Shown here: positions 1 to 64,000 of the stretch, piece after piece
Numbering within the stretch: position 1 is the stretch's first letter
Layout of the letters: every line of letters begins with the position of its first letter
Source: Candidatus Eiseniibacteriota bacterium
Lineage (GTDB): Bacteria > Eisenbacteria > RBG-16-71-46
Assembly (NCBI GenBank): GCA_963717935.1
Contig: CAVQXP010000001.1
Coordinates: 181,714-245,713, forward strand
Length of the DNA stretch: 64,000 nucleotides
Direction: 5' to 3'
Program-made: the position numbers and the translations under genes
The notes under the pieces: model-generated
Told to the model about the DNA's origin: nothing
The model's database searches: none
What the model saw: the letters and a program-made list of their open reading frames with translations, nothing else

Positions 1-214
1 CGTCGCGCACAACACGCGCATGGGCGTGATCCTGTTCGTCGTGTACGTGCTGTTCTACGGAGGGTTCATGGCCCTGAGCGCCTTCTGGCCGGAGATCATG
101 AGCAAGCCGTTCCTGCGCGGGGTGAACCTCGCCGTCGTGTACGGTTTCGCGCTGATCGTGGCCGCGCTCGTGCTGGCGCTGGTCTACATGAAGACCTGCC
201 GCAAGTCGGCATAG
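1..214 (+). CDS. DUF485 (YjcH-like) small membrane protein, 5'-truncated by the window edge
   Basis: Two hydrophobic helices with F/Y-rich start and G-V-N-L-A-V-V-Y-G; directly upstream of actP, the usual position of this family; frame is open to the window edge. Confidence 0.8.
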   Translation, partial: VAHNTRMGVILFVVYVLFYGGFMALSAFWPEIMSKPFLRGVNLAVVYGFALIVAALVLALVYMKTCRKSA

Positions 215-224
215 GGAGACCCCC

Positions 225-2157
225 ATGATTCACGCTACCTCCTGGATCGCCGTCCTGGTCTTCCTGTTCTTCGCCGGTGCCGTCCTGGCCATCAGCTTCT
301 ACCTGGGGGCCCGGGCCAAGTCGGCCAGCGGCTACTTCGCGGCCGGCGGCGGCATCCACTGGGCGGTCAACGGCATCGCGTTCGCCGGCGACTACCTCTC
401 GGCGGCCTCGTTCCTCGGCATCTGCGGCATGATCGCCTTCTTCGGCTACGACGGTTTCCTGTATTCCATCGGTTATCTCGCCGGCTGGATCGTGGCGCTC
501 TTCATCATCGCCGAGCCGCTCAAGCGGCTGGGCCGTTTCACGTTCGCCGACGCCCTCGACAACAAATTCAACTCCCGCGGCATCAAGCTGGCGGCGGCCA
601 TCAGCACGCTGGTGGTGAGCTGCTTCTACCTGATTCCGCAGATGGTCGGAGCCGGCGCGCTGGTGCAGCCGCTGCTGGGGTTCCCGCACTACGTCGGGGT
701 GATCGTGGTGGGCCTGATCGTGACCACGATCGTCACCACGGCGGGCATGGTCTCGACCACCTGGGTCCAGTTCATCAAGGGGACCATCCTGGTGCTGTTG
801 TGCGCGTTCATCACCGTGCTGCTCCTCATGCGGGGCGTGACCACGAAACCCACGGATGCCAACGGCAACGAGGTGCGCATCCTGAAGCGGGGCGTGCCGA
901 CCGCGGAAGTCATCGGCGCCCCGGGGGCCACCGTCCTGCCCGAGGAGGGCGCGTGGAAGGACAGGCCCTACCTGCGCGTCCAGACTCCGACGGGCGCCGT
1001 GTCCGTCTGGCACAAGGACGGCGACCTGCTGTCCGAGGCGCAGACCCTCACCGTGCGGAAGGACGGCAGGAAGCTCGTCAACGGATTGCCGCGGGGCAAG
1101 AACGAGGGCGAAGCAGACCTCGCGCCGGTGGGCTACGCCTCGAAGCTGCCGGGCGGGGTGGAGCGCACCGGGCCGCAGAGCCCGTTCGGGTTCCTGCGCA
1201 CCATGCAGGAGAGCGAGGTCATCCTCTGGGGCTCGGAGAAGATCGCCGAGGCAGACGGCAGCGCCACGACGGTGTACTACCAGAAGCCCACCGCGGGCGC
1301 CGACTTCATGGCCCCCGGCTCCAGCCCGACGTTCAAGAAGGTCCGCAGCAAGAAGCTGTTCGACAAGCTCGACTTCCTGTCCCTCATGCTCGCGCTCTTC
1401 TGCGGCACGGCGTCGCTGCCGCACATCCTGATCCGCTACTACACGGTCAAGGACCAGATCAGCGCCCGCAAGAGCACCGTGGTGGGCATCGCGGCCATCG
1501 GGTTCTTCTACGTGCTGACGCTCTTCCTGGGCCTGGGCGCGATGACCAGCGGGAGCCTCGACGTCACCGACTCGAACATGTCCGCGCCGCTGCTGGCGCG
1601 CAGCCTGAACGAGCTCCTCTTCGCGGTGCTCTCGGCCGTGGCCTTCACCACGGTGCTGGGCACGGTCAGCGGCCTGATCATGGCCGCGAGCGGCGCGGTC
1701 GCCCATGACCTCATGACCAACTTCATGAAGATGAAGCTGGACGAGTTCCAGAAGGTGCGCGCCGCCAAGATCGCCGCCGTGTGCGTCGGTCTGCGTGGCG
1801 ATCTGCCTGGGCATCCTGTTCGCCAAGATGAACGTCAACTTCCTGGTCGGCTGGGCCTTCAACATCGCCGCCTCGGCCAACCTGCCGGCGCTCGTCATGC
1901 TCCTCTTCTGGAAACGCACGACCAAGCAGGGCATCACGGCCGCCATCGTGGTGGGCATGATCTCCTCGCTGGCCTGGATCCTCCTGAGCGCACAGGCCTA
2001 CAAGGACGTGTACGGGCTGGATCCGGCGCTGGCCATCGTGCCCTTCAGCCAGCCGGCGATCGTCACCATCCCGCTGGGCTTCCTGGTCCTGGTCCTCGTC
2101 TCACTGATGACGCCGCGCCCGGAGGAGCCGAGCAGGGCCGTGCCCAGTCCAGCCTGA
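225..2157 (+). CDS. actP: Cation/acetate symporter (sodium:solute symporter family); one frameshift near 1795
   Basis: Motifs NGIAFAGDYLSAASFLG, YLIPQMVGAG, GTASLPHILIRYYTV; C-terminus (AFNIAASANLP) continues in ORF 1795..2157. Confidence 0.88.
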
Positions 2158-2384
2158 CGTTCGCCTCAGGGCGGAGGCGCAGACACTCCCTCCCGGGAGG
2201 ATTTCACAGCGGGGATCGCACGGGCGTTTCGTCCCACGGAAACGCCCGTGCGAGGAGCGCGTGGGCGCCGGCTCCCTCGCTGCCCGGCACCGGTCGCCAT
2301 CTCCGCGGCGGGCATGTTCAGGCCGACAGCGTGCCCCCGAGCACCATCACGGCCACCGTCTCGCGGGCTGCGCGGGGTGGGGGC

Positions 2385-3209
2385 TCAGCGGGCCCCATCG
2401 ACCTGCACATCCCCCGCGACATCCGGCGCGCTCGGATCGGCGGGGCACAGCAGGAGCTTCTTCTCCTCGGTATCCCAGATCACGAGGGTACGAAGGGGCG
2501 AGTCGAGGTCGTCGCTGACGCACACGAAGCGGGTGCCTTCCACGGTGGCCTGGTGCGCGCGATGGAAATGGCCGAAGACCCAGGCCCGCGGCTTGTAGGC
2601 GAGATCGAGCCACAGCCAGCCCAGTTCCACCTCACCGCAGTCATCCTCCGGCCCGGGATCGAAGCCCACCGCCGTGATGTGCTCCGCGACGCCGGGCTGC
2701 ATCTCGGCAGAGCTCCGGATCCCGATGCCGATCCGCGAAGGGCAGGAATGAGTGACGATGAGTTCGGGCCGCTCGCGGTTGAACAACGCGGCGGCGTGTT
2801 CCCGCTGGCGGCGCAGGATGTAGTTGGGGAAGCCGCTGAACAGGTTGTGCCGCTGGGGCCGGTCCACGTGCAGGGCGCCGCCCAGGAAACCGACTCTGGA
2901 GCCGCCGAAGACGGCCACGGACGGGCGCGGCTGATAGATGAGATTGCTCTCCTTCTGCCAGCTCCTCGCCATGCCGAGCAGGAGCGCGCGGCGCAGCCAC
3001 GGATGATCCTCGTGGTTGCCGTCGATGACGTGCAGCGGGACGGGGTAGCGGAGTCGCTCCTCGCGGGCCTGCATCATCAGGTCCCGGTAGAACCCGAAGT
3101 CGCCCACCTGGATCGCGGCCGCGATCCTGAAGTCGGTCTGGGCCTGCCGCAGGCCCTCGACCACCTTCCGGTGCTGGCCATGCACGTCGCCGACGATCAG
3201 GACACGCAT
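2385..3209 (-). CDS. Calcineurin-like metallophosphoesterase
   Basis: GDVHG, VGDFG, DGNHED, THSCP and FGHFH metal-binding motifs. Confidence 0.9.
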   Translation of the reverse strand: MRVLIVGDVHGQHRKVVEGLRQAQTDFRIAAAIQVGDFGFYRDLMMQAREERLRYPVPLHVIDGNHEDHPWLRRALLLGMARSWQKESNLIYQPRPSVAVFGGSRVGFLGGALHVDRPQRHNLFSGFPNYILRRQREHAAALFNRERPELIVTHSCPSRIGIGIRSSAEMQPGVAEHITAVGFDPGPEDDCGEVELGWLWLDLAYKPRAWVFGHFHRAHQATVEGTRFVCVSDDLDSPLRTLVIWDTEEKKLLLCPADPSAPDVAGDVQVDGAR

Positions 3210-3213
3210 GCGC

Positions 3214-5742
3214 TCAGGCGGTCCGGGCGAAGTCCGTCTGCAGACGAGCCTGGAAGACGGTGATGTCCGCGAAGACCTTCTTCAGCACCGAGCGCTCGAG
3301 ATGGGTCAACTCCTGCAGCTCGATGAAGTTGTCCGGCTCGGCGCCCCGACCGATCTGCGCGGCCTGGTGCGTGAGCCGCATCTGCATCAGGGCGGTGTAG
3401 GCCTGCGCCAGCTCGTCGTGGCTGGAGGGCAGCAGCAGGCCCTGGTCGCGCAGCCGGCGCAGCCGCTCGATGGTGTTGGTCTCCGCGAAGCGGTTCTGCA
3501 AGGCATACATCCGCGCGAAGTTCACCAGCGGGATGATCGCCGCCTTCACGTTGAACGCCGCCGGATGCTCAGCCGGACGATTCGAGCTGGATGTTCCCGA
3601 AGAACCCGCGCGGGGCCCTGAACTGCAGCGTGCTCTGCGCCAGGTGGAAGAAGAAGGAGTTCTTGTCCTCGCCTTCCAGCAGGTGGTGCAGGTGCTCTCG
3701 CAGCTGCCGCACGTACTCGGCCTCCCCGTACGCGCAACGAAAGTCGAAGAACACGTTCACGTCCAGCAGGTCCTGGGGCCGGGCCGCGGTCACGCACTCG
3801 GTGAAATACCGCCGCCATCGCGACAGGGGCTGGCACCATTTCTCGGTTGCAGGCCATGACCTCGCCCTTGCAGCGCCGGTAGCCGACGAGATCCAGCCAG
3901 CCGCACACCTTTTCGCCGAGCCGCAGGAAATGGGCCTGCACCGCCTCGTTCTCTTCCGGAGCGACGTCGGCGTAGATGATGGCGTTGTCCTGGTCGGTGG
4001 CCAGGGTCTGTTCCTCCCGCGCCTCGCTGCCCAGGACCACAAAGGCGAACGCGGCCGGCGGCGGTCCGAGTTCGGCCTCGGCCAGCGCGATCAGCCGCAC
4101 CAGGATCGCGTCCGACACCGTCGTCATGATCCGGGTGACGCTTTCCACCCGCGCGCCGCTTTCCAGCAGCGCCTTGACGAACACCGGCAGCTTGGCGCGG
4201 CTGTCGCGCAACTCCTCGGGCGACCGGGCCTCCTGGATCTCACCGAGCAGAGCGCCGATCGCGTGGCGCTGCGTGTGGAGGATCTCCGTGCCCGTGAGGA
4301 TCCCGCGCGTGGCGCCGCGTTCGTCGGTCACGACCAGGTGCTGCACGCTCCGCTCCTGCATGACGCGCGCGGCTTCGAACAGCAGGGCGCGGTCCTCGAT
4401 GCGGACCAGAGGGGCGCTCATGACGGTGGCGACGGGCTCGGTCGCGGGCCGCCCCGCCGCCAGCACCCGGTTGCGCAGATCCTGGTCGGTCACGATGCCG
4501 ATCGGCTCCCCGGCGGGGGACTGGACGAGGATGGCGCTGGACTTCGCCCGAGCCATGGCGACGGCGGCCTTGTGGATCGGCGTGTCCAGGTCACAGGTGG
4601 CCAGCGTCAGCGGTGAGGCCTTGATGGACCGCGTGGCCAGCGGCAGCATGCTCTGCAGATCGGCCACCAGGCGGGCGAGGGTCTCCTCGGTCTTCTTGCG
4701 GGCCGCGACGTCCTTGACGGACAGGATCTGCCCCGCCTTGTCACCGATCGTCACCGGGGCGGCTGTGAGCAGCACGTCCACGGCCTCGCCGTTGCTTGTT
4801 GAGGATCCTCGCGCGCCGTTCTGTCGCCGGCGCCGAGGGGTCGCCGTTGGGGACCGACTCCATGATCTTCTCCAACGGCACCTGGACCAGTTCCTCCTCC
4901 GTGTAGCCCAGCCGGCCGAGCAGCGTCTTGTTCGCGTACACCGGGCGGTCCTGCAGCACCAGCAGGACCCCCTCGGTCGTCCCTTCCACCAGCAACCGGT
5001 ACTTCTCCTCCGATTCGCGCAGCGCCGTTTCCGCGCGCCAGCGCTGGCGCTCGAGGTTGAGTCCCTGCTGGGTGATGTAGGCCAGCAGCGCGGCGATGAT
5101 GATGGAGATGCCCACCGAGATCTGAAGGACGCGGCGGATCATCTGGCTGATCTCAGCCCACACGTCTTCGAGGTAGATGCCGGTTCCCACGATCCAGCCC
5201 CAGGGCGCGAAGCCTTTCACGTAGGACAGCTTGGGCACCACGCGTTTCTCGTCGTCCTTCCATTGCCACAGGTAGTCCACGTAGCCGTCGCCCCTGGCCC
5301 GGACCACCTTGGTGAACTCGACGAACAGCCTCTTCCCCGCCGGATCGGAATACTCGAGGAGACTCTGGCCGTTCAACTCCGGGCGGTAGGGATGCATGAC
5401 CATGCACGTCTGCGTGTCGGAGATCCAGAAGTAGTCCTTGCCGTCATCCCCGTAGCGCATGTTCTGGATCCGGGCGATGGCGGCCTGCTGGGCCGCGGCC
5501 CGCGAGAGCGCACCCTGCCTTTCCTGTTCATGCAGGCCCGCCAACTCGCTCCAGGCGGCTTGCGTCAACTCGCGAATCATCTCCTTCTTCCGCTCGATGA
5601 TGTTCTTCTTCATCGTCGGGATGATGACCACGAAGATCAGGCCGAAGAACAGCGCAAAGGTCAGAATGGCCGGCGAGATGATGTTGACGGCGAAATGCCG
5701 CCAATGGGGCCGGGGCGGTTGCCGAAGGTCAGCGGTGGGCAT
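3214..5742 (-). CDS. Membrane sensor fusion: TM-sCache_2-TM-PAS-CBS pair-DUF294 nucleotidyltransferase-DUF294_C; frameshifts near 4790, 3845 and 3570
   Basis: Cache motifs YFWISD..MVMHPYRPELNG and PKLSYVKGFAPWGWIVGTGIY; LRESEEKYRLLVE PAS linker; CBS motif GIVTDQDLRNRV; NTase motif GSEAREEQTLATDQDN; DUF294_C FFDFR and IIPLVNFARMYAL; assembled from ORFs 4741..5757, 3546..4781, 3569..4042 and 3214..3549. Confidence 0.8.
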
Positions 5743-6132
5743 GAGTGGGAACCACACTAAGGGCTCGCGGCCCGGCGGGCCAGCCTGCCGCCGGCGACGG
5801 CCGGCACAGGGCCCGCGCGCGGTCCGATCGCGGCCTGGCCGGACCCCGGGGGGCGACCTCGAGGATCGTTGTGAGCGTCGTCATGTGAGCGTCCACGTTC
5901 GTCCATCTCCGTCCATAGACACGAAGCACCCCGAGGATACATAAGTCCTTGGGCCGCATGCCATCTCGTTCTCGCGATGTCCGCTCGCTTCGCGTCATGT
6001 CGCTGATTTCGGTCCCCGCCCCGCGTGAGGAAACCGCTGTTCCATCCTTCCGAGTCATGGGCACGCTCTGTGGCCCGGCATCCGGCCGCGCAGTTGGCGC
6101 GCGACGGGCTCGCGCTCGAGGATCTCCGGTTC

Positions 6133-7215
6133 TCAGAACACCACGTACGCCCCGTCGCGGATGACCAGTTGCCGCCCCGCCGGCCCCACCACCACGGCCT
6201 CGGCCACCTGGATCGGGTTGCCCTTCGCATAGACGATGTCCTGGTGCACGACGTTCCCGGGTTCGAGGAACGCCTTCACGCCCACGACGCCGCCCAGGTG
6301 GTCCGAGCGCCCGTAGGCCCAGTGGAAGCCGGCCTTCTCGTCCTCGAGGACGTTGCCGGTGACGACCGCCCAGTCGTTGCAGCCGAAGGCAACCTCCGCG
6401 ATGTTGGCGCGGGCCGGATCGGCGGCAAAGAGGGCGCGCAACCGCTCGGCCTCGGGGCCGCGCCCGTCGATCTCCTGGATGCGATTGGCCCTCACCGACA
6501 GGACCACGCGCTCACCGGCGACCTCCACCGGCAAGTCGCCCTCGGTGCGGGACGCCTCGCCGGCCTTCTCGCCCTCGTAGGGCACGATGAACGTCTCGCC
6601 CGAGGGCAGGTTGATGATCCGGTCTCCCTGCTTGTCGCGGGGCAGGTAGCCGTCGTCCACCTCGGCCTTGCGCCAGCGCAGGTCGAAGGAGCAGCGCTCG
6701 CCGGTGGAAAAGCGCACCTCCAGCCGGTCGGCGCCCTTCAGGGCCGCGTCCAGGATGCCGCAACGGCGGGCCACCTCGCCGTAGTCGGCCGACAGGGCGC
6801 TCTGCTCCATGCGCCGCTCCAGACCTGGCAGCGAGGCGGCGCGGAAGTCGGCCTTTCGGCGGCAGTAGCCGTCGAGCGCGGCGGTGGCGGAGAACTCGGT
6901 CAGGAAGAGCGCCAGCGTGCAGTCCAGGAGGGCCTCGTCCATCGAGACTCCCACGCCGGCCTGGCGGCCGGCTGCGGGCAGGTCGGCGCCGTTGGCGCCC
7001 GTGGCGGCAAAGGTCAACAGCGCGTGCGTCTCGAACCCCCCCGCGCGGCCCAACTCGGCGAACGCCTCACGCCACTCGGCGGCCATGGCGCGCCGGTCCA
7101 TCCACTTGGAGTTGTCGGCGATGGAGCCGTGAGGCAGGTCGCAGGCCACCAGCACCACCTCGCCCGGCTCCGTGCGGAACACGTCAGTCAGCAGCTTCTT
7201 CAACTCGAAGGCCAT
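6133..7215 (-). CDS. Aminopeptidase-like metalloprotease (M29/aminopeptidase T-like)
   Basis: NLPSGETF, NIAEVAFGCN and LEDEKAGFHWAYG motifs. Confidence 0.7.
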   Translation of the reverse strand: MAFELKKLLTDVFRTEPGEVVLVACDLPHGSIADNSKWMDRRAMAAEWREAFAELGRAGGFETHALLTFAATGANGADLPAAGRQAGVGVSMDEALLDCTLALFLTEFSATAALDGYCRRKADFRAASLPGLERRMEQSALSADYGEVARRCGILDAALKGADRLEVRFSTGERCSFDLRWRKAEVDDGYLPRDKQGDRIINLPSGETFIVPYEGEKAGEASRTEGDLPVEVAGERVVLSVRANRIQEIDGRGPEAERLRALFAADPARANIAEVAFGCNDWAVVTGNVLEDEKAGFHWAYGRSDHLGGVVGVKAFLEPGNVVHQDIVYAKGNPIQVAEAVVVGPAGRQLVIRDGAYVVF

Positions 7216-7324
7216 GTCATCTCCCCATGCAAGAGACCAGAGGACGCCGGACCGCAGGGTCCACTCGCCATGAACCCGGCGGTCCGGCGCCCGGGATGCA
7301 CCACTCCATCGACCCCACCGGCCC

Positions 7325-7714
7325 TCATCCCGCCCCGCGGCTCATCATCACCAGCGCCGCGCCGGTGAAGTAGGCCACCACCCAGTAGGCGTAGGCGAGC
7401 CGCGAATAGAGGTGCAGGCGCTTCCCGAGCAACTCCGCGCCCGCGCCGAGCCGGTGGCGCCACATCAGGAACGTGTCGGTCGCCATGGCGGCCAGCGCCG
7501 AGTATCCCAGCGCGCCGTGCAGGCTCAGACCCTCGCGTTGCGTGGCGAGAATCATGAGCAGCGTGGCGGTCATGTCGAAGGCCACCCCTGCGCTGAAGGC
7601 ACCGCACACGCCACGGGTGGCGCGGCGGGCACGCAACTCCTTCACCGCGCCGATGGTGTAGAGCACGAGCGCCGCGGTGACGGTGGTCACCGCGGCCATG
7701 CGCAGTGGCGTCAC
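7325..7714 (-). CDS. Small four-helix membrane protein (HsmA/TIGR03987-like)
   Basis: ALVLYTIG, G..FD.TAT..M, SLHG.LG..AL..M and W...Y.TG pattern. Confidence 0.6.
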   Translation of the reverse strand: MTPLRMAAVTTVTAALVLYTIGAVKELRARRATRGVCGAFSAGVAFDMTATLLMILATQREGLSLHGALGYSALAAMATDTFLMWRHRLGAGAELLGKRLHLYSRLAYAYWVVAYFTGAALVMMSRGAG

Positions 7715-7811
7715 GCGGTCCTCCCTCGACGCAAGCCCACTCCTCTGCCCGGAGCCGTGGCGGTCCTCCCGGTCCGTGAACGCGACCGGACCCCGGCCCG
7801 GAGCCCCCTCC

Positions 7812-8606
7812 CTACCACAGCTCCCCCTGCGGCCAGCGGTCCTTCGGATTCACCGTCGCCAGCCCCAGCCGCTTCTTCATCTCGTTCGCGCTCGCCGGCG
7901 AGTGGCCGGCCCAGTGGTTGTTGAAGTAACCGTAGACCTCGCGCACCTCGGGCAACGCACGCTTCAGATCCGCCTCCCACGCATCGAACTCCGCCCTGCG
8001 GTCCACCTGGACCCGGTCATAGCACCCGATCTCGCGGCGGTCGCCGAGCCAGCGCACGTAGAGGAAATCGGCCGTGACCTCGGTCAGGCGCGACAGGTCG
8101 CGCCACTCGGTCCAGGTCAGCGCCGCGCGATGCCGGCGCAGCAGATCGCAGGTCTGCGCCACCTGCCAGGACGCGTGCCGGAACTCGACCGCGAGCCGCA
8201 CGTCGCGGGGTGCCGCCGCGAGGAAGCGGTCGAGCACGCCTACCGTGCCCTCGTCGCGCTCGAACTCGGCCGGCAACTGCACCAGCAGGGGCCCGAGCTT
8301 CTCCCCCAGCGGCGCCAGCGCCTCCATGAACTCCTTCAGGTGTTCGCCCATGCTCGAGAGCCGGGACTCGTGGGTGATGCGCTGCGGCACCTTGGCCGCG
8401 AAGCGGAAGCCCGCAGGCGAGTGCCGCTCCCAGGAACGCACCACCGACGGCCGCGGCGGATGGTAGAACGTGGTGTCCAGCTCGACCGTGTCGAAGACCG
8501 CGCCGTAGAAGGGCAGCCAGTCCTCCTGCTTCGCGCCCGGCGGATAGAAGGAGCCCACCCAGTCCGCATACGACCAGCCCTGGGTGCCGATGTGGATCGC
8601 CGCCAT
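7812..8606 (-). CDS. DUF72 family protein
   Basis: IGTQGWSY.DW...FYP, FDTVELDTTFY, LVQLPAEF, AVEFRH.SW, YFNNH. Confidence 0.93.
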   Translation of the reverse strand: MAAIHIGTQGWSYADWVGSFYPPGAKQEDWLPFYGAVFDTVELDTTFYHPPRPSVVRSWERHSPAGFRFAAKVPQRITHESRLSSMGEHLKEFMEALAPLGEKLGPLLVQLPAEFERDEGTVGVLDRFLAAAPRDVRLAVEFRHASWQVAQTCDLLRRHRAALTWTEWRDLSRLTEVTADFLYVRWLGDRREIGCYDRVQVDRRAEFDAWEADLKRALPEVREVYGYFNNHWAGHSPASANEMKKRLGLATVNPKDRWPQGELW

Positions 8607-8625
8607 GGTCCCTCCTCCCCCGTGC

Positions 8626-9591
8626 TCAGCCGGCGGCGGCCGGCTCCGGCCAGGCGAATTCGCCCGCCGGCGGCCCCGAACCGCGATCGAGCAGATGACA
8701 ACCGAAGAACGCCAGGACGTGGCGTTCGTATTCCGCCGGGTGGCGCCTCCAACCCTCGTTGTGGCCTGCGTCGGGGATGATCCACAGGGGATCCTTCGCC
8801 CCGGCCGCGCGCCACAGGCGGCGGGCGTTCTCGCTCGAGAGGCGGTCGTCCTCGAGCGCGTGGATGAGGAACAGCGGCCGGCCGGCGAGCCGGGCCGCCG
8901 CGGACTCGACGTCCACCTCGCCCAGATCGCGGCCCGTCAGCAGGCGGCTCAGCGCCCGCGCGAGATGGGCGCTGCGGCGGGGCAGGCGCGCCCAGCGCTG
9001 CGAGGAGTCTTCCAGCGCGAGCGTGGCGTGAGCGAAGGCGCCGTCCGCGACGACCGCGCGGACCTCCGGGTTCTCCGCCGCGACCAGCAGCGCCACCGAG
9101 CCGCCGAGCGACTCGCCCAGCAGGCCTACGGCGTGGCCGCCCAGCGACGGTTCCGCGCGCAGCCAGTCGAGCGCGGCCTGCGCGTCCACCACCTCGTGGT
9201 GCCCGAGCGTGGTGGGCCGCCGCCGGCGCCAGCGCGAGGAGCGGAAGTCCACGGCGAACACGCCGTACCCGGCCGCGTGGAGGAACGCGCCATAGCGCCA
9301 GGCGCGCGAGTGCTCGCGGCCGTAGCCATGCAGCACGAGGACCACCGCGCGCTCGCGCGCGGGGAGCAGCCAGCCGTCGAGCGCGTCATCCCCATCCAGC
9401 GGGACGCGGACGCGCTGCGCCACGCGGTCGAGGTCGGGGGCGCCACCCAGGTCGCGGGGCAGGAAGGGAAAGAAGCCGAGCCACACGGCCCCGCCCAGGA
9501 GCAGGGCCGCGGCCGCGAACACCGCCGCCACCACACCGCCCGCGACGAGCGCGTCGCCCGCCGCAAGCACCAGCTCGCTCACGATCACCAT
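8626..9591 (-). CDS. Membrane-anchored alpha/beta hydrolase
   Basis: N-terminal TM helix, LHGYG, GESLGG nucleophile elbow, HALEDD, AGHNE. Confidence 0.85.
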   Translation of the reverse strand: MVIVSELVLAAGDALVAGGVVAAVFAAAALLLGGAVWLGFFPFLPRDLGGAPDLDRVAQRVRVPLDGDDALDGWLLPARERAVVLVLHGYGREHSRAWRYGAFLHAAGYGVFAVDFRSSRWRRRRPTTLGHHEVVDAQAALDWLRAEPSLGGHAVGLLGESLGGSVALLVAAENPEVRAVVADGAFAHATLALEDSSQRWARLPRRSAHLARALSRLLTGRDLGEVDVESAAARLAGRPLFLIHALEDDRLSSENARRLWRAAGAKDPLWIIPDAGHNEGWRRHPAEYERHVLAFFGCHLLDRGSGPPAGEFAWPEPAAAG

Positions 9592-9668
9592 GCCGCGGAC
9601 TATCGCACCGCAGCGAAGAGGCGGGCAAACCCCGCCCGGCGCGGCGGGCGGGTGACGAAGGCTGCGCC

Positions 9669-11315
9669 TCAGTCGACGCTGGCCAGGTCCTCGACGAACG
9701 CCGCGGCCGACAGGGCACCGCCGGTCGCCCGGTGCAGGGTCTCCCGCCAGTCGAGTGTCCGGCCCCCCCGGTAGAGCCGCTCGACCAGGAAGGCCCCGAC
9801 GTCGGGGCTCGTCACGTAGCGCTCCCCCACACCGGGCCCGCCACCCAGCAGCACGCGCCGCAGGTGGGCCTGGAGCTGCGAAGCCATCATCTCGCCGAGC
9901 ATGTAGTTGTGGTAGTAGACCGGCGCGGTGCTGAAGTGGACCTTGCTCGCCCAGTCGGGCGAGCGGCGTCCCGCGGGGCGCCTGACGAGCTGGTAGCGCT
10001 CGACCAGGTCCCACCACAGAGAGTCCAGGTCCTGCCCGGGATCACGGTACAGGGCCCGTTCCATGTGGCACATCACCAGCATCCAGCGCGTCTGCACCAG
10101 CAACTGGTCGCGGGAGGCCCGCGCGCAGGCGGCACCCGCCGCGCGGGCCTCGTCCGCCGGCACCCCGGCATGGTGCTCGAGCCAGGCGGCATCCTTCGGG
10201 AGGCGCCCGAACAGCATCGCACTCGCCTCGGTCGTGAGGATGTGCGCGGGCTCGCGCAGGACGAACGGCAGCGCCCGGTCGATGTGCCGGTCGTAGACCG
10301 CGTGCCCGAACTCGTGCAGCAGGGTGCCCATCCAGTACTGCGTGGGCCTCAGGTTGCACAGCACCCGGATGTCGTCGCCGCGGTCCATGCACATGCAGAA
10401 GGCGTGCTGGCTCTTGCCCGGCCGCTCGTAGAGGTCGGCCCGCGCCAGCAGGTCGCGCACGTCGAGTCCCACGGCCTCGAAGGAGCGCACGAGCATCTCC
10501 TCGAGCGGGCGGCCGGCGAAGTGGCGGTCGAGATCGAGCTCCAGGGCCGGTGCCTCCTGGAAGAACGGATCGGCGCAGTGCCAGGGCCGCAGCTCCGCGG
10601 GCGCGACGCCGAAACGGACCGCGAGGCGGGCGTCGAGGCCGCGCTTGTAGACTTCGAAGAGCGGGCGGGTGCCGCGCTCGAGCTCGTCCAGCAGGCCGAA
10701 GAGCCCCGCCTCGTCCAGCTCATCGAGGGTCAGGCGCATCGTGTAGTAGTTGTCGAAACCCAGAGAGCGGGCGGCCTCGTTCCGCAGCCGCACCAACTCG
10801 AGCAGGTCGGGCGCCACCTCGGTGCCGATCTGCTTCGCGGCCTCCCAGGCGCGGCGGCGCGCGGCGGAGTCTTCCGATTCGATCAGCACGCGCCGAAGGT
10901 CGTTGTCGAGGACACGCCGGCCGTCCAGTTCGGCGCGGAAGGCGTTGAAACGGCTCTCGAGCTGCTTTTCCAGCCGCACCAGCCGCGCGATCATCGCAGG
11001 CTCGAGCTGCTGGCCCCGGTACGAGTTCAGCAGGAGCGTGAGCTGGCGCGCCAGGAGCGGGTCCTCGGCCCCCCCCGCGGCGGCCAGGGCGCGAAGCGAT
11101 TCGTACTCGTCGGAACGCGAGAAGACGGTACGGATCTCCGTATCGAGCCGCGCCGCCTCCTCCTCCGCGGACGGATCGCCGGTGACGCTCGCCTGCCAGT
11201 AGGCAAGGCTGTGCCGCAGATGGAGCGGCTCGATCTCGGCGACCAATCGGCCGATGGCCACCGAGAGGGCCTGCTCGCGCTCCTCGACGGTGGTCTTCGC
11301 GGTCTCCACGCGCAC
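9669..11315 (-). CDS. Zinc metallopeptidase, M3/M2-like (oligoendopeptidase/peptidyl-dipeptidase)
   Basis: HEFGH zinc motif, TEASAM, HF.TAPVYYHNY. Confidence 0.88.
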   Translation of the reverse strand: MRVETAKTTVEEREQALSVAIGRLVAEIEPLHLRHSLAYWQASVTGDPSAEEEAARLDTEIRTVFSRSDEYESLRALAAAGGAEDPLLARQLTLLLNSYRGQQLEPAMIARLVRLEKQLESRFNAFRAELDGRRVLDNDLRRVLIESEDSAARRRAWEAAKQIGTEVAPDLLELVRLRNEAARSLGFDNYYTMRLTLDELDEAGLFGLLDELERGTRPLFEVYKRGLDARLAVRFGVAPAELRPWHCADPFFQEAPALELDLDRHFAGRPLEEMLVRSFEAVGLDVRDLLARADLYERPGKSQHAFCMCMDRGDDIRVLCNLRPTQYWMGTLLHEFGHAVYDRHIDRALPFVLREPAHILTTEASAMLFGRLPKDAAWLEHHAGVPADEARAAGAACARASRDQLLVQTRWMLVMCHMERALYRDPGQDLDSLWWDLVERYQLVRRPAGRRSPDWASKVHFSTAPVYYHNYMLGEMMASQLQAHLRRVLLGGGPGVGERYVTSPDVGAFLVERLYRGGRTLDWRETLHRATGGALSAAAFVEDLASVD

Positions 11316-11411
11316 TCCTCCCGGGCCCGGCGGGTCAGCGGATCGCGGGGATTCTAGCAGAAGCCCGCCGCGCCAAGGCGCTGCGGGGCGCAGACGTCTT
11401 CGCCGCGTCCG

Positions 11412-11948
11412 CTACGCGGCCCGTCCCGTGCCGTCCCGGAAGGCCTCCTCGTCGAGGCCCGTGACGGAGGCACCCGCGCTCTCCGAGAGCCGCAGTCCGA
11501 CCACGCCGGACGGATGGACCAGGTGCGGACCCACCGAAGTGAGCACGACGAAGAAACCTCCGACCTGCTGGTTCATGAAGTCCGAGAGCCGCTGGCTCTC
11601 CCGCTGCAGCGGCATCCAGACCTTGCCCTGCAGGACCAGTCCGTCGGCCAGCACGATCTCGGCCTCCTCCTCGCGCCAGGGCTGGAAGCCCCGCGTGAAG
11701 ACATCGGTCTGCAGCACCAGCCGCCCGGGCGTGACGCGCACCAGCCGCGATTTGTTGAAGAGGTGGACACGCCCGTCTTCACCGATCGCGGCCGGCAGGA
11801 ACGGCGTCGATTCGTTCAACTTCTCGAGGATGGTCTGGTGCCGGGCGCCGGAGGCGTCCAGATCGAGGAAGATCGAGCCGGCCACGCCCTGCAGGTCCCG
11901 GGACCAGAGGGTGACGGACACGCGGCGCTTCGGGATGTAGTGATCCAT
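11412..11948 (-). CDS. Hypothetical protein with two tandem DUF6812-like units
   Basis: Two similar halves: G.IFL..TILEKLNESTPFLP..HLFNKSRL and G.VWM..RLSDFMNQQ.GGFF..HLVHPSGV. Confidence 0.55.
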   Translation of the reverse strand: MDHYIPKRRVSVTLWSRDLQGVAGSIFLDLDASGARHQTILEKLNESTPFLPAAIGEDGRVHLFNKSRLVRVTPGRLVLQTDVFTRGFQPWREEEAEIVLADGLVLQGKVWMPLQRESQRLSDFMNQQVGGFFVVLTSVGPHLVHPSGVVGLRLSESAGASVTGLDEEAFRDGTGRAA

Positions 11949-12026
11949 CGCGGACCTCGCCAGGCCCTTCCCGGGCCGGGATGTGGGGCAGGAATGCGCT
12001 CCTGACGACGGGGCGCGGCACCTCTA

Positions 12027-12042
12027 AGCAACCGGCCTGCCG
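12027..12042 (-). promoter_or_regulatory. Sigma-54 (-24/-12) promoter
   Basis: Minus strand reads CGGCAGGCCGGTTGCT, i.e. GG-N10-GC with GGCA and TTGCT, about 80 bp upstream of the 11948 start. Confidence 0.6.
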
Positions 12043-12353
12043 CCATGCCGCCCGCGCCATCCGTGCCGTCCGACCGCGCGAAAACCGCGCACAGCCGGCC
12101 TGCGCTCCTCCTCCGCGGCCCGGGACGCCGGATGCCCGGCCGCGGTGGCGTTGCACTCCGCAACGAGGGGCGGGGGCGGCGCGTGGTCCTGCACGAAACC
12201 GGACATCACCCGGATGGGCCCCGCGCCATGCCCCACGGCCCTGCTGCGGACCCCCGCCGCCGCCGCACCCCCTGGCCGGGAACGCGCCCGTGGGGGAAGC
12301 CTGCCGCTGGCGCTGCGAGGAGCCGACGAGCGTGACCGCGCGCGGCCCGCGGA

Positions 12354-13019
12354 TCACCTCGGGATGACGCTCGCGACCCTGAAGCGGAAGGAGTAGGTCC
12401 GCGGCTGGTCCTCGACGCGGAAGACCAGGTCCACGCCGAACTCCTTGTCGGAGAACTGCGGGGCGGTCGTGTCCTCGGGCAGCAGCGGACGGTGCAACTG
12501 CTGGTCGCTGCCCGCCGGATCGACCAGGTAGTCCATGGGCAGCACATAGTCGCTGTAGCGCTGCAGGCCCGCGATCTGCGTCGGCGCCTGCACGTTGAAG
12601 CGGTCGGCCCAACGCGTGGTCGCATGGGCGACCTGGCCCCTCCCCTCCCGTGGATCATGGAACACCGAGCGGTCCCACTCGATCCACACCGGCCGGTCCT
12701 GGCGGTTCTCCACCTGCAGGTAGAGGGCCTTCGGCGCGGGCCGGAAGTAGAACGAGAGATCGCGATCCTGGAAGGTGAAGCGATCGCTCCCCGGCTGCAC
12801 CTGGGTGAACCGGTAGCGGTAGAGAGCCGTGGCCGACCCCGGAGCGGAGGCCGTGGAGTCGTCGGCCCCGGTCACGAGGGTCAGGACATCGGCCGACGAC
12901 GCGGCCACCGGCTCAGCCGCTCCGGGCGGCGCTCCGCCCGGCGGGCTGGAGGCACAGCCACTCAGGAATGCAGCCACGACAGACGCGGCAATCAGGGGCA
13001 TGGGCTTCGTGGACGCCAC
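12354..13019 (-). CDS. Hypothetical lipoprotein
   Basis: Signal peptide with lipobox FLSGC, Ala/Pro linker, beta-rich domain. Confidence 0.7.
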   Translation of the reverse strand: MASTKPMPLIAASVVAAFLSGCASSPPGGAPPGAAEPVAASSADVLTLVTGADDSTASAPGSATALYRYRFTQVQPGSDRFTFQDRDLSFYFRPAPKALYLQVENRQDRPVWIEWDRSVFHDPREGRGQVAHATTRWADRFNVQAPTQIAGLQRYSDYVLPMDYLVDPAGSDQQLHRPLLPEDTTAPQFSDKEFGVDLVFRVEDQPRTYSFRFRVASVIPR

Positions 13020-13232
13020 GGAGCGAGACTAGCCGCACGGGGAAGAACCCGTCAAGGACTCATGCGCCCCGCCGTCCGGGGGCCCACGCCGAAGCCCGCT
13101 TCGCCCGCGACGCGTGCGCCCTGCCCACCACCCGACCGTCCGGCAGCAAGAAGGGGGGCCCGACCGTGGGATCCGGCGACGGCGAAGATCGCCCCGCGGT
13201 CCGGCCCGCGTCCCCCGGAAGCCGGGGGCGGC

Positions 13233-14145
13233 TCAGGCGGCCACGCCTGCCCGCCCGAGCAGATGCCTGAGCGCACCCTCGAGCCCGGGGAAGCGGAATG
13301 CGTGCCCGGCGGCTTGCAGCCGCCCGGGTGTGACGCGCGCGCTCGCGAGCAGTGCCCCATCTGCCATCTCGCCGAAGAGAGCGCGCAGCGCGAGCGCGGG
13401 CACGGACACGAGCGCCGGGCGACCGAGCACGCGGCCAAGCGTCCGGGTGAAGGTGCGGTTCGTCTCCACACCGGGCGCGACCACGTTGACGGGCCCCGCG
13501 AGGCCCTCGTCGGCGAGCGTGCGCTCCAGGACGGCGATCACGTCCTCGAGGACCACCCAGCTCCACCACGCGCGCCCGTCCCCGAGCGGCCCACCCAGGC
13601 CGAGGCGGAACGGGGGCAGCAGGCGGGCGAGGGCCCCTCCCCGGGTCGTCAGGACGAGCCCCAGACGCGGGTGCACGACGCGGATGCCGCAGGCGGCAGC
13701 CGGCGCCGCGGCCTCCTCCCATGCGCGGCACACCTCGGGCAGGAAGCCCACGCCCGGCGGGCTCGCCTCGTCGAGCACCTCGTCGCCGCGGTCGCCGTAG
13801 AAACCGATCGCCGAGACCGAGACGAGCACGCGGGGCCGCCGCTCGAGGCCCGCAAGGCGCTCAACCAGCAGCCGGGTCCCGGCCACGCGGCTCTCGCGGA
13901 TGAGCGCCTTGCGCGCCGGCGTCCAGCGCGCCGCGATGGGCTCGCCCGCGAGGTGCACGACCGCGTCGAAGCCCTCGATCGCGCGCGCTTCGAGCCTGCC
14001 ACCCGCCGGGTCCCAGGCGACCTCGTCCGGGCCCCGTCGCGTGCCGCGTGAGGATGCTGGTCTCGTGGCCCCGGGCACGGAGCCGGGGCAGGAGCGCGGA
14101 GCCGATCAGGCCCCGCGCCCCGCTGACCAGCACGCGCAGGGGCAT
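13233..14145 (-). CDS. TIGR01777 family NAD-dependent epimerase/oxidoreductase; frameshift near 14045
   Basis: VLVSGARGLIGSAL in ORF 13861..14145; VVHLAGEPI, SAIGFYG and GLGGPLGDG in ORF 13233..14078. Confidence 0.88.
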
Positions 14146-14223
14146 CAGCCAGCCCTGGCGCGCCGGAGCCGGCTCCGGCGCCGGCTCCGACCCGTTCTCC
14201 GTACGTCAGCCATGCCGGCCGCC

Positions 14224-14988
14224 CTACGCGGACTTCTTGTCCATCGAGGCCATGAAGACCTTGAGGAAGTCGATCGGCACCGGGAAGATCGTGGTCGAGT
14301 TGTTCTCGGTCGCGATCGCCGCCAGCGTCTGCAGGTAGCGCAGCTGCAGCGCGGTCGGCTCCTTCGCCATCACGGTCGCCGCCTCGGTCAGCCGGGTGGC
14401 CGCCTGGTACTCGCCCTCGGCGTTGATGACCTTGGCGCGGCGCTCGCGCTCGGCCTCGGCCTGGCGCGCGATGGCGCGCTGCATCTCCTGCGGCAGGTCC
14501 ACGTTCTTGACCTCGACCGTGGTGACCTTGACGCCCCAGGGCTCGGTCTGGCGGTCGATGACCTGCTGGAGCGCCGAGTTCAGCTTGTCGCGCTCGGAGA
14601 GCAGCTCGTCCAGCTCGGCCTGACCCAGGATCGAGCGCAGCGTGGTCTGGGCGATCTGCGAGGTGGCGTACAGGTAGTTCTCCACCTGCACCACCGCCTG
14701 CCTCGGGTCGATGACGCGGAAGTAGATCACGGCGTTCACCTTCACCGTGACGTTGTCCTTGGTGATGATGTCCTGCGACGGGACGTCCATCGTCACCGTG
14801 CGCAGGCCGACCTTGACGGGCCGGTCGATGAGCGGCCAGAGCAGCACCAGGCCGGGGCCCTTCTCGCCGATCAGCCGGCCCAGGCGGAACACGACCAGAC
14901 GCTCGTACTCGCGCACGACACGGACCGCGTTCGCCAGGATGACGATCCCGAGGAACAGCAGGAACAGAAGGAAAGGTGCGAGAACCAT
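14224..14988 (-). CDS. SPFH/stomatin-like (slipin) protein
   Basis: [53 protein letters not shown]. Confidence 0.95.
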
Positions 14989-14990
14989 GT

Positions 14991-16435
14991 TCAGGCCTCC
15001 TTGGAGGGGCGCACGCGGAGGGTGAGCCCCTCGACGCCCGTGATGACCACTTCCGAACCCGTCTCCACGTTCGATTCGCTGCGTCGCATTCCACAGCTCG
15101 CCGCTGATGCGCACCTGGCCTGCGGGCGCCAGACGGGCCACCACCACGGCCCGCATGCCCACCAGTCCCTTGCTTCCGGTCTCGACCCGGAGCCGCTGCG
15201 CGCGCAGGCCCTTGCCCACGATGAAGAGGAAGAAGACCGCCGTCGCGCCGGTGGCTCCGGCGATGATGGCCCCGGAGAGCCTCGCGCCCTCCCCGTGGAA
15301 GAGGATCATCGAGCCCAGCACGAGCGAGATGACGCCCCCGGTCGCGAGCAGACCGTGGCTCGCGACCTTCACCTCGGCGACGAAGAACGCGATGGCCAGC
15401 ACGATGAGCGCGACGCCGGCGTAGTTCACCGGCAAGGTCGAGAGCGCGAAGAAGGCGAGGATCAGGCAGATGCCACCCACCACACCCGGGCAGGATGGCA
15501 CCGGGGTTCTGCAACTCGAAGAGCAGCCCGTAGAAGCCGAGCAGCATGAGGATGTAGGCCACGTTGGGGTCCACCAGCACGCCCAGCAGCTTCTGCCGCA
15601 GCCCGGGCTTGAGGGTGTCGCGCGGCAGGCCCGAGAGCGCGAGCGTGGTCTCGAGGCCGAGGCGCGAGACGGCGACGCCATCGGCCTGTTCGAGCAGTTC
15701 GTCCAGCGAGCCGGCGACGAAGTCCACGACCCCGAGGTCCAGCGCCTCGTCCTCGCTCGCTGCCACCGCCCGGCGCACCGCCTCCTCGGCCCACTGCGCG
15801 TTGCGGCCGCGCTGCCGGGCGATGGTGCGCGCGAAGGCGGCCGCGTCGCTGGTGGCCTTGCGCGCCAGCGTCGAGTCCATGCCGCCCTGCACGTTCACGG
15901 GCGTGGCCGCGCCGATGTTCGTGCCCTGCGCCATCCCCGCCACGTCGGCCGCCATGACGATGAACACGCCGGCCGAGGCCGCCCGTGCGCCCGCGGGCGA
16001 GACGTAGGCGATGATCGGCACCTCCGAGACGAGCATCCTCTTGACCATGGCGCGCATGCTCGACTCGAGCCCCCCGGGGGTGTCGAGTTCGATCACCAGC
16101 GCCTTGTAGCCCTCGCGCTCGGCGCGGTCCACGGCGGTGCCCAGCGCCTCGGCCGAGACCGGCGAGATCGCGCCCTCGAGGCGCAGGACGAGGATGCGTC
16201 CCGTCGTCGGCGTCTTCGCCAGGCGCTCCTGCCGGCGCGCCTCCACGGACGGGCTCTGCGCCGCGCGCGCGCGGGGCGCGCTGGCGAGCAGCAGACCCAC
16301 TGCGGCGAACAGGACCAGCAGGACGCTGAGCGCACCCAGGACCAGGGGTGCCAGGGGTGCGCTGCGCCGGCGCGACCGGCGCAGCACGCGGGCCGCCCGC
16401 GTGAAGGCCCGCACGCCGCGGGATCCGCTCTTCAT
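14991..16435 (-). CDS. nfeD: NfeD family membrane-bound serine protease; frameshifts near 15490 and 15075
   Basis: [31 protein letters not shown]...GELW; directly upstream of the SPFH gene. Confidence 0.88.
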
Positions 16436-17656
16436 GAAGCCTCCTCCCCCGGGCGCCGCGCCAGCGCCGCGCGCCACGCCTCGGGATACTTGAGTCCACT
16501 GCCGGTGTCGTAGATCACGACGCGCGCCTGTGGCCCCACCTCGCCGCTCGCCCGCAACCGCCGCAGCGCCGCGAGCGTCGCGCCGCCCTCGGGGCAGGCG
16601 AAACAACCCTCCCGTGCCGCCAGGTCGAGCATGCCGTCCAGCATCTCCTCCTCGCTCACGGCCACGCGCCGCGCCCTTGGATTCGCGCAGCGCGCGAAGG
16701 ATGAGCCGGTCGGCGAACGGCGCGGGCACCCGCAGCCCGCTCGCCATCGTGAGCGCGTCCGGCCAGGGTTCGACCCGGTCGAGCGCCCTGCTCGAAGGCG
16801 CGCACGACCGGCGCGCAGCCCCGCGTCTGCACGGCCACCAGCCGGGGCAGCGGGTCCGCCGTCCAGCCCAGATCCTGTCAACTCGAGAAAGGCCCGCCAC
16901 ATCCCGACCAGGCCGGTGCCCCCGCCCGTAGGATAGAGAATCACGTCCGGCAGGCGCCACCCCGATTGCTCGGCGATTTCGTAGCCCAGCGTCTTCTTGC
17001 CTTCGAGCCGGAAGGGCTCCTTGAACGTGGCCACGTTCCACCACTCCGGCACGGGCGCCCACGAGGCCAGGGCCTTGCCCGCGTCGGAGAGGGTGCCGGG
17101 CACCAACCGGACCTCGGCGCCGAAGGCCCGCTGCTCGAGCACGAACGCTTCGGGCGTATCCGCGGGGACGGTGATGCGGCACCGCAGACCCGCGGCAGCG
17201 GCGTAGGCAGCCGCCGCGCTGCCGGCGTTGCCCGCGGAGGGGAGCGCGACGGCCCGCTTGCCGAAGGCGACCGCACCGTTCACCGCCAGCGCCAGCCCGC
17301 GCGCCTTGAACGACTGCGTCGGGTTCGGCGACTCCTCCTTCAGCCACAACTCGCGGAGCCCCAGTTCCCGCGCGATCCGCGGCAGCGGCAGAAGCGGCGT
17401 GCCGCCCTCTCCCAGGCTTCACGGCCGGGAAGTCGGCGGCGAAGGGCAGCACGGCGCGATAGCGCCACAGGTCCGTGCCGAAGCGGGCGAGCGATTCGCG
17501 CGGGACCTCGCCGCGGACCCGCGCGAGGTCGTAGCGTGCGAGCAACGGCTGGCCACAGACGGGGCAGACGGTGCGCGGCTGGGACAGGTCGCACGAGCCG
17601 CCGCAGGCGGGGCAGTCGAGGGCCTGGAGATTCGGGTTGAAGACCGGGGACACCAT
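16432..17656 (-). CDS. thrC: Threonine synthase with N-terminal zinc ribbon; several frameshifts
   Basis: CPACG..CPVCG, LWRYR..LP, NPTQSFKARG (PLP lysine), SAGNAG, YPTGGGTG, TGSGLKY. Confidence 0.85.
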
Positions 17657-17760
17657 GAGTGCGCGAATCAAGCGCCCTTTGACGCGTCGCGTCAAGCGGG
17701 CCCGGGTGACAGGAACCGCGGCCGCGCCCGGACGGGCGCCGCGCAGCTAGCCTGGACCGC

Positions 17761-18759
17761 TCATGACCCGCGCCGCGTGCGCGTCTCGGTGTGCTGCTCC
17801 TCGGCCTCGAGCTCCTCGCGCAGCCGGAGGAACGACTCGAAGCGCAGGCGTGAGACGTGCCCGGCCTCGACCGCCTCGCGCAGCGCGCAGCCGGGCTCGG
17901 TGGCGTGGCCGCAGTCGGTGAACCGGCACTGGCCGAGGAAGCGCCGGAACTCGACATAGGCCTGCTCGAGGTCACGCGAACCGACGCCCCAGAGCCCGAA
18001 GGCGCGCACCCCGGGCGTGTCGATCAACTCGAGGTCGGGGGCCGGGCGGACCAGTACCGCCGCGGTCGTGGTGTGGCGCCCCTTGCCCGTCTTCTCGTTG
18101 ACCAGGCCCACGAGCAGGTCCAGCGCGGGGACCAGGGCATTGAGCAGCGTGCTCTTCCCCACGCCCGAGTGCCCGACGAAGAGCGAGCGCCGCCCGTGCA
18201 GGGCATGGCGCAGCGCCTCCACGCCCTCGCCGCGCGGCGCGCACACCGCGTGGCAGGGCACACCGGCGCGTTCGTACTCGTGCAGCAGGGCGCGCGCCTG
18301 GCCCGGGGGGCCCAGGTCGGTCTTGTTCAGCACCAGCCGTGCGGGGATGCCGGCGTGCTCGGCCTGCGCCAGCACGCGGTCGGCGAGTCCGGGCGTGAAC
18401 TCGGGCTGCGCCAGCGACGTGACCAGCACGACCTGGTCGAGGTTCGCGGCCACCACCTGCTCGAGGGCCTGCTCGCCCGCGGCGCGGCGCGAGAACACGT
18501 TGCGCCGGGGCTGGACCTGGTCCACCACAGCCCGGTCCGGCCCGGCTTCGAGCCGCACGACGTCGCCCACCACGACGGCGTTGCCGAGCGCCTTCCTGCG
18601 CCCCATGACCCGCCCGCGCACGCTGGCCGTGAAGAGCGTGCCGTCCTCCGCGAACAGCACGCAGGCCCCGAAGTCCACGCGCGCCACCAGCGCCCAGCCC
18701 ACCTCAGGGATCAGCCCCAACCTCCCGACCCGTTCACGGGCAGCGTGACGGTGAAGCAC
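17761..18759 (-). CDS. rsgA: Ribosome small subunit-dependent GTPase A (true start may be near 18710)
   Basis: Circularly permuted GTPase: NKTD, GHSGVGKSTLLN, GRHTTT, DTPG, and C.F.DC.H..EPGC zinc site. Confidence 0.93.
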   Translation of the reverse strand: MLHRHAARERVGRLGLIPEVGWALVARVDFGACVLFAEDGTLFTASVRGRVMGRRKALGNAVVVGDVVRLEAGPDRAVVDQVQPRRNVFSRRAAGEQALEQVVAANLDQVVLVTSLAQPEFTPGLADRVLAQAEHAGIPARLVLNKTDLGPPGQARALLHEYERAGVPCHAVCAPRGEGVEALRHALHGRRSLFVGHSGVGKSTLLNALVPALDLLVGLVNEKTGKGRHTTTAAVLVRPAPDLELIDTPGVRAFGLWGVGSRDLEQAYVEFRRFLGQCRFTDCGHATEPGCALREAVEAGHVSRLRFESFLRLREELEAEEQHTETRTRRGS

Positions 18760-20147
18760 GCCCCCTGCCCCGGCGGGCTCTCGGCGGTGATGCGTCCGCC
18801 GTGACTCGCGATGATGCGGTACGAGGTCGAGAGCCCGAAGCCGTGCCCTTCGGGCTTGGTCGTGAAGTGCGGCTCGAACACGCGGTTGAGGTTCGAGGCC
18901 GCGATGCCGGTACCGGTGTCGGTGACCACGATCCGCACCAGCCGTGCGCGCTCGTCGACCGAGCTCGTCACCCCGATGACCTTGCGCGCCGAGGGTCTGT
19001 CCTTCATGGCGTCGGCGGCGTTCACGAACAGGTTCAGCAGCACCTGCTGGAGTTGCCCCGGGTCACCGCGCAGCTCCGGCACCTGCTCGGCCAGCCGCAG
19101 GTCCCACTCCACGCCGTCGAAGCGGTTCTGGGTGCGCACGAACTCGATCGAGCGCCGGACCAGGGAGTTCAGGTCCACGCGCTGCACGTTCAGCTCGGCC
19201 CGCGAGAAGTCCATCAGCCCCTTGGCCATGACCTCCATGCGCCGGGACTGCTCGATGATGATGCGACCGCGGCGTTCGACGTGCTCGAAGACCTTGCGCT
19301 CGGCGTCCTTCAGGAGCATCTGGGCGTGGCCGCTGATGGCGGCGAGCTGGGTGCGCAGCTCGTGGCCGATCTCCGCCGCCATCTCGCCCTTCGCCGCCAG
19401 GCGCTCGGTGTGGACGATCTGGCGCTGCGCCTTCTGGAGTTCGACGTAGCGCCGGCCCGACTCGTAGATGATGAAGAGCGGCGCGTAGAACAGCACCACC
19501 CCGACGTAGCCGATGGCGCGGTAGGAGATCACCATCAGGGGCGCGAGCAGGAACGCCGCGCCGTCCTCGAGCAGCCGCTCGGCGTAGAACCAGTCCTCGC
19601 GCAGCACCCGCAGGTAGGGCCGATCGGTGGACCAGGCCACCGCCACCGCCACGAACGCGCGGTTCACGAGCAGGAAGGCGGCGAACAAGCCGAGGATCGC
19701 GGGCGCCAGCCCCAGCGCCACCCACTGCCCGGCCTGCACGTCCCCCGTCTGCAGCGCGTGCAGTCCACCGGCCGGGCCTCCCAGCACGGTGAAGGCCCAG
19801 CCCGCGACCCACATCGTGATCGCCATCTGCCCGCCGTTGAACCAGGCGCGCGTCCAGGGCTTGCGCAGCACCAGCAACTCCGCCACCACCGTACCGAGCG
19901 CGGCGATCCACATCGCGGGCGAGCGGCCCCAGAGCATGCACGCGGCGAGCGTGGCGCTCGAGGAGAGGCTCCAGGTGGACTCGCCCGAGACGGTGCTCAG
20001 CCACAGGCTCTCGGAGAGCACGAAGACCAGGACCCAGGCCACGTAGTGACCCCACTGCGACTCGAACTCGTGCGGCACGTTGAAGCCGAGCAGCAGGGCC
20101 GCGGAGAGGCCGACCGAGACGACGTAGATCGCGAGTCTCCGGCTCAC
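18711..20147 (-). CDS. Membrane sensor histidine kinase
   Basis: Multi-TM N-terminus; H-box EIGHELRTQL; QVLLNLFVNAADAM, DTGTG, FEPHFTTK, GHGFGL. Confidence 0.88.
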   Translation of the reverse strand: MSRRLAIYVVSVGLSAALLLGFNVPHEFESQWGHYVAWVLVFVLSESLWLSTVSGESTWSLSSSATLAACMLWGRSPAMWIAALGTVVAELLVLRKPWTRAWFNGGQMAITMWVAGWAFTVLGGPAGGLHALQTGDVQAGQWVALGLAPAILGLFAAFLLVNRAFVAVAVAWSTDRPYLRVLREDWFYAERLLEDGAAFLLAPLMVISYRAIGYVGVVLFYAPLFIIYESGRRYVELQKAQRQIVHTERLAAKGEMAAEIGHELRTQLAAISGHAQMLLKDAERKVFEHVERRGRIIIEQSRRMEVMAKGLMDFSRAELNVQRVDLNSLVRRSIEFVRTQNRFDGVEWDLRLAEQVPELRGDPGQLQQVLLNLFVNAADAMKDRPSARKVIGVTSSVDERARLVRIVVTDTGTGIAASNLNRVFEPHFTTKPEGHGFGLSTSYRIIASHGGRITAESPPGQGACFTVTLPVNGSGGWG

Positions 20148-21178
20148 GGCACCCCGCCTTCCCGCCGCGCCGGCCCGACCCCGAGACCGGGCCGCTCCGA
20201 GAGCGCGATCACGCCCCGCTCGAGCGGCGCGCCGACGAAGGGATCGTCCGCCAGCAGCCAGTGCCCGTCCAGGTCCAGGTAGTCGGCCAGCGGGGCGAGC
20301 TGCGCCGCCGCCGAGAGGGCGAGACTCGACTCGACCATCGAGCCCAGCATGACCTTGAGTCCCAGCGCGCGCGCCGCGTGGATCATGCGCAGCATCTCGC
20401 GCAGACCACCCGTCTTCATGAGCTTGAGGTTCACGCCGTCCACGCACCCGGCCAGGTTGCCGAGGTCCCGCAGGTGGTGCGCGCTCTCGTCGGCGAAGAC
20501 CGGGATGCCGCTGCGCTCGCGCACCCAGCGCAGGCCCGCGATGTCCTCGCGCGGCACCGGCTGCTCGACCAGCTCGATGCCGAGCGGCTCGATCTCCCGC
20601 AGCACGCGCACGGCGTCGGCCGGGCTCCACGCGGTGTTGGCGTCCACCTGAAGCCTTCCGGTGTAGCGCCGCCGGATCCGGCGCAGGTTCTCCACGTCGC
20701 CGGGCGCGCCCAGCTTCACCTTGACGAGCGGGAAGTCGAGCACGGCCTCGAGCTTCTCTTCCATCTCGGCGGGCGGGGCCATGCCCAGCGTCACGCAGGA
20801 GCGCGGCGCGGCCGCCGCGTCGAGCCCCAGCAGTCGCCACACCGGGAGCCCCAGCTTCCGGCCGATCCAGTCGTGCAGCGCCATGTCGAGCGCGGCTCGC
20901 GCCGCCCACTGCCCCTCGAGCACCGCGTCGAGCCGCGCCCCGAGCGCCTCGAGCGCGAACGGGTCCTCGCCCAGGTGCGGCGCCCACGCGTCGAGCGCGG
21001 CGCCGGCCAGGGCCCGGCTCTCGCCGTAGTAGCGCGAGGGCGCGGCCTCGCCGAGGCCCTCGAGTCCCTCGTGCTCGATCCGCACCAGCAGGTTCTCGTG
21101 GCACCTGCGTCCGCCCGTCGAGGAGATGCGGAACTCGTAGGTGGTGGCCAGGTCGAGGGGCTCATGCCGCAGGCGCAT
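20144..21178 (-). CDS. Dipeptide (L-Ala-D/L-Glu) epimerase, enolase superfamily
   Basis: KVKLG, VDAN, EQP, ADES, NLKLMKTGG, DLDG. Confidence 0.9.
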   Translation of the reverse strand: MRLRHEPLDLATTYEFRISSTGGRRCHENLLVRIEHEGLEGLGEAAPSRYYGESRALAGAALDAWAPHLGEDPFALEALGARLDAVLEGQWAARAALDMALHDWIGRKLGLPVWRLLGLDAAAAPRSCVTLGMAPPAEMEEKLEAVLDFPLVKVKLGAPGDVENLRRIRRRYTGRLQVDANTAWSPADAVRVLREIEPLGIELVEQPVPREDIAGLRWVRERSGIPVFADESAHHLRDLGNLAGCVDGVNLKLMKTGGLREMLRMIHAARALGLKVMLGSMVESSLALSAAAQLAPLADYLDLDGHWLLADDPFVGAPLERGVIALSERPGLGVGPARREGGVP

Positions 21179-21506
21179 GGTCCCTCCGGAAGGCCGCGAG
21201 GCCCGCGCCCCGCACGGCCTCGAGCACGCACGCGCGCCACGCCGCGGGCAGCTCGCCACCCTGCGGCGCGACGCCGATGCCCCGACGGTCAGCCCCGGCC
21301 ACCGCGGCCGCGGCAACATCACCCACCACCAGGCTGGTCCCTCCCACACCCGCGCGCACGGTGGCCGTCCGTCCCGGTCGGGCCGCACCGATCACCGCCG
21401 CCGCCTCCCCGGGCCGGTGACGCAGCACGCTCCCGGCGGTCTTTGCGTCCGACGGCATCAACCGGCCTCCGGCAAGGAACTCGAGCCTGCGCGGTCGTTC
21501 GAACAT
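21162..21506 (-). pseudogene. DUF1611 N-terminal domain remnant (P-loop domain missing)
   Basis: DAKTA..VLR.RP and GIGVAPQGGELPAAWR..LEA motifs; directly upstream of the epimerase, the usual DUF1611 partner. Confidence 0.6.
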
Positions 21507-21509
21507 GCC

Positions 21510-22730
21510 TCAGCGCAGCGAGTCGTAGACCTGGATGTAGCGGTCCACCATGTCGTCCACGTCAAAGCGCTCGCGCGCGATGCGACGGGCGCGGCGGCCC
21601 ATGGCACGGCGCAGCCTTTCGTCGGTGAGCAACTCGAGCACGGACCCGACGTGACTCGGGACGTCCGTTGCTTCGTGCAGGAATCCGGTCACACCGTCTT
21701 CCACGACCTCGGGCAGACCCCCGACATTGGAAGCCACGACCGGGACCTCGGCGCTCATGGCTTCGAGGGCCACGAGGCCGAAGCTCTCGCTCGAGCTGGG
21801 CAATAGGAAGACATCGGCAAGCGGGAGCAATTCCTCCATGCAATCCTGGTTTCCCAAGAATAGCACGTCCCGTTCCACGCCCAGCTTGCGGGCCAGTTGC
21901 TCGGCTGCCGGTTTCTCCGGACCGTCACCGATCATGACGAGCTTGGCCGTCAGACGCTTGCGGACCTCAGCGAACACCTGAATCACGACCGGGATGTTCT
22001 TGACGGGACGGAAGTTGGAGGCGTGCATCAGGACGCGGGCCCCGGGCGGCGCCAGCTTCAGCCCGGTCCGGCAGCGCGGCACGAAGATCTCCGAGTCCAC
22101 GAAGTTGTAGACCACCTCGATGGGCCTCGTGATGCCGAGACGTTCCCGGGCGCTGTCCGCCAGGAAACGGCTCACCGCCGTCACGCGGTCGCTCGACTGG
22201 ATGCTGAACTGGGTGACGCGGAAGTACGCCGGATCGATGCCGAGCACCGTGATGTCCGTGCCGTGCAGCGTGGTCACGACGCCCAGCTGCCGCGGCAGCA
22301 CCAACTGGCGCGCGAGGTAGGCGCTGGCCGCGAACGGCATGGCGTAGTGCACGTGCAGGAGGTCGAGCCCGTGGTTCTCGACCACCTCGACCATCTTGGC
22401 CGCGAGCGCCAGGTTGTTGGGCGGCTGCTCGAAGACCGGGTAGGTGACGGGCGTGACCTCGTGGAAGAAGATGCTGGACTCGAAGCGCCGCAGCCGGAAC
22501 GGCAGCCGGTGAGCGATGAAGTGCACGTCCCAGCCACGCCGCGCGAGCCCCAGCCCCAGCTCGGTCGCCACCACACCGCTGCCCCCGAAGTGCGAGTAGC
22601 ACGTGATGCCGATCTTCCGCCGCGCCTGCGGGCGCGGGGCCCTCACGCGTGCCTTCGTGGCTCGGCGGCCCACCGCCACTCCCCCGGCGCGGCCCTTCCT
22701 GCCGGCCCCCCGCCGCTTCGCCGCGCTCAT
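21510..22730 (-). CDS. bshA: N-acetyl-alpha-D-glucosaminyl L-malate synthase
   Basis: KIGITCY..GGSGVVATELG, HVHYAMP, TTLHGTDIT, HASNFRPVK, ESFGLVALEAM. Confidence 0.93.
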   Translation of the reverse strand: MSAAKRRGAGRKGRAGGVAVGRRATKARVRAPRPQARRKIGITCYSHFGGSGVVATELGLGLARRGWDVHFIAHRLPFRLRRFESSIFFHEVTPVTYPVFEQPPNNLALAAKMVEVVENHGLDLLHVHYAMPFAASAYLARQLVLPRQLGVVTTLHGTDITVLGIDPAYFRVTQFSIQSSDRVTAVSRFLADSARERLGITRPIEVVYNFVDSEIFVPRCRTGLKLAPPGARVLMHASNFRPVKNIPVVIQVFAEVRKRLTAKLVMIGDGPEKPAAEQLARKLGVERDVLFLGNQDCMEELLPLADVFLLPSSSESFGLVALEAMSAEVPVVASNVGGLPEVVEDGVTGFLHEATDVPSHVGSVLELLTDERLRRAMGRRARRIARERFDVDDMVDRYIQVYDSLR

Positions 22731-23494
22731 CGCGCACCTCCTTCGAGTCCCGGCGGCAGCAGGGCCCGCGCGTCGGTGACCGGCACGGGACCGCGCACGC
22801 GGTAGCCCTCACCGTAGCGCGCGCCGATCAGCGAGCCCAGCGAGCGGGCGCGCGCTTCGATCTCCTCGAGGAACCCCGGCTCGGTGAGGTAGGTCGCCGG
22901 CCCGCGCGCCGGGTCGAGCTGGCTCTGGTGCACGCGCACGGCCCGCATGCGGCGCTCCCACGCGGCGCTCACGTCCACCACGAGGTGCGGCCGCGCCGCG
23001 CTGCGGTAGAGCGCGAAAAGCAGGCGCTCGGGACGGTGGCGCGCCAGGCTTCCTGCGGGGGGCTCGCCGGGAGCGTCCTCGACGGATCGCGGGCCCGCGT
23101 CGAAACGCGCCAGGCCCGCCAGGTAGCAGGCACGCTCGACCAGGCGCGAGGCCTCGACGTGGTCGGGGTGCGCGTCGTCCGGGTCGGGCGCCACGACCAG
23201 CCGCGGCCGGTGCTCGCGCAGACCGGCGACGACCGCGGCCTGCTGCCCGTGGTCGTGGCGGTCGAGGCCGAGGTCCGGCAGGCCCAGGTTCCCCCGCCAG
23301 GCCACGCCCAGCTCGTGCGCCGCGGCGGCGGCCTCGGCGGCACGTTCCTCCACGTCGCCGCGCGTGCCCTTCTCGCCGCGCGTCAGGTCCGCGATCCCGA
23401 CCGCGTGACCGTGCGCGGCGAGCAGCGCCGCAAGGCCACCCGAGGAGAGTTCCACGTCGTCCGGATGAGCACCGAAGAACAGGGCGTCCAGCAT
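22727..23494 (-). CDS. bshB1: Bacillithiol biosynthesis deacetylase
   Basis: GAHPDDVEL, DLTRGE.GTRG, D.HPDH; lies between bshC and bshA. Confidence 0.9.
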   Translation of the reverse strand: MLDALFFGAHPDDVELSSGGLAALLAAHGHAVGIADLTRGEKGTRGDVEERAAEAAAAAHELGVAWRGNLGLPDLGLDRHDHGQQAAVVAGLREHRPRLVVAPDPDDAHPDHVEASRLVERACYLAGLARFDAGPRSVEDAPGEPPAGSLARHRPERLLFALYRSAARPHLVVDVSAAWERRMRAVRVHQSQLDPARGPATYLTEPGFLEEIEARARSLGSLIGARYGEGYRVRGPVPVTDARALLPPGLEGGAR

Positions 23495-23496
23495 GG

Positions 23497-25170
23497 TCAC
23501 AGCTCCACGAGGAGATGTTCGTTGACGCCGCGCGTCAGCGCGCGGACGTGTTCGGCGGCCAGGTCGCACAACGCCGGGACGACCGCTCGACCGCGGTGCG
23601 CCACCACCTCGAGCGAGGCAAGCCGCCGCTCCTGCAGCCGGTCCCCGGGCATCAGATAGTGGCGCAGACGAGGCCACTCCGGGTGCCTCCGCTCGAGGCG
23701 ATGGCGCACCTTGCCGGTGAGACCCTCGAGCAGGCGCTGGAACTGATAGTCCACCTTCGCGCGGACCGATTCCACCAGTTGCGGCAGGCTCGCATCCACC
23801 TCGCGCGCCGAGGCGGTGAAACGCTCGAGACCGCCGAGGGCATCGGCGCGCGCCCGCTCCAGGTCCGCGCGCGGACCGACGGGCACCGACTGCTCGGCCA
23901 GCCGTCGCAGGACCGCGTCCGCGCCCGCCACGACCTCCCAGGCATCCACCTGCGCGGCCTCGATCAGCGTCACGGCAGCGGCCGGCAGCCAGGTGACCCC
24001 GAGGCGCGGCACCGGGCAGGCGGCCATGACCCCGAGAGCCTCGAAGACCTCGCGCAGCTGGGCGAGGTAGGCGATCTCGCCCGGACCGCACGCCATCGCC
24101 ACCGTCGGGAAGACCGCGTCCTGCACGACCGGCCGCAGCGCCACGCTGGGCGAGAGCGCGCAGGCGTCCTGCATCGCGAGCGCCTCCGCCAGCGACAGCT
24201 TGCGCCGCGCGCCGTCCTCGATCGCGAAGACGAACGACTCGAGCGCGGCATCCGAGAGCGGACGCCGGCCCGTCCGGGCTTCCAGCCAGGCGCCCGCCCT
24301 GCGCGCGGCGCCGGCGATCTCCGCGGCGCTCGCCAGGTAGCGCTCGAGCACCGGTCGCGCGGCCGCCCGGAACGCGGGCAGCCGCGGGTCCACGACCACC
24401 AGCCCTTCCTCGGCGAACAGCGCCAGCATCAGGGCGCTGAACGCCTCGCCCAGGTCGCGCGCCTGCGCGAGCGAGCCCCGCAGCAGCTTCCCCGCCTCGC
24501 CATGCCCCCTCAGGCCGGCCCACGCCTGCAGCGCCTCCTCTCCCAGAGCCGCGAGCGGCACGACCGGGACCGCCCCGACCAGCCCCCCCGCGGCGTGCGC
24601 GCCATCGGGCAGCATGCGCTCCCGCAGCGTGAGACCGGGGTCGGCGAAGGTGGCCGAACGGATCTCGTCGAAGTCCGAATCCTCGCCGTGCATCCAGAAG
24701 AGCGGCACGCAGGCCACCCCCGTGCGCTCGGCGATGACCGTCGCGAGGCCCGCCGCGGTCGCGGTCTTGTGCAGCGAGTAGAGCGGTCCGCCGAGCGGCG
24801 CGGGCTGCTGGCCCGCCACCGCGCACGCGGCCTCGCCGCGCTCGAGCCGCCGGAGCGACTCGAGCGACCGCGACGAAGCGCCCAGGCGGCGGTGGTATTC
24901 GGCCAGTTCCACGGCGAGTGGTGCCGCGAGCGGCGAGAGCTTGGCCCGGGCGAGCGCCTGCAGGGCGGCCGTGTCGCTCCAGCGCACGGCGAAGCGCTCC
25001 GCGGCCAGCGGCCCGCCCGCCACCAGGTCCTCGGTAATGGAGTCGAAGAGCCGGTCGTAGGGAGGCTCGGGCCGCGGCGCGACGCGCGCGCGCACGGTCA
25101 CCGGGTTGCGGGCCAGCTCGGAAGGGCGACCGCGGTCGCCCGGGGACAGGAGGGCCATGGGCGAACGCAT
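23497..25170 (-). CDS. bshC: Bacillithiol biosynthesis cysteine-adding enzyme
   Basis: AGQQ..LGGPLYSLHK, FWM.GEDSDFDEI, SPSVALRPVVQD..FP, GPGEIAYLAQL, LQER. Confidence 0.9.
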   Translation of the reverse strand: MRSPMALLSPGDRGRPSELARNPVTVRARVAPRPEPPYDRLFDSITEDLVAGGPLAAERFAVRWSDTAALQALARAKLSPLAAPLAVELAEYHRRLGASSRSLESLRRLERGEAACAVAGQQPAPLGGPLYSLHKTATAAGLATVIAERTGVACVPLFWMHGEDSDFDEIRSATFADPGLTLRERMLPDGAHAAGGLVGAVPVVPLAALGEEALQAWAGLRGHGEAGKLLRGSLAQARDLGEAFSALMLALFAEEGLVVVDPRLPAFRAAARPVLERYLASAAEIAGAARRAGAWLEARTGRRPLSDAALESFVFAIEDGARRKLSLAEALAMQDACALSPSVALRPVVQDAVFPTVAMACGPGEIAYLAQLREVFEALGVMAACPVPRLGVTWLPAAAVTLIEAAQVDAWEVVAGADAVLRRLAEQSVPVGPRADLERARADALGGLERFTASAREVDASLPQLVESVRAKVDYQFQRLLEGLTGKVRHRLERRHPEWPRLRHYLMPGDRLQERRLASLEVVAHRGRAVVPALCDLAAEHVRALTRGVNEHLLVEL

Positions 25171-25259
25171 CCTAGGCCGGCGCTTCGGCGACGGTCAACC
25201 GGCAGGATGCCGGTCGCTTTCCCTTGACGCATCCGCGGAGCCGCGACAGTATCAGCCGC

Positions 25260-25475
25260 CTCTGCCCCGGCTGGCCGGCCTGCTGCCGGGTGTGCGGGCC
25301 GGCTGATGGCCCGGAGCGGGGCGCGAATTCCACCCTGACCTGGACGATGCATGACCCGCTGCTGCGAACGTGATCTGACCGCGGTCTGCCGCGGCCCTGC
25401 GACTGGCCGCTCCGGGGTACCCACGCGCAGCGCGGGCCCGGGGCGCTCGACCCCGGCCGTGCCGCCACCAGTCCC
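25260..25475 (+). ncRNA. Candidate 6S RNA-like structured RNA
   Basis: About 200 nt irregular hairpin: CCCGGAGCGG (25310-19) pairs with CCGCTCCGGG (25407-16), with GGGCC/GGCCC outside an asymmetric bubble; TTGACG -35-like hexamer at 25224. Confidence 0.35.
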
Positions 25476-25558
25476 AGAGCCTCGCATCCCACGGTCATCT
25501 CGCATTCTCGCGACGCCGCTCATGAATCGTCCAGGCTGACGACGCGAGAGCCGACCAC

Positions 25559-26725
25559 GTGATCCCAGGCTCACTCTCCCCCGAAGAGACCCGCCAGGCC
25601 GCCGTCCACGCCGTCTGGACCTTCCCCTCCGTCCTGGCCAGCGCCTTCGTGGTCGCCTGGGGCGCCGAGGCCGCCCAGTTCTACATCTCCCAGGGCCTGG
25701 CCCTGGCGCTGCTCGCCTGGCTGCAGACCCTCCCCGAGTTCGCGGTGGAGGCCGCCATCGCCTGGCAGCAGGACGTGCCCCTGATGACCGCCAATTTCAC
25801 CGGGGCCCTGCGGCTGCTCACCGGGGTCGGCTGGCCGATGATCTGGGTCGTCTTCGCGGTCACGCGCTGGCAGCGCGGCAGCCGGGACCGCTGGCCCAGC
25901 ATCCAGCTCGACCACGAACATTCGGCCGAGATCGTCGGGCTCGTCCCGCCTTTGCTGTACTTCGTCTGGATCATCGTCAAGGGCACGCTCGGCCTCGGGG
26001 ACGCGGCCGTGCTGATCGCGCTCTACCTGGGCTACCTGGTCCTGCTGAACCGCCTCCCTCCCAAGGAGCAGGAGGAGGTGGAAGACGTTGCGCAGGTCGC
26101 GCGTTTGGTGCTCCGCATGCCACCTCCGCTCCGCTGGCTGTCCATCGCGGGGTTGTTCCTGCTGGGGGGCACGGCCCTCTATTTCGTGGCGACCCCGTTC
26201 CTCGAGAGCATGAAGGGCCTCGCCCTGGCGCTCGGCATCGCGCCCTTCGTCTTCGTGCAGTGGGTCGCGCCGTTCCTGTCGGAGTTCCCCGAGAAGACCA
26301 GTGCCTTCTACTGGGCGCGCAGCCGCGGCAAGGCGGGGATGGCGCTCATGAACATGGTCTCCTCCAACATCAACCAGTGGACGGTGCTGGCCGCGATGAT
26401 CCCCGTGGTCTACTCGATCTCGCTCGGGCACCCGGCCGCCGTCCCCCTGCAGGAACACCGGGTGGAGCTCAGCCTCACGCTGCTGCAGAGCATGCTCGGG
26501 ATGGTGATCCTCGCCAACCTCCGCTTCGAAGGGTACGAGGCGGCCGGCCTCTTCGTACTCTGGTTCGCCCAGTTCCTGAAGCCGGGCTGGCGCGAGGAGA
26601 TGTGCGTGCTCTACGCCATCTGGCTCGCCGTGGAGGTGGTCTCCGCGATCTGGCGGCCGGGCCGCCTGCACGCGTTCGCCGTGTTTCCGACGCTCTGGAG
26701 ACAGGCGGGCCGCAGGCCCCGCTGA
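25559..26725 (+). CDS. Cation (Na+/Ca2+ or H+) antiporter, CaCA family
   Basis: Alpha-repeat-like motifs QTLPEFAVE/ANFTGA and PFLSEFPEK/NMVSSNINQWT; about 10 TM helices. Confidence 0.78.
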   Translation: MIPGSLSPEETRQAAVHAVWTFPSVLASAFVVAWGAEAAQFYISQGLALALLAWLQTLPEFAVEAAIAWQQDVPLMTANFTGALRLLTGVGWPMIWVVFAVTRWQRGSRDRWPSIQLDHEHSAEIVGLVPPLLYFVWIIVKGTLGLGDAAVLIALYLGYLVLLNRLPPKEQEEVEDVAQVARLVLRMPPPLRWLSIAGLFLLGGTALYFVATPFLESMKGLALALGIAPFVFVQWVAPFLSEFPEKTSAFYWARSRGKAGMALMNMVSSNINQWTVLAAMIPVVYSISLGHPAAVPLQEHRVELSLTLLQSMLGMVILANLRFEGYEAAGLFVLWFAQFLKPGWREEMCVLYAIWLAVEVVSAIWRPGRLHAFAVFPTLWRQAGRRPR

Positions 26726-26737
26726 GCCACCGGGCCG

Positions 26738-28384
26738 TCAGCGCCCGGTGACGCGGCGGACGAACCCGCGCGCCAGGGACTCGATGGTCCGCAGCTCCTG
26801 CACGCGGAACAGGCGCATCAGGCCCCAGGTCAGGCCCATCATCAGCGCGGAGCCAGCCAGGACGACCGCGCCCTCGACCAGGAGGCCCCGGTGCCAGGCG
26901 GAGCCCAGCGACAGCAGCGCGGCCCAGCACACCAGCCCCGCCACCAGCGAAGCGGCGCCGGCGCGCAGGGAACTGTCGAGGATGCGGCGGCCGCCGAAGG
27001 GCCCGACCCGGCGGCGGATGTAGAAGAGCAGCTGCAGCAGGTTGAGCGTAACGGCCACGGAGCTGGCCAGCGCCAGCCCGCGGTGGCCCAGCCCGAGGAA
27101 GGCCAGCGGCCCGACGAAGAGCAGGTTGAGCGCGAGGTTCACCCCCACCGAGACCACGCTCGCCTTGACCGCGAGCCACGGGGCGTCGAGGGCGTAGAAG
27201 GCGCCGACCATCACGTTCACGCCCGCCGCGCCCGGCACCCCGAGGCCGTACATCACCAGGGCCCTGGCCGTCTGGACCGTGTCGACGGCGCCGAAGCGGC
27301 CGTGCTCGAAGAGCAGCGCCACGATGGGTTGCGAGAGCACGATGAGCCACACCACCGCGGGCAGGGTGGCGACGATGACCAGCCGCAGGGTGGACTCCAG
27401 CGTGTCCTTGAAACGCGGGAGGTCGGACGCGGCCATCGCGAGAGCCTGCTTCGTCATGCTGACCATGCCGAGGGAGACCCCCAGCACGCCCACCGGCAGC
27501 TGCTGGAGCCGCAGCGCGTAGTAGAGCCACGAGACGCTGCCCTGCTGCAGATGACTGGCGATGAGCGTGTTCACCACCGTGTTGATCTGCCAGCCCGCGC
27601 TGCTCACCGTGGCCGGGACCATGAGCAGCGCCACGCGCCGCACGCCCGGGTGCCAGCGCGGCCACTCCCAGCGCAGCCGGAAGCCGAGCTTGTAGAGCGG
27701 CGGCAGCTGATAGGCGAACTGGAGCGCTCCTCCGACCAGCACGCCGATCGCCATCGCGAGCATGGCCGGCTGGCCGAAGGCCCGCACGACCGGGATGAGA
27801 CCGACCCCGACCACGACCATGCCCACGTTGAGCACTGCGGAGGCCAGCTGGGAGACGCCGTAGCGCTCGCGGGCGTTCAGCATCCCCATGGCGACGGCTG
27901 CCAGCACGACCGCCGGCAGGAACGGCAGCATCACGCGGGTCAGGAGGATCGTGAGTCCGATCTTGCTGTAGCCGTCGAGTTCCTGCTGGACCTTCTCGAA
28001 GCCACCCGCCAGGAAGTGCACGATCTGCGGCGCGAACACCCAACCGATCGCGCACAGGCCGGCGAGCACCAGCAGCAGGGACAGCATGAGCTGCCGGCTC
28101 AGCTCCCAGGCCTCTTCCTCCCCGCGGTTGCGGTCGTAGTCCGTGAAGGTCCGCACGAGGGAACGGGTCATCGAGCCCTCGGCCAGCAGGTCGCGCAGCA
28201 GGTTGGGGACGCGAAACGCCACGTTGAAAGCATCGGTCGCGAAGCCCGCGCCGAAGAAGACCGCCATCACCTGGTCGCGCAGGAGCCCCGTGATGCGCGA
28301 GACCAGGATGGCCGCGCCCGAGGCTCCGGCCCCCCGCGCCACACTGCGCTCGGCGCTCGCGCTGGCCGCGCCTCGGATTGTCAC
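26738..28384 (-). CDS. murJ: Lipid II flippase
   Basis: SRITGLLRD, FGAG..TDAF..AFRVPNLLRDL.AEG, YYA.RL.QLP.G. Confidence 0.93.
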   Translation of the reverse strand: MTIRGAASASAERSVARGAGASGAAILVSRITGLLRDQVMAVFFGAGFATDAFNVAFRVPNLLRDLLAEGSMTRSLVRTFTDYDRNRGEEEAWELSRQLMLSLLLVLAGLCAIGWVFAPQIVHFLAGGFEKVQQELDGYSKIGLTILLTRVMLPFLPAVVLAAVAMGMLNARERYGVSQLASAVLNVGMVVVGVGLIPVVRAFGQPAMLAMAIGVLVGGALQFAYQLPPLYKLGFRLRWEWPRWHPGVRRVALLMVPATVSSAGWQINTVVNTLIASHLQQGSVSWLYYALRLQQLPVGVLGVSLGMVSMTKQALAMAASDLPRFKDTLESTLRLVIVATLPAVVWLIVLSQPIVALLFEHGRFGAVDTVQTARALVMYGLGVPGAAGVNVMVGAFYALDAPWLAVKASVVSVGVNLALNLLFVGPLAFLGLGHRGLALASSVAVTLNLLQLLFYIRRRVGPFGGRRILDSSLRAGAASLVAGLVCWAALLSLGSAWHRGLLVEGAVVLAGSALMMGLTWGLMRLFRVQELRTIESLARGFVRRVTGR

Positions 28385-28414
28385 GCGCCGGACCCCATGC
28401 TAGCGTGCCGCGCC

Positions 28415-29248
28415 ATGCTCGCCGCCATTCTCGATCCCGCCGCCCAGGCCGCCGACAGCCTCACGCCCCTGCGTGCGGCCGTGCTCGGTGTGATCCAGGG
28501 CGTCACCGAGTTCCTGCCCATCTCCAGCAGCGCCCATCTGTACGCCGTGCCGGAGATGCTGGGCTGGAAGTACGGAGGCGTGGCCTTCGACGTGGCCCTC
28601 CACTGGGGCACGCTGCTGGCGCTGCTGGCCGCCTTCTGGCGCGACTGGCTCGGCCTCGCGAGCGGGGCCCTGAAGACCGGCCCCGAGGGCGGCACGGCCC
28701 GCTCGACGCTGCTGCGCCTCGCCGTCGCCAGCGTGCCCGCGGCGGTCGCCGGGTTGCTGCTCCAGGACGAGGCCTCGACCCACCTGCGCGCGCTGCCGCT
28801 GCAGGCCACGATGCTGGTGGTGTTCGGGGTCCTGCTCTGGCTGGTGGACCGCGGGCGCCAGGGCGGCCGGTACGCGGACGTGCCGGGCTGGGGCACGAGC
28901 CTGCTGGTCGGCGCGGCCCAGGCCGTGGCGCTGGTGCCCGGCGTGTCGCGTTCCGGCATCACCATGACCGCCGCGCGGGCGTCGGGGATGGACCGCGTCT
29001 CCGCGGCGCGCTTCTCGTTCCTGCTCGCGACCCCGATCACCTTCGGCGCCGGGCTGGTCGAGCTGCGCCACCTGCCGCACGACCTGCCGGTCGCCACGCT
29101 CGCGGCGGGCGTGATCGCCTCGGCAGGGGTCGGGCTGCTGACCATCCATGGGCTCCTGCGCTGGCTCGGTCGCGCGGGTTTCGGAGCGTTCTGCGCGTAC
29201 CGCGTGGCGTTCGCCGGGGCCATCGTGGCCTGGCTCGCCCTGCGCTGA
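28415..29248 (+). CDS. uppP: Undecaprenyl-diphosphate phosphatase
   Basis: QGVTEFLPISSSAHL, LHWGT, PGVSRSGIT, ARFSFLL. Confidence 0.93.
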   Translation: MLAAILDPAAQAADSLTPLRAAVLGVIQGVTEFLPISSSAHLYAVPEMLGWKYGGVAFDVALHWGTLLALLAAFWRDWLGLASGALKTGPEGGTARSTLLRLAVASVPAAVAGLLLQDEASTHLRALPLQATMLVVFGVLLWLVDRGRQGGRYADVPGWGTSLLVGAAQAVALVPGVSRSGITMTAARASGMDRVSAARFSFLLATPITFGAGLVELRHLPHDLPVATLAAGVIASAGVGLLTIHGLLRWLGRAGFGAFCAYRVAFAGAIVAWLALR

Positions 29249-29298
29249 CGCCGGGGAGTCCCTTCCCTTCGCATCGCGTCCTTCCTCGCCGCACGCTC

Positions 29299-29931
29299 TC
29301 AGCGCAGGCGGTCCTTCTTCGTCATCTTGTCGGCGAAGTAGCGATTGAGCCGCTCGCGCAGCGCGACGCGAGCCCGGTGCAATCGCGACTTCACGGCCGC
29401 CACCGACAGACCGAGTTCCGTGCCGACCTCGGCGTTCGAGAGACCCCGGATGTCGCGCAGCACGAACACCGTGTGCAGCTCCTCGGGCAGGCGCTGGATG
29501 CCCTCCGCCATGACCTCCCGCATCTCCGCCGTCAGCAGTTCCTCGGCCGGCTGCGCCGACCAGTCGGGCAGCTGCAGCGGCTCGGCCTCCTCGTTCTGGC
29601 TCTGCGACTGGTCGAGCGAGATGTGGTTGTCGCGGCGCTTGCGGTACTTCATCAGGCTCGCGTTGGTCGCGATGCGGTAGAGCCAGGTCGAGAACGTGGA
29701 CTCGGCCTTGAAGCCTTTCAAGCCGCGGTAGGCGGAGAGGAAGGCGTCCTGCAGCGCCTCGGCGGCATCGTCCTCGTGGCGCAGGATCTTGTAGGAGAGC
29801 CGGTAGACCTTGTCCTGGTAACGGCGCACCAGCTCGTCGAAGGCGCGGTTCTCGCCGCCCTGGGCGAACCGCACCAGCTCCTCGTCGGGCCGCGTACGGT
29901 AGTCGATCGTCGTCCGCTGATGGTCGGTCAT
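29299..29931 (-). CDS. ECF RNA polymerase sigma factor
   Basis: AFDELVRRYQ, DAAEALQDAF, FSTWLYRIATN, VKSRLHRAR. Confidence 0.92.
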   Translation of the reverse strand: MTDHQRTTIDYRTRPDEELVRFAQGGENRAFDELVRRYQDKVYRLSYKILRHEDDAAEALQDAFLSAYRGLKGFKAESTFSTWLYRIATNASLMKYRKRRDNHISLDQSQSQNEEAEPLQLPDWSAQPAEELLTAEMREVMAEGIQRLPEELHTVFVLRDIRGLSNAEVGTELGLSVAAVKSRLHRARVALRERLNRYFADKMTKKDRLR

Positions 29932-31559
29932 GAGTCCTGCCGCAAGGAGAAGCCCTTCTGCTGCCGCGCGAGCGGGCCCAGGTAGACGGCCTCGCCAGCC
30001 AGGAGGGTACACGCTGGGCGAACGTTGTGCAGCAGGGAAGCAGGAAGCCGGTGCAGATCGGCGTCCCAGACCACCAGGTCGGCCGCGCACCCCGGGGCGA
30101 TGCGGCCGAGCCCCGCCGAGCGGCCCGCCAGCGCCGCCCCGCCGGCCGTGTAGGCCCGGAGCGCCTGGTCGAGGCCGATGCATTCCCAGGGCGTGAAGCC
30201 CCCGGCAGGCGTGCCGTCGGTGCGCTGACGCGTGAGGGCCGCGTGCAGGCCGAGGGCCGGAACGGGGGCCTCGACCGGGGCGTCCGAGCCGAAGCCCACG
30301 GAGGCGCCCGTCTCGAGGAGGCTCCGCCAGGGGTAGGAGCGCCCGACGCGCGCGCCCCATCCCCGCTCGGCGATCTCGATGTCCGCGACGCAGTGCGCGG
30401 GCTGCAGGCTGGCCCACACGCCCAGCCGGGCGAAGCGCGGCCCGTCGGCCGGGTCCAGCAGCTGCACGTGCTCGATCCGCGGCGGCAACGCGAGCTTCGC
30501 GGCCGTCTCTGCGGACGCCTCGATGGCGTCGAGCGCCGAGCGAACGGCGCGGTCCCCGATGGCGTGGATCGCGACCGAGAGCCCGCCGCCAGCCGCCTGC
30601 GCCACCGCGCGCGCAAGCTCCGCCGGCGGCATCAGGTCCATGCCGGTCTCCGTGCTGCCCTCGTAGGGCTCCAGCAGGGCCGCGGTGCGCGAGCCCAGCG
30701 TGCCGTCGGCGAACAGCTTCACCGCCCCGTAGCGGAAGCGATCGTCCCCCACGCCGCTCTCGAGCCCCAGCGCCAGCGCAGCCTCGAGCCCCGCGTGCGG
30801 CAGGTGGGCGACCACGCGCAGGCACGGCAGGCTGGAGGCGCGCGTGAGCGCCCGAAGGAGCCGCAGCGCCTCGACACCCTCGAAGTCGTGCACCATGGTC
30901 ACGCCGTGCTCGTGCAGCCGCCGCGCGGCGAACGCCAGGCGCTCGAGGTCCGAGCCGCGCACCGCGCGGGCCTCGAGCCCGGCGAAAAGCCGCACCGCAT
31001 GTTCGCGCACGACCCCGGTGGGCTCGCCCGTCGCGTCACGCTCGATGCGGCCGCCTTCCGGGTCGGGCGTGCCGCGCGCCACGCCGGCTTCGCGCAGGGC
31101 CGCACTGTTCACCCACAGCGCGTGGTAGTCCTTGCTGTGCAACAGCACGGGCCGCTCGCCGCTCACCGCGTCCAGGCTCGCCCGCTCCGGTGGATCGCTC
31201 CAGGCGTTCGCGTCCCAGCCGCGGCCCGAGACCGGCCCGGCCCCCGGCTCCCCCGCGAGGAAAGCGGCGACCCGCCCGAGCGCCTCGCGGCGCGAGGCCG
31301 CCCCCGCGAGCGCCACCTCGTCGAGCGAGCGCGCCCAGGCCAGCAGGTGCAGGTGCGCATCCACCAGGCCGGGCGTCACCGTCGCGCCACCGGCGTCGAG
31401 ACGCCCGGTGTCGGACCGCACGAGGGGCTCCAGTTCGGCCGCGCGCCCGACGGCCAGCACCCGCCCCCCCGCCACGGCGATGGCGTCCGCCCGCTCGTCC
31501 ACGCGGCCGTCCGTCCAGACCCGGGCGTTCGTGACGAGGAGGCCGGCTCCCGGCTTCAT
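29928..31559 (-). CDS. YtcJ-like amidohydrolase
   Basis: PGLVDAHLH, KLFADGTLGSRTA, HAIGD, RIEHVQ, GSDAPV. Confidence 0.9.
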   Translation of the reverse strand: MKPGAGLLVTNARVWTDGRVDERADAIAVAGGRVLAVGRAAELEPLVRSDTGRLDAGGATVTPGLVDAHLHLLAWARSLDEVALAGAASRREALGRVAAFLAGEPGAGPVSGRGWDANAWSDPPERASLDAVSGERPVLLHSKDYHALWVNSAALREAGVARGTPDPEGGRIERDATGEPTGVVREHAVRLFAGLEARAVRGSDLERLAFAARRLHEHGVTMVHDFEGVEALRLLRALTRASSLPCLRVVAHLPHAGLEAALALGLESGVGDDRFRYGAVKLFADGTLGSRTAALLEPYEGSTETGMDLMPPAELARAVAQAAGGGLSVAIHAIGDRAVRSALDAIEASAETAAKLALPPRIEHVQLLDPADGPRFARLGVWASLQPAHCVADIEIAERGWGARVGRSYPWRSLLETGASVGFGSDAPVEAPVPALGLHAALTRQRTDGTPAGGFTPWECIGLDQALRAYTAGGAALAGRSAGLGRIAPGCAADLVVWDADLHRLPASLLHNVRPACTLLAGEAVYLGPLARQQKGFSLRQDS

Positions 31560-32356
31560 GTCGTCGGGGCCTCGACGTGATTCACGAGCACGCCGATGCC
31601 CTGCACCTCGATCTCGACGACGTCCCCGGGGACCACGGGGCCCACCCCCGCGGGCGTGCCCGTCGCGATCACGTCGCCGGGTTCGAGCGTCATGATGTGC
31701 GAGATGAAGCTGACGAGGGCGGGCACCGGGTGCAGCAGGTCCACCGTGTTCCCGTGCTGGCGCTCCTCGCCATTCACGCGGCAGCGGACGGCGAGTGCGC
31801 CGGGCGCCAGCCCCACCGCCACCCACGGGCCCAGCGGCGCGAACGTGTCGAAGCCCTTGGCCCGCGTCCACTGCCCATCCGTGCGCTGGTAGTTCCGCGC
31901 GCTGACGTCGTTGAAGCAGGTGTATCCCGCGACGTAGTCGAGCGCCGATTCCGAGGAGACCGCCCGCGCGCGCCGGCCGATGACCACCCCCAACTCCGCC
32001 TCGGGGTCCAACCGCTCCACGCCGCGCGGGTACCGGATCGCCTCGCCCGTGGCGATGACGGCGCTGGGCGGCTTGAGGAACAGGAGCGGCTCGGCGGGCG
32101 CGTCGAGTCCTCCGGGCACCGCCGTCGCGCTCTCGGCGATGTGGTCGCGATAGTTGAGGCCCACGCACACGATCTTGGTGGGCTCGGCCGGGGGCAGGAG
32201 CACCGCGCGCGCCGCGGCGTCGCGCGGGCCGCTCACGCGGCCACCGAGCCAGGGCGGAGCCTCGAGGCGGACGAAGACGTCGCCCTCGCGGCGGCCCCAG
32301 CAATCCGCCCCTTCGAAACGATAGCGTGCGATGTGCTGGACTGCGGCGTCGGACAT
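31556..32356 (-). CDS. Fumarylacetoacetate hydrolase family protein
   Basis: KIVCVGLNY..H, FLKPPS, EAELGVVIG, NDVSAR, KGFDTF.PLGP, TGTPAGVG. Confidence 0.93.
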   Translation of the reverse strand: MSDAAVQHIARYRFEGADCWGRREGDVFVRLEAPPWLGGRVSGPRDAAARAVLLPPAEPTKIVCVGLNYRDHIAESATAVPGGLDAPAEPLLFLKPPSAVIATGEAIRYPRGVERLDPEAELGVVIGRRARAVSSESALDYVAGYTCFNDVSARNYQRTDGQWTRAKGFDTFAPLGPWVAVGLAPGALAVRCRVNGEERQHGNTVDLLHPVPALVSFISHIMTLEPGDVIATGTPAGVGPVVPGDVVEIEVQGIGVLVNHVEAPTT

Positions 32357-32460
32357 CACCTGCCCCCCGATGCGGATGCGGCATTCTGGCGATTCCCGCA
32401 CCGGCGGGCAAATCGGCTCGTTTGACCGCTCTCTGCGCGCTCTGCTAGCGTCTGCACACT

Positions 32461-33798
32461 ATGCCACGACGCCCTCCGAAGACCCGCCGAGCCTCACCTG
32501 CCGACACGCTTTCCCGCCGCATCCGGACCCGCAAGGCCCACCTCGGCGTCATCGGTCTGGGCTATGTCGGGCTGCCCCTGGCCGTCGAGTTCGCCCGGGC
32601 CGGTTTCAAGGTGACGGGCATCGACCTCAGGGAGGACCGCGTCAAGCTGCTGCTGCGCGGGCGCTCCTACATCCAGGACGTGCCCAGCAGCGACGTGCGT
32701 GACCTCGTGCGTTCCGGGCACCTGACCGCCACCACCGATTTCGCGGCGTTGCGCCGGGCCGACGCCGTGTGCATCTGCGTCCCCACGCCGCTCTCCAAGC
32801 AGCGCGACCCGGACGTCTCCTACATCGTGGCCGCCGTGGACCAGGTCAAGAGGTACGTCCACGCCGGCCAGCTCGTGATCCTCGAGAGCACCACCTACCC
32901 CGGGACCACCGACGAGCTCATCCTGCCGGAGCTCGAGCGGGCCGGGCTCAAGGTCGGCAGGGACTTCTTCCTGGCTTTCTCGCCCGAACGCGTGGACCCG
33001 GGCAATCCGGTCTGGCAGACCCGCAACACGCCGAAGATCGTGGGCGGCGTGACGCCGACCTGCACGAAGGTCGCGGTCGAACTCTACCGGGAGCGTCTCG
33101 ACAAGGTGGTGCCGGTCTCCTCGACGCAGGTGGCCGAGATGGTGAAGCTGCACGAGAACACCTTCCGCAGCGTCAACATCGGCCTGGTGAACGAGCTGGC
33201 CTTGATGTGCGCACGGCTCAAGATCGACGTCTGGGAGGTCATCGAGGCAGCGGCCACCAAGCCGTTCGGCTTCATGCCCTTCTACCCGGGCCCCGGTCTG
33301 GGCGGGCACTGCATCCCGATCGACCCCTTCTACCTCTCGTGGAAGGCGCGGGCCAGCGGGTTCGAGGCGCGTTTCATCGAGCTCGCCGGCTACATCAACG
33401 GCCAGATGCCCGAACACGCCGTGGACCTCGTGGCGCGTGCCCTGAACACGCGCAATCGCTCGGTGCGTGGCTCGCGCGTGCTGGTGCTGGGGGTGGCCTA
33501 CAAGGCCAACATCGACGACGTGCGGGAGAGCCCGTCGCTCGACATCATGAAGACGCTCGCGGACCGCGGGGCCAAGGTCGAGTATTCCGATCCCTTCGTG
33601 GCCTCGCTCGATTTCTTCGGGCACCGCATGAAGAGCACCCCGCTCACCCCGGCGCAGTTGCGCCGTTTCGACTGCACGGTGATCGCCACCGCACACGAGG
33701 CCTTCCCCTACGGGCTCATCCTGCGTCACTCGAAGAGCGTGGTGGACACCCGCAACGCGCTCAAGGGCAGGCGCTCGGGCAAGATCGTCAGGCTCTAG
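32461..33798 (+). CDS. Nucleotide-sugar (UDP-GlcNAc/ManNAc) 6-dehydrogenase
   Basis: GLGYVGLPLA, CVPTP, ESTTYPGTT, PGPGLGGHCIPIDP, YKANIDDVRESP. Confidence 0.93.
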   Translation: MPRRPPKTRRASPADTLSRRIRTRKAHLGVIGLGYVGLPLAVEFARAGFKVTGIDLREDRVKLLLRGRSYIQDVPSSDVRDLVRSGHLTATTDFAALRRADAVCICVPTPLSKQRDPDVSYIVAAVDQVKRYVHAGQLVILESTTYPGTTDELILPELERAGLKVGRDFFLAFSPERVDPGNPVWQTRNTPKIVGGVTPTCTKVAVELYRERLDKVVPVSSTQVAEMVKLHENTFRSVNIGLVNELALMCARLKIDVWEVIEAAATKPFGFMPFYPGPGLGGHCIPIDPFYLSWKARASGFEARFIELAGYINGQMPEHAVDLVARALNTRNRSVRGSRVLVLGVAYKANIDDVRESPSLDIMKTLADRGAKVEYSDPFVASLDFFGHRMKSTPLTPAQLRRFDCTVIATAHEAFPYGLILRHSKSVVDTRNALKGRRSGKIVRL

Positions 33799-33816
33799 CG
33801 TCCGTCTCACGACGAA

Positions 33817-33846
33817 CGGGGCGGCTCTCTCGCGAGGGCCGCCCCG
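33817..33846. terminator. GC-rich hairpin between convergent genes (probable bidirectional terminator)
   Basis: CGGGGCGGCTCTC-TCGC-GAGGGCCGCCCCG. Confidence 0.65.
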
Positions 33847-33862
33847 AGTCGTTCCCGTGGGG

Positions 33863-35774
<1,912 letters not shown>

Positions 35775-35887
35775 GGATTTCCTTCCTTCGTCGTGATGGA
35801 CGGAGACCACGCCGGTCCTGGACACCCGCCGAACGGCGGGTCCGACCGGCGTGGCACGTCCGTGGGTGAACCGGGCCGCCCTTCCGG

Positions 35888-36337
35888 CTACCCGATCTTG
35901 ACCTCGATCTCGCGCAGCCGGGCCTCCTCGGCCTTGGGCACGCGCACCTCGAGCACACCGTCCTTGCTGGTCGCCTTCACCTGGTCGGCGCGCACCGGCG
36001 CGCCCAGCGTGAAGGAGCGCTCGAACGTGCCGTACGTCCGCTCGCAGCGCAGCCAGTTGCCGTCCTTCTCCGAGCACTCCTGCCTGCGCTCGCCGCGGAT
36101 CGTGAGCGTGTCGCCCATGACGTGCACCTTCACGTCCTTCTGGGCGACGCCCGGCAGGTCCAGGCGCAGGACGAACTGCTCGGGCGTCTCCTCGATGTCC
36201 ACGACCGGCACGAAGTCGAACGCCGCGCGGGCGCTCGGCCGCCCGAAGGCGCTGTCGAACAGCCGGTTCATCTCCTCGTGCATGGTGAGCAGGTCCCGCA
36301 TCGGCGGGGCCGCGGGATTCCAGCGGATGACTTGCAT
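35888..36337 (-). CDS. Hsp20/alpha-crystallin small heat-shock protein
   Basis: [36 protein letters not shown]. Confidence 0.93.
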
Positions 36338-36444
36338 CGTGATGATCTCCTCTTGCTTGGACGATGACGTCTCGTCAGGCGCCGCGTCCGGACCGGCCCT
36401 GGCCGGGTCCGCGTGGCGCGTTCTCCTGGTTACCGGACCTTGAA

Positions 36445-36461
36445 CGCAGGCCGTGTGCCAG
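36445..36461 (-). promoter_or_regulatory. Sigma-54 (-24/-12) promoter upstream of hsp20-dnaK
   Basis: Minus strand reads CTGGCACACGGCCTGCG, i.e. TGGCAC with GG-N10-GC, about 110 bp upstream of the hsp20 ATG. Confidence 0.6.
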
Positions 36462-36653
36462 CAGTTCGCGAATCGGCTAATCCGCTGTCTCACAGCGATC
36501 CCGGCGACGGAGGCCCTCATCACAGGCACTCGAACGGCCGCACGCGCGCCGCGTTCACCGCCGAAACAGCCACCGTTTCGCTGCGGAACGCGCTGTCCAG
36601 TCGGCGGACGCCGCGTTGGGCGGAGCACGTCCCTTCTGCTAGCGTGGCGCGCG

Positions 36654-37636
36654 ATGCGAATCAGCCTCTTCCTCCCCCACGTCGGCGTCTTCGGTGGCGT
36701 GCGCCGCTTCCTCGAGCTGGGCAACGTCTGGAGCGCGGGCGGGCACGCCGTCACGCTCTTCCATCCCGGGGGCGAGCCGCCCGCGTGGCTCCCCTTCGCC
36801 GGGGCACCCGCCCGTCTCGACGAGGCCGCCCCCGGGGGCGCCAGCCGATCTCGCCCTCTGCGCCGACCCGCACACCTTCGACGCCTTCGCCGCCCGCGCG
36901 CCCGGTGCGCCGTCTACTACTGCGTGATCGAGGGCGACCCGGGCGTCGCCCGCGCGCTGGCGCGCCCGGACATCCGCCTCGCCGCCAACTCGGGGCCGCT
37001 GCGCCGCGCGCTCGAGCGGCGCTCGCGCCGGCCGGTGCTCGACGGCGTCGGCGGCATCAACACGCGACAGTTCCGGCCCGACCCGGCCCGACGCGCGGAC
37101 GGCGCCGCTGCGCGTGCTGCTCAACGGACGCCGCTCGCGCCCCAAGAAGGGCACCGACCTCGTGCTGCGCGCGCTCGCCGGCGCTGGCCGGGCACGTGCC
37201 CGACGTTCGAGGTCGTGCTCTTCGACTGCGCTCGGACCGCAGAACCGGCAGGACCCGCGCGACGGCGCGCCCTGCCCGGCGCAACACGCGCTTCGTGCTC
37301 GACCCCACGCAGGAGGAGCTGGTCGCGCTCTACCAGTCGGCGCACCTGTTCGTGGCCGCCGAGCGCAAGGCGGGCTGGTGCAACACCGCGCTCGAGGCCA
37401 TGGCCTGCGGCACCGCCGTCGTCTGCACGAGAAGCGGCACGACGCGACTTCGCCCGGGACGGCGAGAACGCGCTGGTCGCGCGCTGGCGGCACCCATTCG
37501 CCTGCGCCCGCTCATCGCCCGCGTCCTGCGCGAGCCCGCCCTGCGCGAACGGCTTGGCGCCGCAGGCCCTGCGACCGCCGCCGCGTGGACCTGGGAGATC
37601 CTGGCCGCGAAGCTGCTCGCCGCGCTGGTGCCGTAG
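36654..37636 (+). CDS. Family 4 glycosyltransferase; multiple frameshifts
   Basis: MRISLFLPHVGVFGGVRR, KKGTD, ELVALYQSAHLFV, GWCNTALEAMACG spread across frames. Confidence 0.75.
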
Positions 37637-37676
37637 CGGGAAGGGGGCGGGCCCCTCAGGGTCCGCCCCCTCCCGC
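37636..37676. terminator. Hairpin between convergent GT4 and nuoI
   Basis: GCGGGAAGGGGGCGGGCCC-CTCA-GGGTCCGCCCCCTCCCGC. Confidence 0.6.
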
Positions 37677-37712
37677 ACCGCGCCCACCCGCGCGCGGACG
37701 CCGGACACGCTC

Positions 37713-38159
37713 TCATCGCTGCGGCAGGTAGCCCGCCTTCTCCTCGCCCACCAGCAGCTCGTCCTTCGTGTAGATGAAGGCCTCGCGCCGGTAGTCCGCC
37801 AGCTCGTAGTCCTTCTCGAGGAAGATGGCGTCCTCGGGGCAGGCCTCCTCGCACATGCCGCAGAAGATGCAGCGCAGCACGTTGATCTCGTAGCGCTCGG
37901 CATGGCGTTCGCCGTGCGAGCGGGGGTGATCCGGGTCGTTCTCCGCGGCCTTCACGAAGATGGCGTCGGCCGGGCAGGCCACCGCGCAGAGCTCGCAGCC
38001 CACGCAGCGCTCCAGTCCGTCCTCGTGCCGCGCCAGGATGTGCAGCCCCCGGAAGCGCGGGAACATCACCAGCTTCTCGTTCGGGTACTGCAGGGTCACC
38101 GGCTTCCTGAAGAACTGATCGAGCGTGACACCGAGCCCCGTCGCCAACTCCTTGATCAT
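37713..38159 (-). CDS. nuoI: NADH-quinone oxidoreductase subunit I
   Basis: T.QYP.EK, PRFRG.H, CVGCELCAVACP, CIFCGMCEEACP. Confidence 0.93.
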   Translation of the reverse strand: MIKELATGLGVTLDQFFRKPVTLQYPNEKLVMFPRFRGLHILARHEDGLERCVGCELCAVACPADAIFVKAAENDPDHPRSHGERHAERYEINVLRCIFCGMCEEACPEDAIFLEKDYELADYRREAFIYTKDELLVGEEKAGYLPQR

Positions 38160-38306
38160 GCTGCGGACTCCTCGCAGGCCGAGACGGTTGCCATCCGGAC
38201 ACCGGAGGCAGGATAGCCGGGGCTCGAACCCGGCGCAAACGAGGCGGCCCCGATGCCGGCGCCCGCTCCCGCCCGGCCTCGTGACTGTCGGGCCTGCCCG
38301 CCGCCC

Positions 38307-38861
38307 CTACAGCCTCGGCAGCGTGATGCCCCGCTGGGCCTGGTACTTGCCCGCCTTGTCCTTGTACGAGACCTCGCAGGGCGAGTCGCTCTCGAAGAAG
38401 AGCACCTGGGCGATGCCCTCGTTGGCGTAGACCTTCGCGGGCAGCGGCGTGGTGTTGCTGATCTCGAGCGTCACGAAGCCCTCCCACTCGGGCTCGAAGG
38501 GCGTAACGTTCGTGATGATGCCGCAGCGGGCGTAGGTGCTCTTCCCCAGGCACACCGTGATCACGTTGCGCGGGATGCGGAAGTACTCGACGCTGCGCCC
38601 CAGCGCGAAGGAGTTGGGCGGGATGAGGGCGACCGGTCCCTTGAAGTCCACCATCGAGGCGGGGTCCATGTTCTTGGGGTCCACGATGGTCGAGTTCACG
38701 TTCGTGAAGATCTTGAACTCGTCGGCGATGCGCAGGTCGTAGCCGTAGGACGAGACACCGTAGGAGATGGCTCCGGAGCGGACCTGCTTCTCCTCGAACG
38801 GATCGATCATCTTGTGCTCGCGGCACATCTGCCGGATCCAGTGGTCGGGACGGATGGACAT
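38307..38861 (-). CDS. dcd: dCTP deaminase
   Basis: [48 protein letters not shown]. Confidence 0.95.
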
Positions 38862-38863
38862 CC

Positions 38864-39223
38864 TCATTCCTCCGAAGGGTTGAAGCGGCCCAGCATCCGG
38901 ACCGCATGGACGAGTTCGGGCAGCAACAGCCGCTTCAGCGCCAGCTCCACGGCGGCGCGTGAGCCGGGCAGCAGCACGACGAGGCGGCCGCGCGCGACGA
39001 AGGCCTCGGCGCGCGAGAGCCAGGCGGCCGCGCCGACCTGCCCCGCCGAGAGCACGCGGAACAGCTCGCCGAAGCCGGGCACGGACCGCTCGGCGAGTGG
39101 CGCCAGCGCCTCGGGCGTGCGGTCGCGCGGGCCGAGGCCAGTGCCGCCGGTGACGATGAGCACGTCCACTTCGGCGCGCGCCAGGGCCGCGCGGGCCGCG
39201 CGCCGCAGGGCGGCGGGCTCGTC
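38864..39223 (-). CDS. MoaB/Mog molybdopterin adenylyltransferase-like protein, 5' part missing (cut at junction)
   Basis: [31 protein letters not shown]; upstream sequence is unrelated and lower in GC. Confidence 0.85.
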
Positions 39224-39417
39224 GAATAAGAACATGAAATTCATTCCAAGAGGATGATCTCGGTCATGGTGGAAGATGAATTCGTCCCGGCAGTGGTGGC
39301 AGTCATCACCAAGGTCAACCGCACCGGCAACTTCGGTGACGGCAGGATCTCGTCTGTCCGGTGGAAGAGTCAGTCCGCATAAGGACCGGCGAGAGGGGGA
39401 GCGTGGCCATATCATGA
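39224..39417 (+). CDS. nifI2: PII-family nitrogenase regulator NifI2, 3' part only, two indels
   Basis: Manual translation MKFIP(K)[33 protein letters not shown](F)[21 protein letters not shown]; stop overlaps the nifD start (ATGA). Confidence 0.8.
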
Positions 39418-40998
39418 GCGGAGTCGAAAAAACCGTGGAGAGCGTAGTGGAAAGTGCGATTCCCCGCGCCAAAGATCCGGTAACCATCGCTCACAGCAAA
39501 CAGGTGGTGGAGGGAATGCTGAAAGGCTTTCCCAAGAAGACGATTGAGGTGAGAAGCAAGCACGTGGTGGTCAAAGATTCCTGCGAGGTCGAGCAGAAGA
39601 TCGATGCCAACAGCCGTACCATTCCCGGCATCCTCACCAATCGGGGCTGCGCTTACGCCGGCTCCAAGGGCGTGGTCTTCGGGCCCATCAAGGATATACT
39701 GCATATCACCCACGGCCCTATCGGCTGTGCGTATTTCACCTGGGGCACCAGAAGAAATCTCATGAGCAAAGAAGAAGGCAGAGACTGCTTCGCCGGCTAT
39801 TGCCTGAGCACTGACGTCAAGGAGACGGATATCGTCTTTGGAGCGGAGAAGAAGCTGGCTGCAGCCATTCGAGAGGCTTATGCCATCTTCAAGCCCGAGT
39901 GTATCTCGGTCTTCTGCACCTGCCCCATCGGCCTTATTGGCGACGATATCGAGTCCGTCTGCCGCAAAGCCGAGGCGGATCTGAGGATCAAGGTCATCCC
40001 CGTGCGATGCGAAGGCTACCGCGGCGTCAGCCAATCGGCAGGCCACCACATCGCCTCCAATGCCCTGATGGAGCATCTGGTGGGCAGCGAAGAGCTGGAA
40101 GACCCCGGGCCCTTTGACGTCAACGTCTTCGGCGAATACAACATCGGCGGAGACTACTGGGTGGTCAAGGATCTGCTGGAGAAGGTGGGATACAGAGTAG
40201 TCAGCCCCTTCACCGGCGACGCCTCCTTCCATGATATCGCCAAAGCCCATCGGGCCAAGCTCAACATCCTGCTCTGCCACCGCTCCATCAACTACACCAA
40301 CCGCATGATGGAAGAAAAGTACGGCGTTCCCTGGCTGAAGGTCAACTACCTGGGCGTAGAAGACACTATCAAGACCCTGCGGGACATGGCCGTCTTCTTC
40401 GACAACCCGGATCTGACCAAAAAGACAGAGGCAGTAATCGCCGAGGAGATGGCCAAAATCCAGCCGGTCATTGATATGTACAAAAAGAGGCTGGCCGGAA
40501 AGAGGGTCATGATCCTGGTGGGAGGATCGCGTGCTCATCATGTCCGCAATATGTTCGAGACCCTGGGCATGGACGTGGTCGTGGCCGGCTACGAGTTCGC
40601 CCACCGGGATGACTATGAGGGCAGAAAAGCGCTCTCCAGCATCGTTCATACCGGACAGTCCAAGGTCCTGGCCGATATCCACTACAAACGCGATCCCAAT
40701 GTGGTTTCGCCCTACGACGATGCCGCTATCCAGAAGAAGAAAGAAAAAATTCCAAGACTGATGGACTATGAAGGCCTGCTGCCCGATATGAAAGACGGCC
40801 AGGTCATGATCGACGACTACAGCCATCACGGTGCGAGCGCCTGGTGAAGGATCTAGGAATAGATCTCTTCTGTTCGGGAATCAAAGACAAGTACGTCTTC
40901 CAGAAGATGCACATCCCCTCCAGGCAGATGCACTCCTATGACTACAGCGGTCCTTACACCGGATTTGAAGGATTCGTTCAGTTCGCCAAGGACATCGA
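39414..40998 (+). CDS. nifD: Nitrogenase MoFe protein alpha chain (group II); frameshift near 40830; 3' end cut at junction
   Basis: P-cluster cysteines RGCAY, PIGC, TCPIG; SQSAGHH; FeMo-co ligands LLCHRS and [19 protein letters not shown] followed by the group II insertion. Confidence 0.93.
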
Positions 40999-41053
40999 AA
41001 ATGAAGGAGTTAGTAAATTGAACGCGTTAGAAAATAAAGGAGCTGTAAAATGA
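40999..41053 (+). CDS. Probable 3' tail of rnfG
   Basis: AT-rich tail [17 protein letters not shown] overlapping the rnfE start (ATGA); rnfG normally precedes rnfE. Confidence 0.45.
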
Positions 41054-41742
41054 AAAAACAAGTTACACTCCTGCGCGAATTCACAAAAGGTTTATGGGAA
41101 ATAAACCCGACGTTCAAACAAATACTTGGAATGTGCCCTACACTTGCTGTTACTGTCTCTGCAATAAATGGAATTGCAATGGCGCTTGCAACAACTTTTG
41201 TGCTGGTATTTTCAAGTTTACTCATATCGCTAATAAGAAAATGGATTCCAAGTCAGGTTAGAATTGCAGCATACATTGTTATCATTGCAACATTTGTAAC
41301 AATAGTAGATCTTGTGATGAAGGCTCAGTTTCAGGAATTAAGCAAAGCTCTCGGACCATTTATTCCGCTTATAGTTGTAAACTGTATTATTCTCGGAAGA
41401 GCTGAAGCGTTCGCATCAAAAAACAATGCGCTAAGATCGGTTCTGGATGCACTTGGTAATGGTGCCGGATTTTTAATTTCACTTTTTGTTCTTGGCGGAA
41501 TCAGGGAAATTATAGGTTCAAGAACAATTCTTGGCTACCAGGTCTTACCAAACGGATTTGAACCATGGTTAATTATGATTCTTCCGGCTGGTGCATTTTT
41601 AACTCTTGGCTTAATGATGGGTTTTGCAAATATGTATATCGAACGTAAGAAAAATCTTGAACGTGATGCTTTGATTGCTCAATATAAGCGGGTTGGCAGA
41701 GATGAAATTACGGATGAAGTATTAAAAGAGGCAGGAGTATAA
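41050..41742 (+). CDS. rnfE: Rnf/Rsx electron transport complex subunit E
   Basis: [47 protein letters not shown]. Confidence 0.95.
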
Positions 41743-41744
41743 TT

Positions 41745-42317
41745 ATGGAACTGTTAATAATTTTTATTTCCGCGGCCTTAGTTAACAATTTTGTTCTTTC
41801 ATACTTCCTTGGAATTTGCCCTTTTATTGGAGTATCAAACAAAACATCTTCTGCTATTTCAATGGGAATGGCAACAACTTTTGTAATGGTGCTTACGGCA
41901 ATTGTAAGCTGGCTGCTTTTTAATCTGATTCTTGTTCCTTACAAATTAGAATTCTTGCAGATTCCATCGTTTATTCTAGTTATTGCTGCATTAGTTCAGT
42001 TTGTTGAGATGGTAATTAAAAAAGTTTCTCAGCCATTATATAGAGCTCTTGGAATTTTTCTTCCGTTGATAACAACTAACTGCGCGATACTGGGCTTAGC
42101 ATTGCTTGCATCTATGAGGGAATATAATTTTCTTGAAAGCGTTATTTTTGGATTTGGCGCCGGTGCTGGTTTTACTCTTGCCTTGGTAATTATGGCTGGA
42201 ATAAGAGAAGAGCTTGATTTAGCAGATGTTCCAAAACCATTTCAAGGTGCACCGATTACTTTAATTGTTGCCGGAATTTTAGCGCTTGCATTTATGGGTT
42301 TTGCGGGGATGATTTAG
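41745..42317 (+). CDS. rnfA: Rnf/Rsx electron transport complex subunit A
   Basis: NNFVL..FLGICPFIGVS, LGIFLPLITTNCAILG, AFMGFAG. Confidence 0.95.
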   Translation: MELLIIFISAALVNNFVLSYFLGICPFIGVSNKTSSAISMGMATTFVMVLTAIVSWLLFNLILVPYKLEFLQIPSFILVIAALVQFVEMVIKKVSQPLYRALGIFLPLITTNCAILGLALLASMREYNFLESVIFGFGAGAGFTLALVIMAGIREELDLADVPKPFQGAPITLIVAGILALAFMGFAGMI

Positions 42318-42411
42318 TAAATAATGAATAAAGAAATCTGAAAACAGAAGTAGAAATTAATATTATCGTTTGACGTTTCACATTTGACGTCTGATATTTA
42401 AGGAGATAAAA

Positions 42412-43146
42412 ATGATATCACGAAGAAATTTCTTAAAGATTGCAGGATTAACTTCAGTTGCACTTGGCGCTGGCTATACAACTGGAAAACTAGCCGGAAA
42501 TTCAAAATCAGTTTATTATGCCGTGCATGGATTTATCCCTGCGGATGAACAAGTTATAAGTAATCTTGTTACTGCATTTAAGAACAAAGTAAAAAGTAAT
42601 TCTGAACCGGTTGTTTTTGCTGATTCAAAAATCGGAGAAGTAATACGCCGGCTTGATATGCAAACAAAAAACAATTTGTTTTCAAATAGCGGCTCTATCA
42701 CTTATAGAATTAAAAGATTAGACAAACAAGCAGATTCAGATATAATTGTAAGTGATGGAAACAACTCAATCTATTCTTTAGCTGATTTGAATTCTTCTTT
42801 ATCAAATCTTAGAATGACCTTAAAAAACAAAAAAGCAGAATATTTCTTTACTGCCGAATACAGCGAAATAGATTTTCTTTCTTCCGTTTTTAAAGCCAAC
42901 AAAAAAGAAGTTGTGATTGAAAATGAAAAAGGTCTGGTTGAAAGAATTTCTCTGGATAAAAATTATAAAAATATTTGGATTGATGGCCCCAATGGTAAAA
43001 CAGTCTTACAGATAGAAAACGGATTAGCACAAGTGCATACATCAACTTGCAGACATGGAATTTGCAAACATTCTATTGCAAGCGGTGTAGGAAATATAAT
43101 TGCTTGTGCGCCAAATAAAGTTTTGGTAAAAATAGAACTGGCATAG
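42412..43146 (+). CDS. Tat-exported protein with C-terminal NusG domain II (Lin0431-like)
   Basis: Twin-arginine signal SRRNFLK; C-terminal I.IENG......STCRHGIC..IIACAPNKVLVKI. Confidence 0.75.
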   Translation: MISRRNFLKIAGLTSVALGAGYTTGKLAGNSKSVYYAVHGFIPADEQVISNLVTAFKNKVKSNSEPVVFADSKIGEVIRRLDMQTKNNLFSNSGSITYRIKRLDKQADSDIIVSDGNNSIYSLADLNSSLSNLRMTLKNKKAEYFFTAEYSEIDFLSSVFKANKKEVVIENEKGLVERISLDKNYKNIWIDGPNGKTVLQIENGLAQVHTSTCRHGICKHSIASGVGNIIACAPNKVLVKIELA

Positions 43147-43147
43147 T

Positions 43148-44140
43148 TTGAAAAATGCAATTGCATATGGTGCTCTGGTAATTGTTCTTTTTCTTATTGG
43201 TTTTTTTGCTGCGAGAAATAGTGTTAAAGAATTAAAAATAATTAAGCGCACGCAAATCATTCTAGGAACAGTTGTGGATATCCAGGTGCGTGATGCAGAT
43301 GAAAAAAAATCTGAAGAGGCAATTAAGAAAGCTTTTGCAGAAGTTAAACGTATTGATGATTTGTTCACTACTTACAATGAAGAAAGTCCTGTTTGGAAAA
43401 TAAATAAAAACATCGATACACAAATAGTAGTTGTCGATCCTGAAATTTATGGTTTAATTGTTCTTTGTGATTCTATCACAAAAATTTCTAATGGATGCTT
43501 AGATATAGGTTTAGACAATCTAACTCATGCGTGGGGATTTTATACCGATGATCAAAATCTTCCATCCAAAGAAACTATTGATTTGGCTCTATTAATAAGT
43601 GGCTGGAAAAATATAAAGCTGCTCGGCAAAAATAAAATTTTAAAAAAATCAAATGTCGGATTAAACTTTGGTGCCATTGCAAAGGGTTACGCTGTTGATA
43701 AAGCCTTGGATGTTTTAAAAAAATCCGGAATTAAAGAAGCGCTGGTAAATGCAGGTGGAGAAATCAGTGCGATTGGCTATGATTGGATAGTTGGCATTCA
43801 GCATCCGCGCGAAACTAATTCAATTATAAAAACAATTAAATTGAACGACTATACTGTTGCAACATCTGGAGATTATGAACAGTATTTTGAAATTGATGGA
43901 AAACGTTATCATCACATACTCGATCCTAAAACAGGTTATCCCTCAAGTGGCTTGCAAAGTGTTACGATAATACATAAAGAAAATACAATTGCAGATGCAC
44001 TTGCAACAGCAGTTTTTGTGATGGGAAAAGATGAGGGAATGAAGTTAATAGAAAATTTAAATGATACGGAAGTAATGATAATCGATGATAAAGGAAAGAT
44101 CTTTTATTCATCAGGATTTAAAAAGTTTTTAGTAGAATAA
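43148..44140 (+). CDS. apbE: FAD:protein FMN transferase
   Basis: GAIAKGYAVD, NAGGE, ATSGDYEQY, HHILDPKTGYP, ADALATA. Confidence 0.95.
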   Translation: MKNAIAYGALVIVLFLIGFFAARNSVKELKIIKRTQIILGTVVDIQVRDADEKKSEEAIKKAFAEVKRIDDLFTTYNEESPVWKINKNIDTQIVVVDPEIYGLIVLCDSITKISNGCLDIGLDNLTHAWGFYTDDQNLPSKETIDLALLISGWKNIKLLGKNKILKKSNVGLNFGAIAKGYAVDKALDVLKKSGIKEALVNAGGEISAIGYDWIVGIQHPRETNSIIKTIKLNDYTVATSGDYEQYFEIDGKRYHHILDPKTGYPSSGLQSVTIIHKENTIADALATAVFVMGKDEGMKLIENLNDTEVMIIDDKGKIFYSSGFKKFLVE

Positions 44141-44154
44141 AATTTAAAAAGTAA

Positions 44155-44328
44155 AGTCAGAGTTATCTTGCGCGAACCTGCCTGCGGTAGACAGGGTCGA
44201 AAGGTGACGGTCGTCTTCGATAAGCTCAGACTGAAAAAGTTGTATTTTATTCCGTTCGCCGCTGTAACGCAATTGTTTTGGGATATTAAATTAAGATTGT
44301 AAGATGCTGAAACGAGTTCAGCATGACA
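44155..44328. repeat. Degenerate REP-like palindromes with a nested CCTGCCTGCGGTAGACAGG hairpin
   Basis: TCTTCGATAAGCTCAGACTGA and GATGCTGAAACGAGTTCAGCATGACA; related motifs at 45217, 56067 and 61752. Confidence 0.6.
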
Positions 44329-44357
44329 GTAGAGAAAAGAAATTAAAGGAAACTAAA

Positions 44358-45206
44358 ATGGATTTTACATTAATTATTGCCATTGCCACAATGGGCGGAC
44401 TTGGATTTATATTTGCAGGTGCACTCGCAATAGCAGATAAAAAATTACGCGTGGAAGAAAATCCTAAAATTGCAGAAGTAAATGATATTCTTCCAAATGC
44501 AAACTGTGGTGCTTGCGGAAATGCAGGATGCTATGATTTTGCAGTAAAAGTTGTAGCTGGCGAAGCAAAGATTAGTGGCTGCCCTGTAGGCGGGCAGGAT
44601 GTTGTTGATGAAATAGCACGCATACTGGGCATGGAAAGCTCGCAAAGTGTTAAACTTGTAGCTCGTATATTATGCAATGGCGGAACGGCCGAAGCAGTTA
44701 AAAAATCTAACTCTGATTATTCTGGACCTCAAAGCTGCTCTGTCAAAAATATTGTTGCTGGTGGCGATAAAATGTGCTTATATGGCTGTCTTGGCGGCGG
44801 AGAGTGTGTTGACGTTTGTCAATTCGGTGCAATATTTATGAATGAAAACGGATTGCCAACCGTAGTAGAAGAACTTTGCACCGGATGCGGTCAGTGTGTT
44901 GACGCTTGTCCCCGCGGTGTAATTGAAATTCATCCCGAGGACAGAGAATTATTTGTATTCTGTAAAAACCATGACGATCCCAAACGTTCTAAAGAAGTCT
45001 GTAAGGTAGCCTGTATTGGTTGCGGAATTTGTGCACGTAAATCTGATGGCTCCGTTGTAATGAAAGATTTCTTACCGGAGATTGATTATTCAAAATTAGA
45101 TTTATCAAAAATTCCATTAGACAAGTGTTCAACAAATGCAATAAAATTACTACATCCTGAAAAGGCAGCAGAAATATTGAAGGAAGAAAATATTAATGTC
45201 TGTTAA
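44358..45206 (+). CDS. rnfB: Rnf/Rsx electron transport complex subunit B
   Basis: TM anchor, LP.ANCGACG..GC, CPVGG, ferredoxin motifs CTGCGQCVDACP and CIGCGIC. Confidence 0.92.
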   Translation: MDFTLIIAIATMGGLGFIFAGALAIADKKLRVEENPKIAEVNDILPNANCGACGNAGCYDFAVKVVAGEAKISGCPVGGQDVVDEIARILGMESSQSVKLVARILCNGGTAEAVKKSNSDYSGPQSCSVKNIVAGGDKMCLYGCLGGGECVDVCQFGAIFMNENGLPTVVEELCTGCGQCVDACPRGVIEIHPEDRELFVFCKNHDDPKRSKEVCKVACIGCGICARKSDGSVVMKDFLPEIDYSKLDLSKIPLDKCSTNAIKLLHPEKAAEILKEENINVC

Positions 45207-45301
45207 AATTCGATCGTTCATTCCTTCCCGAACGCCTTCAGGAACGGGATCTATTCTATCAAAACAGATCTTGAAAGAAGTTCAGGCTGACGGAAAGATA
45301 A

Positions 45302-45739
45302 ATGCATAACGAAGAATTAATAGAAGACGGAATTGTTAAGGAATCAAAAAATGGAATTGCTACAATTGTAATTTCAAATTTTGATCACTGTGAAGAATGC
45401 ACGGCAAAACTTTATTGCAAACCTGGCAGCGCATTGGAAAGAAGTCTTACTGTTAAAGATCCGTTCGGTGTTAACCCGGGAGATAAAGTCCGCGTGTCTG
45501 TCAATGGAAGCAAAATTCTCTCCGTTACTTTTTTGTTGTATGGGATTCCACTAATCCTTTTACTAGCAGGAATATTTATCGGGCTTCAGATTTTTAGCAG
45601 CAATGCAGAATTTTTTGCAATGCTATTCTCTCTTGGATTGATTTCAATATATGTAGCGGCTTCTTTTATCTATTCAAAAATGAAAAAAAACAAATCGTCT
45701 TCATATCCGGAAATTATATTTGTATACTCCCATCAGTAA
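45302..45739 (+). CDS. rseC: RseC/MucC family protein
   Basis: E.G.V, CEEC....C, GDKV.V, LLYGIPL, two TM helices. Confidence 0.85.
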   Translation: MHNEELIEDGIVKESKNGIATIVISNFDHCEECTAKLYCKPGSALERSLTVKDPFGVNPGDKVRVSVNGSKILSVTFLLYGIPLILLLAGIFIGLQIFSSNAEFFAMLFSLGLISIYVAASFIYSKMKKNKSSSYPEIIFVYSHQ

Positions 45740-45752
45740 TTTCTTATCTTAA

Positions 45753-45987
45753 ATGACTTAAAAAAATTAAAAGGCTAATTGTTGCAATAGTTGGTTTTAC
45801 TGTTTTAGCTATTGGGATTATAATGATAATTTTTCCCGGACCAGCGTTTGTAATGATTCCAATTGGGTTATCAATTCTTGCAACCGAATTTGTCTGGGCA
45901 AAAAAATTACTAGAAAAAGTGAAAAAAGGCGCACAAAAAACTAAAGATAAGTTATTTATTATTGGAATTATTATATGCATAGTATAA
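45753..45987 (+). CDS. PGPGW-family small membrane protein (1-nt indel after start; absent from ORF track)
   Basis: Manual translation KKIKRLIVAIVGFTVLAIGIIMIIFPGPAFVMIPIGLSILATEFVWAKKLLEKVK. Confidence 0.7.
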
Positions 45988-46074
45988 AAAAACACAGTAC
46001 GTCAAGTAAGCATATTTCTTACAAAAAACAATAATCCTTAATATCAGAAGCCAAAATTTTGAGGAATAAAAATC

Positions 46075-46108
46075 AAGGGACTCTGAAATTTTCAGAGTCC
46101 CTTTTTTT
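46075..46108. terminator. Intrinsic terminator
   Basis: AAGGGACTCTGAAA-T-TTTCAGAGTCCCTT followed by a T-run, at the pepF 3' end. Confidence 0.85.
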
Positions 46109-46109
46109 A

Positions 46110-47996
46110 TTAATTTAATTTATTTATTTCTACTTCAAGCTGGCCAACCAAGATGTTAAACTGAGTAATTACTGCTTTAATAGTTTCCGGTTGAGTTAGA
46201 TCAACACCTGCATTTTTAAGTTGTTCCATCGGGTGATTATTACCGCCTGATTTGAGCAAAGCAAGAAAATTTTCCATAGCAGCTTTTTTCTCAACATCAG
46301 TTCCGTCAGTAATGTTGTTATAAATCTGTGCGGAAGAAGCAAAGCATGTCGCGTACTGATAAACATAAAAAGGAGTTCTGTACATGTGAGGAATTCTTGT
46401 CCACACATAGTTTATGAACTCATCTTTTTCTACCGAATCACCATAATATGCATCAAATAGACCGGACATAATTTTAGTTAAAGTTTCAGCTGTGACAGAT
46501 TCACCTTTTTCAATAAGTGTGTGAACCTGTAGTTCATAATCAGCTAAAAGTGTTTGGAAATAGAATGTACCGGTAATTCCCTGAATAGCTTGCTGAAGTA
46601 AATTTATTCTTTCTTTAGGATCAGCAGTTTTAGATAGCATATAGTCGAGTAATAATCTTTCATTAAATGTAGAAGCTACTTCTGCCACAAAGATAGTATA
46701 AGATGCCGTAGCAAAAGGTTGGTTTTCCTGTGAATACAAAGTATGCATGGTATGCCCAAGTTCGTGCCCAAGAGTAAAAACGTTATCAAGGGTTCCATTG
46801 TAGTTCATCAACATATAAGGATGAACTCCATAAACTCCAGCTGAGTATGCACCAGCACGCTTTCCTTTGTTTTCAAAAACATCTATCCATCCGCCTTTAA
46901 GGGCGTTAGTAATTTTTTCTTTATAATCAGAGCCCAATGGTGTAATGGACGCAAGTACCCAATCTTTTGCTTCATCATAAGGATATGTTTTTAAGAAATC
47001 TGTTAAAGGAATAGATCCATCGAAGCTATAATATTTATCAAGCCCAAGTAGTTTCTTACGCAAACGATTATATTTTTGAAGTGGTTTGGTATTATCTTTT
47101 ACTGTATTCACCAGGTTTTCATACACAGCCACGGGAATATTGTTTCCATCCAACTCTGCTGCGAGAGAAGAACTATAACCTCTTGCCCGAGCGCCGGCCC
47201 AGTCGCTTTGACAAACCGCACTGTAAATTGATGCATATGTGTTTTCATTTTTCTTAAAAACACCGTAATGTGCTTCGAAGGTTTTTTGTCTGTCTTCCTG
47301 ATTATGGTTGGTAGCAAGCACAAGACCATAATTTCCGTATGTAGTACTTATTGAATCTCCATTTGAAAGGGCAACAACGGGGAAATCTATATCAGCCGTT
47401 GTAAGATTCGAATAAATATCACTGGGAGAAGCATTGACTCTTGAAAAATATGAAAGAAGTTCTTCTTTGTCTGCAGTAAGTACGTGTGTCTGCTGCCTGT
47501 AAAGTTCCTCAATCCCGAATCGATAAGGCTCGAAAGATGGATTCTCATCAAGCCATTTCTTCATTGTATACCATGGAATTTCCAGAATTTCTGGATTTAT
47601 CCAGGAAGTTGCCACATTAAATTCTGCAAACATAGCCTGTACTTTTTGCAAGTTAGCACCCATTTGCTGGTTACGTGTATCAAGATCACGCGAAAGCTGA
47701 GGAAATCTGTAGACCTTATAAGACAAAATTCCAAGCTCGTCATTTAGCTGCTGAACTTTTAATAAATTTTCAGGGCTTTCTTTAAGCTTCCCTTTAAATG
47801 TAACGATCTTATCCATTTTGCTTTTCAAATTTGTCAAATCATTTTCCCAGTCTGTCCAGCTGGAATATATGTCATCTAAATTCCATTTAAATTCAGTTGG
47901 GATTTCGTCTCTGTTATCATAGACTTTTTGTGCAGAAATATTTCCTGCGAGAATAAACGAAACTGCGAGAAACAAATAATATTTAAGCATATGCAT
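46110..47996 (-). CDS. pepF: Oligoendopeptidase F with signal peptide
   Basis: KWNLDDIY, GKRAGAYS, HELGHTMH, IFVAEVASTFNE, RIPH.Y..FYVYQYA. Confidence 0.93.
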   Translation of the reverse strand: MHMLKYYLFLAVSFILAGNISAQKVYDNRDEIPTEFKWNLDDIYSSWTDWENDLTNLKSKMDKIVTFKGKLKESPENLLKVQQLNDELGILSYKVYRFPQLSRDLDTRNQQMGANLQKVQAMFAEFNVATSWINPEILEIPWYTMKKWLDENPSFEPYRFGIEELYRQQTHVLTADKEELLSYFSRVNASPSDIYSNLTTADIDFPVVALSNGDSISTTYGNYGLVLATNHNQEDRQKTFEAHYGVFKKNENTYASIYSAVCQSDWAGARARGYSSSLAAELDGNNIPVAVYENLVNTVKDNTKPLQKYNRLRKKLLGLDKYYSFDGSIPLTDFLKTYPYDEAKDWVLASITPLGSDYKEKITNALKGGWIDVFENKGKRAGAYSAGVYGVHPYMLMNYNGTLDNVFTLGHELGHTMHTLYSQENQPFATASYTIFVAEVASTFNERLLLDYMLSKTADPKERINLLQQAIQGITGTFYFQTLLADYELQVHTLIEKGESVTAETLTKIMSGLFDAYYGDSVEKDEFINYVWTRIPHMYRTPFYVYQYATCFASSAQIYNNITDGTDVEKKAAMENFLALLKSGGNNHPMEQLKNAGVDLTQPETIKAVITQFNILVGQLEVEINKLN

Positions 47997-48301
47997 CCTT
48001 TTGATTTTTATTGATTGTTATAGTACTAATTTACAGACTCCTTATTAGCATAAAAAGATATTAAGAAAATCTTCGAAAATATTTTTTAATATTTATTTTC
48101 TCTTAGACAACAACTATATGAGTGAAACCCCATTAAACGTTGGAATAAATTAAAACCATTGATGTATAATAAACGATTAGCATTGTTAGAATTTAGTCAA
48201 CAATACATTTTGTTTTACACTTAATTTTATAAGAATAATAAGTCATCTCAAAATTTTTTTGACCAACGGTGAGATAGACAAATAGATGGGTGAGAAATAA
48301 T

Positions 48302-49246
48302 TTAAGAGACCTTTTGCGGCGCGGAAGTTTTAATTCCACTTACTTTTAGAATACTAACAATTAGTAAAATGGCGCCAACCCACCGGATTGGGCTAAGAAT
48401 ATTATCGTGAACAAAATATTCTAATGCCACCGCGACTAATGGAAAAGCCAACTCACATATAGTAGCTACCGAAGCGCTAATATTTTTCAGGCCATAGTAG
48501 TAAAGAAAAATTGCCGGACCGCCTGTAGTGAAGGCTATTAATAAAAATATCCAAATCTGATCATTGGTGATTTGTGAAATTGATGCTATTGTTCCGGAGG
48601 ATAACACAATAATAATCATAATTAAAGATGTTATTGAAAAACGAAGATAGGTTCCAAGTTCATAGCTTACATTTCTTAGTGCCCGCTTGCTTAAAACCGT
48701 AGATGAACCGAAACTGGCTGCTGCTAAAAGAGCAAATAATGCGGCAAGGGTTGTTTTATCACCGGGATCAAGATTTGGCAGATGTAATCCGAAAGTCATC
48801 AAATAGGCACTAAACGTAGCAATGCCAGCCCACAGAAAAAATTCTTTTTTTAATTTTTCTTTCAGAATAATCCCAGCAAGGGCAATGGCAAAAATAGGCT
48901 GCATTTTCTGGATGAACACAACGATGGAAAGGTTTATATAATCAACATAGAACAAAGCCTTTGTAATAGCCATAGTACCAATAGCTCCACCAAATAACGC
49001 CACACCAATAAAAGCTAACCAGTCTTTTGGTTTTAAAGTTCTAATAACGGAAAAATACTTTCTAAAAAATGGAGTTAGAATTAATGCAACGATAGAACTT
49101 TCCACAAAGACAACAAGTGTTACAGGTAAGCTATATAAAGAAGGCCGCAGTACTATTCCATCAACAGCCCAAAGCGATGCTGCGATTATTACAAATACCG
49201 GTGAAAATAATTTTAAACCATGTCCTTTTATTTTTTCCTTGCTCAA
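48302..49246 (-). CDS. DMT/EamA family transporter
   Basis: About 10 TM helices, duplicated EamA pattern, QP.F...LA..ILKEK. Confidence 0.88.
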   Translation of the reverse strand: MSKEKIKGHGLKLFSPVFVIIAASLWAVDGIVLRPSLYSLPVTLVVFVESSIVALILTPFFRKYFSVIRTLKPKDWLAFIGVALFGGAIGTMAITKALFYVDYINLSIVVFIQKMQPIFAIALAGIILKEKLKKEFFLWAGIATFSAYLMTFGLHLPNLDPGDKTTLAALFALLAAASFGSSTVLSKRALRNVSYELGTYLRFSITSLIMIIIVLSSGTIASISQITNDQIWIFLLIAFTTGGPAIFLYYYGLKNISASVATICELAFPLVAVALEYFVHDNILSPIRWVGAILLIVSILKVSGIKTSAPQKVS

Positions 49247-49250
49247 TTAC

Positions 49251-49481
49251 TCACTCATTTATTTTTTTTGGATGGAAACACATCCAATTTTATTTTAATA
49301 ATCAGAATGTAGAGCGCAAAAATTATTGTTACCACATTAGCAATCATGATCGGATAAGAGGTTATCATAAATCCATTGTGTTCAAAATGCAGCAAAAACA
49401 TTCAAATATGATTCCAAAATTCTTAGATTAATTGGATGAAACGTAAATTATACAAAATGCTGTAAAATACAATAGATCCAT
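49251..49481 (-). pseudogene. Degraded or mis-sequenced SemiSWEET/PQ-loop-like small transporter
   Basis: Readable C-terminus GFMITSYPIMIANG(V)TIIFALYILIIKIKLD; N-terminal half is broken by indels. Confidence 0.35.
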
Positions 49482-49707
49482 ATTTCTCGATTAATTTGGT
49501 AGAATTATTAGTAAACAACAAAGCCTAATTGATTAAAAATACGGTGAAGCAATCTGGTAAATTTTACCCATTCTAATTGAAACCTTACTTATTTGTCCCC
49601 TCAGCAATTAGAAATTATAACAGAATCACAGCCTCTTAATGGAATAATAATTGCATAATCTCATAAAAATAGGACGGTAAAATTCGGTTTATCTGTAAGA
49701 TTACCGA

Positions 49708-50889
49708 ATGACTTTAATTAAACAATTTGAGGTAGGTTCAGTGGAAGATCAACTCACTAAAGAAAAAATTTCCGGGAAATTAACTGAAGATTTTGATATA
49801 GATCTTGAAAAAACTATTAACAAAACAATTACACCAATTGAATTGCCGAATTGGGATAAAGCAGAAACCTCTTTGCAAAACAAACTGCAATTTGTATTAA
49901 GAAGAGTAAGCCTTTCAAAGTCGCTTCAAGATGATGAAGTTTCTAAATGAATTAATGCATCAAACGAATCCTATGAACTTTCAGCTTTGCGTACATATCT
50001 TCTGTTAAGTTGTGTTAACATGATTGGAGAAATTAGTAATGTTGATACCCCGGTGACATTTTTATCCTGGCTTGATACAAGCAATTCTGTTACAACCAGA
50101 AGCATACGTGAAGAATCAATAAGCAAAGCAATTAATTCTGTTGGTGTTGTAGATGATCAAAAGAAAGCGGTTAAGCTTATAAAGTCTGTTTTTGCACAAT
50201 ACAGATTAACAAATTCAGTAGACTCAAATTACTTTTCTTTTTTTACAGGTGCTCTTGATAGTGGTACGCAAAATTGGATTGGGACAGATTGCTGGATATA
50301 TCAAGATAATCCCCTGGAAAAATGGGCAAATCTTCAGAATGTTAAAGAAGGCTATACTAACATTGCTTCAGCAGAAAATAAAAGATTAACTAATGCACGT
50401 AAACGATGGGATGGGCTAGATTTAAATCAAAAATTATTTGAAGTATCACAATTTCTGGAATTTTTATTTAACCAGTATAATCTTTGCCAAGTTAATTCTC
50501 CTATTAAAATGGACAAAGATCCAGTAGCAAAAGTCTGGAAAGATATTGATGTGGCAGTTGGTGAATATAAAGTTAATTATTTATCCAACTCTTTGTTCAA
50601 TCAAATTGGTGCGGACGGACAAAAATTTAAATTCAACGAGGTAAGGTGCATTTTTAAAGAAGAAGAATTGATTGTATTTGAGGGCGATGTTAGAGAAAAG
50701 GACAGAGAGTTGTGGTTAAAGCGTCTTTCTGAGTGGGTAAAAACAAAAATAGATTCTGAAAATGCAAGTGGAGAAACCATCTTTCTAAGCCCCAAAAATC
50801 AGGCTCTGGTACTCTCCGGTGATAATTTAGCGACCTTACTTGAGAAGTGGATCGATAAGGCAGTAAAAAATATATTAGATAAAAAATAA
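49708..50889 (+). CDS. Hypothetical protein, one reading frame interrupted by a single in-frame TGA at 49948
   Basis: ORFs 49708..49950 and 49987..50889 share a frame, and the codons between them are sense codons. Confidence 0.65.
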
Positions 50890-50914
50890 CTGGGGGAAAC
50901 AGGGGTAAATTGAC

Positions 50915-50955
50915 AAGCAAAAAATCACTGCTGCAAACAGTGGTTTTTTTGTTTT
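50915..50955 (+). terminator. Intrinsic terminator
   Basis: AAAAAATCACTG-CTGCAAA-CAGTGGTTTTTTT. Confidence 0.75.
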
Positions 50956-51383
50956 AAATGAAAATTAACTTTCAGCTAATCTTATAGACAATCTTTTTGT
51001 TGTAGTAAAGTGAGTGTGAAAGACTGTTGATGCTGATTTCGGAATATGAACATCAATTGACGTTTCTTTAAATAAAAACTCGAAGCTTAACTGATTAGGA
51101 TTTTCTTGTGAGAGTTTTTTGGCTTTTTTCTTTTTCATATCTCCGCGTGTTCAGAAAAGAAATTTTAAACAAATCATGATAAATCTGTGGGGGCTAATCT
51201 AAAACTTTTTATCTATAAAAAGAAGGAACATGAAAAATTAATCAACATTAATTTTTACAAACAAAAAATTTTCATCAAAGTTGTAATATCTTTTTACAAA
51301 TATTTTAGAATCACCTTCGATTAACGATCAACAAGAATTGCAAATCAGCGTTAAAAAATATTTTTTTAGAAAATCAATCAAAT

Positions 51384-51749
51384 TTACTTTCCATCGTACT
51401 CAATATTTTTTAAGTAGTGAGAAGGGTCCATATTTCTCAGAAAAACAGGAATTGTTTTAAAAATAATTTCTTCACCCGGTTCAAGTTTATTAATATTAGC
51501 TACAGAAGGTTTTGCATCAATCAAATAAGTAACTATAATATTGTTTAACGTTTCATTACTTATGTTTTTGATTGTTCCTTCATAGCGCGCAAAATCTCTA
51601 GCCTGCAACCCTGGTGCATCAATATTTACGGACTCTCTGTTTTTTACATAGTTTGCTTCAATTGTAACAACTTCCTTCTCCTTAATAAAGTTGTCGTAAG
51701 CAAAATATCCTGCAACTACCAACAAAATAAAAATTACAAACTTTTTCAT
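51384..51749 (-). CDS. Small exported hypothetical protein (FxLYD-like Ig fold, tentative)
   Basis: MKKF plus hydrophobic helix; G.IKN.S...L.NI.V and L.PGE...F pattern. Confidence 0.6.
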   Translation of the reverse strand: MKKFVIFILLVVAGYFAYDNFIKEKEVVTIEANYVKNRESVNIDAPGLQARDFARYEGTIKNISNETLNNIIVTYLIDAKPSVANINKLEPGEEIIFKTIPVFLRNMDPSHYLKNIEYDGK

Positions 51750-52248
51750 AATAACTCCTCTCGATTGATTTATTAAGCTACAGTTGCGAAACACAATAAG
51801 TTTTAAAATGGCCAATCATAACTAAATATGATTAAATGATAAACAGCATGGTGAAATTAGGTATGTTTTTCACAAAAAGTGCACCAGGAATAATCGAAAC
51901 TTATTAGCAGATCTATTTAAAAAAAGCACTATTTCTAAAGACTTCCTTAATGCTCGCTGCAAATTTACTTTTTAGCACTAGAAAATTTTCTGGAGCGGCA
52001 AAAAAGGATTTTATTCAGGCAAAAAATCAATTAGTTATGTAAGTTAATTGTATTTTTGGGCCAATGTCCGGTTATCATATTCTAAAAAATAAGTTATAAA
52101 TAAATGCTCAAAATGTGGCAAGTATCACTATTTGATTCATTACGATTCAATAATTAAAGGCTAATTATAGCCATTTAACTCTATCCCAGTTCTTCAGGAC
52201 CTCTTTTTCGAACAAATTAAGAACAAAACGAATGTGGCCCTTAATTTG

Positions 52249-52257
52249 TGCTATAAT
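52249..52257 (+). promoter_or_regulatory. Extended -10 promoter element
   Basis: Perfect TG-C-TATAAT about 40 bp upstream of the STAS gene. Confidence 0.5.
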
Positions 52258-52296
52258 AAAACAAAACATATTTAATAATAACACTTTGGATATAAA

Positions 52297-52683
52297 ATGA
52301 TGCACGCTATCCCTACACTGGACAATAGAATAAATACTGGTCTTGAAGATTTTATTAGGGAAACCAATGGGGATGTTCTAATTGAAAAGGTAAATTTTTC
52401 AAGAGCTACATTTAAAGAAGCCCAGGAATTCAAAGACAGATTAGTATATGATATTCTTACAAATAACTTAAAGATAATAGTTGATTTAAGCTGTTGTGAG
52501 TATATAGATTCGACATTTCTTGGTGCGTTGGTTGTAGTTCTTAAGAAAATGGCAGAACGTAGCGGCGAAATTAGATATGTAATTCCACAGCCTTCAGCGC
52601 TGTACTTATTTAAGATTACCGGTCTTTACGGTGTTCTGAATTTATATCTTAATAAAACCGAAGCTCTTGAAAATTTTGCATAA
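52297..52683 (+). CDS. STAS-domain anti-sigma-factor antagonist
   Basis: IIVDLS..EYIDSTFLGALV, LFKITGL. Confidence 0.88.
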   Translation: MMHAIPTLDNRINTGLEDFIRETNGDVLIEKVNFSRATFKEAQEFKDRLVYDILTNNLKIIVDLSCCEYIDSTFLGALVVVLKKMAERSGEIRYVIPQPSALYLFKITGLYGVLNLYLNKTEALENFA

Positions 52684-52751
52684 AGAAGTTAATCATTAAA
52701 AAAGGTATTGAGTAATAATTTAATATTTCAGAGTAATACGCGATAGCAGAT

Positions 52752-52865
52752 ATGATGGAAACAATATTTATATCAATAGTATTTATATGGATAGTTATCT
52801 TCGGCTATCTTTTGTGGAAGATTGCTGTAAAAGAAGAGAAGAATGAAATTATGAAATTGTCTTGA
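52752..52865 (+). CDS. 37-aa single-TM small protein
   Basis: MMETIFISIVFIWIVIFGYLLWKIAVKEEKNEIMKLS*, followed by terminator ACCGCAGTTAATGCGGTTTTT near 52899-52920. Confidence 0.5.
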   Translation: MMETIFISIVFIWIVIFGYLLWKIAVKEEKNEIMKLS

Positions 52866-52998
52866 TAATATGTTCACCCGGACCAGTGAAATTTTATGAC
52901 CGCAGTTAATGCGGTTTTTTATTTTAAACCTGCTATTTAATCATTCCAAACAACATTCTAAGCTTTGAGAAACTACTGCTTTTAGTTATTTTTACAAC

Positions 52999-53071
52999 GC
53001 ATCCGTAGCTCAGTTGGTAGAGCAGTAGACTCTTAATCTATTGGTCGGGGGTTCGAGTCCCCCCGGGTGTA
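52999..53071 (+). tRNA. tRNA-Lys (anticodon CTT)
   Basis: Cloverleaf GCATCCG/CGGGTGT, D-arm GCTC..GAGC, anticodon loop CT-CTT-AA, T-loop TTCGAGT; CCA not encoded. Confidence 0.95.
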
Positions 53072-53205
53072 CAAAGGAATTTTTGACAGCATAAAACGCA
53101 ATATTTACCCTCCAGACAGAGGGTTTTTTGCTTTATATCTGTATTTTTATCTGTAAAAGTTTTGAAGTATTAAATTCTTAAGGATTTTTTCTGGGAGAAA
53201 ATATT

Positions 53206-54096
53206 TTGAAAAACATAATTCTATTATTTGTTTTTTTTACATCAATCATATCCACCGTTTATTCACAGGATATTGAAGATACATTAATGATCTATGGACG
53301 TAATAGATTTTATAAAACTCATCTTCCACTCGGATATAATTATGAAAAAAACTATCCCGTGGTTTTTGTTTTTCATGGCGGGTTAGGAAATCCAGATATT
53401 ATAGAAGAACAAACAGGTTTTTCAAAAAAAGCAGATCAGGAAGAATTTATTGTCGTTTATCCATACGGGACAGGACCCTTTGACAAAAAACTTTTAACCT
53501 GGAATACTTGGGATTGCTGTGGATATGCTGATAAGAAAAACATAAATGATGTCGATTTTATTCAAGCTGTTTTAAACCAGGTGAAATTAAAATACAATAT
53601 TGATGATAAAAGAGTTTATGCGACGGGTTTATCCAATGGAGGGATGATGTGCTATTTGCTTGCATGCGAATTGCCAAATCAATTTGCTGCAGTTGCACCA
53701 GTTGCTGCGTCTATGTTTGATACGGTTTCGTGTAATCCCAAAAGTGAAATATCGCTAATAATTTTTAACAGTGTGGATGATCAGCACATTCCATACAATG
53801 GCGGTGTAGGTGAAGAATCTTTAGTTGAGGTGGAAAAACTGCCCGTGGAAACGGTTCTTAATTTATGGGTAAATAAATATAATTGCTTTTTGATGAACGA
53901 ATCAGAAAGCGACTCATTCCGTAAAACGAGTTACAAAAACAATAACGGAACTGAAATTGTTCTTTACAAAATGTTAAGCGGCGGACATTCATGGCCGGGT
54001 GGTGAGAAGATTAGAAAATTTGGCAATGAGCCGGTAAAAAATGTTTCCGCAACAGATTTGATTTGGGAATTTTTTAAGAATAATCCCAAACAATAA
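53206..54096 (+). CDS. Secreted PHB-depolymerase/LpqC-like esterase
   Basis: FHGG, WN...CC, DDV-like NDVDFI, GLSNGG nucleophile, GGHSWPG. Confidence 0.85.
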   Translation: MKNIILLFVFFTSIISTVYSQDIEDTLMIYGRNRFYKTHLPLGYNYEKNYPVVFVFHGGLGNPDIIEEQTGFSKKADQEEFIVVYPYGTGPFDKKLLTWNTWDCCGYADKKNINDVDFIQAVLNQVKLKYNIDDKRVYATGLSNGGMMCYLLACELPNQFAAVAPVAASMFDTVSCNPKSEISLIIFNSVDDQHIPYNGGVGEESLVEVEKLPVETVLNLWVNKYNCFLMNESESDSFRKTSYKNNNGTEIVLYKMLSGGHSWPGGEKIRKFGNEPVKNVSATDLIWEFFKNNPKQ

Positions 54097-54294
54097 AATG
54101 AAAGAGAATATTTAAACCTATTTTCATCAAAGCAATTTTAAGAAAAGATCGTGTTGATTTTGGCTCTTAAGTTGCGTTATTTATAAAACCTTTTAGTCCA
54201 ACCATTTTACTTCCTTTCCAGTCTGTGATTACCTTTAATTTCTTTTAAGGATTGGCTATTATTCAGTATCAATAAAAATTAATTAGGGAAATAA

Positions 54295-54780
54295 ATGGCG
54301 ATTGAACAAAATAAAGTTGTAACTATGAATTTTACACTAACCGACGATCATGGCAACGTTCTTGATTCTACGGATCAGGGCGGACCATTTTCTTATCTAT
54401 CCGGCAACAATATGGTTTTACCAAAACTTGAAGAAACTGTTAACGGGATGATAATCGGGACAAAAAAGAGTTTAAAACTTAGCGCTGTAGATGGTTATGG
54501 AAATTATAACGAAGAAGCTATTCAGGTTGTTGGAAAAGAAGATTTTCCCGAAGATTTTGTTTTAGAAGTTGGAATGGAATATATGGCAAGTAATCCCGAT
54601 GGAGTGCAGATGCCGTTTATTATTACCAATGTTGATGACGAAGAAATTACAATTGACTTTAATCATCCTCTTGCAGGAAAGAATTTAAACTTTGATATCG
54701 AATTGGTTGATGTTAGAGATGCCACAGCTGAGGAGTTATCACACGGTCACGTACATGGACCGGGCGGGCATCATCACTAA
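54295..54780 (+). CDS. slyD: FKBP-type peptidyl-prolyl isomerase with His-rich tail
   Basis: DFNHPLAGK.L.F, RDAT.EEL.HGHVHGPGGHHH. Confidence 0.93.
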   Translation: MAIEQNKVVTMNFTLTDDHGNVLDSTDQGGPFSYLSGNNMVLPKLEETVNGMIIGTKKSLKLSAVDGYGNYNEEAIQVVGKEDFPEDFVLEVGMEYMASNPDGVQMPFIITNVDDEEITIDFNHPLAGKNLNFDIELVDVRDATAEELSHGHVHGPGGHHH

Positions 54781-54817
54781 GTAGAAATGTACGGGGTATA
54801 ATTTACAATTAAGAATT

Positions 54818-54850
54818 GAGAGGATTGGAATATTTTCAATCCTCTTTTTT
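54818..54850 (+). terminator. Intrinsic terminator
   Basis: AGAGGATTGGAA-TATT-TTCAATCCTCT followed by a T-run. Confidence 0.8.
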
Positions 54851-54878
54851 ATTTTTGATTATCTAATTAAAAGAAAAT

Positions 54879-55214
54879 ATGGATAACGTGGCAATCATAA
54901 GTTTATCGGAATTTCAACACGTTCTTGGTAATCACAAATCAGTGTGCTTTTACCTCAGCACGCCTGAATGCAATGTTTGCAAAGTACTGAAACCAAAAGT
55001 GATCGAAATGCTTAAAAATGATTTTTCCCAAATCCATTTTTATTATGTTGATCTGAATGAAGCAAAAGAAATATCCGGGCAGCTTTCAGTATTTTCTGTT
55101 CCAACAATACTTATTTATTTTGAGGGCAAAGAAACAATAAGAGTTTCAAGAAATGTGCATCCCGAAGAATTACGGGAACAGATTAACAGATATTATAAAA
55201 TGATTTTTCCGTAG
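54879..55214 (+). CDS. Thioredoxin family protein
   Basis: CNVC motif, FSVPT...EGKE. Confidence 0.88.
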   Translation: MDNVAIISLSEFQHVLGNHKSVCFYLSTPECNVCKVLKPKVIEMLKNDFSQIHFYYVDLNEAKEISGQLSVFSVPTILIYFEGKETIRVSRNVHPEELREQINRYYKMIFP

Positions 55215-55233
55215 ATTATTTATTAGAATAGTT

Positions 55234-55304
55234 TGTCATTCCCGCGAAAGCGGGAATCTATTTTGTTTTATAAGCACTGGATTCCCGTTTGCACGGGAAT
55301 GACA
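55234..55304. repeat. REP doublet (GTCATTCCCG-type)
   Basis: TGTCATTCCCGCGAAAGCGGGAATC...GATTCCCGTTTGCACGGGAATGACA; second copy at 63009-63101. Confidence 0.85.
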
Positions 55305-55365
55305 TATAAATCTCGACTAATGTGCGGCCTCATATATTTTTGTGTGTTAAAAAGGAGAATAAAAA

Positions 55366-56030
55366 ATGAAAAAAGCACTCTTAACTCTGACAGTATTATT
55401 AACATTCTGCTTTGCTGCCTGCGAGAAAGCAATAGATCCCGAAGTAGGTGTAAACAGCGAAATAACCGCTAAACAAAAACTTGATGATGTTCTGCTAAAA
55501 GCCCGGCTAGATTTTGCGACTGATGCAAGACTTTCTGCTATCTATGGATGGAATGTCGATTTATCCGGCAAGATTGATTTACTGCAAACAGACAACGCCT
55601 TTGTTTATGTTGTGCAGTCAAACACTTTACAACGCAACGAGTTTTATGTGCCGGTATTTGCGGCAGGGCCAATTAAATCTCCTATAAACTTTACAACGAT
55701 GTTATCTTTTATTAAAGATACTACTGCGGGCAATTTTATTGGAAAAGCATTTAACAGACTTGCAACCCTTGCAATAGATTCGGCTGCAAATTATAACGAT
55801 AGTCCCGCAACAATAGAAACTGCGCTTGTTAACGGAGGAAATGCTTTCCTTACGCAAAACACCGGAGTAAAAATTGATATGTTTCTTTTACCGAGCAAAT
55901 CTTTAGATACAACACTTGCGTTAAATAATTCTGCAGATTGGATTGTAAATTTTTATTCAAGTTCAAAATCTTTAGTGCTCTGGATTAGCGGAAACATGAG
56001 ATGTAGAAGTACTTTCCGGAAATTAAGTAA
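55366..56030 (+). CDS. Hypothetical lipoprotein (3' end uncertain; track ORF runs on into repeats)
   Basis: AGGAG RBS, MKK plus hydrophobic helix, lipobox FAAC. Confidence 0.7.
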
Positions 56031-56162
56031 GAGATGTAAAGGGGCTGTCTCAAAAGTAATTTTTATTGTCACACTGAGCCTGTCGAAGTGTGAATTCGTA
56101 ATAAAATGTCATCCCGAATCTTCAGGAAAGCTCAGACTGACAAATTAAGTTTTATGAAATCG

Positions 56163-56347
56163 CCCATTCCTTTTTCAAGAGAAGGGGACGGGGATGAGTT
56201 TGTTTTTAACACTGTAAGAATTTTAAGAACACACTTTACAAAACACCAATTGAACTCACCCTAAATCCCGCTCTTACAAAGAGAGGGACTTTGAAAACAG
56301 ATACTAATCGCCCATTCTCTTCGCAAGAGAAGGGTTGGGGATGAGTT
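56163..56347. repeat. REP-like array A-B-A, downstream of DUF559
   Basis: Unit A CCCATTCTCTT-CGC-AAGAGAAGGGTTGGGGATGAGTT; unit B AACTCACCCTAAATCCCGCTCTT-ACA-AAGAGAGGGAC. Confidence 0.85.
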
Positions 56348-56353
56348 CGTTAT

Positions 56354-56740
56354 TTACTTATTAAAACAACTTTTAATTGTTGCTAAGACATTATTTAAAT
56401 CATTTATAATTTCTTCATTATTAAATCTAATTACTTGTAATCCTAAAGAATTAAGTATTCTTGTTCTAGCCTCATCTTTTAATAATCTATACTGGTGATA
56501 TTTCCCGTCAAGTTCGATGATAAGCCTATGCTCATGACAATAAAAATCAGCCACAAAAAAAGTTTCTTTGCTGGTTATATCGTGAAAGAACGGATATTGT
56601 CTATAAAACTTTTTCCCTTCAAAATTTTTATTTCGGATTGCTTTCCACAATAATTTTTCAGCCTGGGTTGAATTTTTTCTTAAATCTCTGCAAACAACTT
56701 TAGCAACACCCACTAATTTATTTCTATTGTCTAAGCTCAT
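56354..56740 (-). CDS. DUF559 (Vsr-like) endonuclease domain protein
   Basis: R.LRKN.T.AE..LW...R, F.RQ, ADFYC....IIELDG..H, D..R...L...G..VIRF.N. Confidence 0.92.
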   Translation of the reverse strand: MSLDNRNKLVGVAKVVCRDLRKNSTQAEKLLWKAIRNKNFEGKKFYRQYPFFHDITSKETFFVADFYCHEHRLIIELDGKYHQYRLLKDEARTRILNSLGLQVIRFNNEEIINDLNNVLATIKSCFNK

Positions 56741-56790
56741 TTTAAATTATTAATATTATATAATCCTTCTTTTTAATTTAAAGCTAACCA

Positions 56791-56987
56791 CCTTCTCTTC
56801 GCAAGAGAAGGGTTGGGGATGAGTTCGATTTTAACACAGTAAATATCTTAAGAACACGCTTTACAAAACATTAATTGAACTCACCCTAAATCCCTCTCTT
56901 ACAAAGAGAGGGACTTTTAAAATTCAAACTCCCTTGTCTTTTCAAGTCGAAGATCCCGCTTGCGGGAAGAAGGGCCGGGGATGAGTT
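56791..56987. repeat. REP-like array A-B-A, upstream of DUF559 (direct repeat of 56163-56347)
   Basis: Same units and same spacer (TTTTAACAC..TTAAGAACAC.CTTTACAAAACA..AATTGAACTC); last unit carries an inserted hairpin TCCCGCTTGCGGGA. Confidence 0.85.
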
Positions 56988-57053
56988 CCTGTGTTTGAGA
57001 CAATTAATTTTCACCCAGCCTCTTAAAGCGGATTATTCTCTGATGATTTCTTT

Positions 57054-57902
57054 TTATATCCCGACAAGTCTCATAACCAGGAATATTATTAATCCCAGCG
57101 TTGCCCCTAAATAAAGCCAGCGAATATATTTACGTCCTTCCTCGCCAACAGCTTTCATTAATCTTATAGATGAATAAGCGATTGCTGTATCCATTATGCC
57201 AATGGGTATTAAATAAATAACCGGAAACCATTTTAATAAAAAGGGAATTATTGTTAGCAGGATAACAAGAAAAAATATCCGCACACTTACTTTAAGAGCG
57301 GCTTCTTTTCCAAATCTTATAGCAATGGAATTTGATTCTATAAGCAAATCACCTTTAACATCCATTGAATCGGCAGCTATCTCTTCTCCTAAATCTATTA
57401 ACGCGGCGATTACACCAAAGAACAAAACCATTTTGTTAAAAGGTAATCCAACAGAAAGACCACCGAAAATAAATGTCATCCCCACAGAAAAGCTTACCAT
57501 AAAATTTCCTGCTAATCCGTGCTTCTTAAATTTTCTGTTATACAGAAAACCGATAACAGCTAAACCAACTGAGAACAATAATGCGGAAGTGCTTATGTAG
57601 TAGCTTAGTAAAAGTCCGATTATTAATAGTATGATTGAAAACGACAGAGCTTCTGTAAGTGAAACAAGATTAGAAGGTATGGGTCTGTCCGGTGCGTTTA
57701 TTTTATCTGTTTCTATATCAAAGTAATCGTTTGATACAAGGATTGAAGCGGAGATTAAAAACACCGAAAGGAACCCCGCGGCTGTTATGGCAATTGAGGC
57801 AAACTCACCAAGCGCAAACAACTGACCCATTACAACGCAAATACCAGCGGCAAAGGGAAGCTCAAACCGTATTAACCTTAAAAGACCTTTAAGTTTTTTC
57901 AT
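57054..57902 (-). CDS. UbiA-family prenyltransferase (DGGGP-synthase-like)
   Basis: NDYFDIETDKINAPDRPIPS, YN..FK..G..GN, EEIAADSMDVKGD. Confidence 0.85.
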   Translation of the reverse strand: MKKLKGLLRLIRFELPFAAGICVVMGQLFALGEFASIAITAAGFLSVFLISASILVSNDYFDIETDKINAPDRPIPSNLVSLTEALSFSIILLIIGLLLSYYISTSALLFSVGLAVIGFLYNRKFKKHGLAGNFMVSFSVGMTFIFGGLSVGLPFNKMVLFFGVIAALIDLGEEIAADSMDVKGDLLIESNSIAIRFGKEAALKVSVRIFFLVILLTIIPFLLKWFPVIYLIPIGIMDTAIAYSSIRLMKAVGEEGRKYIRWLYLGATLGLIIFLVMRLVGI

Positions 57903-58154
57903 ACAATGCAAAAATTATTAAGTGCAGAAAAAAAACCTAACGGTTGTGCATAATGAATTTATGTTTTTAAAGTCTGGTTATTTATTTGTGCAGTTTTGAC
58001 CTCACTCACGATGGATCGGGACAGGCTCTTTATCCCTCTCCTTGTAAAGGAGAGGGATGTGGAAGTGTGACTTTTTAATTTTTCAATACTTGCCACTGTA
58101 GATTGTTATAAATGTCCAAATAAATTAATTTGCGCTAAACATTTTATAACGCAT

Positions 58155-58571
58155 ATGCAATCGCTTAGAAAAACTCTTTACACAACCCTTATTATCCTTA
58201 ATTTATTTTTAGTCCTTACCGCACTACCCGGTGGATTTTGTTTACTAACAGGAATTGCTGCCCCGCCCGTTGATGAATTAAAAGGTTTTATCTTTAGAGA
58301 TTACACTATACCCGCACTTGCATTGATGATAGTTGTTGGCGGAAGTGCTTTACTTGCTGCAATTATGCTAATACGTAAAAACAGATTTGCCTTACTTCTT
58401 TCTGTTTCTGTAGGCTTAATACTAATGTTTTTTGAATTTGTTGAAGTATTAGAAATTGGCTCACCTACCGGCGCAGGATTAATAATGCAATTAATTTACT
58501 TTGTGCTTGGTGTTGCTATGGTTAAATGTGCTGTTATTGTTTTGTATTTCGACTTACAAATGACTAAATAA
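58155..58571 (+). CDS. Hypothetical four-TM membrane protein
   Basis: Hydrophobic ORF with GG..L and F.DY.IP...L...VGG pattern. Confidence 0.7.
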   Translation: MQSLRKTLYTTLIILNLFLVLTALPGGFCLLTGIAAPPVDELKGFIFRDYTIPALALMIVVGGSALLAAIMLIRKNRFALLLSVSVGLILMFFEFVEVLEIGSPTGAGLIMQLIYFVLGVAMVKCAVIVLYFDLQMTK

Positions 58572-58586
58572 TTTAAAGGTTGATCT

Positions 58587-59108
58587 ATGGACAACCATAA
58601 TTTTATTCTTCTGGTTATTGTATGCGTGCTTACGCATATTGTCCGAACCATCTATGAAATACTAAAGCATAAAAAAATATTACAGGCAAGTAAATTATCT
58701 TTTGTAATTATATTTGCTAATATGGCTGTGCTATGGATTAGCTGGTTTTTGCTTTGCCGTTTTGATGTTTATAAAATAGACCTGCCTTCTGTTATTAGAT
58801 ATTTTGGTGCTGCGCTAAGCTTGCTTGGTGCGGCTTTATTTTTTACTGCTTTGTTTACAATTAAAACTCTTGAAACTTATAACGGCGACCTTATTACAAA
58901 AGGCATTTACTCTAAAGTAAGACACCCGATGTATTTAGGTTTTATACTCTGGTTAATTGGCCCTCCGTTGTTTTATGCAGCAGTTACTTCCTTTGCGCTT
59001 GCAGTTTTATTTATTACAAATGTTTTGTTCTGGAGATATTTAGAAGAAATAGAATTGGAAAAAAGATTTGCCGGGTATAAAGATTATAAGGTTAGAACAT
59101 TTTTTTAA
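58587..59108 (+). CDS. ICMT/PEMT-family membrane methyltransferase
   Basis: LITKGIYSKVRHPMYLG, EE..L...F..Y..Y. Confidence 0.85.
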   Translation: MDNHNFILLVIVCVLTHIVRTIYEILKHKKILQASKLSFVIIFANMAVLWISWFLLCRFDVYKIDLPSVIRYFGAALSLLGAALFFTALFTIKTLETYNGDLITKGIYSKVRHPMYLGFILWLIGPPLFYAAVTSFALAVLFITNVLFWRYLEEIELEKRFAGYKDYKVRTFF

Positions 59109-59233
59109 ATTATTATTTATGAAAATGTGATTGTGCAAGATATAGCATTAAGAATATAATAATGCTTTAATAGCGCTTAAATAAAATCAATGGGTTTTGC
59201 AATGGAGACGTATCTAGAAAAAAACGTTAAGAT

Positions 59234-61349
59234 TTATCTTAGTTGTTTTAATTTTTTATAGAGGTCAACTAAATGCAAAACCGAGATATCAATAAAGGCT
59301 CGTACATAAGGTTCAAGAATATTTTCAGGTGTCATTAAATTAACCCTTTCCAAAATTGATATAGCTGCTTTGTTTGTATTAAATTTAAATTCTTTAAGCA
59401 ATTCTGAAGTTTGATTAGAGTTAATAACTAATGAACCAGATTTGGAATCTTAGCAATCATATATTCTTCAGCTTTAAGTCGAATTGCAATAGATAGAGTT
59501 ATTTTATTCTCAAGTAGTATTTCATTAATTGGATTTTCTTGCTCAATTGAATTAGCAGTATCATAAATCAAGTCTTTTATTGGCTTTGCCCCAAATGTAA
59601 TGTTTTGATTCGCCGTTGAAGGGAAATAATTTTGTATATGATTTAGAATATCTGTACAGTGAATCATATTAGTGTCTGATTTTATATGAAGACAAGAAGT
59701 AAGAAGTTTATAGTTAAGACTTGTGCTGTCTTCTATGTATTCTATAAGGTTTCTTAGAAATGGAATGACGCTAATAAATATTTTTTCAATTGAAATATTC
59801 TGCTTGAAGTAACGGAATACATCTTTTCTATATCTACCTTCACTTAAAGTAATTTCCCTGTTTTCATCTTTTATTATCATAAAAACTGATTTCCGATTCA
59901 AGGAAAGTCTTGAAGCAACAGTTCTGTAAAAGTCAAAATTGTGAGTAAGTATAAGTAGTTTAAATATTATGTTGTTATGCAACTCTTTTATGTACTCTAT
60001 GATGGCATATTTATTTTTATAATCAAATGAATCTGCGATGTCGTCTAAAACAAAGAGTTTCTTGGTTAAGTTGCTTTCTTGATTCTATGTCGAACAATAA
60101 TTGAAGAATATAAAATGCTCTTTGCTCGCCTTTACTTAGTATTGAAAGTAAAGTGTTTTTATCTTTTCTTATTGGAATATCGTTTGATCTTTGTAGTCAA
60201 ATTCAACTTAGCTGTTTCTTCTTTCAAAACAACATCTTCTTGATTTACTAATTTTATTTCGAAGGGCATAAAATCTCGCATTGAATGTATTTAATTCTTC
60301 CAAATTGCAAACTCCTTTTTCGCTTCTTTAATAATGTTTTCAATTACTGTTTTTTTGCTTTTATAAATTTTCAATAAGGTTTCTTTATCAAGTAAAAATG
60401 TAGTTTAGCCAAACCTTTTTTCTGAAATCCTCATATTGTCAGTTGACAAGTAATAAATTGTCTTTTTCAATTGCATTTTTAAAGTTCGCAGTTCAAAATT
60501 AGCTCCAATTGATTTATCAACTTGGTCAAATGATTTTTTTAATTTTTCATCATTTACAATACTAGTAATTTCTTTTTGAAGTAATTGTCTTAGTTCCTCT
60601 ACTGATTTAATTTCTGCATCATCACTTAGAATAAACTTATGCCCGGCATCAAAATAAGAGTTATCCTCAGTTGATTTTAACAATTCATTTGCTTGAAAAG
60701 TACCAAATGAATTTTCGGAACTTTTGAAAAATGTAGATTTGTTTAGAAGTTCCTTATAGTTAGTAATGTATTGTGCTAAGAGTGGTTGATTCTTGTCTAA
60801 AAACTTTTTTACATTTCCTTTTTTATGAAAATATCGTTATAGCGAAAATTGTACTTGTCTGGTTTAGACAACAATGATTTTGAAATGGTCAACAGTAATT
60901 CAAAAAAAGTGTCCTTAGGACTTTGACTAAATGCATGATAAATTCAGTTTCACAGTCTGTGCTTTGGATACTTGTTTTAGTTTCTTTATGTATTCAGTCC
61001 TTTTGTCTTCTAACTCAGAATATATCTCGTCAACTTTTTTTATTCTCTGCTTGCTATAAATGAGTAATCTTTTTTGAAATATAATTGTTGTCCTCGGCAT
61101 TAACAACCAAAATTGATTCAATAGCAATAGAGTTTTGTCCATAATATGTTATAAGATGTAACCCTGTTTCCATAAGTCACTTGGATTGATTTAGCGTCAT
61201 TTTTACAATGAGGTCTAATGTCTTAGCAAAAGAAGTTTTCATTGTGCATTTGGGGCAAAATGAGAATGGAATTGATTTAATTGTCTAAGTCAATTTTGTT
61301 GAATTTACCAATTCAAGCAATTTTGTAGTTCTATTTCAATAAAGTCCAT
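59234..61349 (-). pseudogene. Heavily frameshifted ABC/SMC-like ATPase gene (about 700 codons)
   Basis: Fragments in correct order: APN(G)TMKTSFAK (Walker A variant), coiled coil, LSKGEQRA (signature), FVLDDIADSFDYKNKYAI (Walker B/D-loop), LTHNFDF (H-loop), IAIRLKAE, NLMTPENI. Confidence 0.7.
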
Positions 61350-61751
61350 TGTTGTGTAGTGTTAAAGTTATTGCAGTTCGTTAATAGGCCCCAAGTGAGT
61401 CTTTGTTTTATCAGTATAAATTCTTATCAAAACTTTAAATCAAAAAAACTTATGGTAGAAAAAAAAGTAAAACCCCGCTGTATCAACTGATAAAAAAAAC
61501 GCGCACAAAATGGTAATAAATAAAACCCTACAGACTACACTTGCCAATTCTAACTCGCACCTCTCGAAGTAAAGTGGGGTGTGTATTTATAAATAAAGCT
61601 TACTTTAAGTATAAAGACATTTGCAACTTATGTTTTTAGTTTTAGAATTTCAATTAACGAATGGCAATTATCAATGCACGATTATCAATTTACAATGGGA
61701 AATTGCTATAGATTAGATGTCAAGGGTGAAACGTCAAATATTTTAAGAAAA

Positions 61752-61892
61752 AGATTCTCACGCCTGCCTGCCGGTAGGCAAGTCGCTTCGCTCCCCAGAA
61801 TGACGGGCAGAATTCAAAAGTCATCCTTCGACAGAGTTTATCCCGATTAATCGGGGCTCAGGATGACGGCAATAATTACTTTTAGACAACCC
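61752..61892. repeat. REP half-units with nested hairpins and one IS-like end
   Basis: GATTCTCAC[GCCTGCCTGCCGGTAGGCAA]GTCGCTTCGCTCCCCAGAATGAC; TCCTTCGACAG[AGTTTATCCCGATTAATCGGG]GCTCAGGATGAC; ACTTTTAGACAACCC. Confidence 0.7.
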
Positions 61893-61901
61893 AAACAATG
61901 T

Positions 61902-62879
61902 TCATTCTTTAATAAGTTTTATACTTCCTTCTTCCGGTACTTTAATTTTATATGCAACGCCTTTTTTGTTTTTTAAAAACGTATCACGCAGCCAGGGATT
62001 GTAGAGTTTAAGTGTTTTGTAATTTATTCCAAGTGCCGCGGCGTAATCTGCAAAATCCGCAACAGAAGTATTCAGATCAACTTCTTTAAACTTAAGCGGT
62101 TTGTAAAGGTCATCCTCTTTCAAATCATAACCGTACTCAGCGGGGTTTTCCATAATTAACTTTAACGCAATTATGCGCGAAACATACCGGGATGTTTCAG
62201 AACCAAGAACAAGATTCCAGTAGTTTGTTGTTTTCTGTAACCCGCTCCATTTATCAATTCCATTCATTCCGGCATTATAGGATGACGCGGACATAGTCCA
62301 GTTGCCAAACATAGCGTAGGCGGTATTAAGATAATTGCAAGCAGCCTGTGTGGATTTTTCAACGTGATATCTTTCATCAACTTCATCGCTTACTTCTAAC
62401 CCATATTGATTTGCGGCAGATTTAATAAACTGCCAGTAACCCGTAGCTCCCGCAGACGAAACCGCATTTTCTAAATTGCTTTCTATAACTGCAAGATATT
62501 TAAAGTCATCCGGAATATTATTTTGTTTTAATATTGGTTCAATTACAGGGAACCATCTTGCAGCTCTTTTAATGGCAAGCATAGTTGAGGAGTGCCAGTA
62601 GGTATTTACTAAAAGTTCTCTGTCAACTCTTTCGTAAACTTCAGAGTTTTCTAACGGAACTCCTTCGCCGAATATTACAATGTTATTCGGAATTTTGGGA
62701 GAAATGATATTGTAATTTTGCGGAAACGTTCCATTGGGATTTCCGGCAATTATATTATTTGTAAAGTAGAGATTTGTTGCAATGAACAATATCCCGACCG
62801 CGGATAAGAGTCCTGCATAGAAATAATTCACTTTAGATTTTTTAACAACGGTTTCTTTTAATCGTACTAATATTTTCAT
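61902..62879 (-). CDS. Lytic transglycosylase (SLT/MltD-like)
   Basis: IPDDFKYLAVIES, S.AGA.G.WQF, DERYH..KST.AA..YL, SYNAG, ET.RYV. Confidence 0.9.
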   Translation of the reverse strand: MKILVRLKETVVKKSKVNYFYAGLLSAVGILFIATNLYFTNNIIAGNPNGTFPQNYNIISPKIPNNIVIFGEGVPLENSEVYERVDRELLVNTYWHSSTMLAIKRAARWFPVIEPILKQNNIPDDFKYLAVIESNLENAVSSAGATGYWQFIKSAANQYGLEVSDEVDERYHVEKSTQAACNYLNTAYAMFGNWTMSASSYNAGMNGIDKWSGLQKTTNYWNLVLGSETSRYVSRIIALKLIMENPAEYGYDLKEDDLYKPLKFKEVDLNTSVADFADYAAALGINYKTLKLYNPWLRDTFLKNKKGVAYKIKVPEEGSIKLIKE

Positions 62880-62980
62880 TATATAAGCCTTTTATTTTGC
62901 GACGCATAATAAAAAAATGTAAGGCCATTACGAAGACCAAAAGAAGTGTTGTTATATTTGCATAAAGAATTTTGTGTATT

Positions 62981-63132
62981 GAGGCTATCTCAAAAGTCGT
63001 GTAGTAAGTGTCATTCCCGTGAAAACGGGAATCCAGACTTCTTAAAACAAAATGGATTCCCACTGGAGTTTATTCAGATGTAAATCGGGATGGGAATGAC
63101 AATCGAGTAATTTCGACTTATGAGACAACCTC
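62981..63132. mobile_element. MITE-like element with about 19-bp imperfect terminal inverted repeats enclosing a REP doublet
   Basis: GAGGCTATCTCAAAAGTCG ... CGACTTATGAGACAACCTC (16/19 complementary); internal TGTCATTCCCGTGAAAACGGGAATCC...GGGAATGACA. Confidence 0.65.
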
Positions 63133-63259
63133 TTAGTTATACACCAAATATATACGGACTTTAGTCCAAGCACTAGTACAGAATTTGGCTAAAGTATAAT
63201 ATTAATTAAAATCATTTGCATGACTTAAAGGTCGTGACAATAATAACCAAGAAAGTATT

Positions 63260-63770
63260 ATGGAAATTCAAAAAGCATTACTTAACCGCAGAAGCATAAG
63301 AAAATATAAAGATCAAAAAATCAACAAAGAGGATATTGATAAAATACTTAAAGCCGCAATGTACGCGCCAAGTGCAATGAATTTGCAGCCGTGGCATTTT
63401 ATAGTTGTTGATGATAAAGAGATATTGATTGAAACTAGTTAAATCAATTCATTATGCTGAAATGTTAAAACAATCCGCCGCCGCAATTCTTGTTTGCGGT
63501 GATGCAGGTATTGAAAAAAACGAAAGCTGGCTCTTGCAGAATTGTTCTGCTTCAATACAAAATATTTTACTTTCAGCGCACGGGTTGGGAATTGGTTCCT
63601 GCTGGATTGCAATACATGGAATGGATGATGTTTACGCTAAAATTAAAACACAATTTAAACTGCCGGAAAATATTGTTCCTGTTTCCTTAATTTCTCTCGG
63701 CTATCCGGATGAAGAAGTAAAAGCAGAAGAAAGATTTATTGCAGAGAAAATTCATAACAACAAATGGTAG
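63260..63770 (+). CDS. Nitroreductase family protein; frameshift near 63435
   Basis: RRSIRKY, APSAMNLQPWHF, QNILL.AH.LG.GSCW, LGYP. Confidence 0.9.
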
Positions 63771-63794
63771 TTTTAAGCAAGACCGGAGGCAAAA

Positions 63795-64000
63795 TTGAAC
63801 GAAGTAAAATCAAATAAAGATTATAATCCTGAAATGCATTCTGCGGAACACATTCTTAATCAGACTATGGTAAGAATGTTTAATAAAGGCAGATCTTTCA
63901 GCAATCATATAGAAAAGAAAAAATCCAAATGCGATTATCATTTCGATCGTAATCTTACAGAAGAAGAAGTTGAGACTATTAACAAAAAAGTTAATGAAAT
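63795..64000 (+). CDS. Free-standing AlaX-like tRNA editing protein, 3'-truncated by the window edge
   Basis: GGAGG RBS, TTG start, MHSAEHILN (HxxxH), K.DY.F...L..EE...I...VNE. Confidence 0.7.
   Translation, partial: MNEVKSNKDYNPEMHSAEHILNQTMVRMFNKGRSFSNHIEKKKSKCDYHFDRNLTEEEVETINKKVNE

Follow-up and report, generated by a model that had tools for sequence, protein, structure and literature searches.

A membrane-spanning sCache_2-DUF294 protein encoded with a phosphoesterase and an SSS-family transporter: a candidate nucleotidylation switch for carboxylate uptake

Protein nucleotidylation is known from soluble enzymes such as GlnE, GlnD and DrrA. In GlnD the eraser is an HD domain, and a precedent for transporter gating is GlnK, which shuts AmtB. 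Other counterparts of the locus described here are the COG2905-type proteins, in which cNMP-binding, CBS and DUF294 domains are combined and which are accompanied by an exonuclease of the DEDDh type; examples are PP_0354/PP_0353 of P. putida and Pflu5625 of P. fluorescens. In published P. putida mutants, growth on pyruvate is impaired by loss of pp_0353 (exonuclease), actP-I or yjcH, not of pp_0354 (transferase); on propionate, growth is reduced in pp_0353 and pp_0354 mutants, not in actP-I or yjcH mutants. The role of DUF485 as a subunit is taken from Price et al. (10.1101/072470), whose data show cofitness of DUF4212 subunits with the RNase T-domain gene close by in two further species. A 2026 preprint labels PP_0353/PP_0354 'function unclear'. 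On the input side, the sCache_2 domain of PscD binds C2-C3 carboxylates at 23-356 µM, and the pocket residues contacting propionate have been described (PMC5062169).

The window (the whole 64,000-nucleotide stretch of DNA that was analyzed) begins within a four-gene block that combines these elements in a different way. Its features are as follows.

Positions 1..6132, no strand: four-gene block DUF485-transporter-phosphoesterase-receptor, an insertion of ~6.3 kb with a BMC shell gene on one side and an M29 peptidase gene on the other
Positions 1..214, plus strand: DUF485 (YjcH-like) small membrane subunit, 89 aa, first ~19 codons upstream of the window (PF04341, E 2e-11)
Positions 225..2157, plus strand: SSS-family ActP/MctC-like carboxylate transporter (PF00474) with a ~180-aa insertion, 643 aa in relatives, extra base near 1795
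Positions 2216..2253, no strand: perfect 15-bp inverted repeat (loop of 8 nt) located where the two gene pairs converge (17930-17967 in relative L024)
Positions 2385..3209, minus strand: calcineurin-like metallophosphoesterase, candidate eraser, 274 aa, no membrane helix, 4 nt past the receptor stop (PF00149, E 4e-9)
Positions 3214..5742, minus strand: receptor nucleotidyltransferase gene with three extra bases, encoding TM1-sCache_2-TM2-coiled helix-PAS-CBS pair-DUF294-DUF294_C (~841 aa in the intact form)
Positions 3984..4034, minus strand: polymerase-beta catalytic motif G-S-x-x-R-x-E-x5-D-Q-D-N
Positions 5134..5598, minus strand: extracytoplasmic sCache_2 domain with Y104, W106, H117, F140, Y157, W159 and K171

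A preliminary description of this DNA had proposed one fused gene of ~840 codons interrupted by three indels. Pfam searches and a frame check returned the same domain order, coordinates and motif, and comparison with five relatives traced each of the three frame breaks to one surplus base, near 4791-4794, 3843 and 3571. In the receptor, CBS (E 4e-14), DUF294 (E 1e-37) and DUF294_C (E 7e-34) were detected by Pfam and hydrophobic helices were found at residues 26-44 and 205-223. The PAS domain is weak in Pfam (E 0.002, under the cut-off), and the NCBIfam sensory_box model passes its cut-off on an intact relative (E 2e-9). An AlphaFold model of P0001, an intact relative, has a mean pLDDT of 89.6. 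A genome contig search yielded close receptor genes at 19 loci, 14 complete in a single frame, 4 truncated by contig ends and 1 frameshifted. Separate genes instead of a fusion were ruled out, sCache_2, DUF294 and DUF294_C being present together in 120/120 homologues among the matches listed. The family is large: grouping the best 150 matches at 50% identity gave at least 149 clusters that combine Cache and transferase. The CBS pair had been suggested to read adenylate charge; an essential role is not supported, as it was not detected by profile in 15 of the best 150 representatives and one member of 619 aa lacks both PAS and CBS. Judged from the sequences, PAS and CBS are optional parts of the family. 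The CBS pair, DUF294 and DUF294_C of COG2905 are all present in the receptor of the window, and the cNMP-binding domain PF00027 was not detected in it.

The sCache_2 domain (residues 49-203; PF17200, E 4e-41, 140.9 bits against a cut-off of 25) is flanked by both membrane helices. Profile matches of this region were 4K08 (E 9e-38) and PscD 5G4Y (E 2e-32), it also matches the NCBIfam MctS model (E 1e-25), and the Cache model deviates from acetate-type 4K08 by an rmsd of 1.0 Å. All seven PscD contacts (Y90, W92, H103, F126, Y143, W145, K156) are identical in the receptor (7/7), in agreement with the carboxylate-type Cache domain proposed initially, and Y104, H117 and K171 are kept in 148-149 of the best 150 representatives. 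The outer domain is thereby predicted to bind acetate-like acids.

The output consists of a polymerase-beta domain followed by a helical C-terminal domain. Among the best 150 representatives, the catalytic aspartates D583 and D585 are present in 150/150 and D666 in 149/150. Top structural matches were two GlnE domains (Z 27.8 and 26.2) and DrrA (Z 25.4), and all matched GlnE and DrrA domains act on protein tyrosine-AMP; the GlnD/GlnE-like character suggested for DUF294 is thus retained as a GlnE/DrrA-like fold with invariant catalytic aspartates. No cGAS/DncV-like or cyclase structures were among the top structural matches listed. On a quick transferase tree one cNMP-type row was nested among Cache forms; because this tree is unrooted with 25/68 forks open, no direction of evolution (cNMP or Cache first) is claimed.

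The phosphoesterase gene 4 nt downstream of the receptor went unmentioned in the preliminary description, which had placed the receptor next to an acetate permease. The convergent orientation to the DUF485-transporter pair holds, but the two are not direct neighbors, since the metallophosphoesterase gene (3209-2385) lies between them. Its metal ligands D8, H10, D37, N65, H66, H154, H214 and H216 (DxH, GD, GNH, H, GHxH) are invariant in 24 rows. A single-sequence search against the PDB gave no match, while a profile search succeeded and identified Dbr1 as the nearest solved relative (E 7e-10; structure Z 17.6); the structure also resembles cyclic-nucleotide phosphodiesterases such as Rv0805. 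As precedents, a DEDDh nuclease cleaves an aryl ester of TMP (PMC6768110) and the metallophosphoesterase PptH removes a phosphodiester-linked tag from proteins (PMC8557913), and by analogy eraser chemistry on a nucleotide-tagged protein would be feasible.

The phosphoesterase is present downstream at 17/18 close loci with downstream DNA. A recognized phosphoesterase is fused or adjacent in 54 of 65 metagenome loci, none of which has two; it is absent at four metagenome loci with flanks (L061, L073, L092, L110) and at L012 and L172. When DUF294 was the sole basis for choosing loci, it was found at 14/14 assessable loci of the window's phylum and at 35/40 loci of a second phylum, where four more carry a DUF6915-like domain. 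The clade of the window's phosphoesterase occurs in 7 of 301 genomes, always 0.6-1.0 kb behind a DUF294 match; as a baseline, four Pfam phosphoesterase folds give 11 matches in its own 3.0 Mb genome. The sole PF00929 (DEDDh) match of that genome lies on another contig, not adjoining the receptor. Where the slot is occupied, a single domain fills it, and its fold varies from locus to locus among unrelated types (calcineurin-like, PHP, DEDDh, endonuclease-IV-like barrel), DUF6915 being a probable further one; the fold label switches at least 21 times on the quick unrooted transferase tree. This one-per-locus filling by unrelated phosphoesterase folds points to a writer/eraser pair. The receptor had been called a one-component system; it is a single fused protein, but not a lone one, its tightest association being with a dedicated phosphoesterase.

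The free replacement of one hydrolase fold by another, unrelated one is at least as compatible with a small soluble substrate as with a tagged protein. The transferase might synthesize a small messenger, such as a linear dinucleotide or a similar nucleotide, by which the transporter or a regulator is gated and which the phosphoesterase degrades. In favor of this speak at least four unrelated hydrolase folds in one slot, the likeness to Dbr1 and Rv0805, the cNMP-binding domain of the canonical forms and Crp-like genes near 6 loci. However, the nearest solved folds of the transferase modify proteins, cGAS/DncV-like and cyclase structures are missing from the top matches listed (in itself a weak argument), and the block carries no receptor gene for a messenger. 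A cyclic product would resist DEDDh enzymes, which require a free end. A messenger is considered unlikely. Alternatively, the pair could control expression by adding nucleotides to, and trimming them from, the ends of an RNA, either a small RNA or the mRNA of the transporter. Each of the DEDDh, PHP, Mre11-like and endonuclease-IV folds has 3'-5' nucleases among its members, and Dbr1 is an RNA enzyme. RNA or expression-level roles were also proposed by the authors of the Pseudomonas study (PMC9927547) and by Price et al. (10.1101/072470). This idea is highly improbable, however, given that the transferase fold matches GlnE and DrrA and not CCA-adding or poly(A) enzymes, that DUF294_C is without the HEPN RNase motif (PMC3710099) and that the receptor architecture contains no RNA-binding domain.

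The transporter combines an SSF domain with an upstream DUF485 gene (full-length frame in a relative: L024:15659-15928), as do ActP-like SSS carboxylate transporters. In an intact relative it stays under every ActP/MctC cut-off of NCBIfam (MctC 418/670, ActP 398/750, TIGR02711 334/1099 bits), and the ~180-aa insertion splits its match. Linkage to SSS transporters had been predicted and was recovered by a neighborhood survey in several locus sets: 19/23 metagenome loci with 4 kb flanks, 14/14 DUF294-chosen loci of the window's phylum and 11/14 Cache-type loci of the second phylum. For soluble cNMP-type loci of the second phylum, an SSS gene lies within ~6 kb in only 1/25, and in the loci of that phylum the eraser is linked more tightly than the transporter. 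No cytoplasmic-loop tyrosine specific to linked transporters stood out among 48 aligned sequences, which fall into three subfamilies with differing tails. In a comparison confined to genomes with DUF294, a tyrosine at the end of the second DUF485 helix is kept in 35/35 rows; it may be structural. A complex prediction for the transporter and the transferase domain (residues 497-841, intact relative) scored 0.23 against a mark of 0.32, which counts neither way.

The writer/eraser cycle might act on a protein other than the transporter: a conserved metabolic enzyme such as acetyl-CoA synthetase, a regulator or the receptor itself. The propionate phenotypes of pp_0353 and pp_0354, seen without an actP-I or yjcH phenotype, point to another target, the eraser is the more tightly linked gene, and Acs, Crp-like and sigma54 regulator genes lie near some loci; the rarity of SSS genes at soluble loci and the lack of a diagnostic acceptor tyrosine were likewise counted against the transporter. 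On the other hand, the transferred block crossed phyla with four genes only and holds no other candidate target, exonuclease loss resembles transporter loss on pyruvate and in the cofitness data, and any given soluble neighbor gene recurs at a few loci at most. A target other than the transporter is considered unlikely.

The block is a horizontal insertion, and its four genes move together. The window starts 217 nt after the end of the BMC shell gene, the insertion site is empty (85 nt) in the complete same-genus genome G004, and the GC content of the block is 67% compared with 70-75% in the flank. Neither a target-site duplication nor a terminal repeat was apparent at the insertion ends, and the inverted repeat at 2216..2253 is a possible terminator. 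Of 72,556 plasmids none covers 80% of the receptor (41 carry the CBS-transferase part only), and a comparison of five proteins with the PADLOC 2023 defence models gave 0 matches.

A fourth extra base, which the preliminary description did not mention, lies in the transporter at about 1795. Four frameshifts within 5.7 kb across two genes of a recently acquired block could mean that the family is real, while this strain's copy is a recent pseudogene with genuine extra bases. No sequencing run of the own strain was found, and none of the runs covers half of the stretch; the small shares covered are no evidence of habitat, and two RNA runs, compared as contigs, do not show expression. In short-read contigs of close strains the extra base is missing at 1794/1795, 3571 and 3843/3844, the three sites tabulated, a comparison that falls short of true polishing. 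All four breaks are +1 bases without stop codons, codon differences to relative L067 are 95 synonymous and 70 non-synonymous, lone indels also occur in nearby host genes and the contig has further assembly faults, which makes a pseudogene improbable.

Taken together, the best reading, to which we assign a probability of roughly 0.45, is that the four genes form a reversible nucleotidylation switch on the carboxylate transporter. The outer domain of the receptor would bind acetate-like acids, the GlnE/DrrA-like inner domain would then attach a nucleotide to a Tyr, Ser or Thr of the transporter or its small subunit, PAS and CBS would tune the writer, and the neighboring phosphoesterase would remove the tag. 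The P. putida mutants of the soluble counterpart suggest an inhibitory tag, so that the eraser would keep the transporter on. By analogy, an excess of acid would turn the writer on and shut a scavenging transporter, a polarity that is slightly favored over its opposite. The wider proposal is tentative and falls somewhat short of even odds: a new transmembrane signaling class in which receptor nucleotidyltransferases respond to carboxylate outside the cell by placing a reversible NMP tag on a solute transporter, and in which erasers were recruited repeatedly from five unrelated folds. DUF6915 would then be a metal-dependent phosphoesterase of a new kind, and the DEDDh, PHP and calcineurin-like partners would count as new protein de-nucleotidylases. 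If true, protein nucleotidylation would join kinases, cyclases and chemotaxis domains as a membrane-receptor output, carboxylate transporters would be gated after translation, and there would be an explanation for the COG2905/exonuclease pair that is linked to ActP in Pseudomonas and other proteobacteria. The receptor form would give a defined ligand with which to switch the enzyme, and the writer/eraser logic makes the PP_0353/PP_0354 puzzle testable. The literature searched, largely without subscription papers, contained no biochemistry (activity, adduct, target) of the receptor family, nor did the passages on its COG2905-type counterparts, and prior mention is possible.

Compared with known systems, the receptor has pocket residues identical to those of PscD, one of the sCache_2 carboxylate sensors, which also include Adeh_3718 (4K08), McpP and the sensor kinase MctS; the outputs of these sensors are chemotaxis or histidine-kinase domains, whereas that of the receptor is a DUF294 transferase. 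With GlnE, GlnD and DrrA it has in common the two-part catalytic fold (Z 25-28) and the G-S/G-x11-D-x-D motif, and writing is likewise coupled to erasing in GlnD and GlnE; however, these enzymes are soluble, have no Cache input, are only 12-14% identical and target PII, glutamine synthetase or Rab1, for which the block holds no gene. Dbr1 and PptH share fold and metal ligands with the candidate eraser (Z 17.6 and 12.5), but at only 16-19% identity their substrates are not transferable. In two Vibrio rows of a Cache census (PMC4822843, supplementary file 12) the architecture 'Cache_2~PAS_9~DUF294~DUF294_C' is already tabulated; these rows lack CBS, are scored 'No_output' and are undiscussed in the main-text passages searched, and their Cache position (175-335) fits, by length only, DUF6915-fused members of the receptor family. 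The COG2905-type proteins share the CBS pair, DUF294, DUF294_C and the catalytic motif with the receptor, and are likewise tied to a partner phosphoesterase, DUF485-ActP and carboxylate use. They differ in their input, a soluble cNMP domain instead of a membrane-spanning sCache_2 with PAS, and in their partner, which is DEDDh instead of calcineurin-like.

The preliminary description had read the receptor as a single fused gene with three indels, and this reading held. By comparison with five relatives (81-92% DNA identity), each frame change was traced to one extra base, at about 4794, 3843 and 3571; a fourth extra base lies in the transporter gene near 1795. The two adjoining genes are:

5742-3214, minus strand: receptor, in four frame segments encoding a membrane helix, sCache_2, a second helix, PAS, a CBS pair, DUF294 and DUF294_C
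3209-2385, minus strand: calcineurin-like metallophosphoesterase (Pfam), 274 aa, beginning four bases past the receptor stop

In a search of genome contigs, a complete receptor frame of ~840 codons was present in 14 of 19 close loci, four being cut by a contig end and one frameshifted, and sCache_2, DUF294 and DUF294_C lay on a single chain in 120/120 homologues among the matches listed, so that separate genes can be set aside. At the three extra-base sites covered by short-read contigs of close strains, those contigs lack the base; no sequencing run of the window's own strain was found. Assembly errors most likely explain the frame breaks; it is improbable that the copy in this strain is dead, a question separate from that of mechanism. 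In L024, a longer stretch of the same contig covering the window start, nearby host genes at ~7266-7808 and ~9581-10853 (FKBP-like and aminopeptidase-like, judged by eye) also appeared frameshifted, which fits assembly indels. At the other end (~40,900-64,000), GC drops sharply from ~71% to ~33% and stays low through the contig end, with genes resembling another organism, probably a chimeric contig end; the end of contig C3 is likewise lower (42-47%).

The closest structures to the sensor were Adeh_3718 (rmsd 1.0 Å) and PscD, and all seven propionate contacts of PscD, taken from the available part of its description (PMC5062169), are identical in the receptor Cache domain. When an intact relative was modelled (pLDDT 89.6, pTM 0.56), the best matches were the two GlnE domains (Z 27.8 and 26.2) and DrrA (Z 25.4); DUF294_C has been grouped with GlnD/GlnE/DrrA (PMC3710099, seen in part). 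D583 and D585 are kept in 150/150 representatives and D666 in 149/150. The earlier proposal had the CBS pair reading adenylate charge; energy sensing is optional, because our profile detected no CBS in 15/150 representatives and because a minimal 619-aa receptor (L156:1067-2926), in which Cache is joined straight to the transferase without PAS or CBS, still has DUF485-SSS and a candidate NMP-removing phosphoesterase (eraser) of the same clade as the window's.

The metallophosphoesterase directly 3' of the receptor had initially been overlooked. Its metal ligands are all invariant (24 rows), it has no membrane helix, and among solved structures the phosphodiesterase Dbr1 is nearest to it (E 7e-10; Z 17.6, rmsd 3.0 over 223 residues). 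Of 18 close loci having downstream DNA, all but L012 carry it behind the receptor, and in the phylum of genome G175 its profile matched 7/301 genomes, two of which had already contributed to that profile, each time 0.6-1.0 kb behind the genome's own DUF294 match. The window's genome (3.0 Mb) holds 11 matches to the four Pfam folds, which, with ~2,700 genes assumed, puts adjacency by chance at about 1%.

Across the family, several unrelated folds occupy this slot. Cache plus transferase occurred in 149 of the best 150 clusters (50% identity), with an N-terminal PHP domain in 36 and DEDDh in two (own profiles; Pfam was run on 25), one AP_endonuc_2 barrel and one DUF6915-like domain (atlas score 0.96, no Pfam match). 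Among 79 metagenome loci, 65 carried Cache and transferase in a single frame; 54 of these had a recognised phosphoesterase fused or <400 bp away (33 calcineurin-like, from three clades; 11 PHP; 6 barrel; 4 DEDDh), and no locus had two erasers. The other 11 comprised two cut PHP remnants, a fourth calcineurin-like clade, one fused DUF6915-like domain, one locus beside a second DUF6915-fused receptor, two with short flanks and four without an eraser. These eraser profiles derive from the same loci, with representatives confirmed by Pfam; two sets picked by DUF294 alone avoid this circularity. In the window's phylum, DUF294 matched in 18/172 genomes, and all 14 assessed loci (three weak matches and one cut locus left out) had a phosphoesterase and an SSS gene: seven cNMP+DEDDh, six Cache+PHP and the window's own. 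In a second phylum, 35 of 40 loci had a recognised phosphoesterase, four a fused DUF6915-like domain and one neither. These counts include related loci, which are not independent, but on a quick, unrooted transferase tree (71 rows, two short rows dropped) the eraser label changed at least 21 times (minimum 11). The barrel's role is least sure, as its family also includes sugar isomerases. Six histidines and three aspartates are shared by the DUF6915-like domains of seven rows; these domains co-occurred with another eraser in none of the loci seen, and from sequence they are a candidate new phosphoesterase; no paper on DUF6915 was found in the literature searched. N-terminal fusions with invariant His/Asp were seen in protein P0259 and loci L094, L095, L104, L160, L164, L174 and L175. 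L104 (4780-12148) has three adjacent DUF294 genes of soluble (629 aa), Cache (830 aa) and DUF6915-Cache (888 aa) type, and at L145 (4386-7013) a soluble cNMP-CBS-DUF294 protein and an RNase_T exonuclease share one fused frame.

The genes flanking the block are 85 nt apart in the complete same-genus genome G004 and ~6.3 kb apart in the window's genome; in G006 the matching place spans 1.1 kb only. This empty site, the GC contrast (67% against 70-75% in the flank), the receptor's identity to Verrucomicrobiota copies (up to 90%) and its patchy distribution (4/41 genomes of the class, all but the window's at 34-48%) indicate that DUF485, transporter, phosphoesterase and receptor arrived together. 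If the block is functional as soon as it is acquired, its target would lie within it or be universal. The left flank (L024:14865-15497, just before the window) is a CcmP-like BMC shell protein gene (251 bits, cut-off 340), found in 5/5 same-genus genomes searched and unlinked to the block in relatives.

The expected enrichment near SSS transporters was borne out in the window's phylum (14/14 loci) and among Cache-type loci of the second phylum (11/14). Of soluble cNMP-type loci, which the preliminary description had commonly beside actP, 7/7 had an SSS gene in the window's phylum and 1/25 had one nearby in the second. We favour, with a probability of about 0.45, a model in which a carboxylate cue would lead the receptor to write an inhibitory NMP tag on the transporter complex, and the neighbouring phosphoesterase would remove it, making the control reversible. 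The scarcity of SSS genes near soluble-type loci of the second phylum weighs against it, as does the transporter comparison, in which a diagnostic acceptor residue was not found. As side observations, the window's transporter has a hydrophilic insertion of ~180 aa (~830-1380) that classical ActP lacks and that marks a ~640-aa subfamily common beside these receptors. At L056, L068 and L121, a second Cache-containing gene and a sigma54 response regulator adjoin the receptor, two of them also having a GPR1/FUN34/SatP acetate channel gene. At L005, L011, L034, L035 and ~20 metagenome loci, the transporter operon has outer-membrane porin genes of unrelated types (DcaP, Porin_O_P, BBP2-like) beside it; none lies within the window's block.

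Literature on the soluble counterpart is cited here from the portions available. On pyruvate, P. putida mutants of pp_0353 (exonuclease) and actP-I grow poorly and that of pp_0354 (transferase) does not (PMC9927547), a pattern joined by yjcH (10.64898/2026.09.07.749794). On propionate, pp_0353 and pp_0354 mutants are both impaired and actP-I is not (same 2026 preprint, where protein modification is a suggestion only), which weighs against a tag on the transporter. A different protein target is accordingly an alternative, though an unlikely one, and a small nucleotide messenger is given the same low odds. Pflu5625 belongs to the CrbS/R regulon and had no acetate phenotype (PMC5715377). Price et al. 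found cofitness between DUF4212 subunits and an RNase T-domain gene close by, and guessed at a role in expression (10.1101/072470); control of RNA ends, with which this and the likeness to Dbr1 would agree, is highly improbable. Erasing as such has precedents (PMC12409994, PMC6768110, PMC8557913). In a Cache census, two Cache-PAS-DUF294 proteins of Vibrio are entered under 'No_output' (PMC4822843, supplementary file 12).

The receptor family is real and widespread. As the preliminary description had supposed, no functional characterisation of it was found, nor biochemistry of any DUF294 protein, in the incompletely covered literature searched. The receptor is kin to COG2905 but falls outside it by the cNMP and DEDDh criteria, and to this known system the window locus adds a four-gene transfer unit, a Dbr1-like enzyme as dedicated partner, and the prediction made for DUF6915.
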